This document shows, in pieces, positions 1 to 64,000 of a stretch of 64,000 nucleotides of DNA. Within the stretch, counting starts at the first letter, position 1, and each line of letters opens with the position of its first letter. The notes under the pieces are model-generated. The model worked only from the letters and a program-made list of their open reading frames with translations. It did not search any database and was not told the origin of the DNA. Origin of the DNA: a virus; the IMG/VR virus record IMGVR_UViG_3300042453_004434, positions 32,001-96,000 of that record; one strand, written 5' to 3'. Made by a program: the position numbers and the translations under genes.

Positions 1-18
1 GAGATGCTCCTGGGAAAA

Positions 19-141
19 CCCAACGTAAGTCGTTGTCTTCCAACGAGTTACGTTGGGGCCCCTCCTTACGTAAGTCGTTGATATTCAAGGACTTACAAAA
101 GGTGGGGCCCCATCGTAAGTCCTTGATAATCAAGGGTTTAC
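19..141. repeat. three imperfect 27-bp palindromes (GTAAGTCGTTG-N5-CAASGRSTTAC-like) at 45-bp period
   Basis: GTAAGT starts at 25, 70, 115; each arm is followed after 5 bp by its near reverse complement; GGGGCCCC in both linkers. Confidence 0.85.
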
Positions 142-351
142 AAAAGCACTTTTTCAATTTTATCGATAAAGTGACATTATAAGTCAAACTACTTTTTAAT
201 ATATATATAGTTTATATTTATACTTATTTAATACTTATTTGTTTATTTATTACTAGCTTATATAGTTATATTTGTATATATGTTATTTGACTATGTATTA
301 TTTGCCTATATATAGATCAGTTATTTGGAAAAAAATCATTCAGCTATAAAA

Positions 352-385
352 GAAAAAACCTACCAGGTTTTACCCTGATAGGTTT
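352..385 (-). terminator. intrinsic terminator after 410..685 ORF
   Basis: AAACCTA(C/T)CAGG inverted repeat followed by U-tract on minus strand. Confidence 0.6.
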
Positions 386-409
386 CACACACGGTTTTTA
401 GTTGATTAT

Positions 410-685
410 TTATCGACGAGGCTTACGATATTCAATACGTCCAGAACGAGCGAATACAATATTATCTGTATTTACAGTTCTATTTGCCTCGGCATTAACA
501 TCATAAAAGCGAACACTCTTATTTGTTGCATTCATGATTCGCGCACAATATGTGCTATTTGTCTTGCCCTTGTTCACCACTAGCGTTGTAAAACGGCCAG
601 CTGTCCTATTTAGTGTTTCAGATAGTGTCATATTTGACGCGCTTACTATATAGGATATTTGACTATTTGTCAACATGTTTTTCAC
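410..685 (-). CDS. hypothetical phage protein
   Basis: 91-aa ORF followed by terminator. Confidence 0.65.
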   Translation of the reverse strand: MKNMLTNSQISYIVSASNMTLSETLNRTAGRFTTLVVNKGKTNSTYCARIMNATNKSVRFYDVNAEANRTVNTDNIVFARSGRIEYRKPRR

Positions 686-1102
686 ATATTATCAACAATA
701 GCGCAATAATCATTATCAATATTATATACATGTATTATATATAGTGTTTATTCTATTTATTCCGCATATGCTAACACCATTCAGCCATCATGTCAAGCGC
801 CCGACCTGGCGGCTGTATTATTTTCTATTCTGTTTTTATTTATATTAAATACAAAAAATACCAATATATATGTTTTATATTATATATATGGTATACTATA
901 TTCTAGCTATTATATATACTCTTATTTGTTATTTAATCGCTCACTATTTAGTATTTGTAGCAGTAAATAGATAATAAAAAGCATATCCAATAATAAATAA
1001 ACCAATTCCAACTGGCGCGAGCATTAAACCAATTAATAAAATAAAAGTAAAAATGCCCATATGATATATTGATTCCATATATATTTGTATATTTAAAAGT
1101 AG

Positions 1103-1426
1103 TTATTTAGCCTTTTTTCGTTCAGCTTTGTCTTTATTTGCGGCGGCCTCATTTATCATTCTATCTAATCTTTTATATGCATCTTGTTTAGTTAGACAAG
1201 TGTAACCGTGCAGCCCCCAACTATTATTAGATGGATAAAATTCACTCGGCGCTATTTTATTACCAGCTATTATTATTCCATTATGAGATTGTATTCTAAT
1301 AGCCTCATAATGTTTCTTATTTATATTATTACTATAACATCTTTCATATATAGCATACATATCTTCTCTATGTATTTGCTTATATTTGAACCCGGCGCTT
1401 TCAAATTCTTTATCTAGTTTTTTCAT
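1103..1426 (-). CDS. hypothetical phage protein
   Basis: 107-aa ORF, protein-like composition (EFYPS..WG..G). Confidence 0.7.
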   Translation of the reverse strand: MKKLDKEFESAGFKYKQIHREDMYAIYERCYSNNINKKHYEAIRIQSHNGIIIAGNKIAPSEFYPSNNSWGLHGYTCLTKQDAYKRLDRMINEAAANKDKAERKKAK

Positions 1427-1528
1427 ATATATATCTTATATATAGTATATATATACAATAATACAAAATACCCCTAATGTCAACAAAACAAACCAAAAAC
1501 AATTAAAACCAAACAAAAACAAACAAAA

Positions 1529-1798
1529 TCAATTGTTTCGATTTATATCATTCATATCTTCTTTTTCTAGCTGCATTTCGGCAGTAGCAAGCAAAGTTTG
1601 CTTGATACCAAGCGCCACACCATTCACATAATTAAAATAAGAAATCAATACCAAATTTATTAAAAAAGCCCAATAAATAAAGGTATTTGGATGTATATGA
1701 GCACTATACAATATATACAAACATACAAAGAAATGAAACAATACACCATATTTATGTATATAGTAATTAAAATTATTATTTAGTTTATTATTTAACAT
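1529..1798 (-). CDS. small membrane protein
   Basis: two hydrophobic segments. Confidence 0.5.
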   Translation of the reverse strand: MLNNKLNNNFNYYIHKYGVLFHFFVCLYILYSAHIHPNTFIYWAFLINLVLISYFNYVNGVALGIKQTLLATAEMQLEKEDMNDINRNN

Positions 1799-2101
1799 AT
1801 TATTTATAAAGCAGAAGCTCGCAGATACGTTTTTATCTGTATACCTATATTTCCTATCTTATTATCTATATATTCTATATTATTATACTATATATATTTA
1901 ACCTATAATAAGGAAGAATAAAGACATATTTGGAAAAATGTACAAAAACATACAAAAACAAGGGGTTTTTGATGTATTTGGGGGATTTTAGTTAGCTATT
2001 TTGGGGGTATAAATTAGCCTATAAATGCATCATCTTATTTGATACATATTTGGTACTATATTTATCATATATACATATATAATATCTATCATATAGCATA
2101 A

Positions 2102-2117
2102 TGTTCCACGTGGAACA
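2102..2117. promoter_or_regulatory. parS-type palindrome TGTTCCACGTGGAACA
   Basis: perfect 16-bp palindrome close to bacterial parS consensus TGTTNCACGTGAAACA, in an ORF-free AT-rich region. Confidence 0.75.
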
Positions 2118-2475
2118 AAATAGACATAATTTATCTTATTTGGTACAAGTTAGAACATAATTAGCACATAAAAGCTATACAAAATATGAATAACAAACAC
2201 TTTGCGCCCGACTTATTAACAATTTTACAAGTATTAATAAGGATATAACTCTATTTTATTACCAAGCATTTGTTCTAGTATAGAGAATATATCTGTATTA
2301 TATTTATGTAATATAATATCTAGCTTGGCATATAGGGTTTTGTTATAACAACCAATGCAATGCATTGCTGGGGTATTAATTAGATCTGAAATTTCTGGAC
2401 CAATGTGTACAAATTTATCTTTATTATCAAATATGATTTTGAGTATCTGCTTTTTAGCAAGTACTATGGGTTTAT

Positions 2476-2811
2476 TCATAGTTGCTTGTATAGCACATAA
2501 CCAGCAAATGCAAGTAGGAAAACGCTATAACCGCCAATCAAACCAGTCAATAAAGAAACCCAGAATATAAAACAGAATGGGCAGCTAAGTAGTTTGGCGA
2601 CAAAATTATTGTTTGTTTTAAGCCATACATTGAAATCTATATTTACTGTTTCAGTATATTGTTTATATGCTTTAATAAATGGAAGATAGGTAAAAGGCTT
2701 CCACTTTAGTAGGTATTCATAAACAGCATTAGTTTGTATCCAAACATAAGCTATGTATGCGATTGTAACGGCTGGAACTACATGATTAATAAGATAAAAT
2801 AAGTCGTACAT
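2476..2811 (-). CDS. membrane protein with CPFC motif
   Basis: TM segments, LLSCPFCFIFW. Confidence 0.6.
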   Translation of the reverse strand: MYDLFYLINHVVPAVTIAYIAYVWIQTNAVYEYLLKWKPFTYLPFIKAYKQYTETVNIDFNVWLKTNNNFVAKLLSCPFCFIFWVSLLTGLIGGYSVFLLAFAGYVLYKQL

Positions 2812-3102
2812 GTATATATATTATATGTACAACTTAAATATTATCCATCTCTTCTATTAAATCTTTAAAATAGTAAAATATATTATTCTGAAGTGTTTTA
2901 GGCTTATTAGATATTAATGTATATACGTTTCTAGAAATTATAGGATTATAACTTATACGAATCATCTTTGCATTACGCAAATACGGTTGAACTGGAATAG
3001 GCTCTAATTTAAACAAATCATCTGATATCTTCTCATATCCTTTTTTAAGAAGGATTTTAGTTTGATTATTACTAAAAACAGGCTTATCAGTATTCATATA
3101 AT

Positions 3103-3651
3103 TTAATTTTCTTGATCTTCTAGTTGTTCGTCATCGTAAATACCATAATCTTTACGCATATTAATACCTTCTTCGCTATCCCAAACTGGTTCATTCTTAA
3201 CCAAGAATTGACCATTTATGATCTTATAATACCCAATAAAGCAATTACCCTCTTCATAAAACTCCAAACCAAACTCAATATTTGGATATTTCTTGCTAGC
3301 TGCAATCAACCATTCAGTTGGTTGGCCCCATGCAGTATCAAAATTGATTTGTGCAGTTATTCCATCTTCAGCGATATACCAATCCTCAATACAAGTAGCG
3401 TTCCATTTAGTACCCCAATTTAAAATAGACCAATCATACCAATCACAAGCACCATATTTAGCAATCAGTTCTTTGCTTTTTTCAGACTCAATATTAAGAT
3501 TTGGCGCTCTTGTTCCAACTAACTCTTCAGGCATTGGAACCGAACCATTAAAATCTAGATATTGTTCATCTTTCTTATTCTGTTCTATAAAAGAAAGAAT
3601 ATCAGACTTAGTTCCAGATATATCTAAGCTATTAAAACAATAATTAGGCAT
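3103..3651 (-). CDS. DUF1281/YubB-like ferredoxin-fold phage protein
   Basis: MPNYC start, WYDW...NWGTKW, FDTAW.P motifs. Confidence 0.75.
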   Translation of the reverse strand: MPNYCFNSLDISGTKSDILSFIEQNKKDEQYLDFNGSVPMPEELVGTRAPNLNIESEKSKELIAKYGACDWYDWSILNWGTKWNATCIEDWYIAEDGITAQINFDTAWGQPTEWLIAASKKYPNIEFGLEFYEEGNCFIGYYKIINGQFLVKNEPVWDSEEGINMRKDYGIYDDEQLEDQEN

Positions 3652-3828
3652 ATATTTTATATCAATTATTTTTTCTTCAACAACTTATTAACAATTTTAC
3701 TTCGCTCTTCAAAAGAAAAAGAAGCTAGATTTTGTGGCGGAATCTGGTCCATCTTCATTCTTTTCCAGATTTGATTATAAACACACCAAAAACTAACAGT
3801 TCCATCCTTGTGGAACGTTAGCTCTTGA

Positions 3829-4443
3829 TCAGACTTGATCAGCGGTTGCATGGTTGACATCATTGCATGGTAGCTTGAACCTGTCAAGAGGTTTATCAAC
3901 AACGTTGTAATAATCTTTATAAGGACTATTTTTGATCAGATTATTTCTAAATTCAAGCACTTCTTTTAAATCTTTTGATGTAAAACGAGATTTTTCGTAT
4001 TTTAATTGTATTGTGCAATCAAAAAAACCTCCTTTTTCATTATAAAAGATATATTTATATCCAGTATTTGATTTATTTATCTTAGAGTTGATATTATTAA
4101 TAGTTCTATCAACAAGCCGCAAATTGTTTGGATTATTATTATTTCTATTACAATCAATGTGATCTATCAATTCATTACCAAAATCAGTAGTTTTATGATA
4201 TAAAGCATAAACGATGCGATGACACCGATATGTTTTATAATTTATCATCACACAATAATAATCACTGCTATTTTTTGTTTTGATTTGTTTATCTCTTGTT
4301 CTAGAGTTAGACATCATCATATCTAGATCAGATTTAAAATGATCTCGCGGTCTTGGTTTCCATCTTAAATAAGATGGCGATGTCGCATCTAATTCAAAAC
4401 ATTCTTCTAAATACTTTAATGATGGTAATTGTGATATTTGCAT
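3829..4443 (-). CDS. HNH homing endonuclease (HNH_3 type)
   Basis: HRIVY...IDHIDCNRNNNNPNNLR...N..N. Confidence 0.85.
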   Translation of the reverse strand: MQISQLPSLKYLEECFELDATSPSYLRWKPRPRDHFKSDLDMMMSNSRTRDKQIKTKNSSDYYCVMINYKTYRCHRIVYALYHKTTDFGNELIDHIDCNRNNNNPNNLRLVDRTINNINSKINKSNTGYKYIFYNEKGGFFDCTIQLKYEKSRFTSKDLKEVLEFRNNLIKNSPYKDYYNVVDKPLDRFKLPCNDVNHATADQV

Positions 4444-4496
4444 AAAATTAATAAATCATAAAATCTAAATATGATAGCTAAGTGTAATTACTGTTA

Positions 4497-4544
4497 ATGA
4501 AAGTTCGCGCACTTTTTATTAGTGATTGTCATCTTCTCATGTGA
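4497..4544 (+). pseudogene. 15-codon remnant of a metallophosphoesterase N-terminus (MKVRALFISDCHLLM*)
   Basis: FISDxHL resembles the IVSDLHL motif of the downstream gene; preceded by GTGTAA. Confidence 0.5.
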
Positions 4545-4682
4545 AGAAAATTCACGGATATTCTGTTTTTGAATTCACGAATATCGAAAATAGATTAAAA
4601 TTTTGTCAATCTTTAGAAAAAACTTTTAACATTGGTTTAGCAAGAAAATCAGATGTCTATCAAAAATATAAAATCTCAAGAA

Positions 4683-5417
4683 ATGAAAAACAAATACAAA
4701 AGATTAATCGTAAGCGATTTACATCTAGGATCACAACATAGTAGAAGCGATCTATTTTTGCAATTGTTAAAAAATATTGAGGTCGATGAAATAATTCTTA
4801 ATGGAGATATTATTGATGTTGTAGCTTTAAATAATAAAAAATTTAAAAATTGGCCGAAAGAACATTCTGTAGTTATTCAAAAACTATTGAGATTTATTCG
4901 TCATGGCGGAAAAATTATTTGGATCAGAGGTAATCACGAACTTAATTTAATTGATAGTTTTTTAAATGAAGAAATATCGGGTATTTATTTTTGCGAAGAA
5001 TATGTAATCGATAATTCTATTCTCATTCATCATGGAGATAAATTAGACTTTTTAGTTAAAGGAAAGTTTCAAAAATTATCTGAAATAGGAGCAATAGGAT
5101 ATGAAACGTTATTGAATTTTAATTATTATTTTCGCAAAATATTTTTTAAATTAAATCCTACTTTTTCATTAAGCTCATTTGTTAAATCTAATTTAAAAAA
5201 AGTAATGCAGTACATTACTTCTTTTGAAACATTAGCTGCCGAAGATGCTAAGTTAAAAGGATTTCAAACTGTTATTTTAGGACATATTCATCAACATTGC
5301 GATAAAACAATAAATGAAATTAGATATTTAAATTCAGGATGCTGGATGGATGATTCTGATCCTCATTATATAGTTCAGCATTTAAATGATCAATTAGAAT
5401 TAAAAAAATATAACTAA
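4683..5417 (+). CDS. calcineurin-like metallophosphoesterase, LpxH/PlcP (phospholipase C) subfamily
   Basis: SDLHLG, GDIID, GNHE, HGD, GHIH, YLNSGCW; cap region G..GYE.LL..N...R.....FSLS..VK...K.....I..FE. Start could be 4653. Confidence 0.85.
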   Translation: MKNKYKRLIVSDLHLGSQHSRSDLFLQLLKNIEVDEIILNGDIIDVVALNNKKFKNWPKEHSVVIQKLLRFIRHGGKIIWIRGNHELNLIDSFLNEEISGIYFCEEYVIDNSILIHHGDKLDFLVKGKFQKLSEIGAIGYETLLNFNYYFRKIFFKLNPTFSLSSFVKSNLKKVMQYITSFETLAAEDAKLKGFQTVILGHIHQHCDKTINEIRYLNSGCWMDDSDPHYIVQHLNDQLELKKYN

Positions 5418-5424
5418 TCAAACT

Positions 5425-6438
5425 ATGAAAGTATTATTCGGCGTTCAAAGTGAAGGAAATGGACATATGGTCCAAGCATTATCCATTAAAGACTATTTAA
5501 AAACAAGGAACTATGAAATTGGCCCCGCATTTGTCGCTAAAAAGAAAAAAGGTTTAGCATCATTTTTCACTGATGAATTTGAAACAGTAGAATATGAAGG
5601 TTTTGATTTTGTATTTGGCGATAATGGCAAAGTAGTTATATGGAAAACAATATTAAAAAATATATATGAACTTCCTAAGTTTGTTTATTCCTTTTATAAA
5701 ATATATAAAACAATTAAACAACAAAAGCCAGATATCATTGTTAATTTTTATGAGCCACTCGTTGGTTTATCTGCTTTATTGTTTCCTGAGATCAAATATA
5801 TAAGTTTTGGACATCAATATGCAATGACATTAGATATGTATCCTAAAATCGAAGGATTTTATATACAAAAAATGTTCTTGACATTGATTAATTATATAAC
5901 TAGTATTCGCGCCCAAAAAGTTGCTTTAAGCTATTATGAATTTAATGATGATAAAGTAATTGCTTGTCCACCAATTCTAAGAAAAGAAACTTATATCAAA
6001 TCAGAAGACAAACAAGATTTTGTTCTTGTTTATTTAATGAATGAAGATATGTTGCCTGATTTGATTGATGAAGCAATTAGAAATCCAGATATTAAATTAG
6101 AATGCTTTACTAAATTAACTAAAGAATTTATTTGTCCCAGAAATTTAAAAGTTTATAATTTAAATGGTAAATTATTTCAAGAAAAGATGAAAGTATGTAA
6201 AGCGGTTATTTGTAGCGGCGGTTTTGAAACAAGTTCAGAAGCTATATTGCATAACAAACCATTATTAATGATTCCTTTACCAAATCATTTCGAGCAATAC
6301 GCAAATTGTAATGACGCTGAAACTCACGGATTCGGCGCTTTCAGTAAAAAATTATATTTATCTTTAATACCAAAAAACCAAGTAAACAATGATACTTGGT
6401 TTAATAAATATAAAGATGTATTAGATAATTTATTCTAA
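5425..6438 (+). CDS. GT-B glycosyltransferase, MJ1255/VC2487 (GT28-like) family
   Basis: GVQSEGNGH, NFYEP, GHQY, GGFETSSEA..KP...P..HFEQ..N. Confidence 0.85.
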   Translation: MKVLFGVQSEGNGHMVQALSIKDYLKTRNYEIGPAFVAKKKKGLASFFTDEFETVEYEGFDFVFGDNGKVVIWKTILKNIYELPKFVYSFYKIYKTIKQQKPDIIVNFYEPLVGLSALLFPEIKYISFGHQYAMTLDMYPKIEGFYIQKMFLTLINYITSIRAQKVALSYYEFNDDKVIACPPILRKETYIKSEDKQDFVLVYLMNEDMLPDLIDEAIRNPDIKLECFTKLTKEFICPRNLKVYNLNGKLFQEKMKVCKAVICSGGFETSSEAILHNKPLLMIPLPNHFEQYANCNDAETHGFGAFSKKLYLSLIPKNQVNNDTWFNKYKDVLDNLF

Positions 6439-6914
6439 TCCCAGAAAGTCTCAAAGTTTTCAGCAAACCAGACAAGAGCTTTCTTTTTTCTAATCTCTAA
6501 TTCTTGTGCTTTTTTATTATATTCATCCCACTTTTTCTTACAACTAGGCTCTGTAATAAACTCTATTTGAGAAACATCTTCTTCTTTTTTAATTAGTTTT
6601 AATTCGCCGCAATCAGGAATAGGATTATATTTCTCGTCATCTAGTATATAATCATACGCCCAAATGATTTCATCAATCTGATTTAGCCAATCATTTTCGG
6701 TCATTTCTGCTGGATGACCCATGCGTTGCATGTTTCTGAAATAACGTAGCTTTTTTAAATTATGTCTAGCAATTACTCGAAAAACATTCCAACATTCTTC
6801 ATCACTAGAACCATATCTTAGTTTTTGATATGTGCTAATAATTTTTCTGCGAATATGATAATATTGATCTTCAATTATTTCTGCTATATATCCGTAAATG
6901 TATTTAATATCCAT
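6435..6914 (-). CDS. hypothetical phage protein
   Basis: GHP...W...IDEIIWA...F..FWD pattern; likely start MDIKY. Confidence 0.65.
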   Translation of the reverse strand: MDIKYIYGYIAEIIEDQYYHIRRKIISTYQKLRYGSSDEECWNVFRVIARHNLKKLRYFRNMQRMGHPAEMTENDWLNQIDEIIWAYDYILDDEKYNPIPDCGELKLIKKEEDVSQIEFITEPSCKKKWDEYNKKAQELEIRKKKALVWFAENFETFWD

Positions 6915-7746
6915 ATTAATAATCTGTTTGACGTGAAGCTGAGATGCCGAAGCCAAGAATGGCGAACATGAACATCCAATGATCGTGAGTATAGCGAAAA
7001 TCAAATGTCGTGTCAAACGAAATATTTACTCCCTTATAATAAGATTGCGAAAAGTCATCAAAGAAATAAACTCTTTTAATGACCGGCAACATTAAAGATA
7101 TTTGAAAACAATTATAAGGATTGTCTTTTTCTTGCCATCTGTATAGTTGCATAATCTAGAAGAAATTAATCAAGCATGGCTTGAACTATTTTGTTTTTCT
7201 AATGCGGCGAGTTTAAGTTTGAGTTCTTGATTTTCGAGCAGTAATTGTTCATACTTTACTCGAATTAATCTTACAAGCTCTATTATGTCTATTTCATTCA
7301 TGTATATAATTGGCTATTATTTCACCAAATACTTTTTTAATTTGTTTCTTCGCGCCTTTTAATGAAGAGTCAGTGATTGTAATATATATTTTTTTATTAC
7401 GCCCACGTTCAATATTATCAATGCTGAAATAGTATCTTTTCACAGAGATATCTTATTGAACTGCTTTTTTTACTCATATTTGTTGTCTGCGAGCATTCAT
7501 CTCAAGCAGTCTTTGATATTGATATTCAATCAGCTCGGCAGGAGTAAGAATATCGCCTCCAATGCTGAACCGTGAATAATCACTGCTGCTTTGAATCAAC
7601 ACAGCTTCTTCAAGAGTCAATTTACGATTTTCTTCTTCAGCAGACATTAAAGCCTTGAATGCTAGCTTGTTCTTGGATGGTTGTCGTTTCATTGGCGCAA
7701 TATTTTAGTGTTATAGAGAAGTGAATTTTTTAACTGTCTGCCTGAG

Positions 7747-7774
7747 ATCTTAGAGGATTTCCGAGGGGAGTCAA
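7747..7774 (-). promoter_or_regulatory. sigma70-like promoter
   Basis: TTGACT-16-TAAGAT upstream of 7474..7692. Confidence 0.6.
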
Positions 7775-8000
7775 GCAAAATGTTGTAAGTCAATATAATT
7801 TATATAAGATTTTGCCACACTTTTTGCAGCTCCAAGCCTTATTTCTGCCTGCATCGTATAGAAATGAATCACAATCGTCAAGCGAAGAATGCTGACACCT
7901 GCGAGTTTCCCAAAACCACCACTTAAGCCATTTAAAAAAAGACATTTTGTTTTTTAATTTCAGTAAATGCACCTACTTCACCGCGCACTAAAAACAGTCT

Positions 8001-8591
8001 TTAACTATTTTGCTCAATTTCCTTCTCGGGTTTTCTAGGTTTTGTTACTCTGATAGTTACGCATTCAAACGAAGGAATAACTTCAGTTCTTTCTCCAGAA
8101 GGAAGATTAAGTTTTAAAAAATCAATGTAATTCCACATACCATCAAAGTCCTTTGTAGCAAAAAATTTATTTACTTTCTTTGATTGCTTTTTATCAAGAT
8201 GATAGTCTATATAGTTTTTAAACCCTACAACTTCAGGTAAAGGCTCATCACTTGCTTTTAATGGACCATGAAAATCAACTGTATAACCATAATAACCATC
8301 ATTATTTTTAACAGCTAATACTTCTTCAAAAGTTTTTTTAATCTCATATGCTATGCGGCCATCACCAATTTGTGGTGCGTTAAAACCATAACTTGAACCG
8401 CGACTTGCAATTTCAGGCATTACAATAGATTTAATAAGTGCGCCAATAGCATCAACTTGTTGGCGATCTATTTTAAAATCATACGCATAATCTAATGCAA
8501 TATCAACCTGTCCAGTCTTTAAACGAAAATAAGTTTCAAGTGCGGCATTAATTACTCGCAAATGATTGTCAGTTAATTTGACTGTATTCAT
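8001..8591 (-). CDS. hypothetical phage protein
   Basis: 196-aa ORF in tightly packed operon. Confidence 0.7.
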   Translation of the reverse strand: MNTVKLTDNHLRVINAALETYFRLKTGQVDIALDYAYDFKIDRQQVDAIGALIKSIVMPEIASRGSSYGFNAPQIGDGRIAYEIKKTFEEVLAVKNNDGYYGYTVDFHGPLKASDEPLPEVVGFKNYIDYHLDKKQSKKVNKFFATKDFDGMWNYIDFLKLNLPSGERTEVIPSFECVTIRVTKPRKPEKEIEQNS

Positions 8592-8594
8592 TAT

Positions 8595-8903
8595 TTACTT
8601 ATCCTCCTTAATTTTGTCCCACTGTTCGCACGATCTTTTGTCATTACACCAAACTCTCATCTCATCTCCAACCTCTTCCAGCCGCTTGATGCGTTGCCTC
8701 AGTCTGAGGTTTTCCTCGTCAAGTAGTTGTTGTTGTCGAATGATGGAATTTGTTTCGTTAAGTTCTATTTCTAATTGTTTAGCAAATTTAGCATCAACAA
8801 CGCATTTATCTTCATCTACTTTTACAATTGGACGACAAACCCAATGATGATAAACATTTTGTATGTGATCCAATTCTTCATCTGTTCTTGGCGTTTCACT
8901 CAT
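8595..8903 (-). CDS. phage coiled-coil protein (MSETPRTD type)
   Basis: TPRTD...FAKQLE.EL. Confidence 0.7.
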   Translation of the reverse strand: MSETPRTDEELDHIQNVYHHWVCRPIVKVDEDKCVVDAKFAKQLEIELNETNSIIRQQQLLDEENLRLRQRIKRLEEVGDEMRVWCNDKRSCEQWDKIKEDK

Positions 8904-9205
8904 ACTTATAAAGTATTCTAGCGTTAGTAAAATCTGATTTTTTAATCAAAATATTATCATTTATATTGATAAATTCGCTATCTTTATTATTTAAATTAAT
9001 ATGTATAGCTTTAATTGCGTCAGTATATTCTTTAGTTTTTTCTTCTCTTAGTTTAATAAATACTGAATGATTATCATGTGTTATTTCATAACTGTTTGAA
9101 TATATCATGACTGATTTACGAGTTATATATTCTACTTCTAATATGATTTTTACATAATGCGTTTTTGGAGTAGATAATTGCTTCTGTTCTTTTTTAAGAA
9201 TTTTA

Positions 9206-9538
9206 TTAAGAATTAGATTTATCATATTGAACATCTAACGGATAAGAAGAATTACCATTTAAACCAAGAAAGCCATCAGTTTTTATATTCAAAGGTTGAT
9301 TAAATTTTATCTCATTCTTTGAATGCATAATTGTCATGCGATCAATCTTGTTATTTGTTTCGCCGATTGTTAAATTACCAGCTTCATTAACAGTTAAAGT
9401 AAAAGATTCGCCTGTACTGTTTGTTAATACAAGTGAATTGGCGGTTATTTGTTTTGGTTTTGGCGGTTCAGTATTTGCTAATATTTTGCCGCCAAATATA
9501 CTACCAACTAGAGTTGCTAAAAAAGATTTTCTATTCAT
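9206..9538 (-). CDS. exported protein with Tat-like signal
   Basis: MNRKSFL + hydrophobic stretch. Confidence 0.55.
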   Translation of the reverse strand: MNRKSFLATLVGSIFGGKILANTEPPKPKQITANSLVLTNSTGESFTLTVNEAGNLTIGETNNKIDRMTIMHSKNEIKFNQPLNIKTDGFLGLNGNSSYPLDVQYDKSNS

Positions 9539-10462
9539 ATTATTCTTCGATTACTTCTGCATCAAGTAAATCTTTTTGTATAATATAAGGTAATGAAATG
9601 TATTGAGTGCAACCTTTATAAGAGTTGTTAGCTTCTTTAACCCATTCATCACATTCTTTTTTAGAATCAAAACAAATGGTCATCATTTTTCCAGAAGCAT
9701 ATCCATATTGACTATGCGGAGACCAACGAAGTTTTTTGAATTTAATAGTAGTCATATTGGTTTGTTATTTTGTATAATGTATTCTATTTGTACAATTACC
9801 TTTATGAGTTAATGAGAAACCTCTTCCACCAAAGGTTTTGATATATTGGCAATTATCTATTGTAACTACTTTTCCATCATTTGTAATAATGTAAGTAGTT
9901 AGAAATCCAATTATAAATGTTAAAATTAAATAAAATATAGCGTTTGATTGTTTATTCATATTATCCTCTATTTATTAAACCTGCTACTTCCAAATACCGA
10001 TAAGCGTATGTGCTATTTTTATCATTTTCTTCTTTTAGTTTAAGAAATCGCTTACGAAGATTGTAGTATTTCAGCGGGAAAGTCAATATTTTCTTTACAT
10101 TTTTTACAGACCACACGATTATCAAATGTCAAGAAACTATTTGTTAGAGTTTCCCAATTCATAATTAACGAATTACATTCATCACAACTCTCCAAAAGAG
10201 GCTCACCCTCAATCTGTTGTTGATTCCAAACATTCATCGTGGATATATATTATTATCGTTTAGTTCCGTTTATATTAATCCTAATAATCTTATTATTCCG
10301 AGCAACAAACAAAGCATTCGTACCATGATTTATCTCATCCTTCTCCCAAGCCTTGAGTTTGAGTCCCTTGAGAGTATCAGCATAACGGATGTCAGGACCA
10401 AATAATGATTTTGGGTTGCCTAGGAGCATATACTTTCCGCTATCAATTTTCATCGTAAAAAC

Positions 10463-10490
10463 ATTCTACAGGTTTTTGGTGGGAAGTCAA
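10463..10490 (-). promoter_or_regulatory. sigma70-like promoter, near-leaderless
   Basis: TTGACT-16-TAGAAT, ATG 9 nt downstream. Confidence 0.65.
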
Positions 10491-10998
10491 AATCTTTTTT
10501 AATCTTTTCCCAAAATGCGAAACTCATAACCTTCAGTACCAAAAATATCGCTAAATTCCATCTGAGTTTCATCTAACAATCTTTCAAATTTATCCCAAGT
10601 AAGGTCGATAACTTCTTTATTTTGTTTATCACTAAGATTATTAACCCATTCAGTAAAATTATTTAAAGCATCAACAAGGTTTTCTTTGTTGTATTTATAT
10701 TTCATTTACTCTTACAGTTTAACTGCTTTTTTGGGATTTGAAAAAATCATGACTGTAGCCTATCTTTATTAGCTCTTTACCCATTTCCTGTTCACTCATC
10801 TGTAGACGTGAACGTTTTAGATTACTCATAGGATAACCGATAGTTGAAATTGCTTCTAAACTCATTCCATTAGGTATAGGCTCTAAACTAAGCACATCAA
10901 AGGTAATAGTAGTTTTGTAAAATCCACGGGTGTTCATAATTATTTATTTAATTTACTCTTTCAGTTTACTAGCTTTTTTGGGGAAGCCAAGCAGTCTT

Positions 10999-11412
10999 TT
11001 ATTTGTTCAATTTCATTGTCACTAGATCTTGAGTTTTACGCTTAAATTCATTTTCTGTATATTTACGGCCATTTAGATACCAACCCTTAACACCATAAAC
11101 AAATTCCATAGCAGGCCCATCAGTACGATGTAAATTATCATTTATAAACCACTCCTTAGAGCCATCAGCATATTCACAAGCAGGTCCATCCTTACGATGT
11201 AGTTTATCATTCAAGTACCACCTCTTAGTGCCATTAGCAAGTTCTACAGCAGGTCCATCAGCACGATGACGATCTCCATTAAAATACCAATACTTAGAAC
11301 CGTCGGCAAATTCCATAGCAGGCCCATCCTCGCGATGTAACTTACCATTCAAATACCAATACTTAGTACCACTATAATCAGTTTGAACTTTATATGTCTT
11401 CATAATTTTCAT
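10999..11412 (-). CDS. LHRxDGPA repeat (MORN/YwqK-like) protein
   Basis: four WY.NG.LHR.DGPA.E repeats. Confidence 0.85.
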   Translation of the reverse strand: MKIMKTYKVQTDYSGTKYWYLNGKLHREDGPAMEFADGSKYWYFNGDRHRADGPAVELANGTKRWYLNDKLHRKDGPACEYADGSKEWFINDNLHRTDGPAMEFVYGVKGWYLNGRKYTENEFKRKTQDLVTMKLNK

Positions 11413-11427
11413 TTAATTTACTCTTTT

Positions 11428-11455
11428 AGTCTATCAGCTTTTTTGGAGAAGTCAA
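11428..11455 (-). promoter_or_regulatory. sigma70-like promoter
   Basis: TTGACT-16-TAGACT. Confidence 0.65.
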
Positions 11456-11634
11456 CAACTTTTTTAGTTAGAGTCACGCAAATCACACATTGCACAATCC
11501 ACATCACGAAGAAAGCTTTCACTTTCAAGTTCCGTAAAATAAAACAAGACTGAATATATAAAAGTAACAATAATAATGATGGCGTTCATCGTGACAATAG
11601 TCTGCCTCAGAGGTTCAAAAAAGTCAACAATTTT

Positions 11635-12102
11635 TTATTTGGAAAGATATAACTTGCGAAGTTCTTCATCATCAATAAAATTAAAATCATTGCTGCGAGC
11701 TAGGCTGACATGATGAGTTTTAATCCAGCCTTTTTTATTACGCCCAACATCTTCTGTTTTACCAGTAGTTTCACAAGTAAAACTGCTACTATATTCGACA
11801 AAACTTACAACAGCAGAAATATGTTCATCACCACCGGTAAAATAATATCTTAATGTGCCAAACTTTTCTTTAATCTGTAAAGCTTTAACTTGGGGCACTA
11901 TTTTATATTGATCTGGATATTTAACTGCCCATTCATTATTTTGATCAATATATTTTTGAATGTATTGGCTAAGTCTAACTAGAATTAGAAACCAACCATC
12001 ATCACATTCAAAATGAAACAGATTAAATGGCGTATTTTCGCCAGTATCTGTATAAATCTTAGGAAAAATTTTGATTAGATATTGTTGGCGTTCTGGGGTC
12101 AT
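11635..12102 (-). CDS. conserved phage protein
   Basis: FECDDGW...QIKEKFGTLRYY...CE..G. Confidence 0.8.
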   Translation of the reverse strand: MTPERQQYLIKIFPKIYTDTGENTPFNLFHFECDDGWFLILVRLSQYIQKYIDQNNEWAVKYPDQYKIVPQVKALQIKEKFGTLRYYFTGGDEHISAVVSFVEYSSSFTCETTGKTEDVGRNKKGWIKTHHVSLARSNDFNFIDDEELRKLYLSK

Positions 12103-12911
12103 ATAATTGATTTTATTTTATTCTGAAATGCGCTACCTTCATCTTTCCAGTAAATATTTGAAATACCTCGTTTATCTGCTACAAATTGAGACACGCCATC
12201 CCATTGTTTTTCTTTATACAATTCATACAATTTTGGTAATTCATCATAAGCAACAGACTCAGTATCCGAAGCAGGAACAAAATAATCATTTATCAAAACA
12301 TACAATCCCAAACACTCTTTTTGAGTGCATCTATCAATTGCCGTGGTTACAAACAATACACCTTCATCCAATAAATAAGCAGCCATACTTTCTGGATCTG
12401 GCAGCTTTTTACCATTGATATCATAATAATATGTGCGGTTCATATTATTTCTTTAATTTACTTTCAACTGGCTTCATACCCAACAAAATTCGTGCTTGAT
12501 CGCGCACTTCAGCAGTTACAGCGTGACCATATTCATCAGGATTCAACAATGATTTTACAAATGATTTGTATTTTTGTAATTCATTTATCTCTTTTTCCAT
12601 GTAGTAGTTTTGATTATTTAAACTTACTAAATCTTTTGCAAAAGATTGAACACTTTCAATTAGCTTTTCGGCGCTGAATTGTATTTCTTTATTGTTCATA
12701 TTCATGCATCATACTAAAAAAATCATGCTTGTCAAGCCATCTAACAGCAGATTTATCAATTATACCAATATCACCATTTTTATCTGTTACTACAAAACCA
12801 GTAACAACATATTTTTTATCTTCAATTAATTCGGCGGTTTTTTTGGCTGTCAACTCTTTTTTAAATTTAGAGTCGCGAAGTATAGATAGTAGTTCAGATT
12901 CAATCATATTA

Positions 12912-13295
12912 TTATTTATATTTACCAATTGTTTTTAGAAATGCTTCTGCACGTTGGCGAGCAGTTGCATTTATAATCTTAAATCTTTCTTCAATAGTCA
13001 TTATTGTCCAACCATCTGTTTTGCAAATGTTTTCTAAATTATCTATATAATCTGAACAATTATTTTCTTTAAAGGATATCTTGACTGCTTTATTTATTGC
13101 ATTTAAATCATTACAATAATCAGATATAATTTCATACTCTTTGCTGTCAACATCTGATTCTTGATGTATTCCAACCCATACTTGAGACGGTCCATCAATA
13201 TACGGGTCTGTTCCAAATGGTTGATAATCCTGTTCTCGGATCTTTCTCCACCCACAATATTCAGCAATCTCAATATTGATTTCTTCATCAGTCAT
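12912..13295 (-). CDS. phage protein, DYCNDLNA family (paralogue 1)
   Basis: MTDEEIN..IAE...DYCNDLNA...TARQRAEAFLKTIGK; start reassigned to 13295. Confidence 0.75.
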   Translation of the reverse strand: MTDEEINIEIAEYCGWRKIREQDYQPFGTDPYIDGPSQVWVGIHQESDVDSKEYEIISDYCNDLNAINKAVKISFKENNCSDYIDNLENICKTDGWTIMTIEERFKIINATARQRAEAFLKTIGKYK

Positions 13296-13296
13296 A

Positions 13297-13596
13297 TCAA
13301 TCTTTCCATTTTCCAATAGTTTTAAGAAAAGTTTGTGCTCTTTGTTTAGCGGTAGAATGCCATGCCCATGATGTTGTTTCTTTTTGTAAAGCGGCTTCAT
13401 ACGCGCAAGCATCCCAATTATTCGTTGTAAACAAAATCTTTTCTGCTTCGCGCATTGCATTCAAATCATTACAATAATCAGGCGGAATATCCCATCCTTC
13501 AAATGGCTTACCAGTCATGTCTCTTGGAATGATTGCTGGTTTCCATTGAATATATTCAGCAATAATTTTATTGATTTCTGAATCAGTCATGATCAC
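13297..13596 (-). CDS. phage protein, DYCNDLNA family (paralogue 2)
   Basis: same motifs as neighbour. Confidence 0.75.
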   Translation of the reverse strand: MIMTDSEINKIIAEYIQWKPAIIPRDMTGKPFEGWDIPPDYCNDLNAMREAEKILFTTNNWDACAYEAALQKETTSWAWHSTAKQRAQTFLKTIGKWKD

Positions 13597-13823
13597 TTTC
13601 CAATGTCTTGTTGGATCTTAATATCCCACTCTCTGTTGAGTTTGTCAAGTTTATTTGCAATTTCTCTTAAAGTATTTGAAGTCCAAGCTCCATTAATACT
13701 TTCATCCATCCAAAAATAAAAATAACCATCAACATCTCGTTCTATACTTGCAATACTAACATTGTTTTTGGTTCGTACTTCAACTTTATAATCTTTTACT
13801 TTTTTATACTTAAATGAACTCAT
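13593..13823 (-). CDS. hypothetical protein, paralogue of 32719..32958
   Basis: DGYFY.W...W...IA.KLD.LN..WD shared. Confidence 0.7.
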   Translation of the reverse strand: MSSFKYKKVKDYKVEVRTKNNVSIASIERDVDGYFYFWMDESINGAWTSNTLREIANKLDKLNREWDIKIQQDIGK

Positions 13824-13825
13824 AG

Positions 13826-14251
13826 TTATTTACTTTTAAATTGACAATCATCAATAATATCATCACAAATTAAACACTCACCATTAGCATCTAACTTGCA
13901 GGGTACATTAAAAATATTACCAATAATTTTAATGTCTTTTTTAGGGATATGTCCAAGTATTACGCTATGATATTTATATTCATTATCAATAATATATACG
14001 CCATTATGCATATCGACACAACCAACAAAGCTGATATATTTTACAATATCACCTTCGTAAATGTCTTTTCCATTCTTATCTTTTAATCCTGTATATTGTT
14101 GGATTACATAATCATCGCCACCGCTACCATTTTGTAGATTATGGAAGCGTCCATTTAAATCAATGATAAAGTGTTGTTGATTGTCATTATGAGGATAAAT
14201 GAATTGTAATCTCATTTTATCCCAAACTCTAAATTTAAATCGGTTATTCAT
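13826..14251 (-). CDS. YopX family protein
   Basis: KFRVWD...QQYTGLKDKNGKDIYEGDI...IIGNIF. Confidence 0.9.
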   Translation of the reverse strand: MNNRFKFRVWDKMRLQFIYPHNDNQQHFIIDLNGRFHNLQNGSGGDDYVIQQYTGLKDKNGKDIYEGDIVKYISFVGCVDMHNGVYIIDNEYKYHSVILGHIPKKDIKIIGNIFNVPCKLDANGECLICDDIIDDCQFKSK

Positions 14252-14653
14252 ATTAGTTTAGTTCAAAATTATCATCTTTGAATATATCAAAGAATTCATC
14301 TATTGTATAATCATCGTGGCAACATGGGTAGTCACCGGGACAGCTAAAATTTATATATTTGTCACCCATTGTAAACCATCCAATTCTATTGTTTGTAATA
14401 AGCGTTTTCTTTTGTTTTAACATTTCTACTGCTTCAGTGACATTCATATTATTTTCTAACTTTTTTAATGATGGGGATGAAAATGTATCCCATAATAAAC
14501 GCAAGAATCACAATAGGAAAGAAAAAAACATATTCTAATATGCGATATATTTCTTTTGTTTTGTGATCGTTATGAGGATTATATTCCATTCTTAGTAAGA
14601 ACACAACATTGAGAACGATCCATACAATCAATATTGTTGACAAAATTAACATA

Positions 14654-15013
14654 TTACTTTAATAGTTCACTATGTTCAAAAATATTACCAACAATGACGG
14701 ACTCAAATGCTAAATCACAATTTAGATTGTCATAATCTTGGTTTCGTCCTTTCCGTTTCCATTGAAAGATATAACCACCGTGGTCAGCTTCATATAAGAC
14801 TTGTCCAATTACATCACCACCGACATCATAATGAATTTTTAAGATATCACCCTCGTAAATAGGGTTATCATTGCTATCAGTTAAGCCAGTGTATTGTTGA
14901 GCTATCCAATCGCATGAAGATGGATGTCCAAATTGTTCTCCCACTTGATAAATTTGAGTATCAAATCGTTTAATGGTGAAATCCCACACTCTAAATTTAA
15001 TTGGTCTGTTCAT
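14654..15013 (-). CDS. YopX family protein
   Basis: KFRVWD...QQYTGL.D...IYEGDI...VGNIFE. Confidence 0.9.
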   Translation of the reverse strand: MNRPIKFRVWDFTIKRFDTQIYQVGEQFGHPSSCDWIAQQYTGLTDSNDNPIYEGDILKIHYDVGGDVIGQVLYEADHGGYIFQWKRKGRNQDYDNLNCDLAFESVIVGNIFEHSELLK

Positions 15014-15341
15014 AATTTTTTATATTCAACTCCGTAATTTCCTCTATCTAGAGAATCTTTTATACATTCATCAAGAAACTTCGTTAAATGACTATTACCC
15101 AATTCATCTTCACGAATAATGCTATTAACAATACAATAACAGAAATCTTTGGGATTGTCAATCGTCAATTTATATTTTATTCCGCTTAAATCATCTATTT
15201 CTTTCATTACCCCACCATTTTCTTCTTTTGCACAAAAAACTAGGGTATCTATTCCAATAGAAATATTTAATATTCCATCCTCTGTAATTTCAACTCTTAG
15301 TGGCAAATCTTTGTTTTTCATTTTTAAAGCGGTTATTCATA

Positions 15342-15698
15342 TTACTTTAATAATTCTTTGTTCTCAAATATATTACCAACAACTTCCAGATGCTTAAATC
15401 TATTTAGATATGGCGTTTGATTAACTAATTGTTCTCCAGAATTAGATTGAAAAATAAACCCAAGTTTGTCATCACTCCATTTGGCAATAAAATCCATATT
15501 GTCATAACTAGAATTTTGATTATATTGAACAATGTCCCCCTCAAATATTAGATTACCATTCTTATCTTTTAAACCTGTATATTGTTGAATATGTTTACTG
15601 GCTAAAAATACTTCTAGCGGCAAAACATTTAATACTTTTTGGGCAAAGAATTTATTATTTACTTCATCCCAAACCCTGAATTTAAAGCGATCACTCAT
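15342..15698 (-). CDS. YopX family protein
   Basis: KFRVWD...QQYTGLKDKNG..IFEGDI...VGNIFEN.EL. Confidence 0.9.
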   Translation of the reverse strand: MSDRFKFRVWDEVNNKFFAQKVLNVLPLEVFLASKHIQQYTGLKDKNGNLIFEGDIVQYNQNSSYDNMDFIAKWSDDKLGFIFQSNSGEQLVNQTPYLNRFKHLEVVGNIFENKELLK

Positions 15699-16173
15699 AT
15701 TAATGATTTAAAAATTCAGCAAGTTCTTTTTGCTTTTCCTTATTTAAAACGATCAAATCATTCCAAGGATTACCATATCTAAGAATCTGCCAACACCATT
15801 TGATTCGTTCTATAAATGACAGCTTTCTGCCATTTAATCCGCGCTCAAATAATGCAATATAAACTTCTTCTTCGTCATCAAATCTTTCAACAACAAGACC
15901 ATGACTATGACAGTCGCACATTATAAATTTTTGATCTTTATTCATTTTAGAACCATCTAAAAATTCCAAATACGTCAATTACAAAGAACGAAAAATTACT
16001 AGCAAAGAGCGGCCAATCTTTTCTAATATACATTAAATAAGATAACCATCCTCTGCCAACACACAAAATTGGAAACGCCCATTTTGTTTCAGGAATATTT
16101 AATGCAAGTAAACTAGCACCTATCATTAACAATATTACAGATGCCCAGTCTTGCCATTTTTTGTTATTATTGT

Positions 16174-16530
16174 TCATTTAATTAATTGAGGATGTTCTAA
16201 TATATTACCGAATTTTTCTAATTCAATCCACGGATAATCCATTGAAGCGGAAATTTCATTACAAATAAACTCATTCAATGCAAGATTGTCAACATAAAAA
16301 CATCCATAAGTAAAATTAACAATGCCCAATTTCATTCCATATTTTAATACATCGCCTTCATAAATCTTCTCACCATTTACATCGGTCAAACCACTAAATT
16401 GTTGTACAATGTGTGTTTTACGATTAAAATAAGTAGATAAACCGGCAACACCTTCACATCCGTAAAGTGCGCCGGTCATTACATATTTTTGAGCTTGTTT
16501 ATCCCAGATTCGGAATATATAATTACTCAT
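16174..16530 (-). CDS. YopX family protein
   Basis: FRIWD...QQFSGL.D.NG..IYEGD...GNI.EHP. Confidence 0.9.
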   Translation of the reverse strand: MSNYIFRIWDKQAQKYVMTGALYGCEGVAGLSTYFNRKTHIVQQFSGLTDVNGEKIYEGDVLKYGMKLGIVNFTYGCFYVDNLALNEFICNEISASMDYPWIELEKFGNILEHPQLIK

Positions 16531-16744
16531 GTATATTTATACCATAACTATTTAAATAAACATACAAAGACTCGCGAACCTTCTCTAAAGCATCGTCAGC
16601 ATTCTTAAAATCGTGGCCGTGCTTTATCCAATTTCTAAGCTCATTGTCGAAATCAGAAACGGCGCTCCGCATATCAGTTGCCTTACAGGCAGCATCAAAA
16701 AGCGATTGATCTTCTGGTAAATTGTACTCTAATTTTGCTTTCAT
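16523..16744 (-). CDS. conserved small phage protein
   Basis: MKA.LEYNLPED...LR...KHG. Confidence 0.75.
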   Translation of the reverse strand: MKAKLEYNLPEDQSLFDAACKATDMRSAVSDFDNELRNWIKHGHDFKNADDALEKVRESLYVYLNSYGINIHE

Positions 16745-16747
16745 ATT

Positions 16748-17113
16748 TTATTCATTAACAGGATTAGTATTATAATTACCAATTATTGTATAATCTTGCT
16801 GAGTAAATTGCATATAACCACCGCGAATCTCAGCAACATAATATCCAAAGTGATCATAAACAACTCGTCCTCGAACCATTTTCAAACCTAATTTATATTC
16901 AACGTAGTCATTAACATAAATATCTTCATTATTTATAGACTTATATCCAGTACAATATTCTACAATATAGTCATCTTCATTTGTATTTGTAAATGACTCA
17001 TAATAATCACTGTCGCCAATAATTAGTTTACCATTATTTGTAATGGCTTGTACATAACTATTATCTAAATACTTATTTTTTTTCTTATCCCAGACTCTGA
17101 ATTTACTTTTCAT
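16748..17113 (-). CDS. YopX family protein (divergent)
   Basis: KFRVWD...TG.K......IY.ND...IIGN. Confidence 0.8.
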   Translation of the reverse strand: MKSKFRVWDKKKNKYLDNSYVQAITNNGKLIIGDSDYYESFTNTNEDDYIVEYCTGYKSINNEDIYVNDYVEYKLGLKMVRGRVVYDHFGYYVAEIRGGYMQFTQQDYTIIGNYNTNPVNE

Positions 17114-17114
17114 A

Positions 17115-17148
17115 AAATAAAAACCCTTACTATTTTATTAGCAAGGGT
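17115..17148 (-). terminator. intrinsic terminator upstream of YopX operon
   Basis: ACCCUUGCUA/UAGUAAGGGU hairpin + U-tract on minus strand. Confidence 0.6.
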
Positions 17149-17269
17149 AAGAAATTAAAAGGCAGCGATTTTATTTGATTACGCCGCAGGCAGATGTCTA
17201 ACTAGCAAGATACCTAAATGCCGTCAATTTGCCTCTTATTTTACTTTTAATATCTTAAAAATCAATTGT

Positions 17270-17941
17270 TTAATTTTTCAGATGCACCTTCAGTTGCTCA
17301 CCGATGTAGTGAGTATATGCTGGAGGTATAGCCTCTGTCAACTCCCAACCTCTGCCAGCCCAAGGCATTTCCATGACTTTGCGCCACACGTCAATCGAAC
17401 CCTTGCGCCGAGACTTTCCAGTAACACTCATGTCGCGATAATCTATATTATTCTGTTCAGCATATTTTTTAGTGAAGCCTCGTTTTGCTTTTGCTTGTGG
17501 CTGCTTGACTGGAAAATTTGTTTCAAAATATCTTTTACGTTCAATCGGCAGATCAAACATAAATCCAGTCAAATAAAACGGCTCAATTAAATCATTCTTT
17601 GCGCCAACAACGTTTTCAATAATATAATATTTACCAGTTTCGATCAAGACTTTTCTAACTGGTTCAATCAGTTTAGGAGTTTGCTTGCCTTGAGAATAAT
17701 GAACATAAACTGAATCATCTTTTGTTGCTTTGCTATAACCTTGACAAGGTGGCGAGGCATGTATTACATCAAATTGAGACAAGAAATCTTTATCTTGTAA
17801 TACTTCAATTACATCATTTTTAATGAATGTAAAAGGATAATTAGGCTGATCTTTTATATCAACACCAGTAACATCAAAACCAGCTTTATTATAACCCATG
17901 CCAGCGCCGCCAGCACAACAAAATAGATCAAGCAATTTCAT
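17270..17941 (-). CDS. C5 DNA cytosine methyltransferase
   Basis: LDLFCCAGG (motif I), ASPPCQ (IV), IENV (VI). Confidence 0.9.
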   Translation of the reverse strand: MKLLDLFCCAGGAGMGYNKAGFDVTGVDIKDQPNYPFTFIKNDVIEVLQDKDFLSQFDVIHASPPCQGYSKATKDDSVYVHYSQGKQTPKLIEPVRKVLIETGKYYIIENVVGAKNDLIEPFYLTGFMFDLPIERKRYFETNFPVKQPQAKAKRGFTKKYAEQNNIDYRDMSVTGKSRRKGSIDVWRKVMEMPWAGRGWELTEAIPPAYTHYIGEQLKVHLKN

Positions 17942-17949
17942 TATATTAA

Positions 17950-18393
17950 TTACCAGCTAGATCGGTAATAGAATGACGCATCTTTATAATCAGGATTCAT
18001 CAAAATACTAGATATTACATCAATAGTATATTCAAGATCTCGCGTATAATAATCGTCATATTCTGTGGATCCAAAGAAGAAGCCAGATTGTGTAGGCAAA
18101 TTATTTTCAGGCTTTAATTTATTGTTTTTAATATCAATACAAAGATCTACAAGTTTTTCTAGTTGATCTCGCGATACAAAAGCTTTGCGACAATCATCAA
18201 CACCATCTTGAACATTCTTTACAAACCAAGAATGAATAGCATTAGCTTTTCGCCAATAAGCTACATTATGATTAACGTCTATCCAAGAAGCACTTCGATC
18301 AGGTTTGATACGCAAAGTATCAACTACTTTCTGATAGTTGGCATCTCTTTTATCAACGCTAACAGTCACACTCAAATAAGAATCAAGTCCCAT
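17950..18393 (-). CDS. conserved phage protein
   Basis: MGLD...YWRKANAIH.WF...GFFFGS..YD...YY.SSW. Confidence 0.85.
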   Translation of the reverse strand: MGLDSYLSVTVSVDKRDANYQKVVDTLRIKPDRSASWIDVNHNVAYWRKANAIHSWFVKNVQDGVDDCRKAFVSRDQLEKLVDLCIDIKNNKLKPENNLPTQSGFFFGSTEYDDYYTRDLEYTIDVISSILMNPDYKDASFYYRSSW

Positions 18394-18415
18394 AATTTTT
18401 TATTGTTGTGGGTAC

Positions 18416-18443
18416 AGTATAGAGCAAAAACTTCACTTGTCAA
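18416..18443 (-). promoter_or_regulatory. sigma70-like promoter
   Basis: TTGACA-16-TATACT. Confidence 0.75.
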
Positions 18444-19381
18444 GCGGTATTAATTACCGCCCAGATATTGGCCGACTTCCCAATCTTCTAGATGAAATTT
18501 AACGAACTGATACATATCATTATGTTCGTTATTTTTTGCAACTAGATAGGAAAGACTGTACTCGTTATGCAAATCTTTGTAGATAGTAATCATGATCATG
18601 CTGGAATAGCTTGCAGTGCTTTCAGCTTCTCGTCAAGCAATTTGATTTGATTAGAGTCTTGCGCGTCTACAACTTCAAAAACCATTTTAATTAATTCATC
18701 ACTGACGTTCCAAACATTTTTAGTTGCATTCTTGTCAATGAATTCGTGAACAATAAACATTTGTTCTTTATTAAGCATAATGTATATAGTATTTAGTTGA
18801 TACAAACAGCAGTCACAAAACCATCATATTTAACATCATTAATCTCTCGTTCTTCGCGATTGTAGTAAATTACTTCTGGTTCGCGCAACACTTCGTTGAA
18901 ACTATTTCCTTCTTCATCTGACGAATAAATAACAATTGCATCTGGATTATTTTTTGCAATCTGTTGTAGTTTTTTAATATACGTCTGGATTTTCATCTGA
19001 ATCTTTGTAGGATTTTACTGCTTCATCAGACTCTAGATTGTCCATGCAGTCCTGCAAACTTATCACTGCGCTCTCCATGTTGTCAAGAAACTCTTCACTC
19101 ATCGTATCGGTTTGAAAACCTCCAGCGTGTTCAATATCTTCCTTGATAGAATCAAGACTTGAGATGATATTGTCAAGTCTCTTTTTAAAAGAACTATAAT
19201 TACTGCTTGTCATTTTTTATTGTAGACTTAAGTTGTTCTAACTGTTCTAAAGCTGCGTCTCTTTCTTTGCGTAGTTGAACTATTTGTTCGCGATATTTAA
19301 ACATGATACGCTTGTACTCTTCAATTTGCAAATTCAAAAGCTCAACTTCTTCAACTGTTTTAATATTTCCGAAATCGTAAT

Positions 19382-19624
19382 TCATTTATTTTTAATCAAA
19401 CCAAAATCATCAATACGATTATTCCAATCATTATATAGTTCAGCTTTTGTAGCATTAACTTCTATCTCAACTCGTTTAGGAGAAGAAGTTGTATAGCTGA
19501 CTTTAGCATAATCGAAACCGCCATCTATGGCAACTTCGCCACAATTACACCATCGCATATCGTGACGTGCGCGGCTGAAAACGATATCGCCGCAAGAAGG
19601 GCATTGAATAGCATTAATTTTCAT
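19382..19624 (-). CDS. zinc-ribbon phage protein
   Basis: C..CGD...S...HD...C.CG..AIDGG.DY. Confidence 0.75.
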   Translation of the reverse strand: MKINAIQCPSCGDIVFSRARHDMRWCNCGEVAIDGGFDYAKVSYTTSSPKRVEIEVNATKAELYNDWNNRIDDFGLIKNK

Positions 19625-19729
19625 GTTCGTCATCTTTGTCGAACAAAACAGTAATCGCAACAGCAACAAGAAGCAAGAAAATACTCAGCCAAATTATGAA
19701 ATGTATTATATTAATGATATTTATAAAAA

Positions 19730-20236
19730 TTAATTTTTTTGATAAATCCCAACAGAATCTTCCCATCCTCCATCTTTATCTATATAACTCTCAATTAATT
19801 TTATATTAAAATTATTTTTTAATCCCCATTTTTCTAAAGATTTCCAACTATCGGAATAAAATCTCCAATTATCAATTGGATAAGCATGATATGGACCATT
19901 TGATGGTGCATTTATATAAATAAAACCATTTGTTTTTATTAGTCTGCACATTTCTAAAAAAGTAAGCCAAAAGAATTCATCATGTTCAAAACACGAAGAT
20001 GATACAATTACATCAAAAAAATTATTTTTAAATGGAACGTTTTCATTTTTGCAAGCTATATTAACATTTGGTCCATCAAACATATCTATACCAATATATT
20101 TATGTTTTTGAAAAATAGGTTTTAATGTGCCATTGACATCATAAGATCCAAAATCCAAAATAAACGATTCTGAATTTAAATTATTACAGTATTTTTCATA
20201 AAATTTTTTTGCGTTGTTATAAGCTGAAGTATGCAT
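19730..20236 (-). CDS. class I SAM-dependent methyltransferase
   Basis: LDFGS.DVNG, FDVIVS...FEH, H..P.D.WRF. Confidence 0.85.
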   Translation of the reverse strand: MHTSAYNNAKKFYEKYCNNLNSESFILDFGSYDVNGTLKPIFQKHKYIGIDMFDGPNVNIACKNENVPFKNNFFDVIVSSSCFEHDEFFWLTFLEMCRLIKTNGFIYINAPSNGPYHAYPIDNWRFYSDSWKSLEKWGLKNNFNIKLIESYIDKDGGWEDSVGIYQKN

Positions 20237-20702
20237 TTTTTAATTAAAAATATATTTTTTTAAAAAAGTGTTTTATATGAAACATTAATCTGTATAACGT
20301 TTCTTATGTGACATCTAAAATATAATCAGGAATTTGACCCGCAAACCAAAAAAAATCTTCTTGAAAAGAATAATGAAATGTAGCATTTAATGCAGGATTA
20401 AATGCAACAAGAACATCGCGATTCTTAATTCGTTTAAGTTTACCGCGAAATTCTATATGTGGATATTTTTTTCTTATCTCTTCTGGAACGTGAATGTTCA
20501 ATTTTATTGAATTTCTTCCAGTTGCTTGATTACATTATATATTGCATCTTCTAGTTCAATAACACGCTTGTCAAGCATTTTTAATCTATCCGCCGCTTCA
20601 GCTATTGCAGCATTTGCAACACCATCTTCTGATTGTATTTCTTTAGATAGTATTTGTAATGCTTTAATTAATGTAGCTGTAGATGATTTCATAAAAGAAA
20701 AA

Positions 20703-20777
20703 TGGCTCCTCCCCTTGGACTCGAACCAAGAACAACGAAATTAACAGTTTCGGACTCCACCATTGAGCTAGAGAGGA
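20703..20777 (-). tRNA. tRNA-Asn(GTT)
   Basis: cloverleaf, CGAAA-CTGTTAA-TTTCG anticodon arm, TTCGA T-loop, CCA. Confidence 0.95.
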
Positions 20778-20785
20778 ATTAAAAT

Positions 20786-20868
20786 TGGCGCACCAAGCAG
20801 GGCTCGAACCTGCATTTTCAGCTCCATTTACGATTACAGAGGTAGAAGCTCTGCTCGGCTATTGGTGC
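20786..20868 (-). tRNA. atypical tRNA-Arg(TCT)-like RNA without D-arm, with long variable region
   Basis: GCACCAA/TTGGTGC acceptor + GCCA, GCAGG-TTCGAGC-CCTGC T-arm, CAGAG-CTTCTAC-CTCTG anticodon arm; only 8 nt between acceptor and anticodon stems. Confidence 0.75.
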
Positions 20869-20873
20869 ATTAA

Positions 20874-20951
20874 TCTTGCTAAAAGTGCCTTTCTCGTTTA
20901 TTTAAAAACTTACAGGACAGAGGCATGAGCCTCTTTTTCCTCCTAGCAAGA
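20874..20951 (-). ncRNA. candidate structured RNA (multi-branch)
   Basis: 11-bp closing stem with two G-U pairs on minus strand; inner AGAGGC-UCAU-GCCUCU hairpin. Confidence 0.5.
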
Positions 20952-20955
20952 AATA

Positions 20956-21047
20956 TTAGGTTCATACGGTGTATTGGTTATTTTCCGATCCGCAGTGTCC
21001 ATCCCCTAAACCAATAGGTGACACCTTTCATTAGCGGTTGAACCTAA
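20956..21047 (-). ncRNA. candidate three-way-junction RNA with kissing loops
   Basis: UUAGGUUCA/UGAACCUAA, CCGC/GCGG, GUGUC/GACAC, CCUA/UAGG; loop UUGGUU complementary to loop AACCAA. Confidence 0.6.
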
Positions 21048-21070
21048 AAATTATTATAAAAGAACTAAAT

Positions 21071-21125
21071 GCCCATTTTTTGCTCAGTGTAAAGCGACTC
21101 AAATCAAGATCGCTTGGGCGCACTG
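21071..21125 (-). ncRNA. candidate pseudoknot RNA
   Basis: CAGUG/CACUG enclosing AGCGA/UCGCU; GCCCA pairs with 3' UGGGC across A-rich linker. Confidence 0.5.
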
Positions 21126-21133
21126 TATGTTTT

Positions 21134-21221
21134 TTGCAGATCACGTCGCTGAGTTGTCTGGTGCCCAGAATTTCCAGCGCCCCAAACTACGGTCAATTAC
21201 CGACTCCCGTCATTGCTGCAA
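21134..21221 (-). ncRNA. unnamed RNA motif, short copy
   Basis: UGCAGCAAUGA...UGAUCUGCA termini shared with 21225..21415, compensatory changes in three helices. Confidence 0.7.
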
Positions 21222-21224
21222 AAA

Positions 21225-21415
21225 TTGCAGATCAGGTTGTTCAGTGCTTAATGTGTTCCCAATCAGATATCGACATACTTTAGCTCGGATGATTCGAAAA
21301 GCATCATCTACTTTACGCTAATTAAATGTCCTGATTTCTACCAGATTCTTTCCGAGAGGCTTTTCACTGGCTACCTTAAGCTACGTCTTAGTGACGACTG
21401 CCCTCATTGCTGCAA
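21225..21415 (-). ncRNA. unnamed RNA motif, long copy with ~100-nt structured insert
   Basis: same core as 21134..21221; insert folds into nested hairpins. Confidence 0.7.
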
Positions 21416-21420
21416 AATTT

Positions 21421-21540
21421 ATTATGATTTAGGTAGCTACTCCCAAATCATAATTTTCCTCAAATACCGTCCGTAATAGAAATCCAAATCTATTATCATG
21501 TGTTCGCTTTTGGAAGCCGGATGTATTTTTTGGAAAAATT
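21421..21540 (-). ncRNA. candidate three-way junction plus long hairpin directly after tRNA-Leu
   Basis: UUUUCC/GGAAAA, AAAUAC/GUAUUU, UCCG/CGGA enclosing GCUU/AAGC and UAAUAGA/UCUAUUA; then AUUAUGAUUUGGG/CCUAAAUCAUAAU. Confidence 0.45.
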
Positions 21541-21625
21541 GGTGCCGCTAGACAGGGTCGAACTGTCACGCCATTTCTGGCAGCAGATTTTAAGTCTGCT
21601 GTGTCTGCCATTCCACCATAGCGGC
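21540..21625 (-). tRNA. tRNA-Leu(TAA)
   Basis: type II cloverleaf, GCAGA-CTTAAAA-TCTGC, CCA. Confidence 0.95.
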
Positions 21626-21643
21626 ATTTAAAAGAACGTACAT

Positions 21644-21672
21644 ATCCTACTATTGGATACGCCCTTTGTCAA
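21644..21672 (-). promoter_or_regulatory. sigma70-like promoter for tRNA-Leu and downstream RNAs
   Basis: TTGACA-17-TAGGAT followed by GTTCTTT. Confidence 0.7.
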
Positions 21673-21681
21673 GGAAAAATT

Positions 21682-21756
21682 TGGTGCATCTGGCGCGACT
21701 CTCACGCGCAACCTAACCCTTATAAAGAGTTTGCTCTGAAATTGAGCTACAGATGC
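21682..21756 (-). tRNA. tRNA-Ile(TAT)
   Basis: AACTC-TTTATAA-GGGTT anticodon arm, CCA; T-loop TGAGAGT. Confidence 0.85.
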
Positions 21757-21773
21757 ATTTAAAGAACACGAAC

Positions 21774-21802
21774 AATCTACTCTGAAAACTTGCTCTTGTC
21801 AA
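21774..21802 (-). promoter_or_regulatory. sigma70-like promoter
   Basis: TTGACA-17-TAGATT. Confidence 0.7.
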
Positions 21803-21839
21803 CATCAAAAGATTTGAATTTCACATTTCGAATCTTATC

Positions 21840-22532
21840 ATGTATATAATATATATTATGTTATTAATTTCTATAGATCAAATTTCTAATTATAAATCAA
21901 TGGATCTTTTAGATGTTAAATGCGATTCTTGTCAAAAAATTTTTAAAAGAAGACAAGCTCAAATAAAAAGCGATCTTAAATTAAAGAATCAAACAAAACA
22001 TTATTGTTCGAATAAATGCCAAGGTATTAAACAAATTACAAAAATTAAAGTTGAATGCAAGCAATGCGGAAGTGAATTTTTCAAAGTAGCAGGAGAACAT
22101 CGAAGGCATCCAAATTCTTTTTGTAACAGATCATGCGCCGCAACATACAACAACACTCATAAAACTCATGGTTGTAGAAGATCTAAATTTGAAATTTATT
22201 TATCTGAAATTTTACCAAATCGTTATCCTGATTTAGAATTTCATTTTAATAGAATTGATACTATTAATTCTGAGTTAGATATTTATATTCCTGATTTGAA
22301 ATTAGCTTTTGAATTAAATGGTATTTTTCATTATGAACCTATTTATGGTAAAGAAAAACTTTTAAGAACACAAAATAATGATCAAAGAAAATTTCAAGCT
22401 TGTTTAGAACGGAATATAGAATTATGCATTATTGATGTATCTAGTATTTCTTATTTCAAACCAGACAGAGTTCAAAAATTTGTAGATATAATAACAAATA
22501 TTATTGATTCAAAATGTAAAAGAACAGAATAA
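21840..22532 (+). CDS. free-standing putative homing endonuclease (Cys-rich repeats + PD-(D/E)xK/Vsr-like domain)
   Basis: CxxC...CS..C repeats; S..E, ELDIYIP.LKLAFELNG..HY; start may be 21858. Confidence 0.8.
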   Translation: MYIIYIMLLISIDQISNYKSMDLLDVKCDSCQKIFKRRQAQIKSDLKLKNQTKHYCSNKCQGIKQITKIKVECKQCGSEFFKVAGEHRRHPNSFCNRSCAATYNNTHKTHGCRRSKFEIYLSEILPNRYPDLEFHFNRIDTINSELDIYIPDLKLAFELNGIFHYEPIYGKEKLLRTQNNDQRKFQACLERNIELCIIDVSSISYFKPDRVQKFVDIITNIIDSKCKRTE

Positions 22533-22534
22533 AA

Positions 22535-22806
22535 TGGGGGGCCTTGAAGGATTTGAACCTTCACTCAACGAATTCGGATTTGTGAATATTTCTATTCTCT
22601 CTGGACTTTACCACTTCCATAGTATTTCTACTTTAGGAACGCGCCGTCAAGTCTCTACACCTTCTGTATTTCTACAGCTTGGCTCGGTATTGCCTACTAT
22701 TTGTAGTTTAGGTTTCACCGACTTTGACGCGATTCAATATAGAATTTCTTCTATAAGGCACTTTTATTAAATGAGTTCGCTGCTTTAACCATTAAGCTAA
22801 AGGCCC
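22535..22806 (-). tRNA. tRNA-Ile2-type (CAT) interrupted by a group I intron
   Basis: exons GGGCCTTTAGCTTAATGGTTAAAGCAGCGAACTCAT | AATTCGTTGAGTGAAGGTTCAAATCCTTCAAGGCCCCCCA join to a full cloverleaf. Confidence 0.9.
22575..22770 (-). mobile_element. group I self-splicing intron (IC3, Azoarcus-like), 196 nt, no ORF
   Basis: exon ends in U, IGS GUG, AAAGUCGGUGAAACC, CCGAGCCAAG, GAAGGUGUAGAGACU.GACGG, AGUCCA, terminal G. Confidence 0.9.
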
Positions 22807-22833
22807 GTAATTATAAAAAGAACAAAAATAAAT

Positions 22834-22907
22834 TGGTAGGACCGGAGGGTAACGCTCCCTCTTCTATGGTTTAAAAGACCATTGCATCACTTTAATGCTT
22901 CGATCCC
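22834..22907 (-). tRNA. tRNA-Lys(TTT)
   Basis: ATGGT-CTTTTAA-ACCAT, CCA; atypical T-loop AGCGTTA. Confidence 0.85.
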
Positions 22908-22925
22908 ATTTTAAAGAACTTCAAT

Positions 22926-22954
22926 ACTCTATCTTAGAATATTGCCTCTGTCAA
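22926..22954 (-). promoter_or_regulatory. sigma70-like promoter
   Basis: TTGACA-17-TAGAGT. Confidence 0.7.
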
Positions 22955-22966
22955 GAGAGAAAAATT

Positions 22967-23043
22967 TGGGAGCAGGTGCTGGATTTGCACCAGCGATCTT
23001 CACGTTATGAGCGTGACGAGATAGACTACTTCTCCAACCTGCT
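22967..23043 (-). tRNA. tRNA-Met(CAT), initiator-like body
   Basis: TGGAG..CTCG TCACG-CTCATAA-CGTGA AGATC, CCA. Confidence 0.85.
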
Positions 23044-23066
23044 ACTAACTCACTTTCAACGCACTA

Positions 23067-23095
23067 ACTCTACATCAAACACACACACTTGTCAA
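23067..23095 (-). promoter_or_regulatory. sigma70-like promoter
   Basis: TTGACA-17-TAGAGT. Confidence 0.7.
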
Positions 23096-23109
23096 GCGAT
23101 TTTTTGAAG

Positions 23110-23184
23110 TGGAGCCTCCTTCCGGGCTTGCGCCGAACTCTGAGGTTTACAAAACCCCTGCATCGCTGCCTATGCTTAGGAGGC
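23110..23184 (-). tRNA. tRNA-Thr(TGT)
   Basis: GGGGT-TTTGTAA-ACCTC, CCA; T-loop CGCAAGC. Confidence 0.85.
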
Positions 23185-23190
23185 CACTAA

Positions 23191-23490
23191 CTAAAAATTC
23201 TCACCCTTACCAACAATATTAATACTATTTATATCTACTTTATAGTATTTTGCAACTCTTTTCTTAAAATTATTACACACTTTTTTAACATGATGCGGAA
23301 TTACCGCATTGGTTTTCGTGGCGAAACGACTAACTGCAATATTAAAACCACGTAGCTTATCAAAGCGATCACCAGCTTTTACATTGGTATACGACCAACT
23401 AATAATTGGATAATCATTTGTTGATTTATCAGCAATCAAAACACCACGCAGCTTATTCTTTTTTGGATCGTGAATATATTGAACAATCAT
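23191..23490 (-). CDS. hypothetical phage protein
   Basis: WS......DRFDK..G..IA..R pattern. Confidence 0.7.
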   Translation of the reverse strand: MIVQYIHDPKKNKLRGVLIADKSTNDYPIISWSYTNVKAGDRFDKLRGFNIAVSRFATKTNAVIPHHVKKVCNNFKKRVAKYYKVDINSINIVGKGENF

Positions 23491-23527
23491 ATAATAAAAG
23501 AGATCATGAATTTAGTGTAACTATAAT

Positions 23528-24160
23528 ATGAATATGGAAACTCGTCAATGTAAAAAGTGCAAATCTTTCAAAAATTTAACTGAAGAATTTTGGATGTTAA
23601 GAAAATCTAGATTTGGATATAAATGTAGAAAATGCGAAAACCAAGATTGTAAAAACTATCATTTTAAAAATCACGATAAAATATTAAAAAGATTAAAAGA
23701 TTATAAAAATAATCATCAAAAAGAAATTCAAGATTATCGAGATAAAAATAAATTAAAAATGAAAGAATATAGATTAAAAAATAAACAATATTTTCGAGAA
23801 TATTTTAAGAATAGACAAAGAAAAAAAAGATTAGATCCTATTTACAAATTACATAGTAATATATCTAGAGGTATCAATCATCACTTAAAAGGAGCTTGTA
23901 TAAAAAAGAATAAAAGTTGGTTAAAATATGTTGATTTTACTTTAGAACAATTAAAACTACATTTAGAATCTAAATTTTCAGATGGAATGAATTGGGAAAA
24001 TTATGGCAAATGGCATATAGACCATATAAAACCCAAATCATTGTTTAAAATAAATAGCCCAGAAAGTATTGAATTTAAAAAATGTTGGTCACTTGATAAT
24101 TTACAACCTCTCTGGGCTATTGATAATATATTAAAAAGTAACAATTATACCGAAAATTGA
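23528..24160 (+). CDS. putative HNH homing endonuclease
   Basis: CxxC...CxxC, M.WENYG.WHIDHIKP...NLQPLWA.DN..K. Confidence 0.85.
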   Translation: MNMETRQCKKCKSFKNLTEEFWMLRKSRFGYKCRKCENQDCKNYHFKNHDKILKRLKDYKNNHQKEIQDYRDKNKLKMKEYRLKNKQYFREYFKNRQRKKRLDPIYKLHSNISRGINHHLKGACIKKNKSWLKYVDFTLEQLKLHLESKFSDGMNWENYGKWHIDHIKPKSLFKINSPESIEFKKCWSLDNLQPLWAIDNILKSNNYTEN

Positions 24161-25074
24161 TGATTGGTTAAAAGATTACAACCTTTAGACGTGATCTGTC
24201 GTAAACCATCAATATGGATTAAGTTTTTCTTGATCAAATATAATTCAAAATCTTTTTGAATCGCGCTTCTCGACAAACCTGTTTTTGCAGCCAAAGCAGA
24301 CAATGAACAATGTCCATTTTGACGCAAAATATTTAGTATCTGCCACTCAATCCGGTTCAAACCGTGAGGTAGTATTCCGAGAATATATACCAACTTCTTA
24401 GCGTCGTCAAGCGTAAACTTCTTGACATTGTAATTTTTACAATACAATGCTACTTCCTTGGCCCGGAGAACGCATGACCGTGCATTACCCCTTGAAGTAT
24501 CAGCCAGCATTGCAAGCGCATCATTATCAATTTCAATCTGAGGAAGATTCAACTTAAAAATATGCTCTAATTCATTATTAGAATAATCAGCAAATTCTAT
24601 TGTAGTTAATCTATCTCTCAGTGGCAGAAAGATCTTATCTGATTCAGTAGTTGCAAACAATATATTTATTTTTGTAAAATCAAAAACAAAAAGATTGTCG
24701 CCGTGATTATAATGCTTAATATTTCCTGCTTCTGTATTTAGAATTGTAAGAAAAGCAAATACTAGATTTTCAGGAAGACAGTGACATTCATCAAAAAACA
24801 GCACAACTTCTTTATCTTGAACATGATTAATAAAAATCTGCTCAAAGAAATGTGCAGAAGATTTGATGCTTGAACTGTTAATCTCAAGTAATGGCTTTTT
24901 CTGTCCATTGCTATCCAGCAGCGATTTCGAGAAAGCACGAACAAAATTCGTCTTGCCCAAACCGCGAGCACCGATAAAGTTGAGAAACGGTACGGTGCGA
25001 GAAGTTGCGTAAGCTGACGCATAGAACGCCAGCTTACGCTTTACTTCCACTTGACCCACTAGTGAATCAAACAT
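24145..25074 (-). CDS. ruvB: RuvB-like Holliday-junction AAA+ ATPase
   Basis: VGQ, GARGLGKT, FFDECH, ATT, PLRDR, RGNAR, C-terminal wHTH. Confidence 0.85.
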   Translation of the reverse strand: MFDSLVGQVEVKRKLAFYASAYATSRTVPFLNFIGARGLGKTNFVRAFSKSLLDSNGQKKPLLEINSSSIKSSAHFFEQIFINHVQDKEVVLFFDECHCLPENLVFAFLTILNTEAGNIKHYNHGDNLFVFDFTKINILFATTESDKIFLPLRDRLTTIEFADYSNNELEHIFKLNLPQIEIDNDALAMLADTSRGNARSCVLRAKEVALYCKNYNVKKFTLDDAKKLVYILGILPHGLNRIEWQILNILRQNGHCSLSALAAKTGLSRSAIQKDFELYLIKKNLIHIDGLRQITSKGCNLLTNHQFSV

Positions 25075-25076
25075 GA

Positions 25077-25322
25077 TCAGCTAATGACAAACTCGACCTT
25101 AGAGTTCTCTTCTAGCTGCTGCTTGATGTTCTCAGGAAGCTCATCGACTTCCTTGTTAGTCTCAACGTCAACGACGTTGAACTTTGCAAGCCACGTCCTG
25201 CCGACCTGAATCTCAGTAGCAGGATTGGTGCCAATCTTTGAGAGAAGATCTCCCAAAGTGATGTTTACGGTTGAGGTTGCGCCCTTGGGGCGTCCACGCA
25301 GTTTCTTCTCAGTGTTCAGCAT
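25077..25322 (-). CDS. small putative DNA-binding protein
   Basis: RGRPKG AT-hook-like motif. Confidence 0.65.
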   Translation of the reverse strand: MLNTEKKLRGRPKGATSTVNITLGDLLSKIGTNPATEIQVGRTWLAKFNVVDVETNKEVDELPENIKQQLEENSKVEFVIS

Positions 25323-25871
25323 ACGGTGATCAGAGTATCAGGTTTTTAAGGTTTGTCAACAGGTAAAAATCTTCAAAAAACGGCCTAAAATCGCGATTTT
25401 GCTACTTTTGGGGAAAAAGAAGCCTCACTTTCAAAACACAGGTGATGAACGCGCTATGAGGCTTTACTGGAACTTTTGAAAAAAAGTTGGACCAGTTTTA
25501 TTTTGCGCTATATATATTTACACTTATAAATAATAATAAAGAGAATATATTTTTAAATATCTTGATTCTCTTGTTCTATGTCATCATCTTCTGCACCAAA
25601 ATTATCTAATTCATCTGCATAATCTTCATAGCAAAAAGCACAAATGATTTTTTTGCCTACCTTTTGGAAATCATCGTTCTCAGTGTCTATAAATTCTTCA
25701 CAGTATAAACATTTTTTCATATTTAATAATTAAAAATACATTTAGTATTTATAAATGTGAAATATTATACTGTTGTTTATTAGAAAATCTATATATTTGT
25801 AAGTACATCGTTCACTATTGAGCTTTAATTTTTGTATTTATATATTAATATAGTGTATATTTTTTATATAT

Positions 25872-26231
25872 ATGAGCGATATCAGTTATACATGGAGAGT
25901 AGGCGCAATGGATTGTTATCCCGATTTCAGTGGATATGTTGATTATGTTTTTACAGTCCATTGGGATTGTTTGTCATACTACTCTGGAGTAAGCGGCGGT
26001 CCTTTTAATGGCAGAGTTTATTCTTGTACTTCAGTGCCACTAAATACAGGAGAGTTTATTCCTTATGCCAATCTAACTGAGAATCAAGTACTTACTTGGG
26101 TTTGGGACACAATTGGACAAGATCAAAAAAATGCATTTGAAAGCGGTGCAGGTCAACAGATTTTAAATCAAATCACTCCTCCTGTTGTTCAACCTCCGCT
26201 TCCTTGGCTTTCTACGGGCACACCTTCTTGA
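25872..26231 (+). CDS. conserved phage (probably virion-associated) protein
   Basis: TVHW...FIPYANLTE.QVL.WV...PLPW. Confidence 0.75.
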   Translation: MSDISYTWRVGAMDCYPDFSGYVDYVFTVHWDCLSYYSGVSGGPFNGRVYSCTSVPLNTGEFIPYANLTENQVLTWVWDTIGQDQKNAFESGAGQQILNQITPPVVQPPLPWLSTGTPS

Positions 26232-26498
26232 AGGTTCCGCCATCAAAGTACTATAAATCAATTTACCTAAATTAGCAGCAAATTTTCTAGCTTTCCATTC
26301 AGGCAAATCATATAGATGAGCATGAAAAACCTCTTCTATAAGAACGTTAAGCTTTCTTCTTTTTAGTAGCTGCGGATCTACAATGATTTGTGGTCGTTCT
26401 GTATCTGGACTATCGCACAAACCTTCCACAGCACGACTAAACTTTGGTATTGCGAATATTAATTCATATTCTATATCTTCGAAGTTTTTAAATTTCAT
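26163..26498 (-). CDS. zincin-like small protein
   Basis: GLC..P, LIEEVFHAH (degenerate HExxH). Confidence 0.55.
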   Translation of the reverse strand: MKFKNFEDIEYELIFAIPKFSRAVEGLCDSPDTERPQIIVDPQLLKRRKLNVLIEEVFHAHLYDLPEWKARKFAANLGKLIYSTLMAEPSRRCARRKPRKRRLNNRRSDLI

Positions 26499-27085
26499 AA
26501 TGATATTTTATTTTCTAATTTTAATATCAATGAAGGTATTTTACTACTAATATTATATACCTTTCTAAATATATATCTTACTGCTTTATTATATGGCGCG
26601 TAAATATATTTATATTTTTTAGTCTGCCGAAACTCGTAATCTTTACGCAGTTTTTCGTTAAAAATCTTATCTTTTTCTTTTCTTTTTTGATTAGGAGTGG
26701 CTTCGAAATTTAACAATCTGATATTTTTTACAGCTCCTTTATCAAATTGTATTTCATAAGAGATGAAATAATCAAAGTCTTTGCTATTATCATGATCAAT
26801 ATAATCATACATTTCTATTGTACCATGAAAATAATCAGGCTCAAACCAAGATTTTTTAGTTGTTATTTTACCACATTGTTCTAAAAAACTTTTTGCATTA
26901 GCGTTACCTGCTACATATTCAGTTTCTCGATGTTCCGCCCATAAAACACCATCTTCTCGGATTTCATAATATCCAAGAGAACAATCTAAATCTTTAGTTT
27001 GAAAATATTCAGAACCAGAATATCCTTTAGGATCATCTGGCATAGGAAGTGAATATTTACATTTAATAGTATCGTAAAGACCCAT
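26495..27085 (-). CDS. conserved phage protein
   Basis: MGLYD...FQTKDL. Confidence 0.75.
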   Translation of the reverse strand: MGLYDTIKCKYSLPMPDDPKGYSGSEYFQTKDLDCSLGYYEIREDGVLWAEHRETEYVAGNANAKSFLEQCGKITTKKSWFEPDYFHGTIEMYDYIDHDNSKDFDYFISYEIQFDKGAVKNIRLLNFEATPNQKRKEKDKIFNEKLRKDYEFRQTKKYKYIYAPYNKAVRYIFRKVYNISSKIPSLILKLENKISL

Positions 27086-27090
27086 AATTA

Positions 27091-27774
27091 TTAATCGTTT
27101 CTATACTCTTGAGGATCGAAATAACGCTCGTATATATTACCTGCATAACTCATATCAGCATTAGCCCAGCTATGAGGAATAGATGTTATTAAAGATTCTA
27201 AATCTGAATGATTGTTTAATTGTTTAACATCTGGTAATTTATTAATATGACTTGATCTTGCCCACCAAAAATTTCCTGGATATATTGTTTTAATTTCACT
27301 GGTATTTGGATACGAAAATTCTCCGCGCATCACGCCAAAAACATCATGATTATTCAACGATAAAACAGATGATTCCCATTTTTCTATATTGAAATAATTC
27401 AACATTTCACGCCATGATTTAATATTTCTGCGAACTCTATCACAATGAACAATTGATGTAACTCCTTTTGCGTGATAATATAAGACAAATGCGTTTTCAT
27501 AAGATTTACAAATTTCTTGTAGCAGTATGATAGTGTTTTTTTCACCATCGTTATATGGATGCACAATAATATTTATTTTATTTTTAGTATCAAGCTTCTT
27601 AATTAAATCAATGAATTTATAAATTTGAAACATATCTGAACTATATGCACAATAATATATTTTATGTGAAACATCGTATAAACCTTTGCTTAAAAGTAAA
27701 TTCAATTGGTCTTGCACAATATCAAACCAATCATTAACCAAATAATTATGAGCAAATACTAAAATCTCATTCAT
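27091..27774 (-). CDS. putative glycosyltransferase-like protein
   Basis: LYYHAKG, W...L.YF, GNFWWA. Confidence 0.6.
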   Translation of the reverse strand: MNEILVFAHNYLVNDWFDIVQDQLNLLLSKGLYDVSHKIYYCAYSSDMFQIYKFIDLIKKLDTKNKINIIVHPYNDGEKNTIILLQEICKSYENAFVLYYHAKGVTSIVHCDRVRRNIKSWREMLNYFNIEKWESSVLSLNNHDVFGVMRGEFSYPNTSEIKTIYPGNFWWARSSHINKLPDVKQLNNHSDLESLITSIPHSWANADMSYAGNIYERYFDPQEYRND

Positions 27775-27998
27775 TAATTTCCTTTATTTTTATACTCTTG
27801 AACATCGTACAAGAAATTTTTAAAAGCTTTAAAATCTTCCTTATCAGCATCATTCATGTCATGAGTATCAGTTGTCTTTAGATAATCAAGAAGAATAGAA
27901 GTATAATAAGAAGGAATAATAATATTCTTTCCGTCATACTTCAAATCATCAGACTTAACAGGATATGGCCGATTATAAAATAGATCTTTGTTCATATA

Positions 27999-28403
27999 TT
28001 AAATATTAGAGATTTCTCCTTTAGAATTTGAGTAGTAAATTTTTTTAATTGAAAATTGTTTTATCAGATGCGAGCAACCATTACAAGGCTTACTATTATT
28101 CAATTTTCCCTCACCGTCAACTCTTAAAACAACAATTTCGTGATCAGATAAATCTTCCTCGTTCGCCTTCAGTATTACATCTAGCTCCGCATGAGTATTT
28201 ACAGTTATCTTTTCACCAGTAGCGCCAATGTATGGATATTTTTCGCTATTTGGATTTGTTTTTGGTTTATTCCAACCAATTTTAACTATTCTGTTTTTCT
28301 TTACTAAAAAAGCAACATGAGACGCTCGTAATCCATTTTTACGCATACTCGGGCACATAGCGTGAGCTATATTAACAGCTTTTTTTAAAACCTTTTTCTT
28401 CAT
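27999..28403 (-). CDS. cytidine/dCMP-deaminase-fold protein
   Basis: HAE...SKPC..C zinc motif. Confidence 0.85.
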   Translation of the reverse strand: MKKKVLKKAVNIAHAMCPSMRKNGLRASHVAFLVKKNRIVKIGWNKPKTNPNSEKYPYIGATGEKITVNTHAELDVILKANEEDLSDHEIVVLRVDGEGKLNNSKPCNGCSHLIKQFSIKKIYYSNSKGEISNI

Positions 28404-28725
28404 AACCGCTCATTTAAAATAGAAGAAGCAGTTGTTTTTATGTCATTACCATCAAAAGTTGAAAATTGTGGCAGCTTTTTACCTCGAACATAATAATGTC
28501 CTGTTGGACCTTTGCAATATTCAGTTGAACCAAATTTATTATAAAATTCTTCAGCTAATCTATTTAAAGAACAGCCTTCTTTTAATAGGTTTTTTACGAA
28601 ATTAGCCATTTGAAAGTTCATAATATTATATAATAAATATTAAATTATAAGAGTCAAATACGATTTGTTGTATATTTGTAACAATATCGTTCACTATTCG
28701 ACTCTTTTGCAGGTTAGAATATAGT

Positions 28726-28869
28726 ATGTTCTGCGAGTACTGTCAAGAAGAATATACAATAAAAAAATCATACATCGCAAAAAACTGTGGTTGCGACGAT
28801 GATTTTAGATTTTTAAGTTTTGATTTCTGGTATCTAGATGTTTTTAAGATATATCCAGATTTTGTTTAA
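28726..28869 (+). CDS. small Cys-rich protein (47 aa, not in ORF track)
   Basis: MFCEYC...CGC. Confidence 0.45.
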   Translation: MFCEYCQEEYTIKKSYIAKNCGCDDDFRFLSFDFWYLDVFKIYPDFV

Positions 28870-29108
28870 GACGCCCAATCTTCTAAATAACCTTGATCTG
28901 GTATCTTGCTATAAATTTCTTTATGTTTTGATTTGTTTATACCTTTACAACGACAAAACTGCATAGAATGCATACCGGGTCCGATAAGTTGGCCGTCCCA
29001 ATCTATACAAAAATGCCAGCCATCATTAAATTCTTTATCAGTTATTTCTACATCTTTTTCTGACATTAATTCATTATAGCGTTGATCAGTCATGGTGTAA
29101 TAAAATTT

Positions 29109-29309
29109 ATGAATAACGAATCTAATATAGGTGGAGTATCAGTAAGAGCGATAATTGTATTTACACTAATAGTTATTTTTTCGACCACAGTTTTTTTAGA
29201 AATTAAAAATGACGCTTTAAATAGTTTAGTTATGGCTGCTGTTGGTTGGTATTTCGGTCAAAAGTCTGTTGATTCTGATGTAAAAGACGATGATTTTATT
29301 TCAAAATAA
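29109..29309 (+). CDS. small two-TM membrane protein (holin-like)
   Basis: two TM, GWYFG; GTGTAA 14 nt upstream. Confidence 0.55.
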   Translation: MNNESNIGGVSVRAIIVFTLIVIFSTTVFLEIKNDALNSLVMAAVGWYFGQKSVDSDVKDDDFISK

Positions 29310-29506
29310 GCGTTTTATATATTTTACCTTCATCACCTGTATAATAAGCGCGATAATTAGTGCCATATAGATTATAATCAATATAAGTATTCGTTAATCT
29401 GATTAGTTTATAGTGAGGCGGCAAATTGTTCAAAGCATCTTCAAAATGATATCTTAAAAAAACAAGGCAACCGGAACAAAGAAAAGGTATAAACAATAAT
29501 AAAATC

Positions 29507-29884
29507 TTATGCATATTGTTTATAACTTTCTAATAAGCTAATAATATTTTTTGCACCAATTGGATTTAAAGAATGCACAGTATAATCTGGTACTTTTAAA
29601 TTATTTTTTATGCAATATTCAATCAACCATTTCGCACAATCATAGCCAGTTTTTTCTGTATATTTGGAATAGTCTGTTTCACTATTGCAAAGATTTTTAT
29701 AATGCTCAAAACTTAAATCGTGATCAAATGAAATAAAATTTGGTAAATAACCTTTCAACTCTATAAGTACTTTAAAATTATTATAATCACGAACTACAGT
29801 CCAATGCAAATCAGGTATGGAAGTCCATTTCACGTCTTTTGGAAAACGCTCGTCATCTAAAAAAATATAATAAGGTTTACTCAT
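29507..29884 (-). CDS. cyclic-phosphate-processing receiver-like (cREC) protein
   Basis: FLDDER, ISFDHDL, TGYDCA.WL, HSLNP.G. Confidence 0.75.
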   Translation of the reverse strand: MSKPYYIFLDDERFPKDVKWTSIPDLHWTVVRDYNNFKVLIELKGYLPNFISFDHDLSFEHYKNLCNSETDYSKYTEKTGYDCAKWLIEYCIKNNLKVPDYTVHSLNPIGAKNIISLLESYKQYA

Positions 29885-30268
29885 TTTTTTCTTAGTATTT
29901 TATCGTTTTCAGAAGCTTTTTTCTTTGCAAGTATACAACCTTCATTTATTAAAGCATATTTATCATTAACAATATGAACTAAATCGCCAACTTGCATATT
30001 TTCTTTTTCTTTTAGGCGATAATACTTTTTCTCTTCCTTTTCAGAGACTACGATTATATTTACTGGCGAATTATCCATTTTTTGTCTTTTTGATTTTTTC
30101 TTCTAAATAAACTACATATTTGCAACTGCCTCCTTCATAAATACAATGATCCATTTTTTCTACACGAAAAACACGCAAACCAGATTTACCATAATCATTT
30201 AGTAAGTTTTGCAGTTCATCAAAATCTTTTGCCAAATGAATTTTAATAGTATATTTATATTTGCTCAT

Positions 30269-30916
30269 TTATAATAATATTTTCTTTTCGTGTTTGACAA
30301 TTACTTCTGGATGGACCCAAACATCGAGATTCAATTCTTTAACTAAATGACAAAAAGCGACATCTTCCATTGTAAACTCAGTCACATTGCCAAACTTTTT
30401 CCATATTGGTCTAAACCACGGATATTTTAGTTTTTCAAAAACATTATTTTTTATCAGCATAAAACCAAATCCTGTATAGTCAACAATAAAAGGTTTATTT
30501 TGGTTTTTTAAATGTTCCGGCGTTAAGAATTCAAATCTACCAGTTTCTTCAAAAGTTTTTTCGTTCCAATCTTGAACTGTAGCAAACTGTTGACCATTTT
30601 GCATAAAATACAATCCAGACGCGATTTCTTTTTTGAGATTATATAGTTTAATAAAATCATTTGGATGAAAAATAATGTCGCTATCTATCCATAGCATGTA
30701 ATCATAATTGACTTTGCCTTGCCAAGGTTTTTGATTTTCTCCTTTAGTGCTATCGCCGCCAAGACACATATTTCTAACATAATATATATTACATTCATAT
30801 CTACGAGATATGATAGCATTAATGTTATTGATGGAGCACCAATTATAAAACTGCAAAAAACTATCAAGAAAAGCACCCGAAAAATTATTTCCGGGTAGGC
30901 AGATAACTAGGTTCAC
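30269..30916 (-). CDS. GT-A glycosyltransferase
   Basis: RN, WIDSD, GFGFMLIK, EDV.FC. Confidence 0.8.
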   Translation of the reverse strand: MNLVICLPGNNFSGAFLDSFLQFYNWCSINNINAIISRRYECNIYYVRNMCLGGDSTKGENQKPWQGKVNYDYMLWIDSDIIFHPNDFIKLYNLKKEIASGLYFMQNGQQFATVQDWNEKTFEETGRFEFLTPEHLKNQNKPFIVDYTGFGFMLIKNNVFEKLKYPWFRPIWKKFGNVTEFTMEDVAFCHLVKELNLDVWVHPEVIVKHEKKILL

Positions 30917-31658
30917 GATTAAAAATTATAGATTGTTGATGATAATTTCCTTCATATCCCTTCCAGCCATAATGTGTAAGCTCGCATGTTGTATCTACAT
31001 AAAGTTTACCGCCAATGCTTCTATATAGATCACAAAACCCATAATCTTCAGCTTCATATTTTTTTGTTTGGCTATTTATTTTACATGGAAATAAATCATA
31101 AAAAGTATCACCATAACTTGCATAACCGTCAATATCATTTTTGTAACTAATATCTGGACGCTTTTTAATTATATCTAATAAAGCTTTCTTTTTGATAAGC
31201 ATGAAACCAGTTGCTGCATAATTAACTTCTTCAACTTGTTGTGGCTCTTTCTTTAAATTAATCTCTGTAGCAAAATCTGTACATAATTGATTATAATTGT
31301 CAGGAAGAATCGGGCCATTTAGTAAAACAAGTTTACTTAATTTTTCAGCACTGATATATTTTTTAGGATATAAACCAGATATAACATCTTTATTTCTATT
31401 AATTAAAGAAAAAAAGCTTTTTGGCTCAAAAGAAATATCTGTATCTATAAACATCATATAATCGCAATCCATTTTATTAACGAAATTCGCGGCTGCGGCG
31501 TTTCTCGCTCTTGCGATTAAACTATCAAAATAAATACAGTCTAAACTGAATGATATGTTTTTCTTTTGCGCCTCAAATATCAATCTCATTATACTAAACA
31601 TATAATGAGACAATACAGTATGATTATAGCAAATAACTGGTAGATAAATCTTCATCAC
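30885..31658 (-). CDS. GT-A glycosyltransferase
   Basis: SLI.RARN, FIDTD, TGFMLIK, EDY.FC. Confidence 0.8.
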   Translation of the reverse strand: MMKIYLPVICYNHTVLSHYMFSIMRLIFEAQKKNISFSLDCIYFDSLIARARNAAAANFVNKMDCDYMMFIDTDISFEPKSFFSLINRNKDVISGLYPKKYISAEKLSKLVLLNGPILPDNYNQLCTDFATEINLKKEPQQVEEVNYAATGFMLIKKKALLDIIKKRPDISYKNDIDGYASYGDTFYDLFPCKINSQTKKYEAEDYGFCDLYRSIGGKLYVDTTCELTHYGWKGYEGNYHQQSIIFNREPSYLPTRK

Positions 31659-31909
31659 TCATCAATCTTATGTAAAAAAGCTGGTGTGCTTTCACCCATC
31701 CAAACACAAGCTTGATTAAATTCATGAAAATCTACAGCTTCATGATAAGTCATACCTTGTTTCATTAATTTAGTAATTACTTTTTCGTAATTATAAATAA
31801 TAAATGGAGTTTGATTAACTCGCGTTACAATGCCTTCGATACAGTCATCATAACCATCCATTGTCAATAATTCAGAACCGTATGATTCTTTTACTTCTTG
31901 TATTGTCAT
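31655..31909 (-). CDS. conserved phage protein
   Basis: DGYDD.I.G...EA....FN...G..TP. Confidence 0.75.
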   Translation of the reverse strand: MTIQEVKESYGSELLTMDGYDDCIEGIVTRVNQTPFIIYNYEKVITKLMKQGMTYHEAVDFHEFNQACVWMGESTPAFLHKIDE

Positions 31910-31931
31910 TTAAAAAACAATTCATTCAAAT

Positions 31932-32573
31932 TCAAATCCAACTCAAAGCTTCGCTAATAACAGGAAACTCTTTAATAAATATATTTTTAATACCAACTGC
32001 AATTTCTCTATGTTCTTTTTGAGTATCTTCTTTTGCTCTCAACTCAATATAATGAATCCAGCTACGAAGTGTACCTGTCATGTACATGGTGGTTTGTGTG
32101 GTTAATGGTAAAACCATTCTAGCGCATTCTTTGGCAATGCCAGCTTCAATTAATGCGTCATACGCTTTCAAGCTGTGATCAAGCGCATTATTTACTAATT
32201 CAAGTTTTTCTTGCGGTAAATTAACTTCAGTATCGCCAACTTGTCTATTAGTTTTGCCCTGCATTCGCCATTGAATATCTTCTAGTTTTGTAGCTACACT
32301 ATATCTTTGACTGAATTCTTGAAATGCGAAAGATCTATGTCTTAAAATTTGTGCAGCAATAGCTCTGCTTGTAACAATTTCTATTGTAACACTAGCCATT
32401 TCGAATGGACTCCAATGTTGATGTTTGATTAAATATTTAAGAAGTCGCGGCGCAGTTTCTGTATTCATCTGATTAGATGGATTACTTACTCTTGCACAAT
32501 ACGAAACAATATCTTCAGCAGTATTTAAATCTTCAATTTTGGGTGAAGTTACGGCTACTAATTTAACGTTCAT
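31932..32573 (-). CDS. thyX: flavin-dependent thymidylate synthase
   Basis: HWSPFE, QILRHRS..FQEFSQRY, ECAR..LP. Confidence 0.95.
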   Translation of the reverse strand: MNVKLVAVTSPKIEDLNTAEDIVSYCARVSNPSNQMNTETAPRLLKYLIKHQHWSPFEMASVTIEIVTSRAIAAQILRHRSFAFQEFSQRYSVATKLEDIQWRMQGKTNRQVGDTEVNLPQEKLELVNNALDHSLKAYDALIEAGIAKECARMVLPLTTQTTMYMTGTLRSWIHYIELRAKEDTQKEHREIAVGIKNIFIKEFPVISEALSWI

Positions 32574-33001
32574 TTTTTATCTTTGTATTAAAGTAACAGA
32601 ACTTTGATAGAAGTCAAGCCTTACTTTCTTTTTTTCATCAATATATAAGTCAAAACAAATAAACCGAAAACAATATAAACTAACTCTGTCAACATTCTAG
32701 CTGTATTTTTATCAATAATCATGCAATAATTTTTATTTTAGAAATAAAATTAGAATTTAATTCGCGATCCCAATCTTTATTTAATTCGTCTAATTTTTTA
32801 GCAATCACTTTCATGGTTAGTGCGTCCCAGCACTTTTCATTTCTAAATTCGGGCCAGTAATAAAAATAGCCGTCATCATCTTTCAGAAGACGGCCATTTA
32901 TTCTTTCGTGTGACTTTATAACGTATCTATCGTTGCCTAATTTTTCGAATACGAACATGCAAAAATAATAAACAAAAACAATTGTTTGTCAAGCTATATT
33001 T

Positions 33002-36000
33002 TTACAAAGCAGGATAGAATGGTTGAGGCCAAAGATGTTTGATTTGGCTTGTCCAAGTATCATTAGGCCATTTTGATTTTCTAAAATTAACAAATCTTTG
33101 AATTAGATTTGGATCACCACCCATATATCTTAAAAAGTTTTCAGACATTGTAAGATTATTATAGTCTGCAATGTATGGATTTTGTTCTAATACATCTATT
33201 TGTATTTTATGTATTTGATTGTACATACCGACCATCATGTCTTTCTTTTCTTTTGTATGTAACGCATCAATATAGTGCATTGTGAACTCATTAAATTTAC
33301 CTGAACTTGAGCTATCAGCATTCAAAAGAACAGTGCCTCCAAGTAATCTTATATGCGGATGGTGATCATCTAAAAGCCCTTCAAGCAAACGTTTGTAATC
33401 CCCATTAAATGCATATGCTTCATATGATTTTAAAGTGTTGATGAATTGTAAAGCATTGTGTTTACCTGTATATAAACTGTACTTAGCTAATTCTCCCCAT
33501 TGACTTGTTCCTCCCCACAAGAAGTTATGTATATAACCCCAGTCCACTATATTATATTCTGGCATTCTGTTGCTATCATCCAGATACATTTGTAGTTGAT
33601 ACCATTGTGGAGACTGATCACCATAAGGTTCATAAGTGAAATTAGGATTATTTTGATCTGTGACAGCTATTAAACTACCAATATGTGGAGCTAGATGAAA
33701 AGGCCATGTATTGGCAAACCATCTTCTATCATTGAATGTATTTGTATAGCTGTTACCAAATTGAGCTTTGATTCTATCCAATTTGTATAGACTGATATAT
33801 GATCTTGCTCCTCTTTCTCCCCATTGATCTCTTGTATTAGCGTTATCTTCAAGAATATCGTGACCTAAATCTTGCATCTTCCATCTTTGCATAATTTCCA
33901 ATGTTCTTACAGTTACCCAATGACGATACGCCATTCTTATATCATTCATGTATTGAATTTGTTTTCCAGCATCAAAATATTTCTTTTGAAAGAATTGATC
34001 CATATGAACTAATTGATATCCCGTTTCTTCTCCATACGATCTCATTATTTGTACAAGACCTTTCATTCCTTGGTCTTTTGGTATACTACCCATAAACCAA
34101 TCAAAGAATCTACGACCACTACCACCGTCTTTGGTTGCACTCCAGTCCCAAATTTCGGGAGCACTATCTTTCAAATGAACTTTAGGTAACCAATGATTCC
34201 AATCTGGTAGTTGCATTGCAATTGGAATATCATGAATATTGTATGATTTGTTTATGTCTATTGGTTGAACCACACCATTGTATACAATTCCATTTTGTGT
34301 TCCATTTGGAAATATATAGTTAAATGATTTAATATCGTCATCTAATACCCAATCCATACCTGCACCAGCAGCCCAATTATCAATTGGTACAGTACTCATT
34401 CCGGGACCGGGCTGATACAGAGGATTCCAAGGTCTACCTTTTTCTTGATAAGGCACATCCAAACTACGAATATAAGATGCCAATGCTAGTCCTTGTTGTT
34501 CATCTAACCCATGGTACTTACTTCTGGCTACAATAGATTTATCGCTGAAATTGAAATATTTTAAGTCATATCCATCTGTAAAATGACAATCACTGCATTT
34601 TGCTTTAAGAGCAACGCCTCGTTCTGAGATATTGCCGTTAAACCATAAATCTTTTCCTTGATTTATAATAACAGGATCACTTGATGCTGGTGTCCAATTT
34701 TTAGGATCATCAATAACCTTGGTTGTAGCAAGTGTTGTAGGCGTGTAATTATAAACTGTATTTGTATAAAACCTGCCTGTAAGATGTCCAAATGTATATT
34801 CTTTTTCAGCGGTATCCTGTCTTCTTACAATATCAGCATTTAATACTCTATATCCAACGGTTTGTTTTGTGATATCATTAAATTTAAATTTAATAGTATT
34901 AGTTATGCTAGGAAGAATATTGTTACTAGCAAATGGCAATATCATTGTTAATGTACTTTGAAAACCACCAATACCAGTCCAAACTCTTTCAAATTTTCTT
35001 GGAAATATAACTGTTCTATTATTTAAAGGAATCCAAGGAGAATTATTAACGCTTATTGATGCTTTATTTGTATATGTTAAAGCGTGTGCAGTGAATTGAA
35101 GACCGTATATATCATTTAAATTATCATTAACTACAAATTTAAATTCTTCTGTATGTTGATCAGCACCAAGCACTTCTATTGGAAACTGTACAGCATCTGC
35201 TGATGGCGGACTTGTCGATCCACCCCCAGAACCCGTACCTCCAGTTCCTGAATCTCCAGATCCAGTACCACTTCCACCTGTACCAGATCCTCCAGTTCCA
35301 TTTCCTCCACTATTTGTACCTGATCCTTGTGGTCCTACTAGATTGCCATTTTCATCATAAATATAATCCAATATTCTAAATCTTAATATAATTGCATCAG
35401 GTGGAAGACTTGTTATATCAAATAATATATTATGCAATTGATCATTATGCCAAATAGTTTGAGCAGGTATTTGTACATCATTTGTTGTGCCGGTTTGAGT
35501 CTGTAAAGTTACGTTCAATGTAACACTATTTGTTACATATACATAATTTGTAGATGTTGTTCCTCCTCCAGTTGTACCGCCTGTGCTTCCGCCAGTAGAA
35601 CCACCTGTTGATCCTCCAGTTGTACCGCCTGTACTTCCGCCTGTTGTACCTCCTGTATCTCCACTTGTTGTACCACTATCTGTGCTGCCTGTGCCACCTG
35701 TTGATCCTCCAGTTGTACCACCTGTGCTTCCTCCTGTAGTTCCACCTGTTGAGCCACCAGTAGTAGTAGAATTTGTTAACGGAGTCTCAACAACATTTGT
35801 GGTATAAATTAATTCATATACTCGTAAATTGATTTTTTGTGCATTTTGAGAAACATTACTAATATTTAATGACAATTCAGCAATTCTTCCATTAGTTCTA
35901 ACAACGGTTATGGGAATAGGAACTGTTATAATACTATTATCTGCTTGAGTGACATTAGAATATAATGTAGCTGTATTTGTTACAACTTGTGCATATAAAT

Positions 36001-36046
36001 TAATAGCAAAAAATAAACTAATGATCAGAAATTTGATCCACCTCAT
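33002..36046 (-). CDS. large secreted protein with Gly/Thr/Ser linkers and a CxxCH (c-type heme) motif
   Basis: signal peptide, GGSTGGTT repeats, AKCSDCH, downstream L..YIRSL helix. Confidence 0.75.
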   Translation of the reverse strand: MRWIKFLIISLFFAINLYAQVVTNTATLYSNVTQADNSIITVPIPITVVRTNGRIAELSLNISNVSQNAQKINLRVYELIYTTNVVETPLTNSTTTGGSTGGTTGGSTGGTTGGSTGGTGSTDSGTTSGDTGGTTGGSTGGTTGGSTGGSTGGSTGGTTGGGTTSTNYVYVTNSVTLNVTLQTQTGTTNDVQIPAQTIWHNDQLHNILFDITSLPPDAIILRFRILDYIYDENGNLVGPQGSGTNSGGNGTGGSGTGGSGTGSGDSGTGGTGSGGGSTSPPSADAVQFPIEVLGADQHTEEFKFVVNDNLNDIYGLQFTAHALTYTNKASISVNNSPWIPLNNRTVIFPRKFERVWTGIGGFQSTLTMILPFASNNILPSITNTIKFKFNDITKQTVGYRVLNADIVRRQDTAEKEYTFGHLTGRFYTNTVYNYTPTTLATTKVIDDPKNWTPASSDPVIINQGKDLWFNGNISERGVALKAKCSDCHFTDGYDLKYFNFSDKSIVARSKYHGLDEQQGLALASYIRSLDVPYQEKGRPWNPLYQPGPGMSTVPIDNWAAGAGMDWVLDDDIKSFNYIFPNGTQNGIVYNGVVQPIDINKSYNIHDIPIAMQLPDWNHWLPKVHLKDSAPEIWDWSATKDGGSGRRFFDWFMGSIPKDQGMKGLVQIMRSYGEETGYQLVHMDQFFQKKYFDAGKQIQYMNDIRMAYRHWVTVRTLEIMQRWKMQDLGHDILEDNANTRDQWGERGARSYISLYKLDRIKAQFGNSYTNTFNDRRWFANTWPFHLAPHIGSLIAVTDQNNPNFTYEPYGDQSPQWYQLQMYLDDSNRMPEYNIVDWGYIHNFLWGGTSQWGELAKYSLYTGKHNALQFINTLKSYEAYAFNGDYKRLLEGLLDDHHPHIRLLGGTVLLNADSSSSGKFNEFTMHYIDALHTKEKKDMMVGMYNQIHKIQIDVLEQNPYIADYNNLTMSENFLRYMGGDPNLIQRFVNFRKSKWPNDTWTSQIKHLWPQPFYPAL
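35560..35770. repeat. coding low-complexity repeat (GGST/GGTT, 12-bp unit)
   Basis: degenerate 12-bp tandem units inside the 1014-aa gene. Confidence 0.85.
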
Positions 36047-36049
36047 AAA

Positions 36050-36083
36050 TAAAAAATCCAGTAGGGTTTGACCCCTACTGGAT
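36050..36083 (-). terminator. intrinsic terminator
   Basis: ATCCAGTAGGG/CCCTACTGGAT + U-tract. Confidence 0.75.
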
Positions 36084-36111
36084 AATACACAAATTTTTTA
36101 GATTATTCTAA

Positions 36112-36585
36112 TTAAAATCTAAAAGCCAAACCTAGCGTATATCGAACCTGATTATTTGACACGCCATTCAAAGCTACATCGTAAGCAGCTTGGGCGAGAA
36201 TATAAGTATTATCAGTTAGGAAAAATCGATTACCTAGAATTGGTCCAGCTTGCCACGCGCTTTGAGTCCCATCGCCATAAGCTAGATTAACATCGCCGCC
36301 AGCGAATACAGTATTCTTCATTCCAAAAACTGTATAGTTAATATTGTAAGCAGTAAATACTTCAGTATTAAATAGAACATTATTAACAGTCGTCAATCCA
36401 AAAGATTGAACAGCGCCAATGCTAATAGCATCAGTAACAAAAGTTTCGAAACGAAGACCAGTAGCAAACTGTGTTGGCGTAGTTGGTCCTTGAGTTTGAG
36501 TGTTTCCACTTCCAACAATGGAGAAATCCAAAGCGTTGGCCGTGAGTGCAGTAATAATAGATAGTAGTGCGATTAATCTCTTCAT
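36112..36585 (-). CDS. small outer-membrane beta-barrel protein
   Basis: signal peptide (ANA), amphipathic strands, C-terminal YTLGLAFRF. Confidence 0.75.
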   Translation of the reverse strand: MKRLIALLSIITALTANALDFSIVGSGNTQTQGPTTPTQFATGLRFETFVTDAISIGAVQSFGLTTVNNVLFNTEVFTAYNINYTVFGMKNTVFAGGDVNLAYGDGTQSAWQAGPILGNRFFLTDNTYILAQAAYDVALNGVSNNQVRYTLGLAFRF

Positions 36586-36587
36586 AA

Positions 36588-37847
36588 TTATTTAAATATA
36601 TTTAGTAACCAATTAATAAATCTTCTAAAGATAGATGGTTTCTCAATTGGTTTAGGGATATTACTCAAAATTTGATTGTTTGTCAACAGAATTTTGTCTG
36701 TGCTAGCTGCATATCCCCAATAACACTTTAAAATATTACTGACTTCAGTTACTCCATTAACTATTCTATGACCTAAAGTGATTTTATTATCTTTTGCAAC
36801 AATATTTTTAAATCCTGTATATATATTAATATTTAATTGAGGATCATGATTATAAGCAAAAAATACAGATACGATAGGTTCTTGATCCCATTGATAATAA
36901 ATATTACCATCACTTAAAACTACTTCATTATTTTCTATACAAAAATCTTCACTGTAACTAATTTGATCTTGATTTTGCCAATGCTGACAAGTCAGTGCTA
37001 TAAAATTCCATATATTTGTACCACGGTTGTTCACTATTACAGCATTTTTATTAGTCCAACTATCTATATAAATACAATTACCTTGAAAGTTTTCAAAGAT
37101 ATTATCTGTTATTTCTGCATTTAAAGAATCAGCAATTGTAATCGCATGTAATGGACTTTGTTGATTTATTATATCGAATTCACAGTTTTTAAATATATTA
37201 TTTTTTATTTGTGGCGCTTTGCCGCCAACTGCAATAAATGTATTTTCGGGGCAATGACCTTTCTTGCTATTTCTTTTTTTACCAACAGATTCAAATACAT
37301 TATTAAATATTTTAGCGCCGTCATCTAATTTACCATGTCCTACACAAAATACTTGAAAACATTCGTGATTTGATTGGTCGCCCACTCCAAAATTAATAAA
37401 TCTACAATTTTTAACTGTATTATTTGAACCGCGCATTCTTATTGCACAAACAGTACTAATGTCATGGTTATTTTCATAATTACCATCAAATGTTATTCCT
37501 TCAATTAAATTATTATCGCAGCTAACATTATAATTAGTAGATAACATGTGAACAATTGGAGCTGGCGTTCCAAATAGATTTTTGCTATTTGCATTATCTA
37601 TTAATTTAAAAATAGTTTTATCATATCCTGCGCCAATTAATTTAACATTATCAAATCTATTCCAACCCCAAGTAATACAACTATCAGACCAAACATGGCC
37701 TTTATGCCATTCTTCGTCATTACGCCCAAAAATATGTTCACCTTCTGAAACGTAACATTCACCATTTTCATCAATACATTTATTAATATATGGTACTATA
37801 TTTTGACCTATAGTATAACCGTAGTATTCTGGAGTGTTTTTATTCAT
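36588..37847 (-). CDS. right-handed beta-helix (pectin-lyase-like) protein
   Basis: LIGAG..KT, IEGITFDGN, repeated I.NN.F. Confidence 0.8.
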   Translation of the reverse strand: MNKNTPEYYGYTIGQNIVPYINKCIDENGECYVSEGEHIFGRNDEEWHKGHVWSDSCITWGWNRFDNVKLIGAGYDKTIFKLIDNANSKNLFGTPAPIVHMLSTNYNVSCDNNLIEGITFDGNYENNHDISTVCAIRMRGSNNTVKNCRFINFGVGDQSNHECFQVFCVGHGKLDDGAKIFNNVFESVGKKRNSKKGHCPENTFIAVGGKAPQIKNNIFKNCEFDIINQQSPLHAITIADSLNAEITDNIFENFQGNCIYIDSWTNKNAVIVNNRGTNIWNFIALTCQHWQNQDQISYSEDFCIENNEVVLSDGNIYYQWDQEPIVSVFFAYNHDPQLNINIYTGFKNIVAKDNKITLGHRIVNGVTEVSNILKCYWGYAASTDKILLTNNQILSNIPKPIEKPSIFRRFINWLLNIFK

Positions 37848-38418
37848 TTTTATAATGAAATACTTTTTTAGTAGTGCTTAAAACAGGCCACTGAAAAATA
37901 TAGTCACCTTTTAAATTAAAAGGTTGATATGACACATCAACATATCTCCAACCGCCATCATCTATATCTAAATTATAATTCTTGTAATAATCATTAGAAA
38001 TCAATATATTTTTACCTTTAATATTTTCTAATATGAGAAAAATATTTTTGAACGAAAGATGCTGAAATACATCTTTAATCAAAATGAGATCATAAATTTC
38101 TGTCTCTTTTTGTGTAGTTAAATCTTTATGCTCAAATTTTATATTTGATTTTGAATATTTTTTGTTATTTTCGTTCACTAAAAATTGAACGATATCAACA
38201 CCTTTATAAATTAAATTTTCAAAATTTAGATGTTGCATCAAATTGAAATCGCCACATCCGATATCCAAGATAGATTTAATATTATTATCTTTTATAAAAT
38301 TTTGCAAAAAATCTAAGTACGAACTTGAGCATTCTAATGAAGCGCCGGGACCAGAAAAAGTTCCAATTATTTGTTGCCATTCTTTTTTCAGATAAATATC
38401 TGTAAATACATCATTCAT
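37840..38418 (-). CDS. class I SAM-dependent methyltransferase
   Basis: SGPG, ILDIGCGD, GVDIV, KDVFQHL. Confidence 0.85.
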   Translation of the reverse strand: MNDVFTDIYLKKEWQQIIGTFSGPGASLECSSSYLDFLQNFIKDNNIKSILDIGCGDFNLMQHLNFENLIYKGVDIVQFLVNENNKKYSKSNIKFEHKDLTTQKETEIYDLILIKDVFQHLSFKNIFLILENIKGKNILISNDYYKNYNLDIDDGGWRYVDVSYQPFNLKGDYIFQWPVLSTTKKVFHYKNE

Positions 38419-38483
38419 ATATTTTTTGTAAAGGAATTGTAAAAGTTTTTCTTTTTATAAAATAACTATGTATAATATATTAT

Positions 38484-38675
38484 ATGAAATATATCATATT
38501 TATAATAGCATTATTCTTTTCAGTGAATCTATTCGCTGATGAATCCAAAAAAAATCAAGAAAATAACAAACCAAATAAAGAACAAAAACAAGAAGGAAAG
38601 CGCAAAAAGCATCATGGTCCTAGAAAAGTACATCCGAATCATCCCGATCATCCAAAGAAGGAAAATAATAAATAA
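38484..38675 (+). CDS. small exported basic protein
   Basis: signal peptide, charged tail, followed by terminator. Confidence 0.6.
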   Translation: MKYIIFIIALFFSVNLFADESKKNQENNKPNKEQKQEGKRKKHHGPRKVHPNHPDHPKKENNK

Positions 38676-38681
38676 TAAAAC

Positions 38682-38707
38682 AAAACCCCGCGATTGCGGG
38701 GTTTTTA
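38682..38707. terminator. bidirectional terminator
   Basis: AAAACCCCGC-GATT-GCGGGGTTTTT. Confidence 0.85.
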
Positions 38708-40215
38708 TTCTTCATTTATTTTTATATCTTTAAATAGATCGTCTTGCTTATTTGTATCTTCAATTTCTATTAAACAATCTGTGCATACAGAACAATAATC
38801 AAGATCCTCTAATAAAGTCGTCTCTTTACGACAGATATCGCACTTCTTCATTTGAATAAAACAAAAGCGGTTTTAAGGATTACCGCAAACCTTCCTATTT
38901 CTACTCCTACTTTTTAGGATCAGGTGCCCTATACACCTCTTGTTCTTTTGTATTTTCTCCTTCTGAATAATAAATTATTCCATTAATAGACTTGGCGCAC
39001 TGCAAAGCCCAATCATAAGCCTTATCCTTGCCAAAGGATAAATTATAAGCGGACTGATATGCACCATCCTTATCTCGAACAATATATCTTTTATTCATTA
39101 TTAGGAATTCTTAATTAGAACGTCATGAATCAAATGGCGAGTCTTAAAATCAAGAATTCTACCATTTTCATCTTTTGGAAGATCAGTAACTACCGAATCA
39201 AAATTCAAACCAAGCACAGAACTCATGCACTTGATCTTTCGATAGATGCCGATTTCCTTATACTTTAGAATCGACCACAACGTGTCGATTTGTTCAGGCG
39301 TAGCCTTGGTGATAGCATTCAACAAGACAACAGGTTGAGTAATAGTAGCAGTCTCATTCATATATTTAGTTTTATGTATTTGTACAATCGTACAAAATTC
39401 GGGTAAAGTATATTGTATGTTTATGTTAAAGTCAAGAGTTTTCTGTTATTTCGGGGATCTTATTTATCTTTAAGACTAAAATTAGGCATTCTTGCAATTT
39501 ATAAAATCGTAAATTCTCTAAAATTAGTTGTTTTGCGACTTCGTATTTGAAATCATCATTTAAAATATATTTAATTTGATCGTCTGATAATGAATCTGAT
39601 ATAATATCGAGAAACATTATATTTTTTAAACAGTCTAAACCGTCATAAGCTTTTATATCGTCAATTTTGACAGATACTATAAAAACATGATCATCATATT
39701 TCTCAAAAACACTCTTGATTTCTGGATACATTTATTCACCGATAGGCTTTAATTGAATAAGTACCTTACCGCCTTTACTATCGTCTTCCTTCATAACAAA
39801 ACATTGAATATAAATAGACTCTTGAATAAATCGAACATCTATTAATTGAATGCTCAATTGCTTATTATTTTCTGTTCTTAGTATTCCAAGTGGCGGAGCA
39901 TTAGCTTCAATATCTTTATACAAGCTCTCAATATTAACAATTTGATCTTGATATTCTTTCAAAAAAGATCCGCCTTCATTTGTGCCGACAATATTTAATT
40001 TAGCCTTCATGAATCGATAACTTGTGCCTCGATAATCTCGTTTTTAGGATTATCTAAAACTTGTTTTAGAATTTGAATAATCAAACGATCTTCTTTAGCC
40101 ATAGGCTTAAATGAAGATTCATTTTTAAAAATATTAGCCAAATCATTCAAATCATCATCGCCAATCTTAATTGTAACGCTTTTCATTATATAATAATATA
40201 TGAATTATTGATATT

Positions 40216-41166
40216 TTAAATACTTACAACGGAATTTTTTGAAAGAAACTGAATAAAGCCTTTATCTTTCTTTTTAACTTCAATTTCATATGTGCAATCT
40301 AAACCCATGTCTGGAGGAGGAATTGTTAACTTATCTGCATGTTTGAGCGTCCCATTAATTCCTTCGCTCCAATGAAATACAGGAGGAACGGGCCAAGTTT
40401 GATAAAATTTCATATAGTGTTTCTGATAAGGAATAACCTTACCATCTGGATCATAACTAGGATTGCATTCATCATGCAAATTATCTAAAGTTAATGGAAT
40501 ATGAAATGTATACGCAGCTTTCATAAACAAATGAAAATACTCGTAAAGATTAGAACAATTCCAGAATCCTTTGTCTTGATTTTCTAATACCAAGCGGTTT
40601 CTAACACCAATATCACATTGAAAAAAGTTAAGAATAAACTTTTTAACAAAATTTTCAGCACTAGAAAAATTTGACAAGCTAGGATGAATATTGATCGGAC
40701 AAGTAAAATCTTGAGGCATACGCATCATATCTAATACCCAAGCATGAAAATTTAATTCACGTATGGAATTAGCGCAAATATCATCTGATTCAGAACCAAG
40801 CACAACAAACTGATCAGGATGAACCGAAACAGATATATTTAATTCCTTGGCGGTTCTACCAATTTCAATTAACTTTTGCTCAATTACATTGAAATAAGGA
40901 AAAAGACTTAGATCGAGTTTGAGAGTTGGATCAGTTATAAGAGGAAACAATTTGCAAGAAATACGATAATGTTTGATTCCTATCTTTTTGCAGTGTTTAA
41001 TTGTTTCAATTGTAACAGTTAGATTATGTGAAATCCTACGGGAAAGTTCCTGTATAGACTCTTCTCTATCCTTTTTAAGGAATTGAGTGCGAGTCATGGT
41101 TTTGAACTTCAACTCAGGAGATTTTTCGCGCAAAAGTTCAGAGATACAAACTAGTCCAAGCTTCAT
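40216..41166 (-). CDS. uvsE: UV damage endonuclease
   Basis: LGLVC, YRIS..LFP, HPDQFVVL, NIH, RLVLEN, D..H, HWSE, HAD, E.K.KD. Confidence 0.9.
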   Translation of the reverse strand: MKLGLVCISELLREKSPELKFKTMTRTQFLKKDREESIQELSRRISHNLTVTIETIKHCKKIGIKHYRISCKLFPLITDPTLKLDLSLFPYFNVIEQKLIEIGRTAKELNISVSVHPDQFVVLGSESDDICANSIRELNFHAWVLDMMRMPQDFTCPINIHPSLSNFSSAENFVKKFILNFFQCDIGVRNRLVLENQDKGFWNCSNLYEYFHLFMKAAYTFHIPLTLDNLHDECNPSYDPDGKVIPYQKHYMKFYQTWPVPPVFHWSEGINGTLKHADKLTIPPPDMGLDCTYEIEVKKKDKGFIQFLSKNSVVSI

Positions 41167-41189
41167 AGGTGTGAACCTTATCAAGGAAG

Positions 41190-41882
41190 TTAAGTATTGT
41201 CAAGGCTTGAATGCTGAAATAAATTTTTATATTTATCTATATTATCTAAAGATGTAGCAAATCTTAATTTGTTTTGTTTTATTTTTTTATAAATAAGAGT
41301 TATTCCAAGCATTCTAGAAATAATAGGAAAATAATTAACCGTATATTTATCAAAACCTAAATCTAATAATACAGCAACAGAAATACCACCTATATTTAAA
41401 ATTAATTTTTTTTGTTTTGAAAAATTTAAACATTTATCAACTGTTGAACTTTTAATGTTTAATGATTTCATTTTCTGCAAAATAGCTTCAACTCTTGGAT
41501 CTTTATCTTTAAATATTGGATGTCCAAAACCGGGATAATAATCCTCATGAGTGGTAAAATTATTAATCATGAATTCGGCCATCTTTGTAAAACAAAAATG
41601 ATTGCCGCCAAAAGAATTTATGGCTGAAGATAATACCTGTGGATAATCTAAACCGCAACCTCCCATCATAAAAGCGATCATTGAACTAGCTGGCATCAAT
41701 TCGTTTATATCATATGTATGCAAAATATTTAAAATAAAATTCAATAGTTTTTTCTCGTTTTTTGTTAACTTTTTACTGCTTAATTTATCTATTGCAAAAT
41801 CATTAAACGATTTATTTAAATCCTTGTATGATAAAGTGATATGATTGGTTCCCGAATTGATCAACAATTTGTTTTTTTTCAT
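41190..41882 (-). CDS. citrate-synthase-fold / citryl-CoA lyase-like protein
   Basis: FGGNH, PGFGHP.FK.KDPR, LNIGG, DLGF, ISR..G. Confidence 0.7.
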   Translation of the reverse strand: MKKNKLLINSGTNHITLSYKDLNKSFNDFAIDKLSSKKLTKNEKKLLNFILNILHTYDINELMPASSMIAFMMGGCGLDYPQVLSSAINSFGGNHFCFTKMAEFMINNFTTHEDYYPGFGHPIFKDKDPRVEAILQKMKSLNIKSSTVDKCLNFSKQKKLILNIGGISVAVLLDLGFDKYTVNYFPIISRMLGITLIYKKIKQNKLRFATSLDNIDKYKNLFQHSSLDNT

Positions 41883-42282
41883 ATTGAGGTTTATATATTT
41901 CTAAAAGTTTTTCGAGTCCTTTTAGCGATGCTATATTGTTTTTTAATATGTAAGTTTCAATTTTATCGTATTTGTCTTTGAACTTTTCGATTGCAGCTAT
42001 TCGTAATTCATGGCTGTAACCTTTATTCCGATATTGAGATATTATATAAGTAAAACTTAACTCAACTCTTCTATTGTTAATATATATAATATAAAAACCA
42101 ATAGGCAAATCATTTTCATATAATATTAATATTGATTCATCATTTATACATTTTTTAAGATATTTTTTTAAAGATTCTGAATATGGTAATTTACTACCTG
42201 CTAATTCTATTTCAGCTTTTTTTACTAGATATTCAAAATCTTTTGAGTTAACAAACAATTTATAGTTTTCGATTTTGATCAT
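41812..42282 (-). CDS. GNAT acetyltransferase
   Basis: YI...YRNKGY, N.AS. Confidence 0.75.
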   Translation of the reverse strand: MIKIENYKLFVNSKDFEYLVKKAEIELAGSKLPYSESLKKYLKKCINDESILILYENDLPIGFYIIYINNRRVELSFTYIISQYRNKGYSHELRIAAIEKFKDKYDKIETYILKNNIASLKGLEKLLEIYKPQYEKKQIVDQFGNQSYHFIIQGFK

Positions 42283-42306
42283 AAAAAACCCCCATTTCTG
42301 GGGGTT
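42283..42306 (-). terminator. intrinsic terminator
   Basis: AACCCCCA/TGGGGGTT + U-tract. Confidence 0.75.
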
Positions 42307-42312
42307 AACTAC

Positions 42313-42654
42313 TTAATCTGTGATTTCAGGAATCTCATCATCATTTGATGGTTCCGGCTGCTTAACTTCCTTCTTTACAGGCTTTGGCTTTGCAGCGACA
42401 GCCTTTGGCTCATTTTCTGTATTTTGATCTTCAGATTTATATAGAATAAAATCAGGAGCGTTTTCGTTAGTCTTTGTTTTGTTTGAAAACATAATCACAC
42501 GCTCTTTAATTACATTTCCAAAAGGATCGATTATTGTAAGATAACCTGTCAAATAAGTGGTGCTTCCTTTTGTTTTTTTCCAAAAAGCGCCTTTTTCTCT
42601 TTTCTTCCAGTCACTCTGCTTTTCATTATTATTCATAGTATTCATAGTATTCAT
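42313..42654 (-). CDS. DUF736-like putative ssDNA-binding protein
   Basis: GAFWK...YL.G...N..K....PD., acidic tail. Confidence 0.6.
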   Translation of the reverse strand: MNTMNTMNNNEKQSDWKKREKGAFWKKTKGSTTYLTGYLTIIDPFGNVIKERVIMFSNKTKTNENAPDFILYKSEDQNTENEPKAVAAKPKPVKKEVKQPEPSNDDEIPEITD

Positions 42655-42890
42655 ATAGTTGTAACGCTAACGAGGCCAATAATATCAGAAACCTATGTCG
42701 TGTCAATCATTTTCTTCACTAAACTTCTCTAGCAATTCGATTTCGATAGCTATTCGTCGTCGTATTGCGGCTAATTCTTTTCTAGCTTGATTTAAAGTTT
42801 TTTTATCTTTTGAATGAATAAGTTTACGCATTATTTTATTTGATTCATCCTTTAAAAATTTTCCTGTTTTTAAATATAAATTTTTGGCCG

Positions 42891-43394
42891 TCATATTAAA
42901 GATTTGATAAATTCTTTATCCTTATCTATCCAAAATAAAATCTTATTTAAACTATCAATAGATAGTTGATTATATTTTATTCCTGAAAAATTAAAAATAT
43001 CCATATATTTGACATCAAGCGTTTCACTATTGGACTTTTTATATTGCTTGAGAAAATAAATTTCTTTTATTTTAGAAGCCGCGATTGTTTTGGCGCAATG
43101 AATGCATGGGCTATAAACCATGCAAGCATAATACGGTTGACGAGAAGAATATAAAATAGCATTTATTTCAGCATGATTAATCAAATCAGACTTTAATGGT
43201 CTATTTTGAATTATATCATCATGTGGTATTAATTGAGGAGCAAAACCATTGAAACCAGTTGAAACAGTTCGCCAATCTTCATCAAAAAGCACTGTTCCAA
43301 CTTGAGTATGTGGATCTTCTGATCTTGATCTAGCAGCTAAGGCTAGATAACAACCATATTCTGATTTAGTTAATCTTGTCTCTGTCAAATTCAT
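42891..43394 (-). CDS. dCMP deaminase
   Basis: RS.DP.TQVG, GFNG, HAE.NA, PC..C. Confidence 0.9.
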   Translation of the reverse strand: MNLTETRLTKSEYGCYLALAARSRSEDPHTQVGTVLFDEDWRTVSTGFNGFAPQLIPHDDIIQNRPLKSDLINHAEINAILYSSRQPYYACMVYSPCIHCAKTIAASKIKEIYFLKQYKKSNSETLDVKYMDIFNFSGIKYNQLSIDSLNKILFWIDKDKEFIKSLI

Positions 43395-44019
43395 AAAACA
43401 TTAGTTCATCATCACCAGCAGTCCATTTATATGCGTTTCCTTCACAGGTAAATTCTTTTGAAAAAACTTTCCAAGTTTTATAGTCATCCGGTAATTTCTT
43501 TGAAATCCAAGCGCCAGAATCTCTGAATAAACATCTATTGCTTGGTTGAGCAAACATCTGACCATTCTCGCCCCAAAATACATGAGCTAATTTATGGCCT
43601 CCTTGAACTTCTGAATAACCTAAATTATACTCTTCACTATTACACCAGTCAATAGTAAAAATATATTTACCAACAATCTTTTCTTTATTTTTAAGAATAA
43701 TAAAAGCATTACTATTTTTTAAATATTCAAATCTTGTAATGTTAAAATAATAACTATAACAATCCCATAACTGCAACCAATCTAATGGATAGATAGTTTC
43801 AGATTTTATTTTGCTTTTTAGATAATGAATAGGAACTCTTGTGAACTGAGCGCCGTATTCACTCATCACATTGAATAACAAGCATCTTCTTGAAAGAGAA
43901 GTTACAGAAAATATTTCAACTGGTAAATATTCATCTATAGTTCCAGCTTCTTCGTTTTTTAAAAACGATTTATCTAAATAAGCAAATTGTATTGGTATAT
44001 TCGCTTGAAGATAACTCAT
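43366..44019 (-). CDS. conserved phage protein
   Basis: YL.ANIP, LQLWDC.S, Y.FTIDW, HK, QP.NR. Confidence 0.8.
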   Translation of the reverse strand: MSYLQANIPIQFAYLDKSFLKNEEAGTIDEYLPVEIFSVTSLSRRCLLFNVMSEYGAQFTRVPIHYLKSKIKSETIYPLDWLQLWDCYSYYFNITRFEYLKNSNAFIILKNKEKIVGKYIFTIDWCNSEEYNLGYSEVQGGHKLAHVFWGENGQMFAQPSNRCLFRDSGAWISKKLPDDYKTWKVFSKEFTCEGNAYKWTAGDDELMFYEFDRDKIN

Positions 44020-44205
44020 TATTCACCTTTTTTAAAGCTATTCTTCAAATCCTTAAGCATGTCGTTAATTTTTTCTAAGCTTTTAACTCTATCTTTATAG
44101 AGATTTTCTGTTTTTTCTCTCTCATCATCAATCAAAGAAATTAAATTATTAATTTTCTTTAATGTGATTGTGGGTTTTGTTCTTTCGAATTCTGAAATAT
44201 TCATA

Positions 44206-44799
44206 CTATAATTTCTTATATAGAAAGTATTTACGCCATTCTTCTCTTATCTTGGTGGGTTTAGTAGGAAGAACTGGTATTGGCATTGGTACAGATGATA
44301 TAGCTTTATTCTTAACATTCAAGAAAGGATATATATCTTTTTTAATCTGATTGCATTTATGACAAGTTAAAGTAATGTTTTCTAATTCTTTTGTTCCGCC
44401 TTTGCTTTTAGGAAATAGATGTTCGATTGTTAGCTGGCTTTTATCAAATCTCTCATAGCAAATTTGACAAGTATAATCAAAAATCAAACATAATTTTTGA
44501 ATATTGAGAGTGCGCGGAGTTCTTTTTCTATTATAGAAAAAACTTTTTTTGATGACTGCAACGGTGGGAATGAACCAAATCTTATCTTTTGAAGTTAAAA
44601 AAGGCTGATCTTCATAGAATGAAAGCCCTTCGTTTCTAAACCATTCAAAATTATTATCTATTATATTTTCTGATGCATCAAAACATTTAATATTATTTTT
44701 AATTAAATGAATGAATGCGGCTCGCCCTGTTAAAAACGAATAGGGTAAAAAAGAATTATCTAATAATAATGTGGTTATCTGATTAGCATAACCTGACAT
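44206..44799 (-). CDS. HNH endonuclease (McrA-like)
   Basis: CQIC...TIEHLFPKSKGG...N....C..CN..K. Confidence 0.85.
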   Translation of the reverse strand: MSGYANQITTLLLDNSFLPYSFLTGRAAFIHLIKNNIKCFDASENIIDNNFEWFRNEGLSFYEDQPFLTSKDKIWFIPTVAVIKKSFFYNRKRTPRTLNIQKLCLIFDYTCQICYERFDKSQLTIEHLFPKSKGGTKELENITLTCHKCNQIKKDIYPFLNVKNKAISSVPMPIPVLPTKPTKIREEWRKYFLYKKL

Positions 44800-44841
44800 A
44801 GGTGCAATATATCATGCCTAATGAAAAATGCAAGCTTTTTG

Positions 44842-45444
44842 TTAATTATGTTTAATTATATTATTTAATGTTCCTATATAATTACCGTCTTCCTGTCTGT
44901 GAGCTACTATTTTCGCTTGAAAAACATTGTTTTTACCATCTATAATTTTAACAGTATGTTCAAAATTTCGTTTGCTTGATACTGCTAAATACCAATCGTT
45001 TGCTATATCATTTCTTGTATCTTCATCTAAAATATTAATCCAATTATTATCTTTTAAATCTTTGAAACCTCGATCAGTTAATCTAATAAAAGAATCATTT
45101 ACCCAAGTGAATTTGCCTTGTTTATTTGTTTCAAAAATAGGTTCGCTTCTATTATCAAGCATCCATCTTTGCCTATTTAAAATAGTTGTTGTTAATTCTG
45201 TATTAGATTTGACATCAGATTTTATATTGTTTACTAAATCTTTTAAAGATGTTCCTGAGTTATAAGTTAACTCTTTTTTAATTTCTTTTATTTCTGTTCC
45301 GATACTTTCTACATGATCAGTTAAATTTGTATAAGGCTGTAATTTCTTCATTGCTTTACATATAAAAGCATAAATTAAACCTGTTGATGTTAAAAAACTT
45401 AATATATCACCAATATGATTTAAAAGAAAATTTAAAATAAACAT
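44842..45444 (-). CDS. membrane-anchored PAS-domain protein
   Basis: N-terminal TM, ELT.NSG.SLKD, then G..TWVN..F..LT......L....W...L...W PAS pattern. Confidence 0.7.
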   Translation of the reverse strand: MFILNFLLNHIGDILSFLTSTGLIYAFICKAMKKLQPYTNLTDHVESIGTEIKEIKKELTYNSGTSLKDLVNNIKSDVKSNTELTTTILNRQRWMLDNRSEPIFETNKQGKFTWVNDSFIRLTDRGFKDLKDNNWINILDEDTRNDIANDWYLAVSSKRNFEHTVKIIDGKNNVFQAKIVAHRQEDGNYIGTLNNIIKHN

Positions 45445-45445
45445 A

Positions 45446-46402
45446 TTAATTATTTTTCCATTTTTGTTCTACTAGTATTTCATTTACAGTATTTTTATCA
45501 GATTGATCCATATCAATTGATAATTTTGTTAAAAAGTCATTTAAACTAAATTCATCGCCGTCTTTTAGATCTTCTTTTACTTTGAATTCTTGAATGACAT
45601 CAACTATTTTAGTTAATGTTGTTTTATATTTAACCATATCGTTAGTTTTAACGAGACTGCATAAACTAAAAGCTTGAGGCGTGAGTGTTTTAAATAAACT
45701 AATTATAAATGAACCTATGATATTAAAAATGGAAAATGCAGCAGCAGCTATCGGATTAGTTGCTGAAGCGATTCTTAAAATTAAAAATATAATTGCAAAT
45801 ATAACTATCCAAGTTAATGTTGTAAAAAAGAATTTTTTCAGTCCCCAAAATACAGCATTTAAACCCATAAGACCACTCATCGAATCTAGAGTGGTTTGTT
45901 TTTCGTCTGATTTTTTCGCCACTTCTTTAGATTGTGCGATTAATTTTTCTATTTGAGCGTCGTATTTTTTTTCTAATTCACTTTTTTGTGTTTGAAGCGC
46001 GGTTATTTCTTTATCTTTTTCTATTAGTATTTTTTCTCCTTTAGATCGTTCGTTGTCTATTTCGGAATTTAAATAATCAACTAGTTTGCGAATTCTTTCA
46101 CTTTCTTTTAAATTCGGAGCACCGACTATTGCGACTACTCTATCGTTCATTCTGCCTGCTGTTATTACTTCAACAGAAGGATTCTGAACTTGATTTAATG
46201 AGTAGCCTACTCCGTATGCATAAGCAGCGGTTTGTTTTAACTGTTCATTGGAATTATTTTGAATAGCTTTATCGATATCTAAAGCCTTTTTCTCTTCTTT
46301 TATAATAGCTGTTTGACTGACTGTATTAGCTTTAGTACCGCGAAGTACGGCGCATCCGCTTAAAATAATACAGCTTAAAGCTATATAAAAATACCTATGC
46401 AC
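45446..46402 (-). CDS. lipoprotein with coiled coil and C-proximal TM helices
   Basis: lipobox LSGC, long coiled coil, hydrophobic helices. Confidence 0.7.
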   Translation of the reverse strand: MHRYFYIALSCIILSGCAVLRGTKANTVSQTAIIKEEKKALDIDKAIQNNSNEQLKQTAAYAYGVGYSLNQVQNPSVEVITAGRMNDRVVAIVGAPNLKESERIRKLVDYLNSEIDNERSKGEKILIEKDKEITALQTQKSELEKKYDAQIEKLIAQSKEVAKKSDEKQTTLDSMSGLMGLNAVFWGLKKFFFTTLTWIVIFAIIFLILRIASATNPIAAAAFSIFNIIGSFIISLFKTLTPQAFSLCSLVKTNDMVKYKTTLTKIVDVIQEFKVKEDLKDGDEFSLNDFLTKLSIDMDQSDKNTVNEILVEQKWKNN

Positions 46403-46435
46403 ACAAACTTTTACACAAAAAAATAATAAAATAGA

Positions 46436-47725
46436 TTAAATAAATTCTCGATAATTTAGACCACCATATACTACTGAATTAGATGATCCCAATGGAGCAC
46501 AAGCTAATACTAATACATCTCTTAAACCTGTAATAGAAGAACCTAATTTTAATAATGATTTCAACGATTCAGCTGCTGTATCTGTTTTTGCTTGAGCATA
46601 ACCACCAGCTATAACATAACCTCCAGAAATATGAGTTTCATTTGGAGCAATAGCAAATTCTAGAGAAGAATTATTAGCTGTGGTATATGTTAGACCATTT
46701 ATGCCAGATGGGTTTAATATTAATTTCCACTCATAATTATCATTACTTGTTGTAATTAAAGAAACATCAAGTATATCAATTGTTGTTCCAATCCATCCTG
46801 TTTTTAATCGAGTTGCTAAAACGGCATTTACAAAATTTTTGGTTGCAGTAACAGAAATACCACCGGTTGAAACATACCCATTTGCAGCAACTTCTTCTCT
46901 TCCTCCTTCAGAAATTACAGTTGAACAAATACATTCAATAGATGAAGCAACACCATTTCCATTATTTTCTATCTGATATCTTAAAGGCAAATTAGGAGTT
47001 GACATGTATACAGAATCTTTATTATTTGCATTTAAAAATTCATGACAATAATAAGTTACTCCATCTACATTAAATCCTAATCTTACTCTGCCAACACCTA
47101 GCCATTCAAAATCTATAACTAATATTTGAGTTTTAGAAAAATCTAAATCAACTCCGCTAGGTCCATTACCTTGCATTTGATCAATATTCCAATTAGCTTG
47201 AGTCACTGTTGTATCAATAGCTGAACCTGTAACATATGATCGTAATACAAAACTAATAGTTGAACCAGATCTTTGTAAAAATATACCATTTTGATCATCA
47301 AAGTACCCCATTCTTGTAGTAATTCCTGTTCCACCTCCAGTTCTTTTTAATATGCCAGTCATCATTACAAGCTGTGCTTTACCAGCTTGATAATTAAAAC
47401 GCATAAATGTTTGGCGAGTTCTTTTACCTGCTGTATTAGCACTAACGGATAAAGTTGAAGAAGCTCTATTTATATCGTATGTACTAGTAGTTCCTGATCC
47501 ACTTTCTTGTATATCGTCCCAATAAATTGATTGATTATCAAATATCTGTTTACTATTAAATATCATTTCAGGATTTGATACTCTTTGTCTGCCAAAAGCA
47601 TCAATACCTGCTGGGCCGCCAGCAAAATCAAAATTTGTAAAAGGTCGATAAAACTCTCTTGTTTTATCGTAAATAAGAGTACAATTTACGTTTTGAGGCG
47701 CTTGAGTTGCGAATAATTCAGCCAT
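46436..47725 (-). CDS. putative virion structural protein (beta-rich)
   Basis: DAFGR.RVS.P, YQ.GK, ID.EWLGVGRVR.GF, PNLP.RY. Confidence 0.7.
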   Translation of the reverse strand: MAELFATQAPQNVNCTLIYDKTREFYRPFTNFDFAGGPAGIDAFGRQRVSNPEMIFNSKQIFDNQSIYWDDIQESGSGTTSTYDINRASSTLSVSANTAGKRTRQTFMRFNYQAGKAQLVMMTGILKRTGGGTGITTRMGYFDDQNGIFLQRSGSTISFVLRSYVTGSAIDTTVTQANWNIDQMQGNGPSGVDLDFSKTQILVIDFEWLGVGRVRLGFNVDGVTYYCHEFLNANNKDSVYMSTPNLPLRYQIENNGNGVASSIECICSTVISEGGREEVAANGYVSTGGISVTATKNFVNAVLATRLKTGWIGTTIDILDVSLITTSNDNYEWKLILNPSGINGLTYTTANNSSLEFAIAPNETHISGGYVIAGGYAQAKTDTAAESLKSLLKLGSSITGLRDVLVLACAPLGSSNSVVYGGLNYREFI

Positions 47726-47806
47726 AAATTTATTTACACTTTAAAATAAAAAAAGACAAGAAATTAATCTTGTCTTTAATTCTTCACGTTTATTATATTA
47801 TTGAAA

Positions 47807-48265
47807 CTAAATTATTCCAGCTTCAGCATATGATATTTGCGCGATTTTATTATCTATCAAAATTTTTCTATTTTTCAGATGTTGAGGCTTAACTAATTCT
47901 TTATTTTCTCCATTGTATGCAACTGCAAAACTATTAGCGATTAACCAATCATTCAAACAGATTTTATTAGAATTATAAACACGGCCTAGAATTCTGCCAA
48001 ATTTATCACCGTTATCTTTATCATACAAAGTCTGAATAATTAAATTTTCTTTATCGCTGTTTTTCATAAAATCTTCAACAGCTTTTCGGCTTAAATTTGC
48101 AAAAACTTTTTCTATTTTATCTTTTGATTTGCTTTCTGGAGTATCAAGACCAGATAATCTGATATTTTGATCTCTAAGCACAATGCTAAATCCTAGATCT
48201 ATATCTACAATTATTGTATCACCATCTATTACTTTTTTAAGTCTGGCTTTGTATTCGTAGGGCAT
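47807..48265 (-). CDS. thermonuclease (SNase) family
   Basis: VIDGDT, IRL.G.DTPE, KFGR.LG. Confidence 0.9.
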   Translation of the reverse strand: MPYEYKARLKKVIDGDTIIVDIDLGFSIVLRDQNIRLSGLDTPESKSKDKIEKVFANLSRKAVEDFMKNSDKENLIIQTLYDKDNGDKFGRILGRVYNSNKICLNDWLIANSFAVAYNGENKELVKPQHLKNRKILIDNKIAQISYAEAGII

Positions 48266-48360
48266 TCTTTATCCTTCTTTTTCCAGTTAATTGAATCGTA
48301 ATTATTTTTAAAATCTTTACTGAAACAATTTCTTGGTTTACTTCCTTTTCCTGCGCTCAT
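48229..48360 (-). CDS. small phage protein (GKGSKPR type), not in ORF track
   Basis: MSAGKGSKPR...NYD.I.W. Confidence 0.6.
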   Translation of the reverse strand: MSAGKGSKPRNCFSKDFKNNYDSINWKKKDKECPTNTKPDLKK

Positions 48361-48704
48361 TTATATCCTCCATTATTTGTTTTCTTTTATCTTCAGAATA
48401 GAAAGACCAGTTCGTTATTTCTTGTCTCGTTCTTTGACAAGCATAACAAACATCATTTAATAATTTACAAACTCTTACGCACGGAGTTGATATCTTAGCA
48501 GCAGTGTCCATGTTTATCGGTTACATGATTTAATTGATATTTTGTATCTGTAACATTATACAATTTAGTATAACATTTTTGTACAAGTTGATCGATTTCT
48601 TTAACGAGAAATGCAGTTTTTTGATCTGGATTTACATTATAGATATCGTCAGATAGTTCTTGAACGATTTTTTTAATTTCTTCTAATTTATTTTGCATTG
48701 AAAG

Positions 48705-48778
48705 TGGCTGCCCGAACTGGATTTGAACCAATACAAAAGCATCCAAAGTGCTCTGTGCTACCGTTACACCATCGGGCA
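48705..48778 (-). tRNA. tRNA-Gln(TTG)
   Basis: TGCCCGA/TCGGGCA acceptor, GAGCA-CTTTGGA-TGCTT, CCA. Confidence 0.95.
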
Positions 48779-49047
48779 GTTAAAATTATTTAAGTTTTTC
48801 TATTTCAAAGCATCCAAAACCTGCTTGATGCTCAAATGTCAATAAACCATATCTTTTACTTTTTGGATTTAAACAAACGCCAAAATCCATATCAGCTCCA
48901 TCATACTTATTATTATATAATGGATTGAAAAATTTACAACCACAACTGCAATCTAAATAATTATTATCTGGATCGGCCCAGCGAGTTATTTTACCGCCAT
49001 AATCCACATAATCAGTATCTAGCGTTTTACACGCATCTAAAAGAAGG

Positions 49048-50010
49048 TTATCTTTCTTTGATTTCATAAATTCCCCTTCCTATAAATTCACTCAAACTTT
49101 GATAGCCTGAATAAGAAACAGCAGAAGAAATCGCGCTCCACAATTCATCAATTTTATTTTTAAGAGGTTCAATCTGTGTTTGATCAATGTTGTAAGTTCT
49201 GCCTTCAGCATGGTCTCTCTTCTTACCGCTTAACTCTAATTGTTTTTTACTCGCTGAACCCCAGAATTGATAAACACCATCAATTACATTTTGCGCTTCA
49301 TTTGTTTTAGCGAAATAACCGCCCATCATAACATAGTCAGCACCCGCACCAAAAGCTTTAGCTGCGTCGCCACCATTTTTAATTCCGCCATCTGCAATTA
49401 TATTATTAGAATTAACTCTATCATTATAACATTCACTAATTTCAGTAATTTGACCTCTTGTGTAGCCTGTTTGATCTTTAGTCGTGCAACCGGATCCTTG
49501 ACCAATTCCAACTCTTACCCAAACATTATCATAATTTTTATATAAATTAAGACCCTGTTCAGTATGTATATTTCCAACCATTATTGAAGTTTCAGAACCT
49601 TTATAATCATAATTTAAACATTTAATCATTGAATCGACAGAACTCAAATATCCATTAGCAATATCAATAATAAAATTTCTTGCGCCATTTTGATATAAAG
49701 CTTCAAAAGCAGAATAGTCATTTAACGCAACAGAACACCAAATTTTATTCCCTTTGCTAAAATCGTTGCTTTCATTTACATATTCGAACGTTTCAATTAA
49801 TTCATCAATTTTGCAGAATCTATGAAGCGCAACAGAAACGCCATAATTACAAGCAGTTCTAGCAAATGTTTTTCCAACAACAGCCTGCATTGGCGAAACA
49901 ATAATTCTGTGAAGTTCACGTTCAATATGTGATCTAGATATTATTTCTGAAGGTTGCGCAATTAAATTTACGTCATCATAATAAACAGATTTACTTTTTA
50001 GAATTTTCAT
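49048..50010 (-). CDS. guaC: GMP reductase / IMPDH-family protein
   Basis: YDDV, SPM, ID.ANGY, VGIG.GS.CTT, IADGGI...GD..KA..AGADYVM. Confidence 0.8.
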   Translation of the reverse strand: MKILKSKSVYYDDVNLIAQPSEIISRSHIERELHRIIVSPMQAVVGKTFARTACNYGVSVALHRFCKIDELIETFEYVNESNDFSKGNKIWCSVALNDYSAFEALYQNGARNFIIDIANGYLSSVDSMIKCLNYDYKGSETSIMVGNIHTEQGLNLYKNYDNVWVRVGIGQGSGCTTKDQTGYTRGQITEISECYNDRVNSNNIIADGGIKNGGDAAKAFGAGADYVMMGGYFAKTNEAQNVIDGVYQFWGSASKKQLELSGKKRDHAEGRTYNIDQTQIEPLKNKIDELWSAISSAVSYSGYQSLSEFIGRGIYEIKER

Positions 50011-50265
50011 TCTTTTTGTTTTTTACTTTTAGTCCGTAATTTAAATTTAACCATGAAGTTTCAATATAAGCTTTATCTTTTGTAAGTTTAAGCTTGTCTT
50101 TCATATACTTAAGAGTCCAATTCTTCCATTTTTCGTTTTGTTCTGGAGTGCAAGTCAATTTTCTATACCATTCAGGCATCTGATTATTACAAACATCTTC
50201 ATATTTTAAATCAATACCAGCAATCTTAAATTGCTTATCTATAATTTTTTTAATATGTTTTGCGT

Positions 50266-50706
50266 TCATACTCCGGTGCTGCCGAATCCTTTCTGTTCTC
50301 TTTTAGTCTGATCTAGATTTTCTTCCGAATCCCAATGAACATTATGACATTTTTCTATAATGATTTGAGCTATTCTATCACCAGCTTTTACTTGAAACTC
50401 ATTTGTTGTGCTTGTGTTAAATAAAATAACACCTATATCACCGCGATAATCTGAATCAATAACACCAGCCAAAACATCAATTCCATTTTTATAAGCTAAT
50501 CCTGATCGTGGAGCAATTCGTCCATAATAACCTTCAGGAATCGCAATTGATATATTTGTCTTAATTAATGCTCGGCTCAAGCTATAAACAACTGCATTTT
50601 CAGCTGCATAAAGATCATATCCAGCAGCTTCAGTACTGCCTTGACTAGGAATAGTGGCTTTATTAGAAAGCTTCTTAATAGGAATTGAAATATATTGCTT
50701 ATACAT
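50266..50706 (-). CDS. dut: trimeric dUTPase
   Basis: AGYDL, RSGLA, GVIDSDYRG, RIAQ, GFGSTG. Confidence 0.97.
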   Translation of the reverse strand: MYKQYISIPIKKLSNKATIPSQGSTEAAGYDLYAAENAVVYSLSRALIKTNISIAIPEGYYGRIAPRSGLAYKNGIDVLAGVIDSDYRGDIGVILFNTSTTNEFQVKAGDRIAQIIIEKCHNVHWDSEENLDQTKREQKGFGSTGV

Positions 50707-50712
50707 TTTATA

Positions 50713-51462
50713 TTATTTATCTTTAATAATAGACATTAAAATTCTAGCTTCTTTTGCAGGAATATCGCTGTATGAAGTCCAAACTTTTGTTTCTTCGTTA
50801 CGATAAACATTCAGCTTCCAAGCTTTTCTCAAATAATCTTGAAACTCTTCAAAGCTAGATAGACCATGAGCTTTTGCTGTTTTTTCTAGCATGTTCTGAG
50901 ACGAAGGTAAAGCTGTTTCACTTTCTTCTTCGAATAGTGCTGGAGTTCCTTTTTTAGACGAATCAATTTCGTCGCTACCAACAATATGAATGTTAAGAAA
51001 GTTTCTTACAGCCCTAATGAATGCGCGATTAGCTGCAATCGTCTCCAGAAATTTGACAGCAAAATCCGTAGTGTTATTGACCGTAGCATTTGCCACATCT
51101 TCATAATAGCTTTCATATTGGCTTTCATAATTTGGAATCCAAGTTATACCACATTTGACTGCAACATAACTAGATTCACACTTAATAATATCATACTTAA
51201 CTGATTTGTAACCACGAAGCTTTGCTACTTCTTTAATTCCGGCCAACTTAATTAACAGTTGATGATCGCCTAATCCTTCAATATTATTTGGTACTACTTG
51301 CTTTCTTGTTTCAAACCATCCTTTATTAGGAAATAAATGATCAGGCTTAACCATAGCTCTCCAATTAATAGAGCCATCTTCATTATTAATATAATTAATG
51401 CCTTCAATTAATCCCCAAGCATTACGCTGTTGAGGAATTGGAACTTGATTCTTCTCTTTCAT
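50713..51462 (-). CDS. conserved phage protein (possibly DNA annealing)
   Basis: ETIA.NRAF.RAVR..L.I.....DE, loosely Rad52-like. Confidence 0.55.
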   Translation of the reverse strand: MKEKNQVPIPQQRNAWGLIEGINYINNEDGSINWRAMVKPDHLFPNKGWFETRKQVVPNNIEGLGDHQLLIKLAGIKEVAKLRGYKSVKYDIIKCESSYVAVKCGITWIPNYESQYESYYEDVANATVNNTTDFAVKFLETIAANRAFIRAVRNFLNIHIVGSDEIDSSKKGTPALFEEESETALPSSQNMLEKTAKAHGLSSFEEFQDYLRKAWKLNVYRNEETKVWTSYSDIPAKEARILMSIIKDK

Positions 51463-52615
51463 TATATATTTTAAAATAATCTAACTCTTCTTCAAACGTT
51501 TCAGAGAAGATAACAGTTTCTTGAGTTTTGTCAAGAAATTTGTTTTGCAATTGATTAGCTCGACAAGAAAATTGTTTACCTTTTGAAATTAATACTTTTG
51601 AACTAATAAAAAAAGATTTTTCATTTATATTTGAAAAGTCTTTAAGTTTTAATTCTGTTTTAAAATCTTTTTCGATATTCCAATCAAAAAATTTATATTG
51701 ATAATTTTTGATCTTTTCAGGTTCTCGACAATGAAGCCTGACGCGAAAACCATTTTGTTTGCACTGTTTTAAAAATGTCTCATCAATATTATCTGACATA
51801 ATAACTGTTATCATAATAATATTATTTTTAAATGGCAACAATGATTTGATATTTAAATTTTTATTTGTTAAAATATTTACTTTTCTATTGCTTAACCAAT
51901 AATAAAATACATTTTGATTTAAATCGTCTATGTAATCTAATCTTAAATTGATTGAAGCGCCTTTTAATACTTCTGCGGAAGCTGTAAAATCCGGTATCAC
52001 TTCAATAATTCTTTGATTGAAATTTTTTCCAAGATGAACTAATTCAAATTTATCTAAATCATTTTTTATGTTTAAGGTATTTAAAATATTTCTAGCAATT
52101 TGATATGGATCTATTAGATTAAGTGTTTTGGGGCTTTCTGCTAATTGACCATAACTAGGTAAATTATCATCTCTTGAAGATTCTAAAACGATTTGCGAAT
52201 CTCTGTTCCAGATGGGTTGAGTATTTTTAGGATTATTAATAGAATATAATCCTATTGATTTAGTATTTAGTATTGAAGCAAAATATAAACTATAATTTTC
52301 GTTAGAAATAATTAACTTAGCTTTTGATATTAGATAAGCTTCTTGCTTCTTATTTATTGTTACAAAACATTTATCGCAAGGCAAACGAGGAGAGTTTTCA
52401 TTTGCTATTTGAAATGTTTCAATATTATTTTGTTTTAAATATGCGCGAATAATATCATATACATCGCCAAAATAATCATATGTGCCGTGAGAATATTTAC
52501 TTCTTGTATCAAAAATTATAAAGTCATGATTTTTCAAAGGCATGAATAGCCTGTCTATATAAGGTTTTCCAACTTTAACTCCACAATCTAAAGCTATTTT
52601 ATCTACTAAATTCAT
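51422..52615 (-). CDS. GT9-like glycosyltransferase-fold protein
   Basis: YDYF..V, AYLI..A.L, SIGLYS. Confidence 0.55.
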   Translation of the reverse strand: MNLVDKIALDCGVKVGKPYIDRLFMPLKNHDFIIFDTRSKYSHGTYDYFGDVYDIIRAYLKQNNIETFQIANENSPRLPCDKCFVTINKKQEAYLISKAKLIISNENYSLYFASILNTKSIGLYSINNPKNTQPIWNRDSQIVLESSRDDNLPSYGQLAESPKTLNLIDPYQIARNILNTLNIKNDLDKFELVHLGKNFNQRIIEVIPDFTASAEVLKGASINLRLDYIDDLNQNVFYYWLSNRKVNILTNKNLNIKSLLPFKNNIIMITVIMSDNIDETFLKQCKQNGFRVRLHCREPEKIKNYQYKFFDWNIEKDFKTELKLKDFSNINEKSFFISSKVLISKGKQFSCRANQLQNKFLDKTQETVIFSETFEEELDYFKIYNEREESSSNSSTA

Positions 52616-54498
52616 GTTGTTTGATACTCTAAAATATCTTGAGCGTTTCTAAAATAATTGTTTCTAATTGATAAATATGGAGCAAATACAATATCGAAAT
52701 ATTTATTTAAATTGCCTTTTCCTTCTAGATAAAGAGGATCATCTAATTTATTAAAATATGATAGTGTTTTATAAACATTTGGATGTGAATTTATTAAATC
52801 AAAATTCTCGCTTTTTGTAAAGAAATAAATTTTATGGTCAGGATAAACTTTTTGAATAGAAGGAAGAATTGATGTAGCGATCAAGACTTCTTCAGCTCCA
52901 TCAGGTTGAATATAAGCAATTTTCTTAAGACTTTTGTCTTCATTTAGAATTTTGAGCATTTTCTCAAATTCAGCTTTTTGTATTTCTGATAACGCAACTT
53001 TTCTAAAATAAGTTAATACATCTTGCCGTTTTAAATCAGTCTTCAAGCGTTGCATCCAATGAATAACGCCAGATGAATCTTTTCGTTTTAAAAGGTTTTC
53101 ATACAACGACTCAATCCATTCTTTATCGTTTAATGAGTTGTCGGGTTCAAAATATGCATTTGGAGTCATATCCGCTTTCTCATAATCAAATTCAACTTCA
53201 GGAAATGAATCAAATAAATCTTCAAAATATTTTCCTACGATTTCAATACTATATTTATTGATTACATAGTTACGTGATTTTTTACCAAGTAATACTTTTT
53301 CATCAAAAGCCATTTCGTATACCATTTTTAATTTTTCATTAATGCTTGTAGGTAATGTTGAAGCTTTAATAAATTGAGTACCGGGTTCTCGGTATTCAGC
53401 CCAGTCTAAAGCAAAGCCGCCGCTTTCAGAGCTACAAGAATCTTCACCACAACTATAATTAGTTACTAACGTTATCAGTTCAGTAAGTTTTGCTTCTTGA
53501 ATAGGTATTTCTTGTCCACCGCTTGTAAAAGGATGGCAATAAACATCCATTAAGTTATAAATCTCATTCAACTGTTGTTCATTTACGCCACTTTTAATAT
53601 TTGTTGTTTCGCATGAATTAGGATGTTGACAATAATCGCATTTTAAAATCTGCCCTTGAAATGGCTTGATATGATAATTGTAACAGTTTTTGCAATAATA
53701 AGTTGTAAGTACTTTATTAAGAGGAATATCTTTTTCTTTTAATAATCTATGAATATCCCAGCCTTCGTTCCAAAATGTATGCAATAATAATTTAGCGTTA
53801 ACAGATGGATTTGCTTCATCAAACATTTTGAATCCATCAAGCAAATTAGGAACTGATTTTCTTAATTGATTTCTAAATACAAATCCAATAATGAAACTTT
53901 TTTCTAGATTAAAATGTTTTCTAAGTCTTGAACGAGCATCGTCTGGAAGTCTATAGAAATTATTAACATCTAGCGTTCCATGTACTGTTTTAACATGTGT
54001 ATGACCTAATTTGTGTAAAGCTTTTTCTGCAAAACTTGCCCATACAAAATAATTTTTTATTTTAGACGCGGCATTTACAGCATCTGGCAAAATAGGTAAA
54101 CTATCTAGTGTTGTATGTATAATACAATGAATCTTATTCCACCAAGGCTTTTCAAAAAATCCATTAAATCCCCAAATATCTTCTATGCCTAAATAAATAT
54201 CAGGTTTTAATTCATAAATAGCTCGATCAATCATTTCACCGCCATAACCAGCAGTTGATTTTTTTCTTTCGTCGTTAGCTATTTCTTTTTGATGTTCAGG
54301 ATCATCAGGCAAAGATCCATAGCTTTTCCAAGGAGTATACTGCAACTCATCAGAAGACCACGGATAACCATTACTGAATTCAATGATTTCGTATTTACCT
54401 GTGTTATACAAATATTTTAACAAATTTTTCTTATGCTTACCGAATCCGGTAAACATTTTGCAATGATTACTATGAATAAGAATTCTCTTTTTACGCAT
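52612..54498 (-). CDS. multidomain GT4 glycosyltransferase
   Basis: TGFG, RNQLRK, EIYN.MDV, GGQEIPIQEA; C-terminal GT9-like segment. Confidence 0.8.
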   Translation of the reverse strand: MRKKRILIHSNHCKMFTGFGKHKKNLLKYLYNTGKYEIIEFSNGYPWSSDELQYTPWKSYGSLPDDPEHQKEIANDERKKSTAGYGGEMIDRAIYELKPDIYLGIEDIWGFNGFFEKPWWNKIHCIIHTTLDSLPILPDAVNAASKIKNYFVWASFAEKALHKLGHTHVKTVHGTLDVNNFYRLPDDARSRLRKHFNLEKSFIIGFVFRNQLRKSVPNLLDGFKMFDEANPSVNAKLLLHTFWNEGWDIHRLLKEKDIPLNKVLTTYYCKNCYNYHIKPFQGQILKCDYCQHPNSCETTNIKSGVNEQQLNEIYNLMDVYCHPFTSGGQEIPIQEAKLTELITLVTNYSCGEDSCSSESGGFALDWAEYREPGTQFIKASTLPTSINEKLKMVYEMAFDEKVLLGKKSRNYVINKYSIEIVGKYFEDLFDSFPEVEFDYEKADMTPNAYFEPDNSLNDKEWIESLYENLLKRKDSSGVIHWMQRLKTDLKRQDVLTYFRKVALSEIQKAEFEKMLKILNEDKSLKKIAYIQPDGAEEVLIATSILPSIQKVYPDHKIYFFTKSENFDLINSHPNVYKTLSYFNKLDDPLYLEGKGNLNKYFDIVFAPYLSIRNNYFRNAQDILEYQTT

Positions 54499-55073
54499 TA
54501 GAATTCAGAATCTTCAGTTTCAACTTTATTGGTCTTCGCTGGCGCTGAAGCTGGAGCTTGAGCTTTTGAAGCTTGATTCTTATAATCCCCCTTTGAAGCT
54601 ATCTTTCGAGTATCGTCTAGCAATGAATAAAACTTATTAATGAAAGCTACTAAACGAACCATTTCTCCGGGCTCAAGTGGAACCTTAAATGTATCAGCTC
54701 CGTTTCTAATAAAAGATAAACCATAAGCTGTATAAGTCACAGCATATTCACCAGTACCCTTCTTCTTTTCGTATGGGCCAAACTTGATTTGGGTTTTATT
54801 TGACTCGCTTGAATGAAAAGCAGAATAATTAGCTTTCGTTTGAAAAGCGTTAATTATTTCACCAAGCTCAAATTCATTGAACTTGATAGCGATAGTCTTT
54901 GCGGGGTTATTCCTGCTCTCTGCAAAAGAACCTGTTTTCTTTTGTTCGTCCCAAGAATGTTGTGCAATACAATTTACGTAAAACTGAGGCTCTTGATCGT
55001 TCTTTTGGGAAATTTGAAAACTAATAGCGCAGCCGGTATTCTTCGAATTAGGCTTATAAATTTGTAGATTCAT
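54498..55073 (-). CDS. putative ssDNA-binding protein
   Basis: beta-rich core, IKFN.FE.G, acidic tail ending in F. Confidence 0.5.
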   Translation of the reverse strand: MNLQIYKPNSKNTGCAISFQISQKNDQEPQFYVNCIAQHSWDEQKKTGSFAESRNNPAKTIAIKFNEFELGEIINAFQTKANYSAFHSSESNKTQIKFGPYEKKKGTGEYAVTYTAYGLSFIRNGADTFKVPLEPGEMVRLVAFINKFYSLLDDTRKIASKGDYKNQASKAQAPASAPAKTNKVETEDSEF

Positions 55074-55354
55074 CGCAAGATGATAAGTCTTGCGAAGCAA
55101 AATTTCTACCAATTAATCAGCAATATAAAAGAAAATTGTACGAGCAGCGCCGCTGATGTTTGAATCAAATTTAACAGGCACAGAAGGCTGAAGAACTTGA
55201 TTAGCACCGACTGAAACAACACCAGCACTACCGCTAATACTACCTAAAGCAGCAGTGACATATATACTTCTTTCGCTTGGGCAACTAATAGTAGTTCCTG
55301 TATTAAAAGTACAAAATGGGACGAAATTATTATTCATTATATTAAATATTACAC

Positions 55355-56503
55355 TTATTGACTGGCTTTTAGAAGAGCTTCTAGCTTACCATTTGGAGTT
55401 GATATGCCACCAATAGCTGTAAAAATGGATAATCCATCTTTAACGCCTTTATAAATACCTTGATGAACTGTGCTATTAGTTTTTAATGTTCTGTTTAGTT
55501 GATTGAAAGCATTATCTAAATATTCTTGAGGGATACTATCTAAAGTTTTTTCATCACAAATTGCTACAGCAGCAGCGACACTGCCGGTAGCTAAATCTAG
55601 CTCACCACAAAGAACGTTACGCTTTAGATTTTCTCTGACGGCCTTAGAAATTTCAGCTTCATTTTTAAATTCAGTAATATTAGCTGCACCAAACACCATA
55701 ATGCCTGAGTCTAAAACAGTACGAAAATCATTTGTATCAAATGTGCTATATTGACTATTCTTGGTTATGATATTATTAAATAGATGAAATAAAGCACAAA
55801 TATTAGCATTAGCTACTTGCCAGAACTTGTTTACAGAGAGTTTTGGATATAAAGCATTAATCTTTTCATTGTCTAGAATAATTAATGGAGAAACGATTTT
55901 GTCTTCAACTAATTTACAAGCTTCTTTTAATGTAGCATAAGCATTTTCGCTTACCTTCTTGCCTTCAGATAATTTAGGCAGCGCCAATATCAATCCAACG
56001 TATGGAGATGTAGCTTTAACTGTTGTTTGATATTCTTTAAGAGTTTTAACTAATTCTGAACAAACGCCTGCTCCAGTGCCGCCACCAGCTCCAACGACAG
56101 CAAATACACGATCAATATCAGTTCCAACTGACTGTTTAATAAAATCAACTACATCTTCTTTATGATTAATAAATGCTTGTTTAGCAAACTCTCTATTTTT
56201 GCCAGCTCCTTGCTGCTCGCCAAACTTCAGCTTATTTTTAACGTTGATAGTTGCTAAATCTTGATCAGCAGTATTAATGACGCCAACTCTAGCATAACCA
56301 ATTTGAGAAAAGGTTTCTGCTAGTTTACTTCCTCCTTGACCAGCTCCAATAAAACCAAACTTAAAACCTACAGCGTCTTTATCTTTTAATTCGACTTGTG
56401 CTGGTTCTACTGGATCTGGAATGTCAGGCATAGCAAAATCGAACGTATCGTTTTTGCCATCATTGTTTGCGTTGACATTGTAAAGAGGATTATATTCGCT
56501 CAT
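55355..56503 (-). CDS. tubulin/FtsZ-superfamily GTPase
   Basis: G.GQGG, INT, GAG, GGGTG.G signature, DNE, FD..D. Confidence 0.9.
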   Translation of the reverse strand: MSEYNPLYNVNANNDGKNDTFDFAMPDIPDPVEPAQVELKDKDAVGFKFGFIGAGQGGSKLAETFSQIGYARVGVINTADQDLATINVKNKLKFGEQQGAGKNREFAKQAFINHKEDVVDFIKQSVGTDIDRVFAVVGAGGGTGAGVCSELVKTLKEYQTTVKATSPYVGLILALPKLSEGKKVSENAYATLKEACKLVEDKIVSPLIILDNEKINALYPKLSVNKFWQVANANICALFHLFNNIITKNSQYSTFDTNDFRTVLDSGIMVFGAANITEFKNEAEISKAVRENLKRNVLCGELDLATGSVAAAVAICDEKTLDSIPQEYLDNAFNQLNRTLKTNSTVHQGIYKGVKDGLSIFTAIGGISTPNGKLEALLKASQ

Positions 56504-56504
56504 A

Positions 56505-56708
56505 TTATAGAAGATTTAAACTATCGCCCATTCTAACATCGTCCCAACTAGCTTCGCCTTTCATTCGCTCTCTAACTTTAAATTGGGAATAACAAACAGC
56601 TAATCTCTGTTTCTGATCTTTGAAATCTTTTAACATCATGTCATCACTGACACATCTGCTAACGAATTCTTGTTCAGTTTCTTTCTTACGAGGTTTAGGA
56701 AGTGGCAT
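56505..56708 (-). CDS. small conserved phage protein
   Basis: MPLP.P...E...FVSRC...QR.AVC. Confidence 0.75.
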   Translation of the reverse strand: MPLPKPRKKETEQEFVSRCVSDDMMLKDFKDQKQRLAVCYSQFKVRERMKGEASWDDVRMGDSLNLL

Positions 56709-56712
56709 ATAT

Positions 56713-59121
56713 TTATGTTACACAAATATTATTATCTTTTACAGAAATTTTTATATTACAAATTTCTTTATTCTCTAATATCTTTTCTGCAATCAAAGTT
56801 TGAATTTCACGTTGAATAGTTTTAATTACTTGACGAGCACCAAAATTATCAAACTGAATTTTGTTAAATACATACATTATAACTTCTTCTGAATAATCAA
56901 TATCAATATTTTTAGCACTCAGTTCTTTCTTGAACTGATTCATTTCTTTTTCGATAATAACTTTAATTTGAGATTCTTGTAATGGATTAAATATAACTAT
57001 TTCATCTAACCTATTTAATAAATCAGGAGGAAAATATTTTTTTACTGAACTTAAAACATCAGTCTTTATAGAGTTTTTAGCAGTAACAAATCCAATAGAA
57101 TTATTATTTACCGCTTGAGCGCCAACATTAGTGGTCATCACAATAATGCTATTAGAAAAATCAATTATCTTTCCAGAGGAGTCAGATAATTTGCCTTCTT
57201 CTAATATCTGTAATAACAAGAATAAAACTTCTTCATCTGCTTTTTGAATTTCATCAAATAAAATCAAAGAATATGGATTCTTTCTAACTTTTTCTGTTAG
57301 AACGCCGCCTTTATCATAACCAATATAACCTGGATTAGAACCAATTAGTTTATTTACAGCTGTTTTATCAGCATATTCTGACATGTCAATAAAGATGAAA
57401 TTATTTTTATTGACGAAAAGATTAGTCGCAAGAAGCTTGGCCGTCATCGTTTTACCGATTCCAGTTGATCCTGCAAACAGCATTGAACAAATAGGCTTAT
57501 TCTGATTCCGAAAACCAGCTTTAGCGCGTATCAAACATTTGTAAATTTGATCTATTTGTTCATTTTGACCTACAACATTGTCTTGAAGCTCTTTTTTGAC
57601 TTGCTGAACTTTTTCAAAGTCTTGCTTTTTTAAATCACTAAAAGGGATATTAGTTTTATCAGATACAACCTGTAAAACATCATCCTCAGTAATCTTATAT
57701 TTTTTACTCTTTAATTTATTTACTAATTTTTCAACAACTCCTTGGTATTTTGATAAGAGAGATTGAATATTTGGAGTAAATTGATTTTCACTTGCAATTT
57801 TATCTTTTTTAGCCGCCTTCATGATTTTACTTTCAATCTTAACCATTTCTGGCGTTTTAGTAAAATTCTTTAACTTAGCTTTAGATCCTACTTGATCAAT
57901 AATATCTAAAGCTTTATCTGGAAATCTGCCTTCAATATATTTTTCAGCAGTATTGATAATAAATTTTAATATATCGTCTGTGAACTCAATAATATGATAA
58001 GTTTCATAATCTTTTTTGATATTTTTAATCAAATCGAAAGTCTGCTCTTTCGTCGGTTCTTCGATCTTGATCATTTGAAAACGCCGACTTAACGCAGGGT
58101 CATCAGCAATTGTTTTGCGATATTCATCGAAAGTAGTCGCGCCAATACAACTGATTTCTCCTCTAGCTAAATAAGGCTTTAATATATTAGCGACATCATG
58201 CCCATTTTCTGGATTTCCAGCGCCAATGATTGTATGAATTTCATCAATAAATAATATAATATAAGGATCGTTTACTATTTCTTTTAACAGATTCTTGATC
58301 TTTTCTTCAAACTCTCCTCTATATTTACAACCTGCAATCATCATTGGTATATCTAATGTATAAATCTGCTTCAATCCTAATAGATCAGAGCATTGATTAT
58401 TTACAATAGCTTGAGCCAGTGATTCAACTAAAGCTGTTTTTCCAACACCAGCTTCACCAACAATCAAAGGATTGTTCTTTGTCTTTCTGCAAAGAACCTC
58501 AGATATTTTTTTAATTAATTCTTCATTAATATGAAGATTATTAATTTTACCAGAAATAACTTGTGCATTAAGACTAGAAGCATATGTGTTAAGCATTTTA
58601 TATTTTCTAGCATCAAAAGATTCGGACATCTTTTGTTCTGGTTTTGAGATGTCTTCTTTAATAGACATCAAATCGTCTTCTTCTAATTTGCTTTCTATAT
58701 AGTCTACGATATTTTCAAAATTAAAATCAATACTGGATAAAAATAATTGAAATAAATCATATTGAACCTCAAACATAGCTAAAAAGATATGTTCAAGTCC
58801 AATATATTTATGATCAAATTTAGCTGATATTTCTTTGGCGCAAGTAAAAATAGATTTAGCTGAATCAGATAAAGAAGGCTTATTACTCTTTTTATTTGTT
58901 ACAGAATAGTTGTCATCTATGAACTTAGAGCATTTTTCTTTTATCTTAACTACATCTAATTCAAATTGCAGAAAAGCTTCTTCTATTTGATTATTGTTAA
59001 GATTTAGAAACGCATTAAATAAATGAAGATGCGTAATTCTAATATTTTTATGTGCTAAAGCTACTTTCAAAGCTTCTTTGATAAGCTTTTGCGCTCTTGG
59101 TGTAAGATTTAAATTTTTCAT
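56713..59121 (-). CDS. ClpA/ClpC-like Hsp100 ATPase
   Basis: Clp N repeats, GEAGVGKT, FIDEIH, RRFQ, PDKA.D, G.TG.GKT, DMSEY, PGYIGY, FGAR. Confidence 0.93.
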   Translation of the reverse strand: MKNLNLTPRAQKLIKEALKVALAHKNIRITHLHLFNAFLNLNNNQIEEAFLQFELDVVKIKEKCSKFIDDNYSVTNKKSNKPSLSDSAKSIFTCAKEISAKFDHKYIGLEHIFLAMFEVQYDLFQLFLSSIDFNFENIVDYIESKLEEDDLMSIKEDISKPEQKMSESFDARKYKMLNTYASSLNAQVISGKINNLHINEELIKKISEVLCRKTKNNPLIVGEAGVGKTALVESLAQAIVNNQCSDLLGLKQIYTLDIPMMIAGCKYRGEFEEKIKNLLKEIVNDPYIILFIDEIHTIIGAGNPENGHDVANILKPYLARGEISCIGATTFDEYRKTIADDPALSRRFQMIKIEEPTKEQTFDLIKNIKKDYETYHIIEFTDDILKFIINTAEKYIEGRFPDKALDIIDQVGSKAKLKNFTKTPEMVKIESKIMKAAKKDKIASENQFTPNIQSLLSKYQGVVEKLVNKLKSKKYKITEDDVLQVVSDKTNIPFSDLKKQDFEKVQQVKKELQDNVVGQNEQIDQIYKCLIRAKAGFRNQNKPICSMLFAGSTGIGKTMTAKLLATNLFVNKNNFIFIDMSEYADKTAVNKLIGSNPGYIGYDKGGVLTEKVRKNPYSLILFDEIQKADEEVLFLLLQILEEGKLSDSSGKIIDFSNSIIVMTTNVGAQAVNNNSIGFVTAKNSIKTDVLSSVKKYFPPDLLNRLDEIVIFNPLQESQIKVIIEKEMNQFKKELSAKNIDIDYSEEVIMYVFNKIQFDNFGARQVIKTIQREIQTLIAEKILENKEICNIKISVKDNNICVT

Positions 59122-61670
59122 TCTACGTCGGATAGCTTCATATAGATTTTATCATCAAGTATTGCAATATTCTCTATCCATAACACATCATCACCTTTTC
59201 GTCCAGTAAAAACTACAATGTTTTCTTTTTCAGGAATCTTTAAGCCATCTTCTAAATACTCTGATAAACGAGCTTTTTTTCCACCGTCCATAAATAAACC
59301 CATCACGGTTCCAACTTCATCTTTCAAAGCAATTCTAAAGAATTGATTATTACTCTTTTTACTCTTTCCTTTATAAACATCATCTACAACTCCAACAATT
59401 TTAACTAAATCATTCTTTAAAGTAGATTGAAATTCTAGAGTATCAGTGAAAGTAGCTTCAGGTTGTTCAAAAACAGTTTTCAATTTGATAGATGGAGTAT
59501 AACCAAGAAGTTTGTTTTCAAATACCCAATTAGCAAATTTTTCATGATTCTTATTTTGATCGTATATTTTCTTATACTCATCGTACTTTTTCTTGAAGGT
59601 CGCCTTTCTTTTATCTGACATGAATGGCTTGCCATCTTGATTTATATTCTTATTCTTAAAAGCACATTCACTAACGATTGTTAGAATATCATAATTATAT
59701 TTATCTCCAATAGAATAAGCGTATTTCTTTTCTTTGTCTGTGAGTAGATTGAAGGTTTGAGCTTCGAGAACCAATCTTGATCTACGATGAGTATAAGAGC
59801 TTAATGTTCCAGCTTGAATCAAAGAAGACAATAAACCAATATTAATTCCAGCTTGTTTAGCTGTAATGAAAATATCAAATTTATTAGGAGTATTGGTTTC
59901 TCTAAACTGCTGAAGCGATTCAAGCGTCTTTTCTGAAACTCCTTTAATAGAATTTAATCCAAATCGAATATTCTTATCTTCAATATTAAAATCAATTGCA
60001 GACTTAGCTAAATCAGGAGAAAGCAATTCAATATCAAAAAACATTAACTCTTTTGATATTTTATTAATTTCTTTATGAGAATCAGGCTCAAACTTAGAAA
60101 GCTTCAACAAAGCTAGAAAAAATTCTTTTGGATGCTTGAACTTCAAGTAAGTAGTCCAAGCAGCAAGAATAGCATAACTAATTGAGTGAGATTTATTAAA
60201 TGAATAGTTTGCAGAATCCTCTGCAACTTTCCACAATACATCACCAATAGCTGGATCTAGATTTTGTTCAGTAACCTTTTGCCGAATCTTACCTTGCCAT
60301 GCTGGCATCTGATCCACTTTCTTTTTACCAACAATCCGACGCAACTGCTCTGATTCATCCAAGGTAAAACCTAAACGAACCGCCATCTTCATCAACTGCT
60401 CTTGATACAATGGAATACCACCAGTATAAGACAGTTCTTCTTTAAAGAAGTCATGAACGAGCTGGAACACTCCTGAAGCTGAATACGTTGCATATTGCTC
60501 TACGAAATCTAATGCACCCGGACGAGCGATCGCAACTACCGCACTTAATTGTTCAAGCGACTTTGGTCTAACTTTTTTACAGACTTTGAAGTTAGTGTCA
60601 GCTTCAATTTGGAATAAACCTTGAGGAGTTTTTAGATTTTGCAAGTTTTCATATATAAATGGATCTTCTGGATCAATACTTGTCATATCCATATTCAACA
60701 TTTTGCATACTTCATTAACAACAGTTAAAGTTCTCAATCCAAGAACATCAAATTTTACCATTAGTTCAGCGACATAATTCATATCATATCCGCTAACTAA
60801 GTCTCCATCTGAAGTTTTTTGAACAGGACAAACTTCATCTATCTTATAATAAGAAATAGCAATGCCAGAAGGATGAACACCGGTATTCTTGTTTAATCCT
60901 TCAATCTTCTTGGCTATTTTAAATAGCTTCGGATTATCATCACACCACTTTTTAAACTTATCATTTTCTTTAGCAGCTTCTTCTAAGCCAAAAACGCGAC
61001 CGAATTGTTTTGGAATTAGATCGCTAACTTCATTTACTTCTGTTTCAGAATAACCGCCAACAATTTTACCGCACTCTTTAATACAAAGTTTACTAGATAA
61101 AGTATTAAGAGTTAAGATTTTTGAAGTTTTACCAAAATGCTTATTTTCAATATATTTAATAACCTCACTTCTACGATCATAACTGATATCATTATCTACG
61201 TCTGGCAATAGCGAACCATCAAGATATGTAATATCGTTTTTGATAATCTTCTTTGCGCGAGACTTGCTTACAAATCGCTCAAAGAAAAGTCCATATCTAA
61301 TTGGATCTACTTTAGTAACATCAACTAAAAACAAAACCAATGAACCCGCAGCACTGCCTCGACCGGGACCAGTTGGAATATTATTTTCGTGACAGAAATT
61401 AAGAATATCCCAATTCAGTAATACATAATCAACGAAGTCAAGTTCATGAAAAATCTGCAACTCCATCTCTAATCTGTCTACATACTCTTTCTTATTTAGA
61501 TTCTTATTATCTAAACTGCGATAGCATAGAGTTTTTAGAAAAGTAAAATTATCTGAAGACGTTGGAATCTTCAGTAAATCATAATATTTACTATCGATTG
61601 ATATTTGAGGCAATCTTACACCCGGCAACATTGCGTCGTCATAACTCTGAATATCTTGTAAAAAATTCAT
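59118..61670 (-). CDS. dnaE: DNA polymerase III alpha lacking the PHP domain
   Basis: GPGRGSAAGSL, FERF, PDVDND, G.HP.G, KFDVLGL, YQEQ.M, YSFNKSH, C-terminal OB fold. Confidence 0.95.
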   Translation of the reverse strand: MNFLQDIQSYDDAMLPGVRLPQISIDSKYYDLLKIPTSSDNFTFLKTLCYRSLDNKNLNKKEYVDRLEMELQIFHELDFVDYVLLNWDILNFCHENNIPTGPGRGSAAGSLVLFLVDVTKVDPIRYGLFFERFVSKSRAKKIIKNDITYLDGSLLPDVDNDISYDRRSEVIKYIENKHFGKTSKILTLNTLSSKLCIKECGKIVGGYSETEVNEVSDLIPKQFGRVFGLEEAAKENDKFKKWCDDNPKLFKIAKKIEGLNKNTGVHPSGIAISYYKIDEVCPVQKTSDGDLVSGYDMNYVAELMVKFDVLGLRTLTVVNEVCKMLNMDMTSIDPEDPFIYENLQNLKTPQGLFQIEADTNFKVCKKVRPKSLEQLSAVVAIARPGALDFVEQYATYSASGVFQLVHDFFKEELSYTGGIPLYQEQLMKMAVRLGFTLDESEQLRRIVGKKKVDQMPAWQGKIRQKVTEQNLDPAIGDVLWKVAEDSANYSFNKSHSISYAILAAWTTYLKFKHPKEFFLALLKLSKFEPDSHKEINKISKELMFFDIELLSPDLAKSAIDFNIEDKNIRFGLNSIKGVSEKTLESLQQFRETNTPNKFDIFITAKQAGINIGLLSSLIQAGTLSSYTHRRSRLVLEAQTFNLLTDKEKKYAYSIGDKYNYDILTIVSECAFKNKNINQDGKPFMSDKRKATFKKKYDEYKKIYDQNKNHEKFANWVFENKLLGYTPSIKLKTVFEQPEATFTDTLEFQSTLKNDLVKIVGVVDDVYKGKSKKSNNQFFRIALKDEVGTVMGLFMDGGKKARLSEYLEDGLKIPEKENIVVFTGRKGDDVLWIENIAILDDKIYMKLSDVE

Positions 61671-62296
61671 ATTTCGATTTGCCAAAGCTGCTTCTGAAAG
61701 ATTTTGAAGTTCATCTGAACGTCGTACATAGAATTATGCAACATGTTCTCATCAAAATCAATCTTATAATCTTTTAATTGAGCTTTTATGCTTGTTTTTA
61801 ATCCCTTTTCTCGGAAATCATTTAATCTATACTGCCAACAAGTAAAGTCTAAATCCTTTTGTGGTTTAATGTTCTTTTTAATCGCTTTAGCGATGCAATT
61901 TGTATCGAGAATACGTTTAACATAAGAAAAATCAGGCGACTTACCTAGAAGTTTTCGGTATATATTATGTATGTATACATCAAAACCAAGAAGATTTTGC
62001 CCTACTATTAGGTAGTCGCTATCATAAATATAATCTTCAAAAGAAGAGAGTATATCTTTTGGATCGGCAGCTAATGAATGATAACGCCTTTCATCAAAAT
62101 GAGTAACTTCTTTAGCTCCTTTTGATAATTTCAAATCAGGCCAGTAAATATAATTATCTACTTCTTTAATAATGTGATTACCTTTTGCAATAATATAACT
62201 TAATTGCCAAGGCTTATTGTCTGTATTGACTAAATTGAGATGGCAAGTTTCAAAATCAAAGCAAATATATTTTTGATCTTTATTGAATCGTAACAT
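61667..62296 (-). CDS. DEDDh 3'-5' exonuclease (DnaQ-like)
   Basis: FDFET, N...FD, DT, H...YD. Confidence 0.9.
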   Translation of the reverse strand: MLRFNKDQKYICFDFETCHLNLVNTDNKPWQLSYIIAKGNHIIKEVDNYIYWPDLKLSKGAKEVTHFDERRYHSLAADPKDILSSFEDYIYDSDYLIVGQNLLGFDVYIHNIYRKLLGKSPDFSYVKRILDTNCIAKAIKKNIKPQKDLDFTCWQYRLNDFREKGLKTSIKAQLKDYKIDFDENMLHNSMYDVQMNFKIFQKQLWQIEI

Positions 62297-62645
62297 TAGG
62301 AAAAAAATTAATATTTAAAGTATAAACCAGTTCGTCGTTTTTCTTAATGTTTTTAACCGCAACAAAAGAAACCTGTTTGTTCTTATAATCAATTAAAGCT
62401 GTTGTGTTATAGTTTTGAGCATCAGGTTTGATGTATTCGCCAAAGCTAGTTAACGATACAGGAGTAAATAGATCATCAGTGCTGATACAAGGTTTATCTT
62501 GTATCTTGATTTCTGACTTAGGAAGATAAAAAGGATTCTTAGTTTCCTGATCAAACCAATTAGAAACAAATACAGTCGTTCCAGAACTAATATCTTCAGA
62601 AGCAACAAGTTGTTCTTTTTGATTGTTAATTTTAAGAGTGACCAT
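62280..62645 (-). CDS. degenerate SET-domain-like protein
   Basis: LVASEDISSG and FVA.KNI...DEL; NHS motif absent. Confidence 0.55.
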   Translation of the reverse strand: MVTLKINNQKEQLVASEDISSGTTVFVSNWFDQETKNPFYLPKSEIKIQDKPCISTDDLFTPVSLTSFGEYIKPDAQNYNTTALIDYKNKQVSFVAVKNIKKNDELVYTLNINFFPNVTIQ

Positions 62646-63396
62646 AATTAATTTTATTTTTCCAAGATTGAAAACTAAACTGATCGCTACAAAAATGAGC
62701 GAGTTCAGGCTTTTCTAATGATCGATCTTTGCCATGACTTCTGTTACAAATAATCTTATAAGTCATGAAAGCGTCAACATCTTCATTGTTTTTGTAATAA
62801 ATACTTTTAGCCGCTTGAGTTTCAAAATTATTATTTTTTGTAAACTCTAAAACCTTTTCCTGAAGAAGCATGTCTAACGCTAAACCATTATCTTCTAAAA
62901 AGAAAGTTGGCTTTGTAAATGAGAAATCAGGTATTGCATTTGCAAAAGATAAAGAATTAACATGTATAAATGAATCGTAAAAAGGAATAACGAGTTTTAC
63001 ATCATCGTCATTCCATAAGTCCTTGAGCGATTCATAATTCAAAAAACCGCTAAAATCACAAAAAGCTTTAGAATATATTTTATTTAGCAGTTTGCAACCT
63101 TCACTATTTTTTGCAAAGATAATAACTTTGTGCTGACTGTCCGAATCTTCAGGCAAAGAAGAATTACGCATTGAAAGCCTTAATCCAAATATTAATTTAA
63201 GCTTAAGCTCTTTTGATCTCTTGAAAGCTTCAAAGAAACCAATCAATGAATCCTCAACCAGAATAATCTCTTTTAAATCGTTTTCTAATGCAATTTTAAA
63301 TATACTATCAGAACCTTCTGGTGAAGTTTTCTTTGGATCATCTAATGTCAGTATAGATTTACCAATAGAATAGCAACTCTTAAATAAGGCTAACAT
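62632..63396 (-). CDS. stand-alone PHP domain of DNA polymerase III alpha
   Basis: S.YS, K.IFG, IFAKN.EG.K.L.KI.S. Confidence 0.85.
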   Translation of the reverse strand: MLALFKSCYSIGKSILTLDDPKKTSPEGSDSIFKIALENDLKEIILVEDSLIGFFEAFKRSKELKLKLIFGLRLSMRNSSLPEDSDSQHKVIIFAKNSEGCKLLNKIYSKAFCDFSGFLNYESLKDLWNDDDVKLVIPFYDSFIHVNSLSFANAIPDFSFTKPTFFLEDNGLALDMLLQEKVLEFTKNNNFETQAAKSIYYKNNEDVDAFMTYKIICNRSHGKDRSLEKPELAHFCSDQFSFQSWKNKINYGHS

Positions 63397-63420
63397 ATAC
63401 AAGTGAATATATGTTATCGA

Positions 63421-64000
63421 TCAAAAATTGTCAAGATCAAATTCGTCTTTCTTATTAAATGCTGGACATCCTTGATAGTATTTTTTAACAATCTTTTCAT
63501 CGTTTTTTAATTTATATTGTAGCAAATCTTCTTTTTGGAAAGCACTTTTTATAATTTTATTGTCAGAATTAATAATACTATAGTAATGAAAAGGAAACTT
63601 ATATGTGCAATACCATTTAGGATTGCCATCTTTTTTTAATTCATTAGGTTTAGATGCAAAACCACACATTAATTTACCGCTAAAGCTGCCATCTTTTGGC
63701 ATACCTTGGTTGTATGCAAGATTTGAAACAGCAGTTTTTTCAGTAAAGCCATCAGCATATTTTTGATAAGCTGTTAATTCATGCTCAAATCCAAGTAGTT
63801 CATATTTAGATTTAGGTATCATTTCCATAACACCATCAACATCTAAATCTTGTTTTAAAAACAAAAATTCCATCTTTATATTTTCAAGATGGGGATAAAG
63901 CTTTCGAATAGCCAGAGTATACATATAATCTTGTAAATTATCTGATACTTCTTTGCCTTCGTATTTTTTCTTATTCGTTTTAAAATCGCGTATTAAAACA
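63421..64000 (-). CDS. PD-(D/E)xK (RecB/Cas4-like) nuclease, 5' part outside window
   Basis: frame open upstream of track start: IRDFKT...NLQ..MY.LA; C-terminal Cys residues. Confidence 0.75.
   Translation of the reverse strand, partial: VLIRDFKTNKKKYEGKEVSDNLQDYMYTLAIRKLYPHLENIKMEFLFLKQDLDVDGVMEMIPKSKYELLGFEHELTAYQKYADGFTEKTAVSNLAYNQGMPKDGSFSGKLMCGFASKPNELKKDGNPKWYCTYKFPFHYYSIINSDNKIIKSAFQKEDLLQYKLKNDEKIVKKYYQGCPAFNKKDEFDLDNF

What the first reader, a model, noticed from the sequence alone, without database searches (positions are those of the whole stretch)
21134..21415. Two tandem paralogous RNAs define an unnamed, covarying RNA motif with a variable payload
Seen: on the minus strand both copies start UUGCAGCAAUGA and end UGAUCUGCAA. 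Shared fold: GCAG/CUGC stem, CA bulge, helix AUGA[C]G/C[G]UGAU versus AUGA[G]G/C[C]UGAU (compensatory); then a three-way junction with GAGU/ACUC versus CAGU/ACUG (compensatory), hairpin CGGU-AAUUG-ACCG versus CGUC-ACUAA-GACG (compensatory), invariant UA linker, and GUUUGG/CCAGAC versus GCUUAA/UUAAGC. The last helix closes about 20 nt in the short copy (88 nt) and about 120 nt of nested hairpins in the long copy (191 nt). A G-U pair favours the minus strand. I do not recognise it as tmRNA, RNase P, SRP, 6S or a known riboswitch. Inference: a conserved protein-binding scaffold carrying an exchangeable domain, as Y RNAs or guide RNAs do; the AUGA...UGA ends also recall box C/D or K-turn termini. 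Best candidate in the window for an undescribed system.
Basis: partly seen in the sequence, partly recalled or inferred. Interest (0 to 1): 0.88.

Follow-up and report, generated by a model that had tools for sequence, protein, structure and literature searches.

The report
Unnamed folded RNA in phage tRNA arrays
Two neighbouring copies of a previously uncatalogued, well-conserved folded RNA sit among the tRNA genes of a lake-water phage, always followed by a second small folded element, and what either of them does is still unknown.

Summary
Window 21134-21221 (88 nt) and 21225-21415 (191 nt), minus strand, are tandem paralogues with identical ends and one three-way-junction fold. No Rfam family matches, even at E up to 10.

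Pattern scans gave 143 instances and 68 distinct sequences, nearly all from freshwater phage contigs. All lie in tRNA arrays on the tRNA strand; 52 start exactly 5 nt after a tRNA. Over 54 distinct short forms 96.5% of pair cells are standard pairs and 12 pairs show compensatory change, including a newly seen pair inside the internal loop.

The basal helix never varies. The apical arm carries a 20-nt hairpin, a ~50-nt insert or a ~118-nt domain. The K-turn/box C/D reading fails.

New here: a 55-nt pseudoknot-shaped element follows the last copy by 7-14 nt in nearly every locus.

Best reading: a stable non-coding RNA cut out of the tRNA precursor, a positional analogue of T4 rnaC/rnaD. The invariant helix would be a recognition platform. 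Function and expression are untested. Earlier scan notes (e1-6002370, e1-5989283) saw the same family on other DNA.

The parts
21225..21415 (-). Long copy (191 nt): same basal helices and junction as the short copy, with a large domain inserted in the apical arm P5
   Evidence: 13 distinct long forms were aligned. The consensus fold keeps P1-P4 and the P5 base, and 9 of 52 predicted pairs show double changes.
21134..21221 (-). Short copy (88 nt). P1 21221-21216 with 21139-21134. CA bulge. P2 21213-21208 with 21145-21140, with a central G.G mismatch. Lone pair 21207:21148. P3 21206-21203 with 21154-21151. P4 hairpin 21202-21190. UA linker. P5 arm 21187-21156.
   Evidence: Model R1 scores 94.3 bits, E 2.7e-26. 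Pair counts on 54 distinct relatives are.
21255..21372 (-). Payload domain of the long copy: hairpin P5a (GCCAG...CUGGU) plus long hairpin P5b. A 7-nt loop-loop complementarity joins GAAAAGC (21365-21359) and GCUUUUC (21302-21296).
   Evidence: Alignment A4 and its consensus fold. The two 7-mers are identical in 12 of 13 distinct long forms (read), so the contact is inferred from complementarity and is not shown by covariation. In IMG/VR the payload word occurs only inside this family, 3 of 3 hits.
21071..21125 (-). Second conserved element 'D' (55 nt), 10 nt after the short copy. It has a covarying hairpin nested in CAGUG/CACUG, and GCCCA can pair with the downstream UGGGC, giving H-type pseudoknot geometry with a 9-nt A-rich third loop.
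   Evidence: The word CAGTGCGCCCAAG is present in 131 of 143 instances; 7 more carry a variant. Over 47 distinct sequences 97.4% of cells pair. The hairpin covaries (21:38 with four Watson-Crick types; 25:33 CG 23 / AU 14). The two pseudoknot stems are invariant except 14:62 (GC 31, GU 14, AU 1).
21540..21625 (-). tRNA-Leu(UAA), the usual upstream neighbour of the motif
   Evidence: It is the nearest upstream tRNA in 91 of 143 instances, always on the same strand. In this window a further ~120-nt conserved element lies between it and the long copy.
20789..20868 (-). tRNA-like gene downstream; in relatives this slot holds tRNA-Arg(UCU)
   Evidence: Rfam tRNA model 34.2 bits (gathering score 29). 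ARAGORN does not call it. tRNA-Arg(UCU) is the nearest downstream tRNA in 78 of 143 instances.

Best explanation
The two RNAs belong to an uncatalogued family of small structured non-coding RNAs carried as extra 'members' of the tRNA arrays of a lineage of large (about 175 kb), low-GC freshwater phages.

Shown:
- The fold is conserved by compensatory change.
- The RNA is read from the tRNA strand.
- It sits at tRNA-like spacing inside the array, and is often necessarily co-transcribed with tRNA-Leu.
- Its basal helix is invariant while its apical arm accepts inserts.
- A second conserved element follows it.

Inferred:
- The RNA is made as part of a polycistronic tRNA precursor: tRNA-Leu | 3WJ RNA (x1-2) | element D | tRNA-Arg.
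- Host tRNA-processing nucleases free it. RNase P or the 3' maturation of the upstream tRNA would cut on its 5' side. An RNase E-type cut in the A-rich 7-14-nt linker would act on its 3' side.
- It accumulates as a discrete ~90-nt or ~190-nt RNA.
- It acts in trans. The invariant irregular helix (CA bulge, G.G mismatch, two 2-nt purine bulges around a covarying pair) would be the docking site for a still unknown protein. P5 would be an expansion slot for an optional accessory domain.
For: Structure. Over 54 distinct short forms 96.5% of 1780 pair cells are standard pairs, against 29-36% when partners are slid. Twelve of 33 pairs change on both sides, with 0 of 500 shuffles reaching that. Many G-U pairs fit only the tRNA strand.

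Array membership. All 708 of 708 tRNAs in the loci are on the motif's strand. Fifty-two of 143 instances begin exactly 5 nt after the 3' end of a tRNA. In 12 instances the whole distance to the next tRNA is 71-76 nt, which is element D plus at most 21 nt, so there is no room for a separate promoter or terminator.

Constraint. Mean pairwise identity is 0.864 for the motif, 0.714 for the adjacent tRNA-Leu and 0.795 for tRNA-Arg (435 pairs of 30 distinct triples).

Invariant base. A scan that left P1 free returned the same 23 loci, all with GCAG/CUGC. The 3' word was not forced in the metagenome scan. Yet every match that is a family member and is not cut by its contig end carries it, apart from the long copy of L139, which reads CUGU, a G.U pair.

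Variable apex. Lengths run 84-92, 119 and 184-189 nt.

Precedent. T4 rnaD and rnaC are annotated small stable RNAs lying in tandem 1 and 6 nt behind tRNA-Arg. RNase P is reported to process non-tRNA phage RNAs and hairpin model substrates (PMC11143913, passages read).

Phage-specific. The family was not found in the bacterial genomes searched: 1 of 151 and 1 of 7 genomes matched, and each match was the phage-like contig already known.
Against: - No expression or end-mapping data.
- Folding energies are not unusual (z -1.88 and -0.27).
- All relatives were found with exact words taken from the motif. This inflates its apparent conservation and limits the family to close relatives; recent horizontal spread could also explain the invariance.
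- No partner protein is identified. TROVE, RtcB and Rnl2-type ligase are absent from the 2 phage records searched.
- Nothing excludes a purely cis role in precursor processing.
- The motif has no encoded CCA, whereas the tRNAs beside it do.
Confidence: 0.5

Rival explanations
1. A cis-acting processing and stability cassette. The 3WJ structure and element D would exist only to punctuate the tRNA precursor. They would guide RNase P/E/III cuts, or shield the neighbouring tRNAs from exonucleases, and would have no life as free RNAs.
For: The motif sits at tRNA-like spacing (5 nt) behind tRNA-Leu in 52 of 143 instances, and D lies about 11 nt before tRNA-Arg in the shortest gaps. The linkers are A/U-rich. 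No promoter-like site precedes the copies in the window, although four same-form sites precede tRNAs.
Against: A mere punctuation signal would not need an invariant 30-nt irregular helix that is more conserved than the tRNAs. Nor would it need three payload classes, one with a ~118-nt structured domain, or tandem duplication in two lineages. In other loci the motif lies 22-300 nt from the nearest tRNA.
Confidence: 0.2
2. A tRNA-system decoy or mimic. The closed 12-bp-like stack P1+P2 would imitate an acceptor/T-arm minihelix. It would soak up or redirect a host enzyme that acts on tRNAs: a defence nuclease, a modification enzyme or a repair enzyme.
For: It lives among phage tRNAs typical of A/T-rich codon supply and counter-defence. 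P1 (6 bp) plus P2 (6 positions) make a roughly 12-bp coaxial stack, the length of RNase P model substrates (inference; PMC11143913 passages). The phage lineage keeps a cREC domain protein, a domain predicted to process cyclic-phosphate RNA ends (PMC7824862 passages).
Against: There is no cloverleaf, no T-loop, no anticodon-like conserved 7-nt loop and no CCA. ARAGORN and the Rfam tRNA model do not call it. The cREC gene lies 7-8 kb away and has no demonstrated link to the RNA.
Confidence: 0.12
3. A catalytic RNA. The 3WJ RNA, or more likely element D, would be a self-cleaving ribozyme that trims the precursor, as HDV-like theta ribozymes do next to phage tRNAs.
For: D has the strand order 1-2-hairpin-1'-linker-2' of a nested pseudoknot and lies in a phage tRNA array. 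Theta ribozymes occupy that kind of position (PMC10879173, abstract and sections 7 and 13 read).
Against: The theta/HDV-like definition needs a catalytic C at the first J4/2 position. In D, 14 of 47 distinct sequences have no C anywhere in the linker, and no linker column holds a conserved C. The first stem starts with C, not G, and has 5 pairs. No Rfam ribozyme family hits the region at E up to 10. The 3WJ junction has only 0, 2 and 1-2 unpaired bases, unlike a hammerhead core.
Confidence: 0.06
4. A ligand-sensing riboswitch-like element: a 3WJ aptamer, with D as expression platform, that controls read-through into the downstream tRNA.
For: Three-way junctions with covarying peripheral stems are common aptamer plans. 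A pseudoknot follows directly.
Against: Conservation is concentrated in the closing helix rather than the junction, the reverse of known aptamers (inference). There is no terminator-like hairpin with a U run on the minus strand between 20870 and 21540. No mRNA lies downstream. There is no Rfam hit.
Confidence: 0.04
5. A box C/D-like or other K-turn RNP scaffold, as the first reader suggested from the AUGA...UGA ends.
For: In the majority sequence the 5' GA and 3' GA could form tandem sheared pairs after a 3-nt bulge (read).
Against: In the K-turn register only 77.2% of cells pair and none covary; 16:92 is broken in 6 of 54 and 17:91 in 25 of 54. The Watson-Crick register pairs in 54 of 54 and covaries at 15:92, and position 17 covaries with 88. 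The only C/D snoRNA hit in the 2.6-kb region lies elsewhere, at E 9.
Confidence: 0.03

Closest known systems
Phage T4 small stable RNAs species 2 and species 1 (rnaD, rnaC)
   Same: They are non-tRNA RNAs inside a phage tRNA cluster, on the tRNA strand, in tandem (6 nt apart), starting 1 nt after tRNA-Arg. A homing endonuclease gene sits inside the same cluster. Their function is unknown as far as I recall.
   Different: No sequence or structural homology was found. Model R1 finds nothing in the T4 region at E up to 1. T4 rnaC folds with a tRNA-type T arm (GGUUCGAAUCC), which the present RNA lacks. The present family has an invariant basal helix, exchangeable apical inserts and a coupled pseudoknot element.
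Y RNAs and bacterial YrlA (Ro60-bound scaffolds)
   Same: The logic is alike: a sequence-conserved bulged stem formed by the 5' and 3' ends, plus a variable or modular distal part. Some phages carry Ro with a tRNA-like partner RNA (PMC7824862 passages).
   Different: No Rfam family of any kind matches at E up to 10. No TROVE gene was found in 2 of 2 related phage records. There is no tRNA-like distal module.
HDV-like theta ribozymes next to phage tRNAs (compared with element D only)
   Same: A small nested-pseudoknot-shaped element placed within a phage tRNA array (PMC10879173).
   Different: There is no conserved catalytic C in the linker (14 of 47 have none). The P1-equivalent is short, 5 bp, and starts with C. 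D follows a non-tRNA RNA by 7-14 nt instead of abutting a tRNA 3' end. The source is freshwater phages, not gut phages.
Candidate structured RNAs predicted from IMG/VR (PMC10690425)
   Same: The same data source and the same kind of object: covariation-supported orphan phage RNA motifs, some tRNA-like.
   Different: Only the abstract and tRNA passages were read.

Membership tests
Any Rfam 15 family | Covariance-model score at or above the gathering threshold, or at least a suggestive E-value | tested here: not met
   The gathering scan of the whole window found only tRNAs. The permissive scan of 20600-23200 at E up to 10 gave no match overlapping 20869-21542 on either strand.
Box C/D / K-turn RNA | A 3-nt bulge followed by tandem sheared G.A/A.G pairs, with the flanking non-canonical stem conserved in that register | tested here: not met
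   In the K-turn register 77.2% of cells pair, there is no covariation, and 17:91 is broken in 25 of 54. The alternative Watson-Crick register pairs in 54 of 54 and covaries.
tRNA or tRNA-like RNA | Cloverleaf with T arm and T loop, anticodon loop, and a 3' CCA or discriminator | tested here: not met
   ARAGORN and the Rfam tRNA model do not call either copy. The fold is a three-way junction, not a four-way one. It has no CCA, while neighbouring tRNAs encode CCA.
T4 rnaC/rnaD | Position: non-tRNA RNAs in tandem inside a phage tRNA cluster, on the tRNA strand | tested here: met
T4 rnaC/rnaD | Homology of sequence or fold | tested here: not met
   Model R1 finds nothing in the T4 region L111 at E up to 1. 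The folds differ.
Y RNA / YrlA | Ro-binding conserved stem as modelled in Rfam, and a Ro (TROVE) protein encoded nearby | tested here: not met
   No Rfam match. That Rfam holds Y RNA and YrlA models is recalled, not checked. TROVE was found in 0 of 2 phage records. A host-encoded Ro cannot be excluded.
HDV-like / theta ribozyme (element D) | Catalytic cytosine at the first position of J4/2 and G at the cleavage site (PMC10879173 section 7) | tested here: not met
   No linker column has a conserved C, and 14 of 47 sequences have no C in the linker. The first stem begins with C in 47 of 47.
HDV-like / theta ribozyme (element D) | Self-cleavage in vitro | not testable with these tools
   Needs transcription and a cleavage assay.
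Stable trans-acting small RNA (generic) | A discrete transcript with defined ends in infected cells | tested here: inconclusive

The most novel reading that the evidence does not exclude
The 3WJ RNA would be the RNA subunit of a phage ribonucleoprotein. The invariant bulged helix would bind a dedicated protein, and the exchangeable P5 domain would select the target. Element D would be a second subunit or a protective cap. This would be a phage 'Y-RNA-like' modular scaffold, carried in tRNA arrays, that intervenes in host tRNA or RNA-damage conflicts. The conserved cREC cyclic-phosphate-processing domain protein of this lineage is one candidate partner.
Probability: 0.12. Interest if true: 0.8.

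Novelty: new variant of a known kind. Interest (0 to 1): 0.55.

Why it matters
Phage tRNA arrays are now read mostly as codon supply and as counter-defence against tRNA-cutting immunity. The non-tRNA RNAs that ride in them have had no assigned function for some fifty years (T4 species 1 and 2; that their function is unknown is my recollection).

This family offers a cleaner handle:
- It is more conserved than the tRNAs beside it.
- It has an invariant, oddly bulged helix that looks like a binding site.
- It has a slot that takes different structured inserts.
- It has an obligatory pseudoknot-shaped companion.
- It is widespread in lake metagenomes.

If it proves to be a scaffold or decoy, it would add an RNA player to phage-host conflicts over the translation apparatus. 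If it is only processing punctuation, it would still show how non-tRNA modules are handled by tRNA maturation enzymes.

Tried and rejected
1. Known families. Rfam at gathering score and at E up to 10 gave nothing at the locus. ARAGORN found no tRNA or tmRNA there.

2. K-turn/box C/D register. Counted and rejected.

3. HDV-like/theta ribozyme for element D. Rejected because there is no conserved catalytic C.

4. Homology to T4 rnaC/rnaD. Model R1 gave no hit in the T4 region, and the folds differ.

5. Known phages. Megablast gave no match. Blastn matched only tRNAs and one other element. tblastn with the DnaE-like polymerase gave at most about 33% identity, so there is no cultured relative.

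6. Finding relatives through the neighbouring clamp-loader gene. Only the near-identical contig was found.

7. Variants of the terminal stem. The scan with P1 left free returned the same 23 loci.

8. The payload outside this scaffold. All 3 of 3 IMG/VR hits lie inside long forms.

9. Chance matches.
- Most of the 107 stretches are coding sequence without the core.
- L108 is a chance hit.
- Six of 8 genome-contig hits are chance.
- Of 18 pattern matches without a 3' end, 15 are chance and 3 are cut by contig ends.
- All of these were dropped before the counts. L112, a second fetch of the L089 contig, was dropped as well.

10. Host copies. Searches of the family of one MAG and the order of the other gave 1 of 151 and 1 of 7 genomes, each being the phage-like contig itself. 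This means not found in those searched, not absent.

11. Partner proteins in two related phage records. TROVE, RtcB and RNA_ligase (PF09414) were each found in 0 of 2. cREC was found in 2 of 2, but 7-8 kb away. Three of the five records asked for were not held.

12. Co-evolution between the P5 apex and the loop of D. Mean duplex energy was -4.84, against -4.89 +/- 0.19 for shuffled pairings; 304 of 500 shuffles were at least as low. No signal.

13. Expression. The look-up of sequencing runs listed 14 DNA runs holding 0.6 or more of the words (lake, freshwater, drinking-water and wastewater metagenomes) and 6 metatranscriptome runs at 0.16-0.19.

14. RNAalifold's alternative junction pairing (20-22:33-35 and 36-37:77-78).

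15. Literature. The searches found no paper naming this motif. That is all I can say about print. The supplements of PMC10690425 could hold it and were not readable.
Full report
WHAT IS THERE

On the minus strand of the window, 21225-21415 (191 nt) and 21134-21221 (88 nt) lie 3 nt apart. Both begin UUGCAGCAAUGA and end UGAUCUGCAA. With no mismatch each word occurs only at these two places in the 64 kb.

RNAfold gives both the same plan:
- a terminal stem P1
- a CA bulge
- helix P2 with a central G.G mismatch
- an asymmetric internal loop
- a short helix P3
- a three-way junction bearing a small hairpin P4, a UA linker and a long arm P5

In the long copy P5 is extended by about 118 nt. The folding energies are unremarkable against shuffles (z -1.88 and -0.27), so thermodynamics alone would not single these out.

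The region lies in a tRNA array on the same strand:
- tRNA-Met 22967-23043
- a tRNA at 22837-22907
- tRNA-Ile 21682-21756
- tRNA-Leu(UAA) 21540-21625
- the two RNAs
- a tRNA-like gene at 20789-20868
- tRNA-Asn 20703-20777

Rfam has nothing at the locus, either at gathering score or at E up to 10.

The window is a ~30% GC phage. It carries a DnaE-type polymerase, a clamp loader, a ClpB-like ATPase, a TubZ/PhuZ-like tubulin, ThyX, dUTPase and several HNH homing endonucleases. No whole genome is held for it and it has no close cultured relative.

RELATIVES

Exact-word scans gave true relatives in three collections.
- IMG/VR: about 25 loci.
- GTDB genome contigs: 2 of 8 hits are real, and both are short phage-like contigs of MAGs.

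After chance hits were dropped there were 145 complete instances (143 without a duplicate fetch) and 68 distinct sequences. Lengths are 84-92 nt (54 distinct), 119 nt (one) and 184-189 nt (12 distinct), plus a second tandem pair in L139. The chance hits were high-GC coding DNA with no 3' word.

One related record is a complete 174.5-kb phage genome with a single copy. The near-identical 85.6-kb record has the tandem pair.

Tandem long+short pairs occur in two lineages. Long-only loci number at least ten, and the rest are short-only.

The family was not found in the bacterial genomes searched.

Because every relative was found through words of the motif itself, the family as sampled is narrow and its conservation is partly ascertained.

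STRUCTURE

Versions with partners slid have 29-36%. Twelve of 33 pairs change on both sides, and 0 of 500 column shuffles reach the observed values.

The covarying pairs are:
- 15:92 (GC 48, CG 6)
- 18:85 (CG 48, GC 6)
- 24:34
- seven pairs of P5
- the new pair 17:88 (GC 28, AU 23)

Pair 17:88 turns the '1 x 5 internal loop' into a lone pair flanked by two 2-nt purine bulges (A-R and G-A) on the 3' strand.

P1, the CA bulge, A-U, U-A, G.G and A-U of P2, and the junction UA never vary. A scan that did not fix P1 returned the same 23 loci.

RNAalifold's alternative junction breaks in the divergent lineage and was set aside.

The K-turn register implied by the box C/D idea pairs only 77.2% of cells, shows no covariation, and breaks 17:91 in 25 of 54.

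The abundant G-U pairs fix the transcribed strand as the tRNA strand.

THE PAYLOAD

Thirteen distinct long forms share P1-P4 and the base of P5. P5 then opens into hairpin P5a (GCCAG...CUGGU, with the invariant loop UGAAAAGCCUCUCGGAAAGGAU) and a long covarying hairpin P5b capped by GCUUUUCGA.

GAAAAGC in the P5a loop is perfectly complementary to GCUUUUC in the P5b loop, in 12 of 13 forms. This suggests a loop-loop contact. It is inferred from complementarity only, since both words are invariant.

L173 carries a different ~50-nt insert, and L238, L172 and L129 have other apical hairpins.

In IMG/VR the long payload occurs only inside this scaffold.

CONTEXT

All 708 tRNAs in the family loci are on the motif's strand. 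The nearest upstream tRNA is tRNA-Leu(UAA) in 91 of 143 instances. In 52 instances the tRNA's encoded CCA end is exactly 5 nt before GCAG. The nearest downstream tRNA is tRNA-Arg(UCU) in 78.

Among 30 distinct Leu-motif-Arg triples (435 pairs), mean identity is 0.864 for the motif, 0.714 for tRNA-Leu and 0.795 for tRNA-Arg. The 19 pattern-fixed positions bias the motif figure upward.

In the window, four same-form promoter-like sites (TTGACA-17-TAGNNT) sit just upstream of individual tRNAs. None precedes the two RNAs, and no terminator-like site follows them on the minus strand. These are consensus matches only.

A SECOND ELEMENT

Reading the gaps downstream of the motif showed a fixed-length 55-nt element, D: CAGUGCGCCCAAG...CACUG...UGGGY.
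- It starts 7-14 nt after the last 3WJ copy in 131 of 143 instances by exact word.
- Seven more instances carry a one-base variant.
- Three are cut by contig ends.
- One long copy, L221, lies on a contig that ends before D.
- One locus, L234, lacks it.

In the window D is at 21071-21125.

Over 47 distinct sequences its inner hairpin covaries (21:38 UA 23, CG 18, AU 2, GC 2, UG 2; 25:33 CG 23, AU 14). CAGUG/CACUG and GCCCA/UGGGY are invariant, apart from 14:62 (GC 31, GU 14, AU 1).

The strand order, a 1-nt first loop and a 9-nt A-rich third loop with four invariant A's fit an H-type pseudoknot. That is geometry, not proof.

D is not an HDV-like or theta ribozyme by the published criterion. No linker column has a conserved C, and 14 of 47 sequences have none (PMC10879173 sections 7 and 13).

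A scan for D found 27 IMG/VR loci:
- 24 are known family loci.
- L249 has the 3WJ at its edge.
- L250 is too short upstream to tell.
- L251 has D without a 3WJ RNA, behind a third conserved element, U.

In 12 instances the whole gap from the motif to tRNA-Arg is 71-76 nt. There D must be co-transcribed with both neighbours and cannot be a terminator.

No co-variation links the P5 apex to the loop of D.

HOW IT MOST LIKELY WORKS

Shown: a conserved RNA fold, on the tRNA strand, at tRNA-like spacing in a polycistronic array, with an invariant base, a variable apex and a coupled second element.

Inferred: the RNA is released from the tRNA precursor by the host's tRNA maturation nucleases. On the 5' side this would be RNase P or the 3' trimming of the upstream tRNA. 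On the 3' side it would be a cut in the A-rich linker. It would then persist as a discrete small RNA.

RNase P is reported to cut phage non-tRNA RNAs and hairpin model substrates made of acceptor stem, T stem and T loop (PMC11143913 passages). That P1+P2 stack to about 12 pairs like those substrates is my own inference.

The invariant irregular helix looks like a specific recognition site. The apical arm looks like an expansion slot. I give this reading 0.5.

The rivals are:
- a purely cis processing cassette (0.2)
- a tRNA-system decoy (0.12)
- a ribozyme (0.06)
- a riboswitch-like sensor (0.04)
- a K-turn RNP (0.03)

No partner is known. Related phage records lack TROVE, RtcB and Rnl2-type ligase. 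They keep a cREC domain protein 7-8 kb from the RNA, a domain predicted to process cyclic-phosphate RNA ends (PMC7824862 passages). That is a lead, not a link.

COMPARISON AND NOVELTY

The closest known things are T4 rnaD and rnaC. They have the same position, strand and tandem arrangement, and the cluster even holds a homing endonuclease gene. There is no homology to them.

The organisation resembles Y RNAs, but no defining feature of that family was met.

Earlier notes of this scan on other genomes (e1-6002370, e1-5989283, e1-6139926) describe the same stretch behind phage tRNA-Leu as separate small folded RNAs of unknown function, also with T4 rnaC/rnaD as closest known. My counts agree with that.

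Large surveys of IMG/VR have predicted thousands of orphan motifs (PMC10690425; abstract and passages read). I could not see their lists.

I rate this a real and well-supported new RNA family of a known general kind, with function open.

Noticed in passing
window 21418-21520 (-): A third conserved structured element, 'U', lies between tRNA-Leu and the long copy: CCGGCUUCCAA...UUACGGACGG...GAGGAAAA, plus a 12-bp hairpin. Two of its hairpins covary between the window and L251/L092/L109. In L251 it is followed directly by element D with no 3WJ RNA.
   Followed up: partly
window 22620-22760 (-): A strongly folding stretch (z -3.1) is 77-83% identical to DNA of a 735-kb uncultured phage, a deep-sea phage contig and Pelagibacter phage HTVC120P. 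In HTVC120P it lies in the gap between two CDS both annotated 'capsid protein'. It looks like part of a small intron or another mobile structured RNA. The HNH endonuclease gene 21840-22532 (+) is next to it. Rfam has no group I intron hit there.
   Followed up: partly
window 23095-23067, 22954-22926, 21802-21774, 21672-21644 (-): Four promoter-like sites of one form (TTGACA, 17 nt, TAGNNT) each lie about 20 nt upstream of a tRNA gene (Met, the 22907 tRNA, Ile, Leu). This suggests per-tRNA promoters. A similar TTGACA site precedes tRNA-Arg in relatives with 124-126-nt gaps.
   Followed up: no
window 20789-20868 (-): An 80-nt tRNA-like gene is called by the Rfam tRNA model (34.2 bits) but not by ARAGORN. 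Relatives have a conserved stretch here with a CAU-containing loop. It may be a non-canonical tRNA.
   Followed up: no
window 29507-29884 (-): A 125-aa protein matches the cREC_REC domain (cyclic-phosphate processing receiver, E 1e-19). It is conserved in both related phage records searched, 7-8 kb from the RNA. No RtcB, Rnl2-type ligase or Ro was found with it.
   Followed up: partly
window 55355-56503 (-): A tubulin/FtsZ-family protein (TubZ/PhuZ-like) lies in a ~175-kb freshwater phage lineage. The window also holds ThyX, dUTPase, a UvdE-like endonuclease, a GMP-reductase/IMPDH-like enzyme and a citrate-synthase-like fragment.
   Followed up: no
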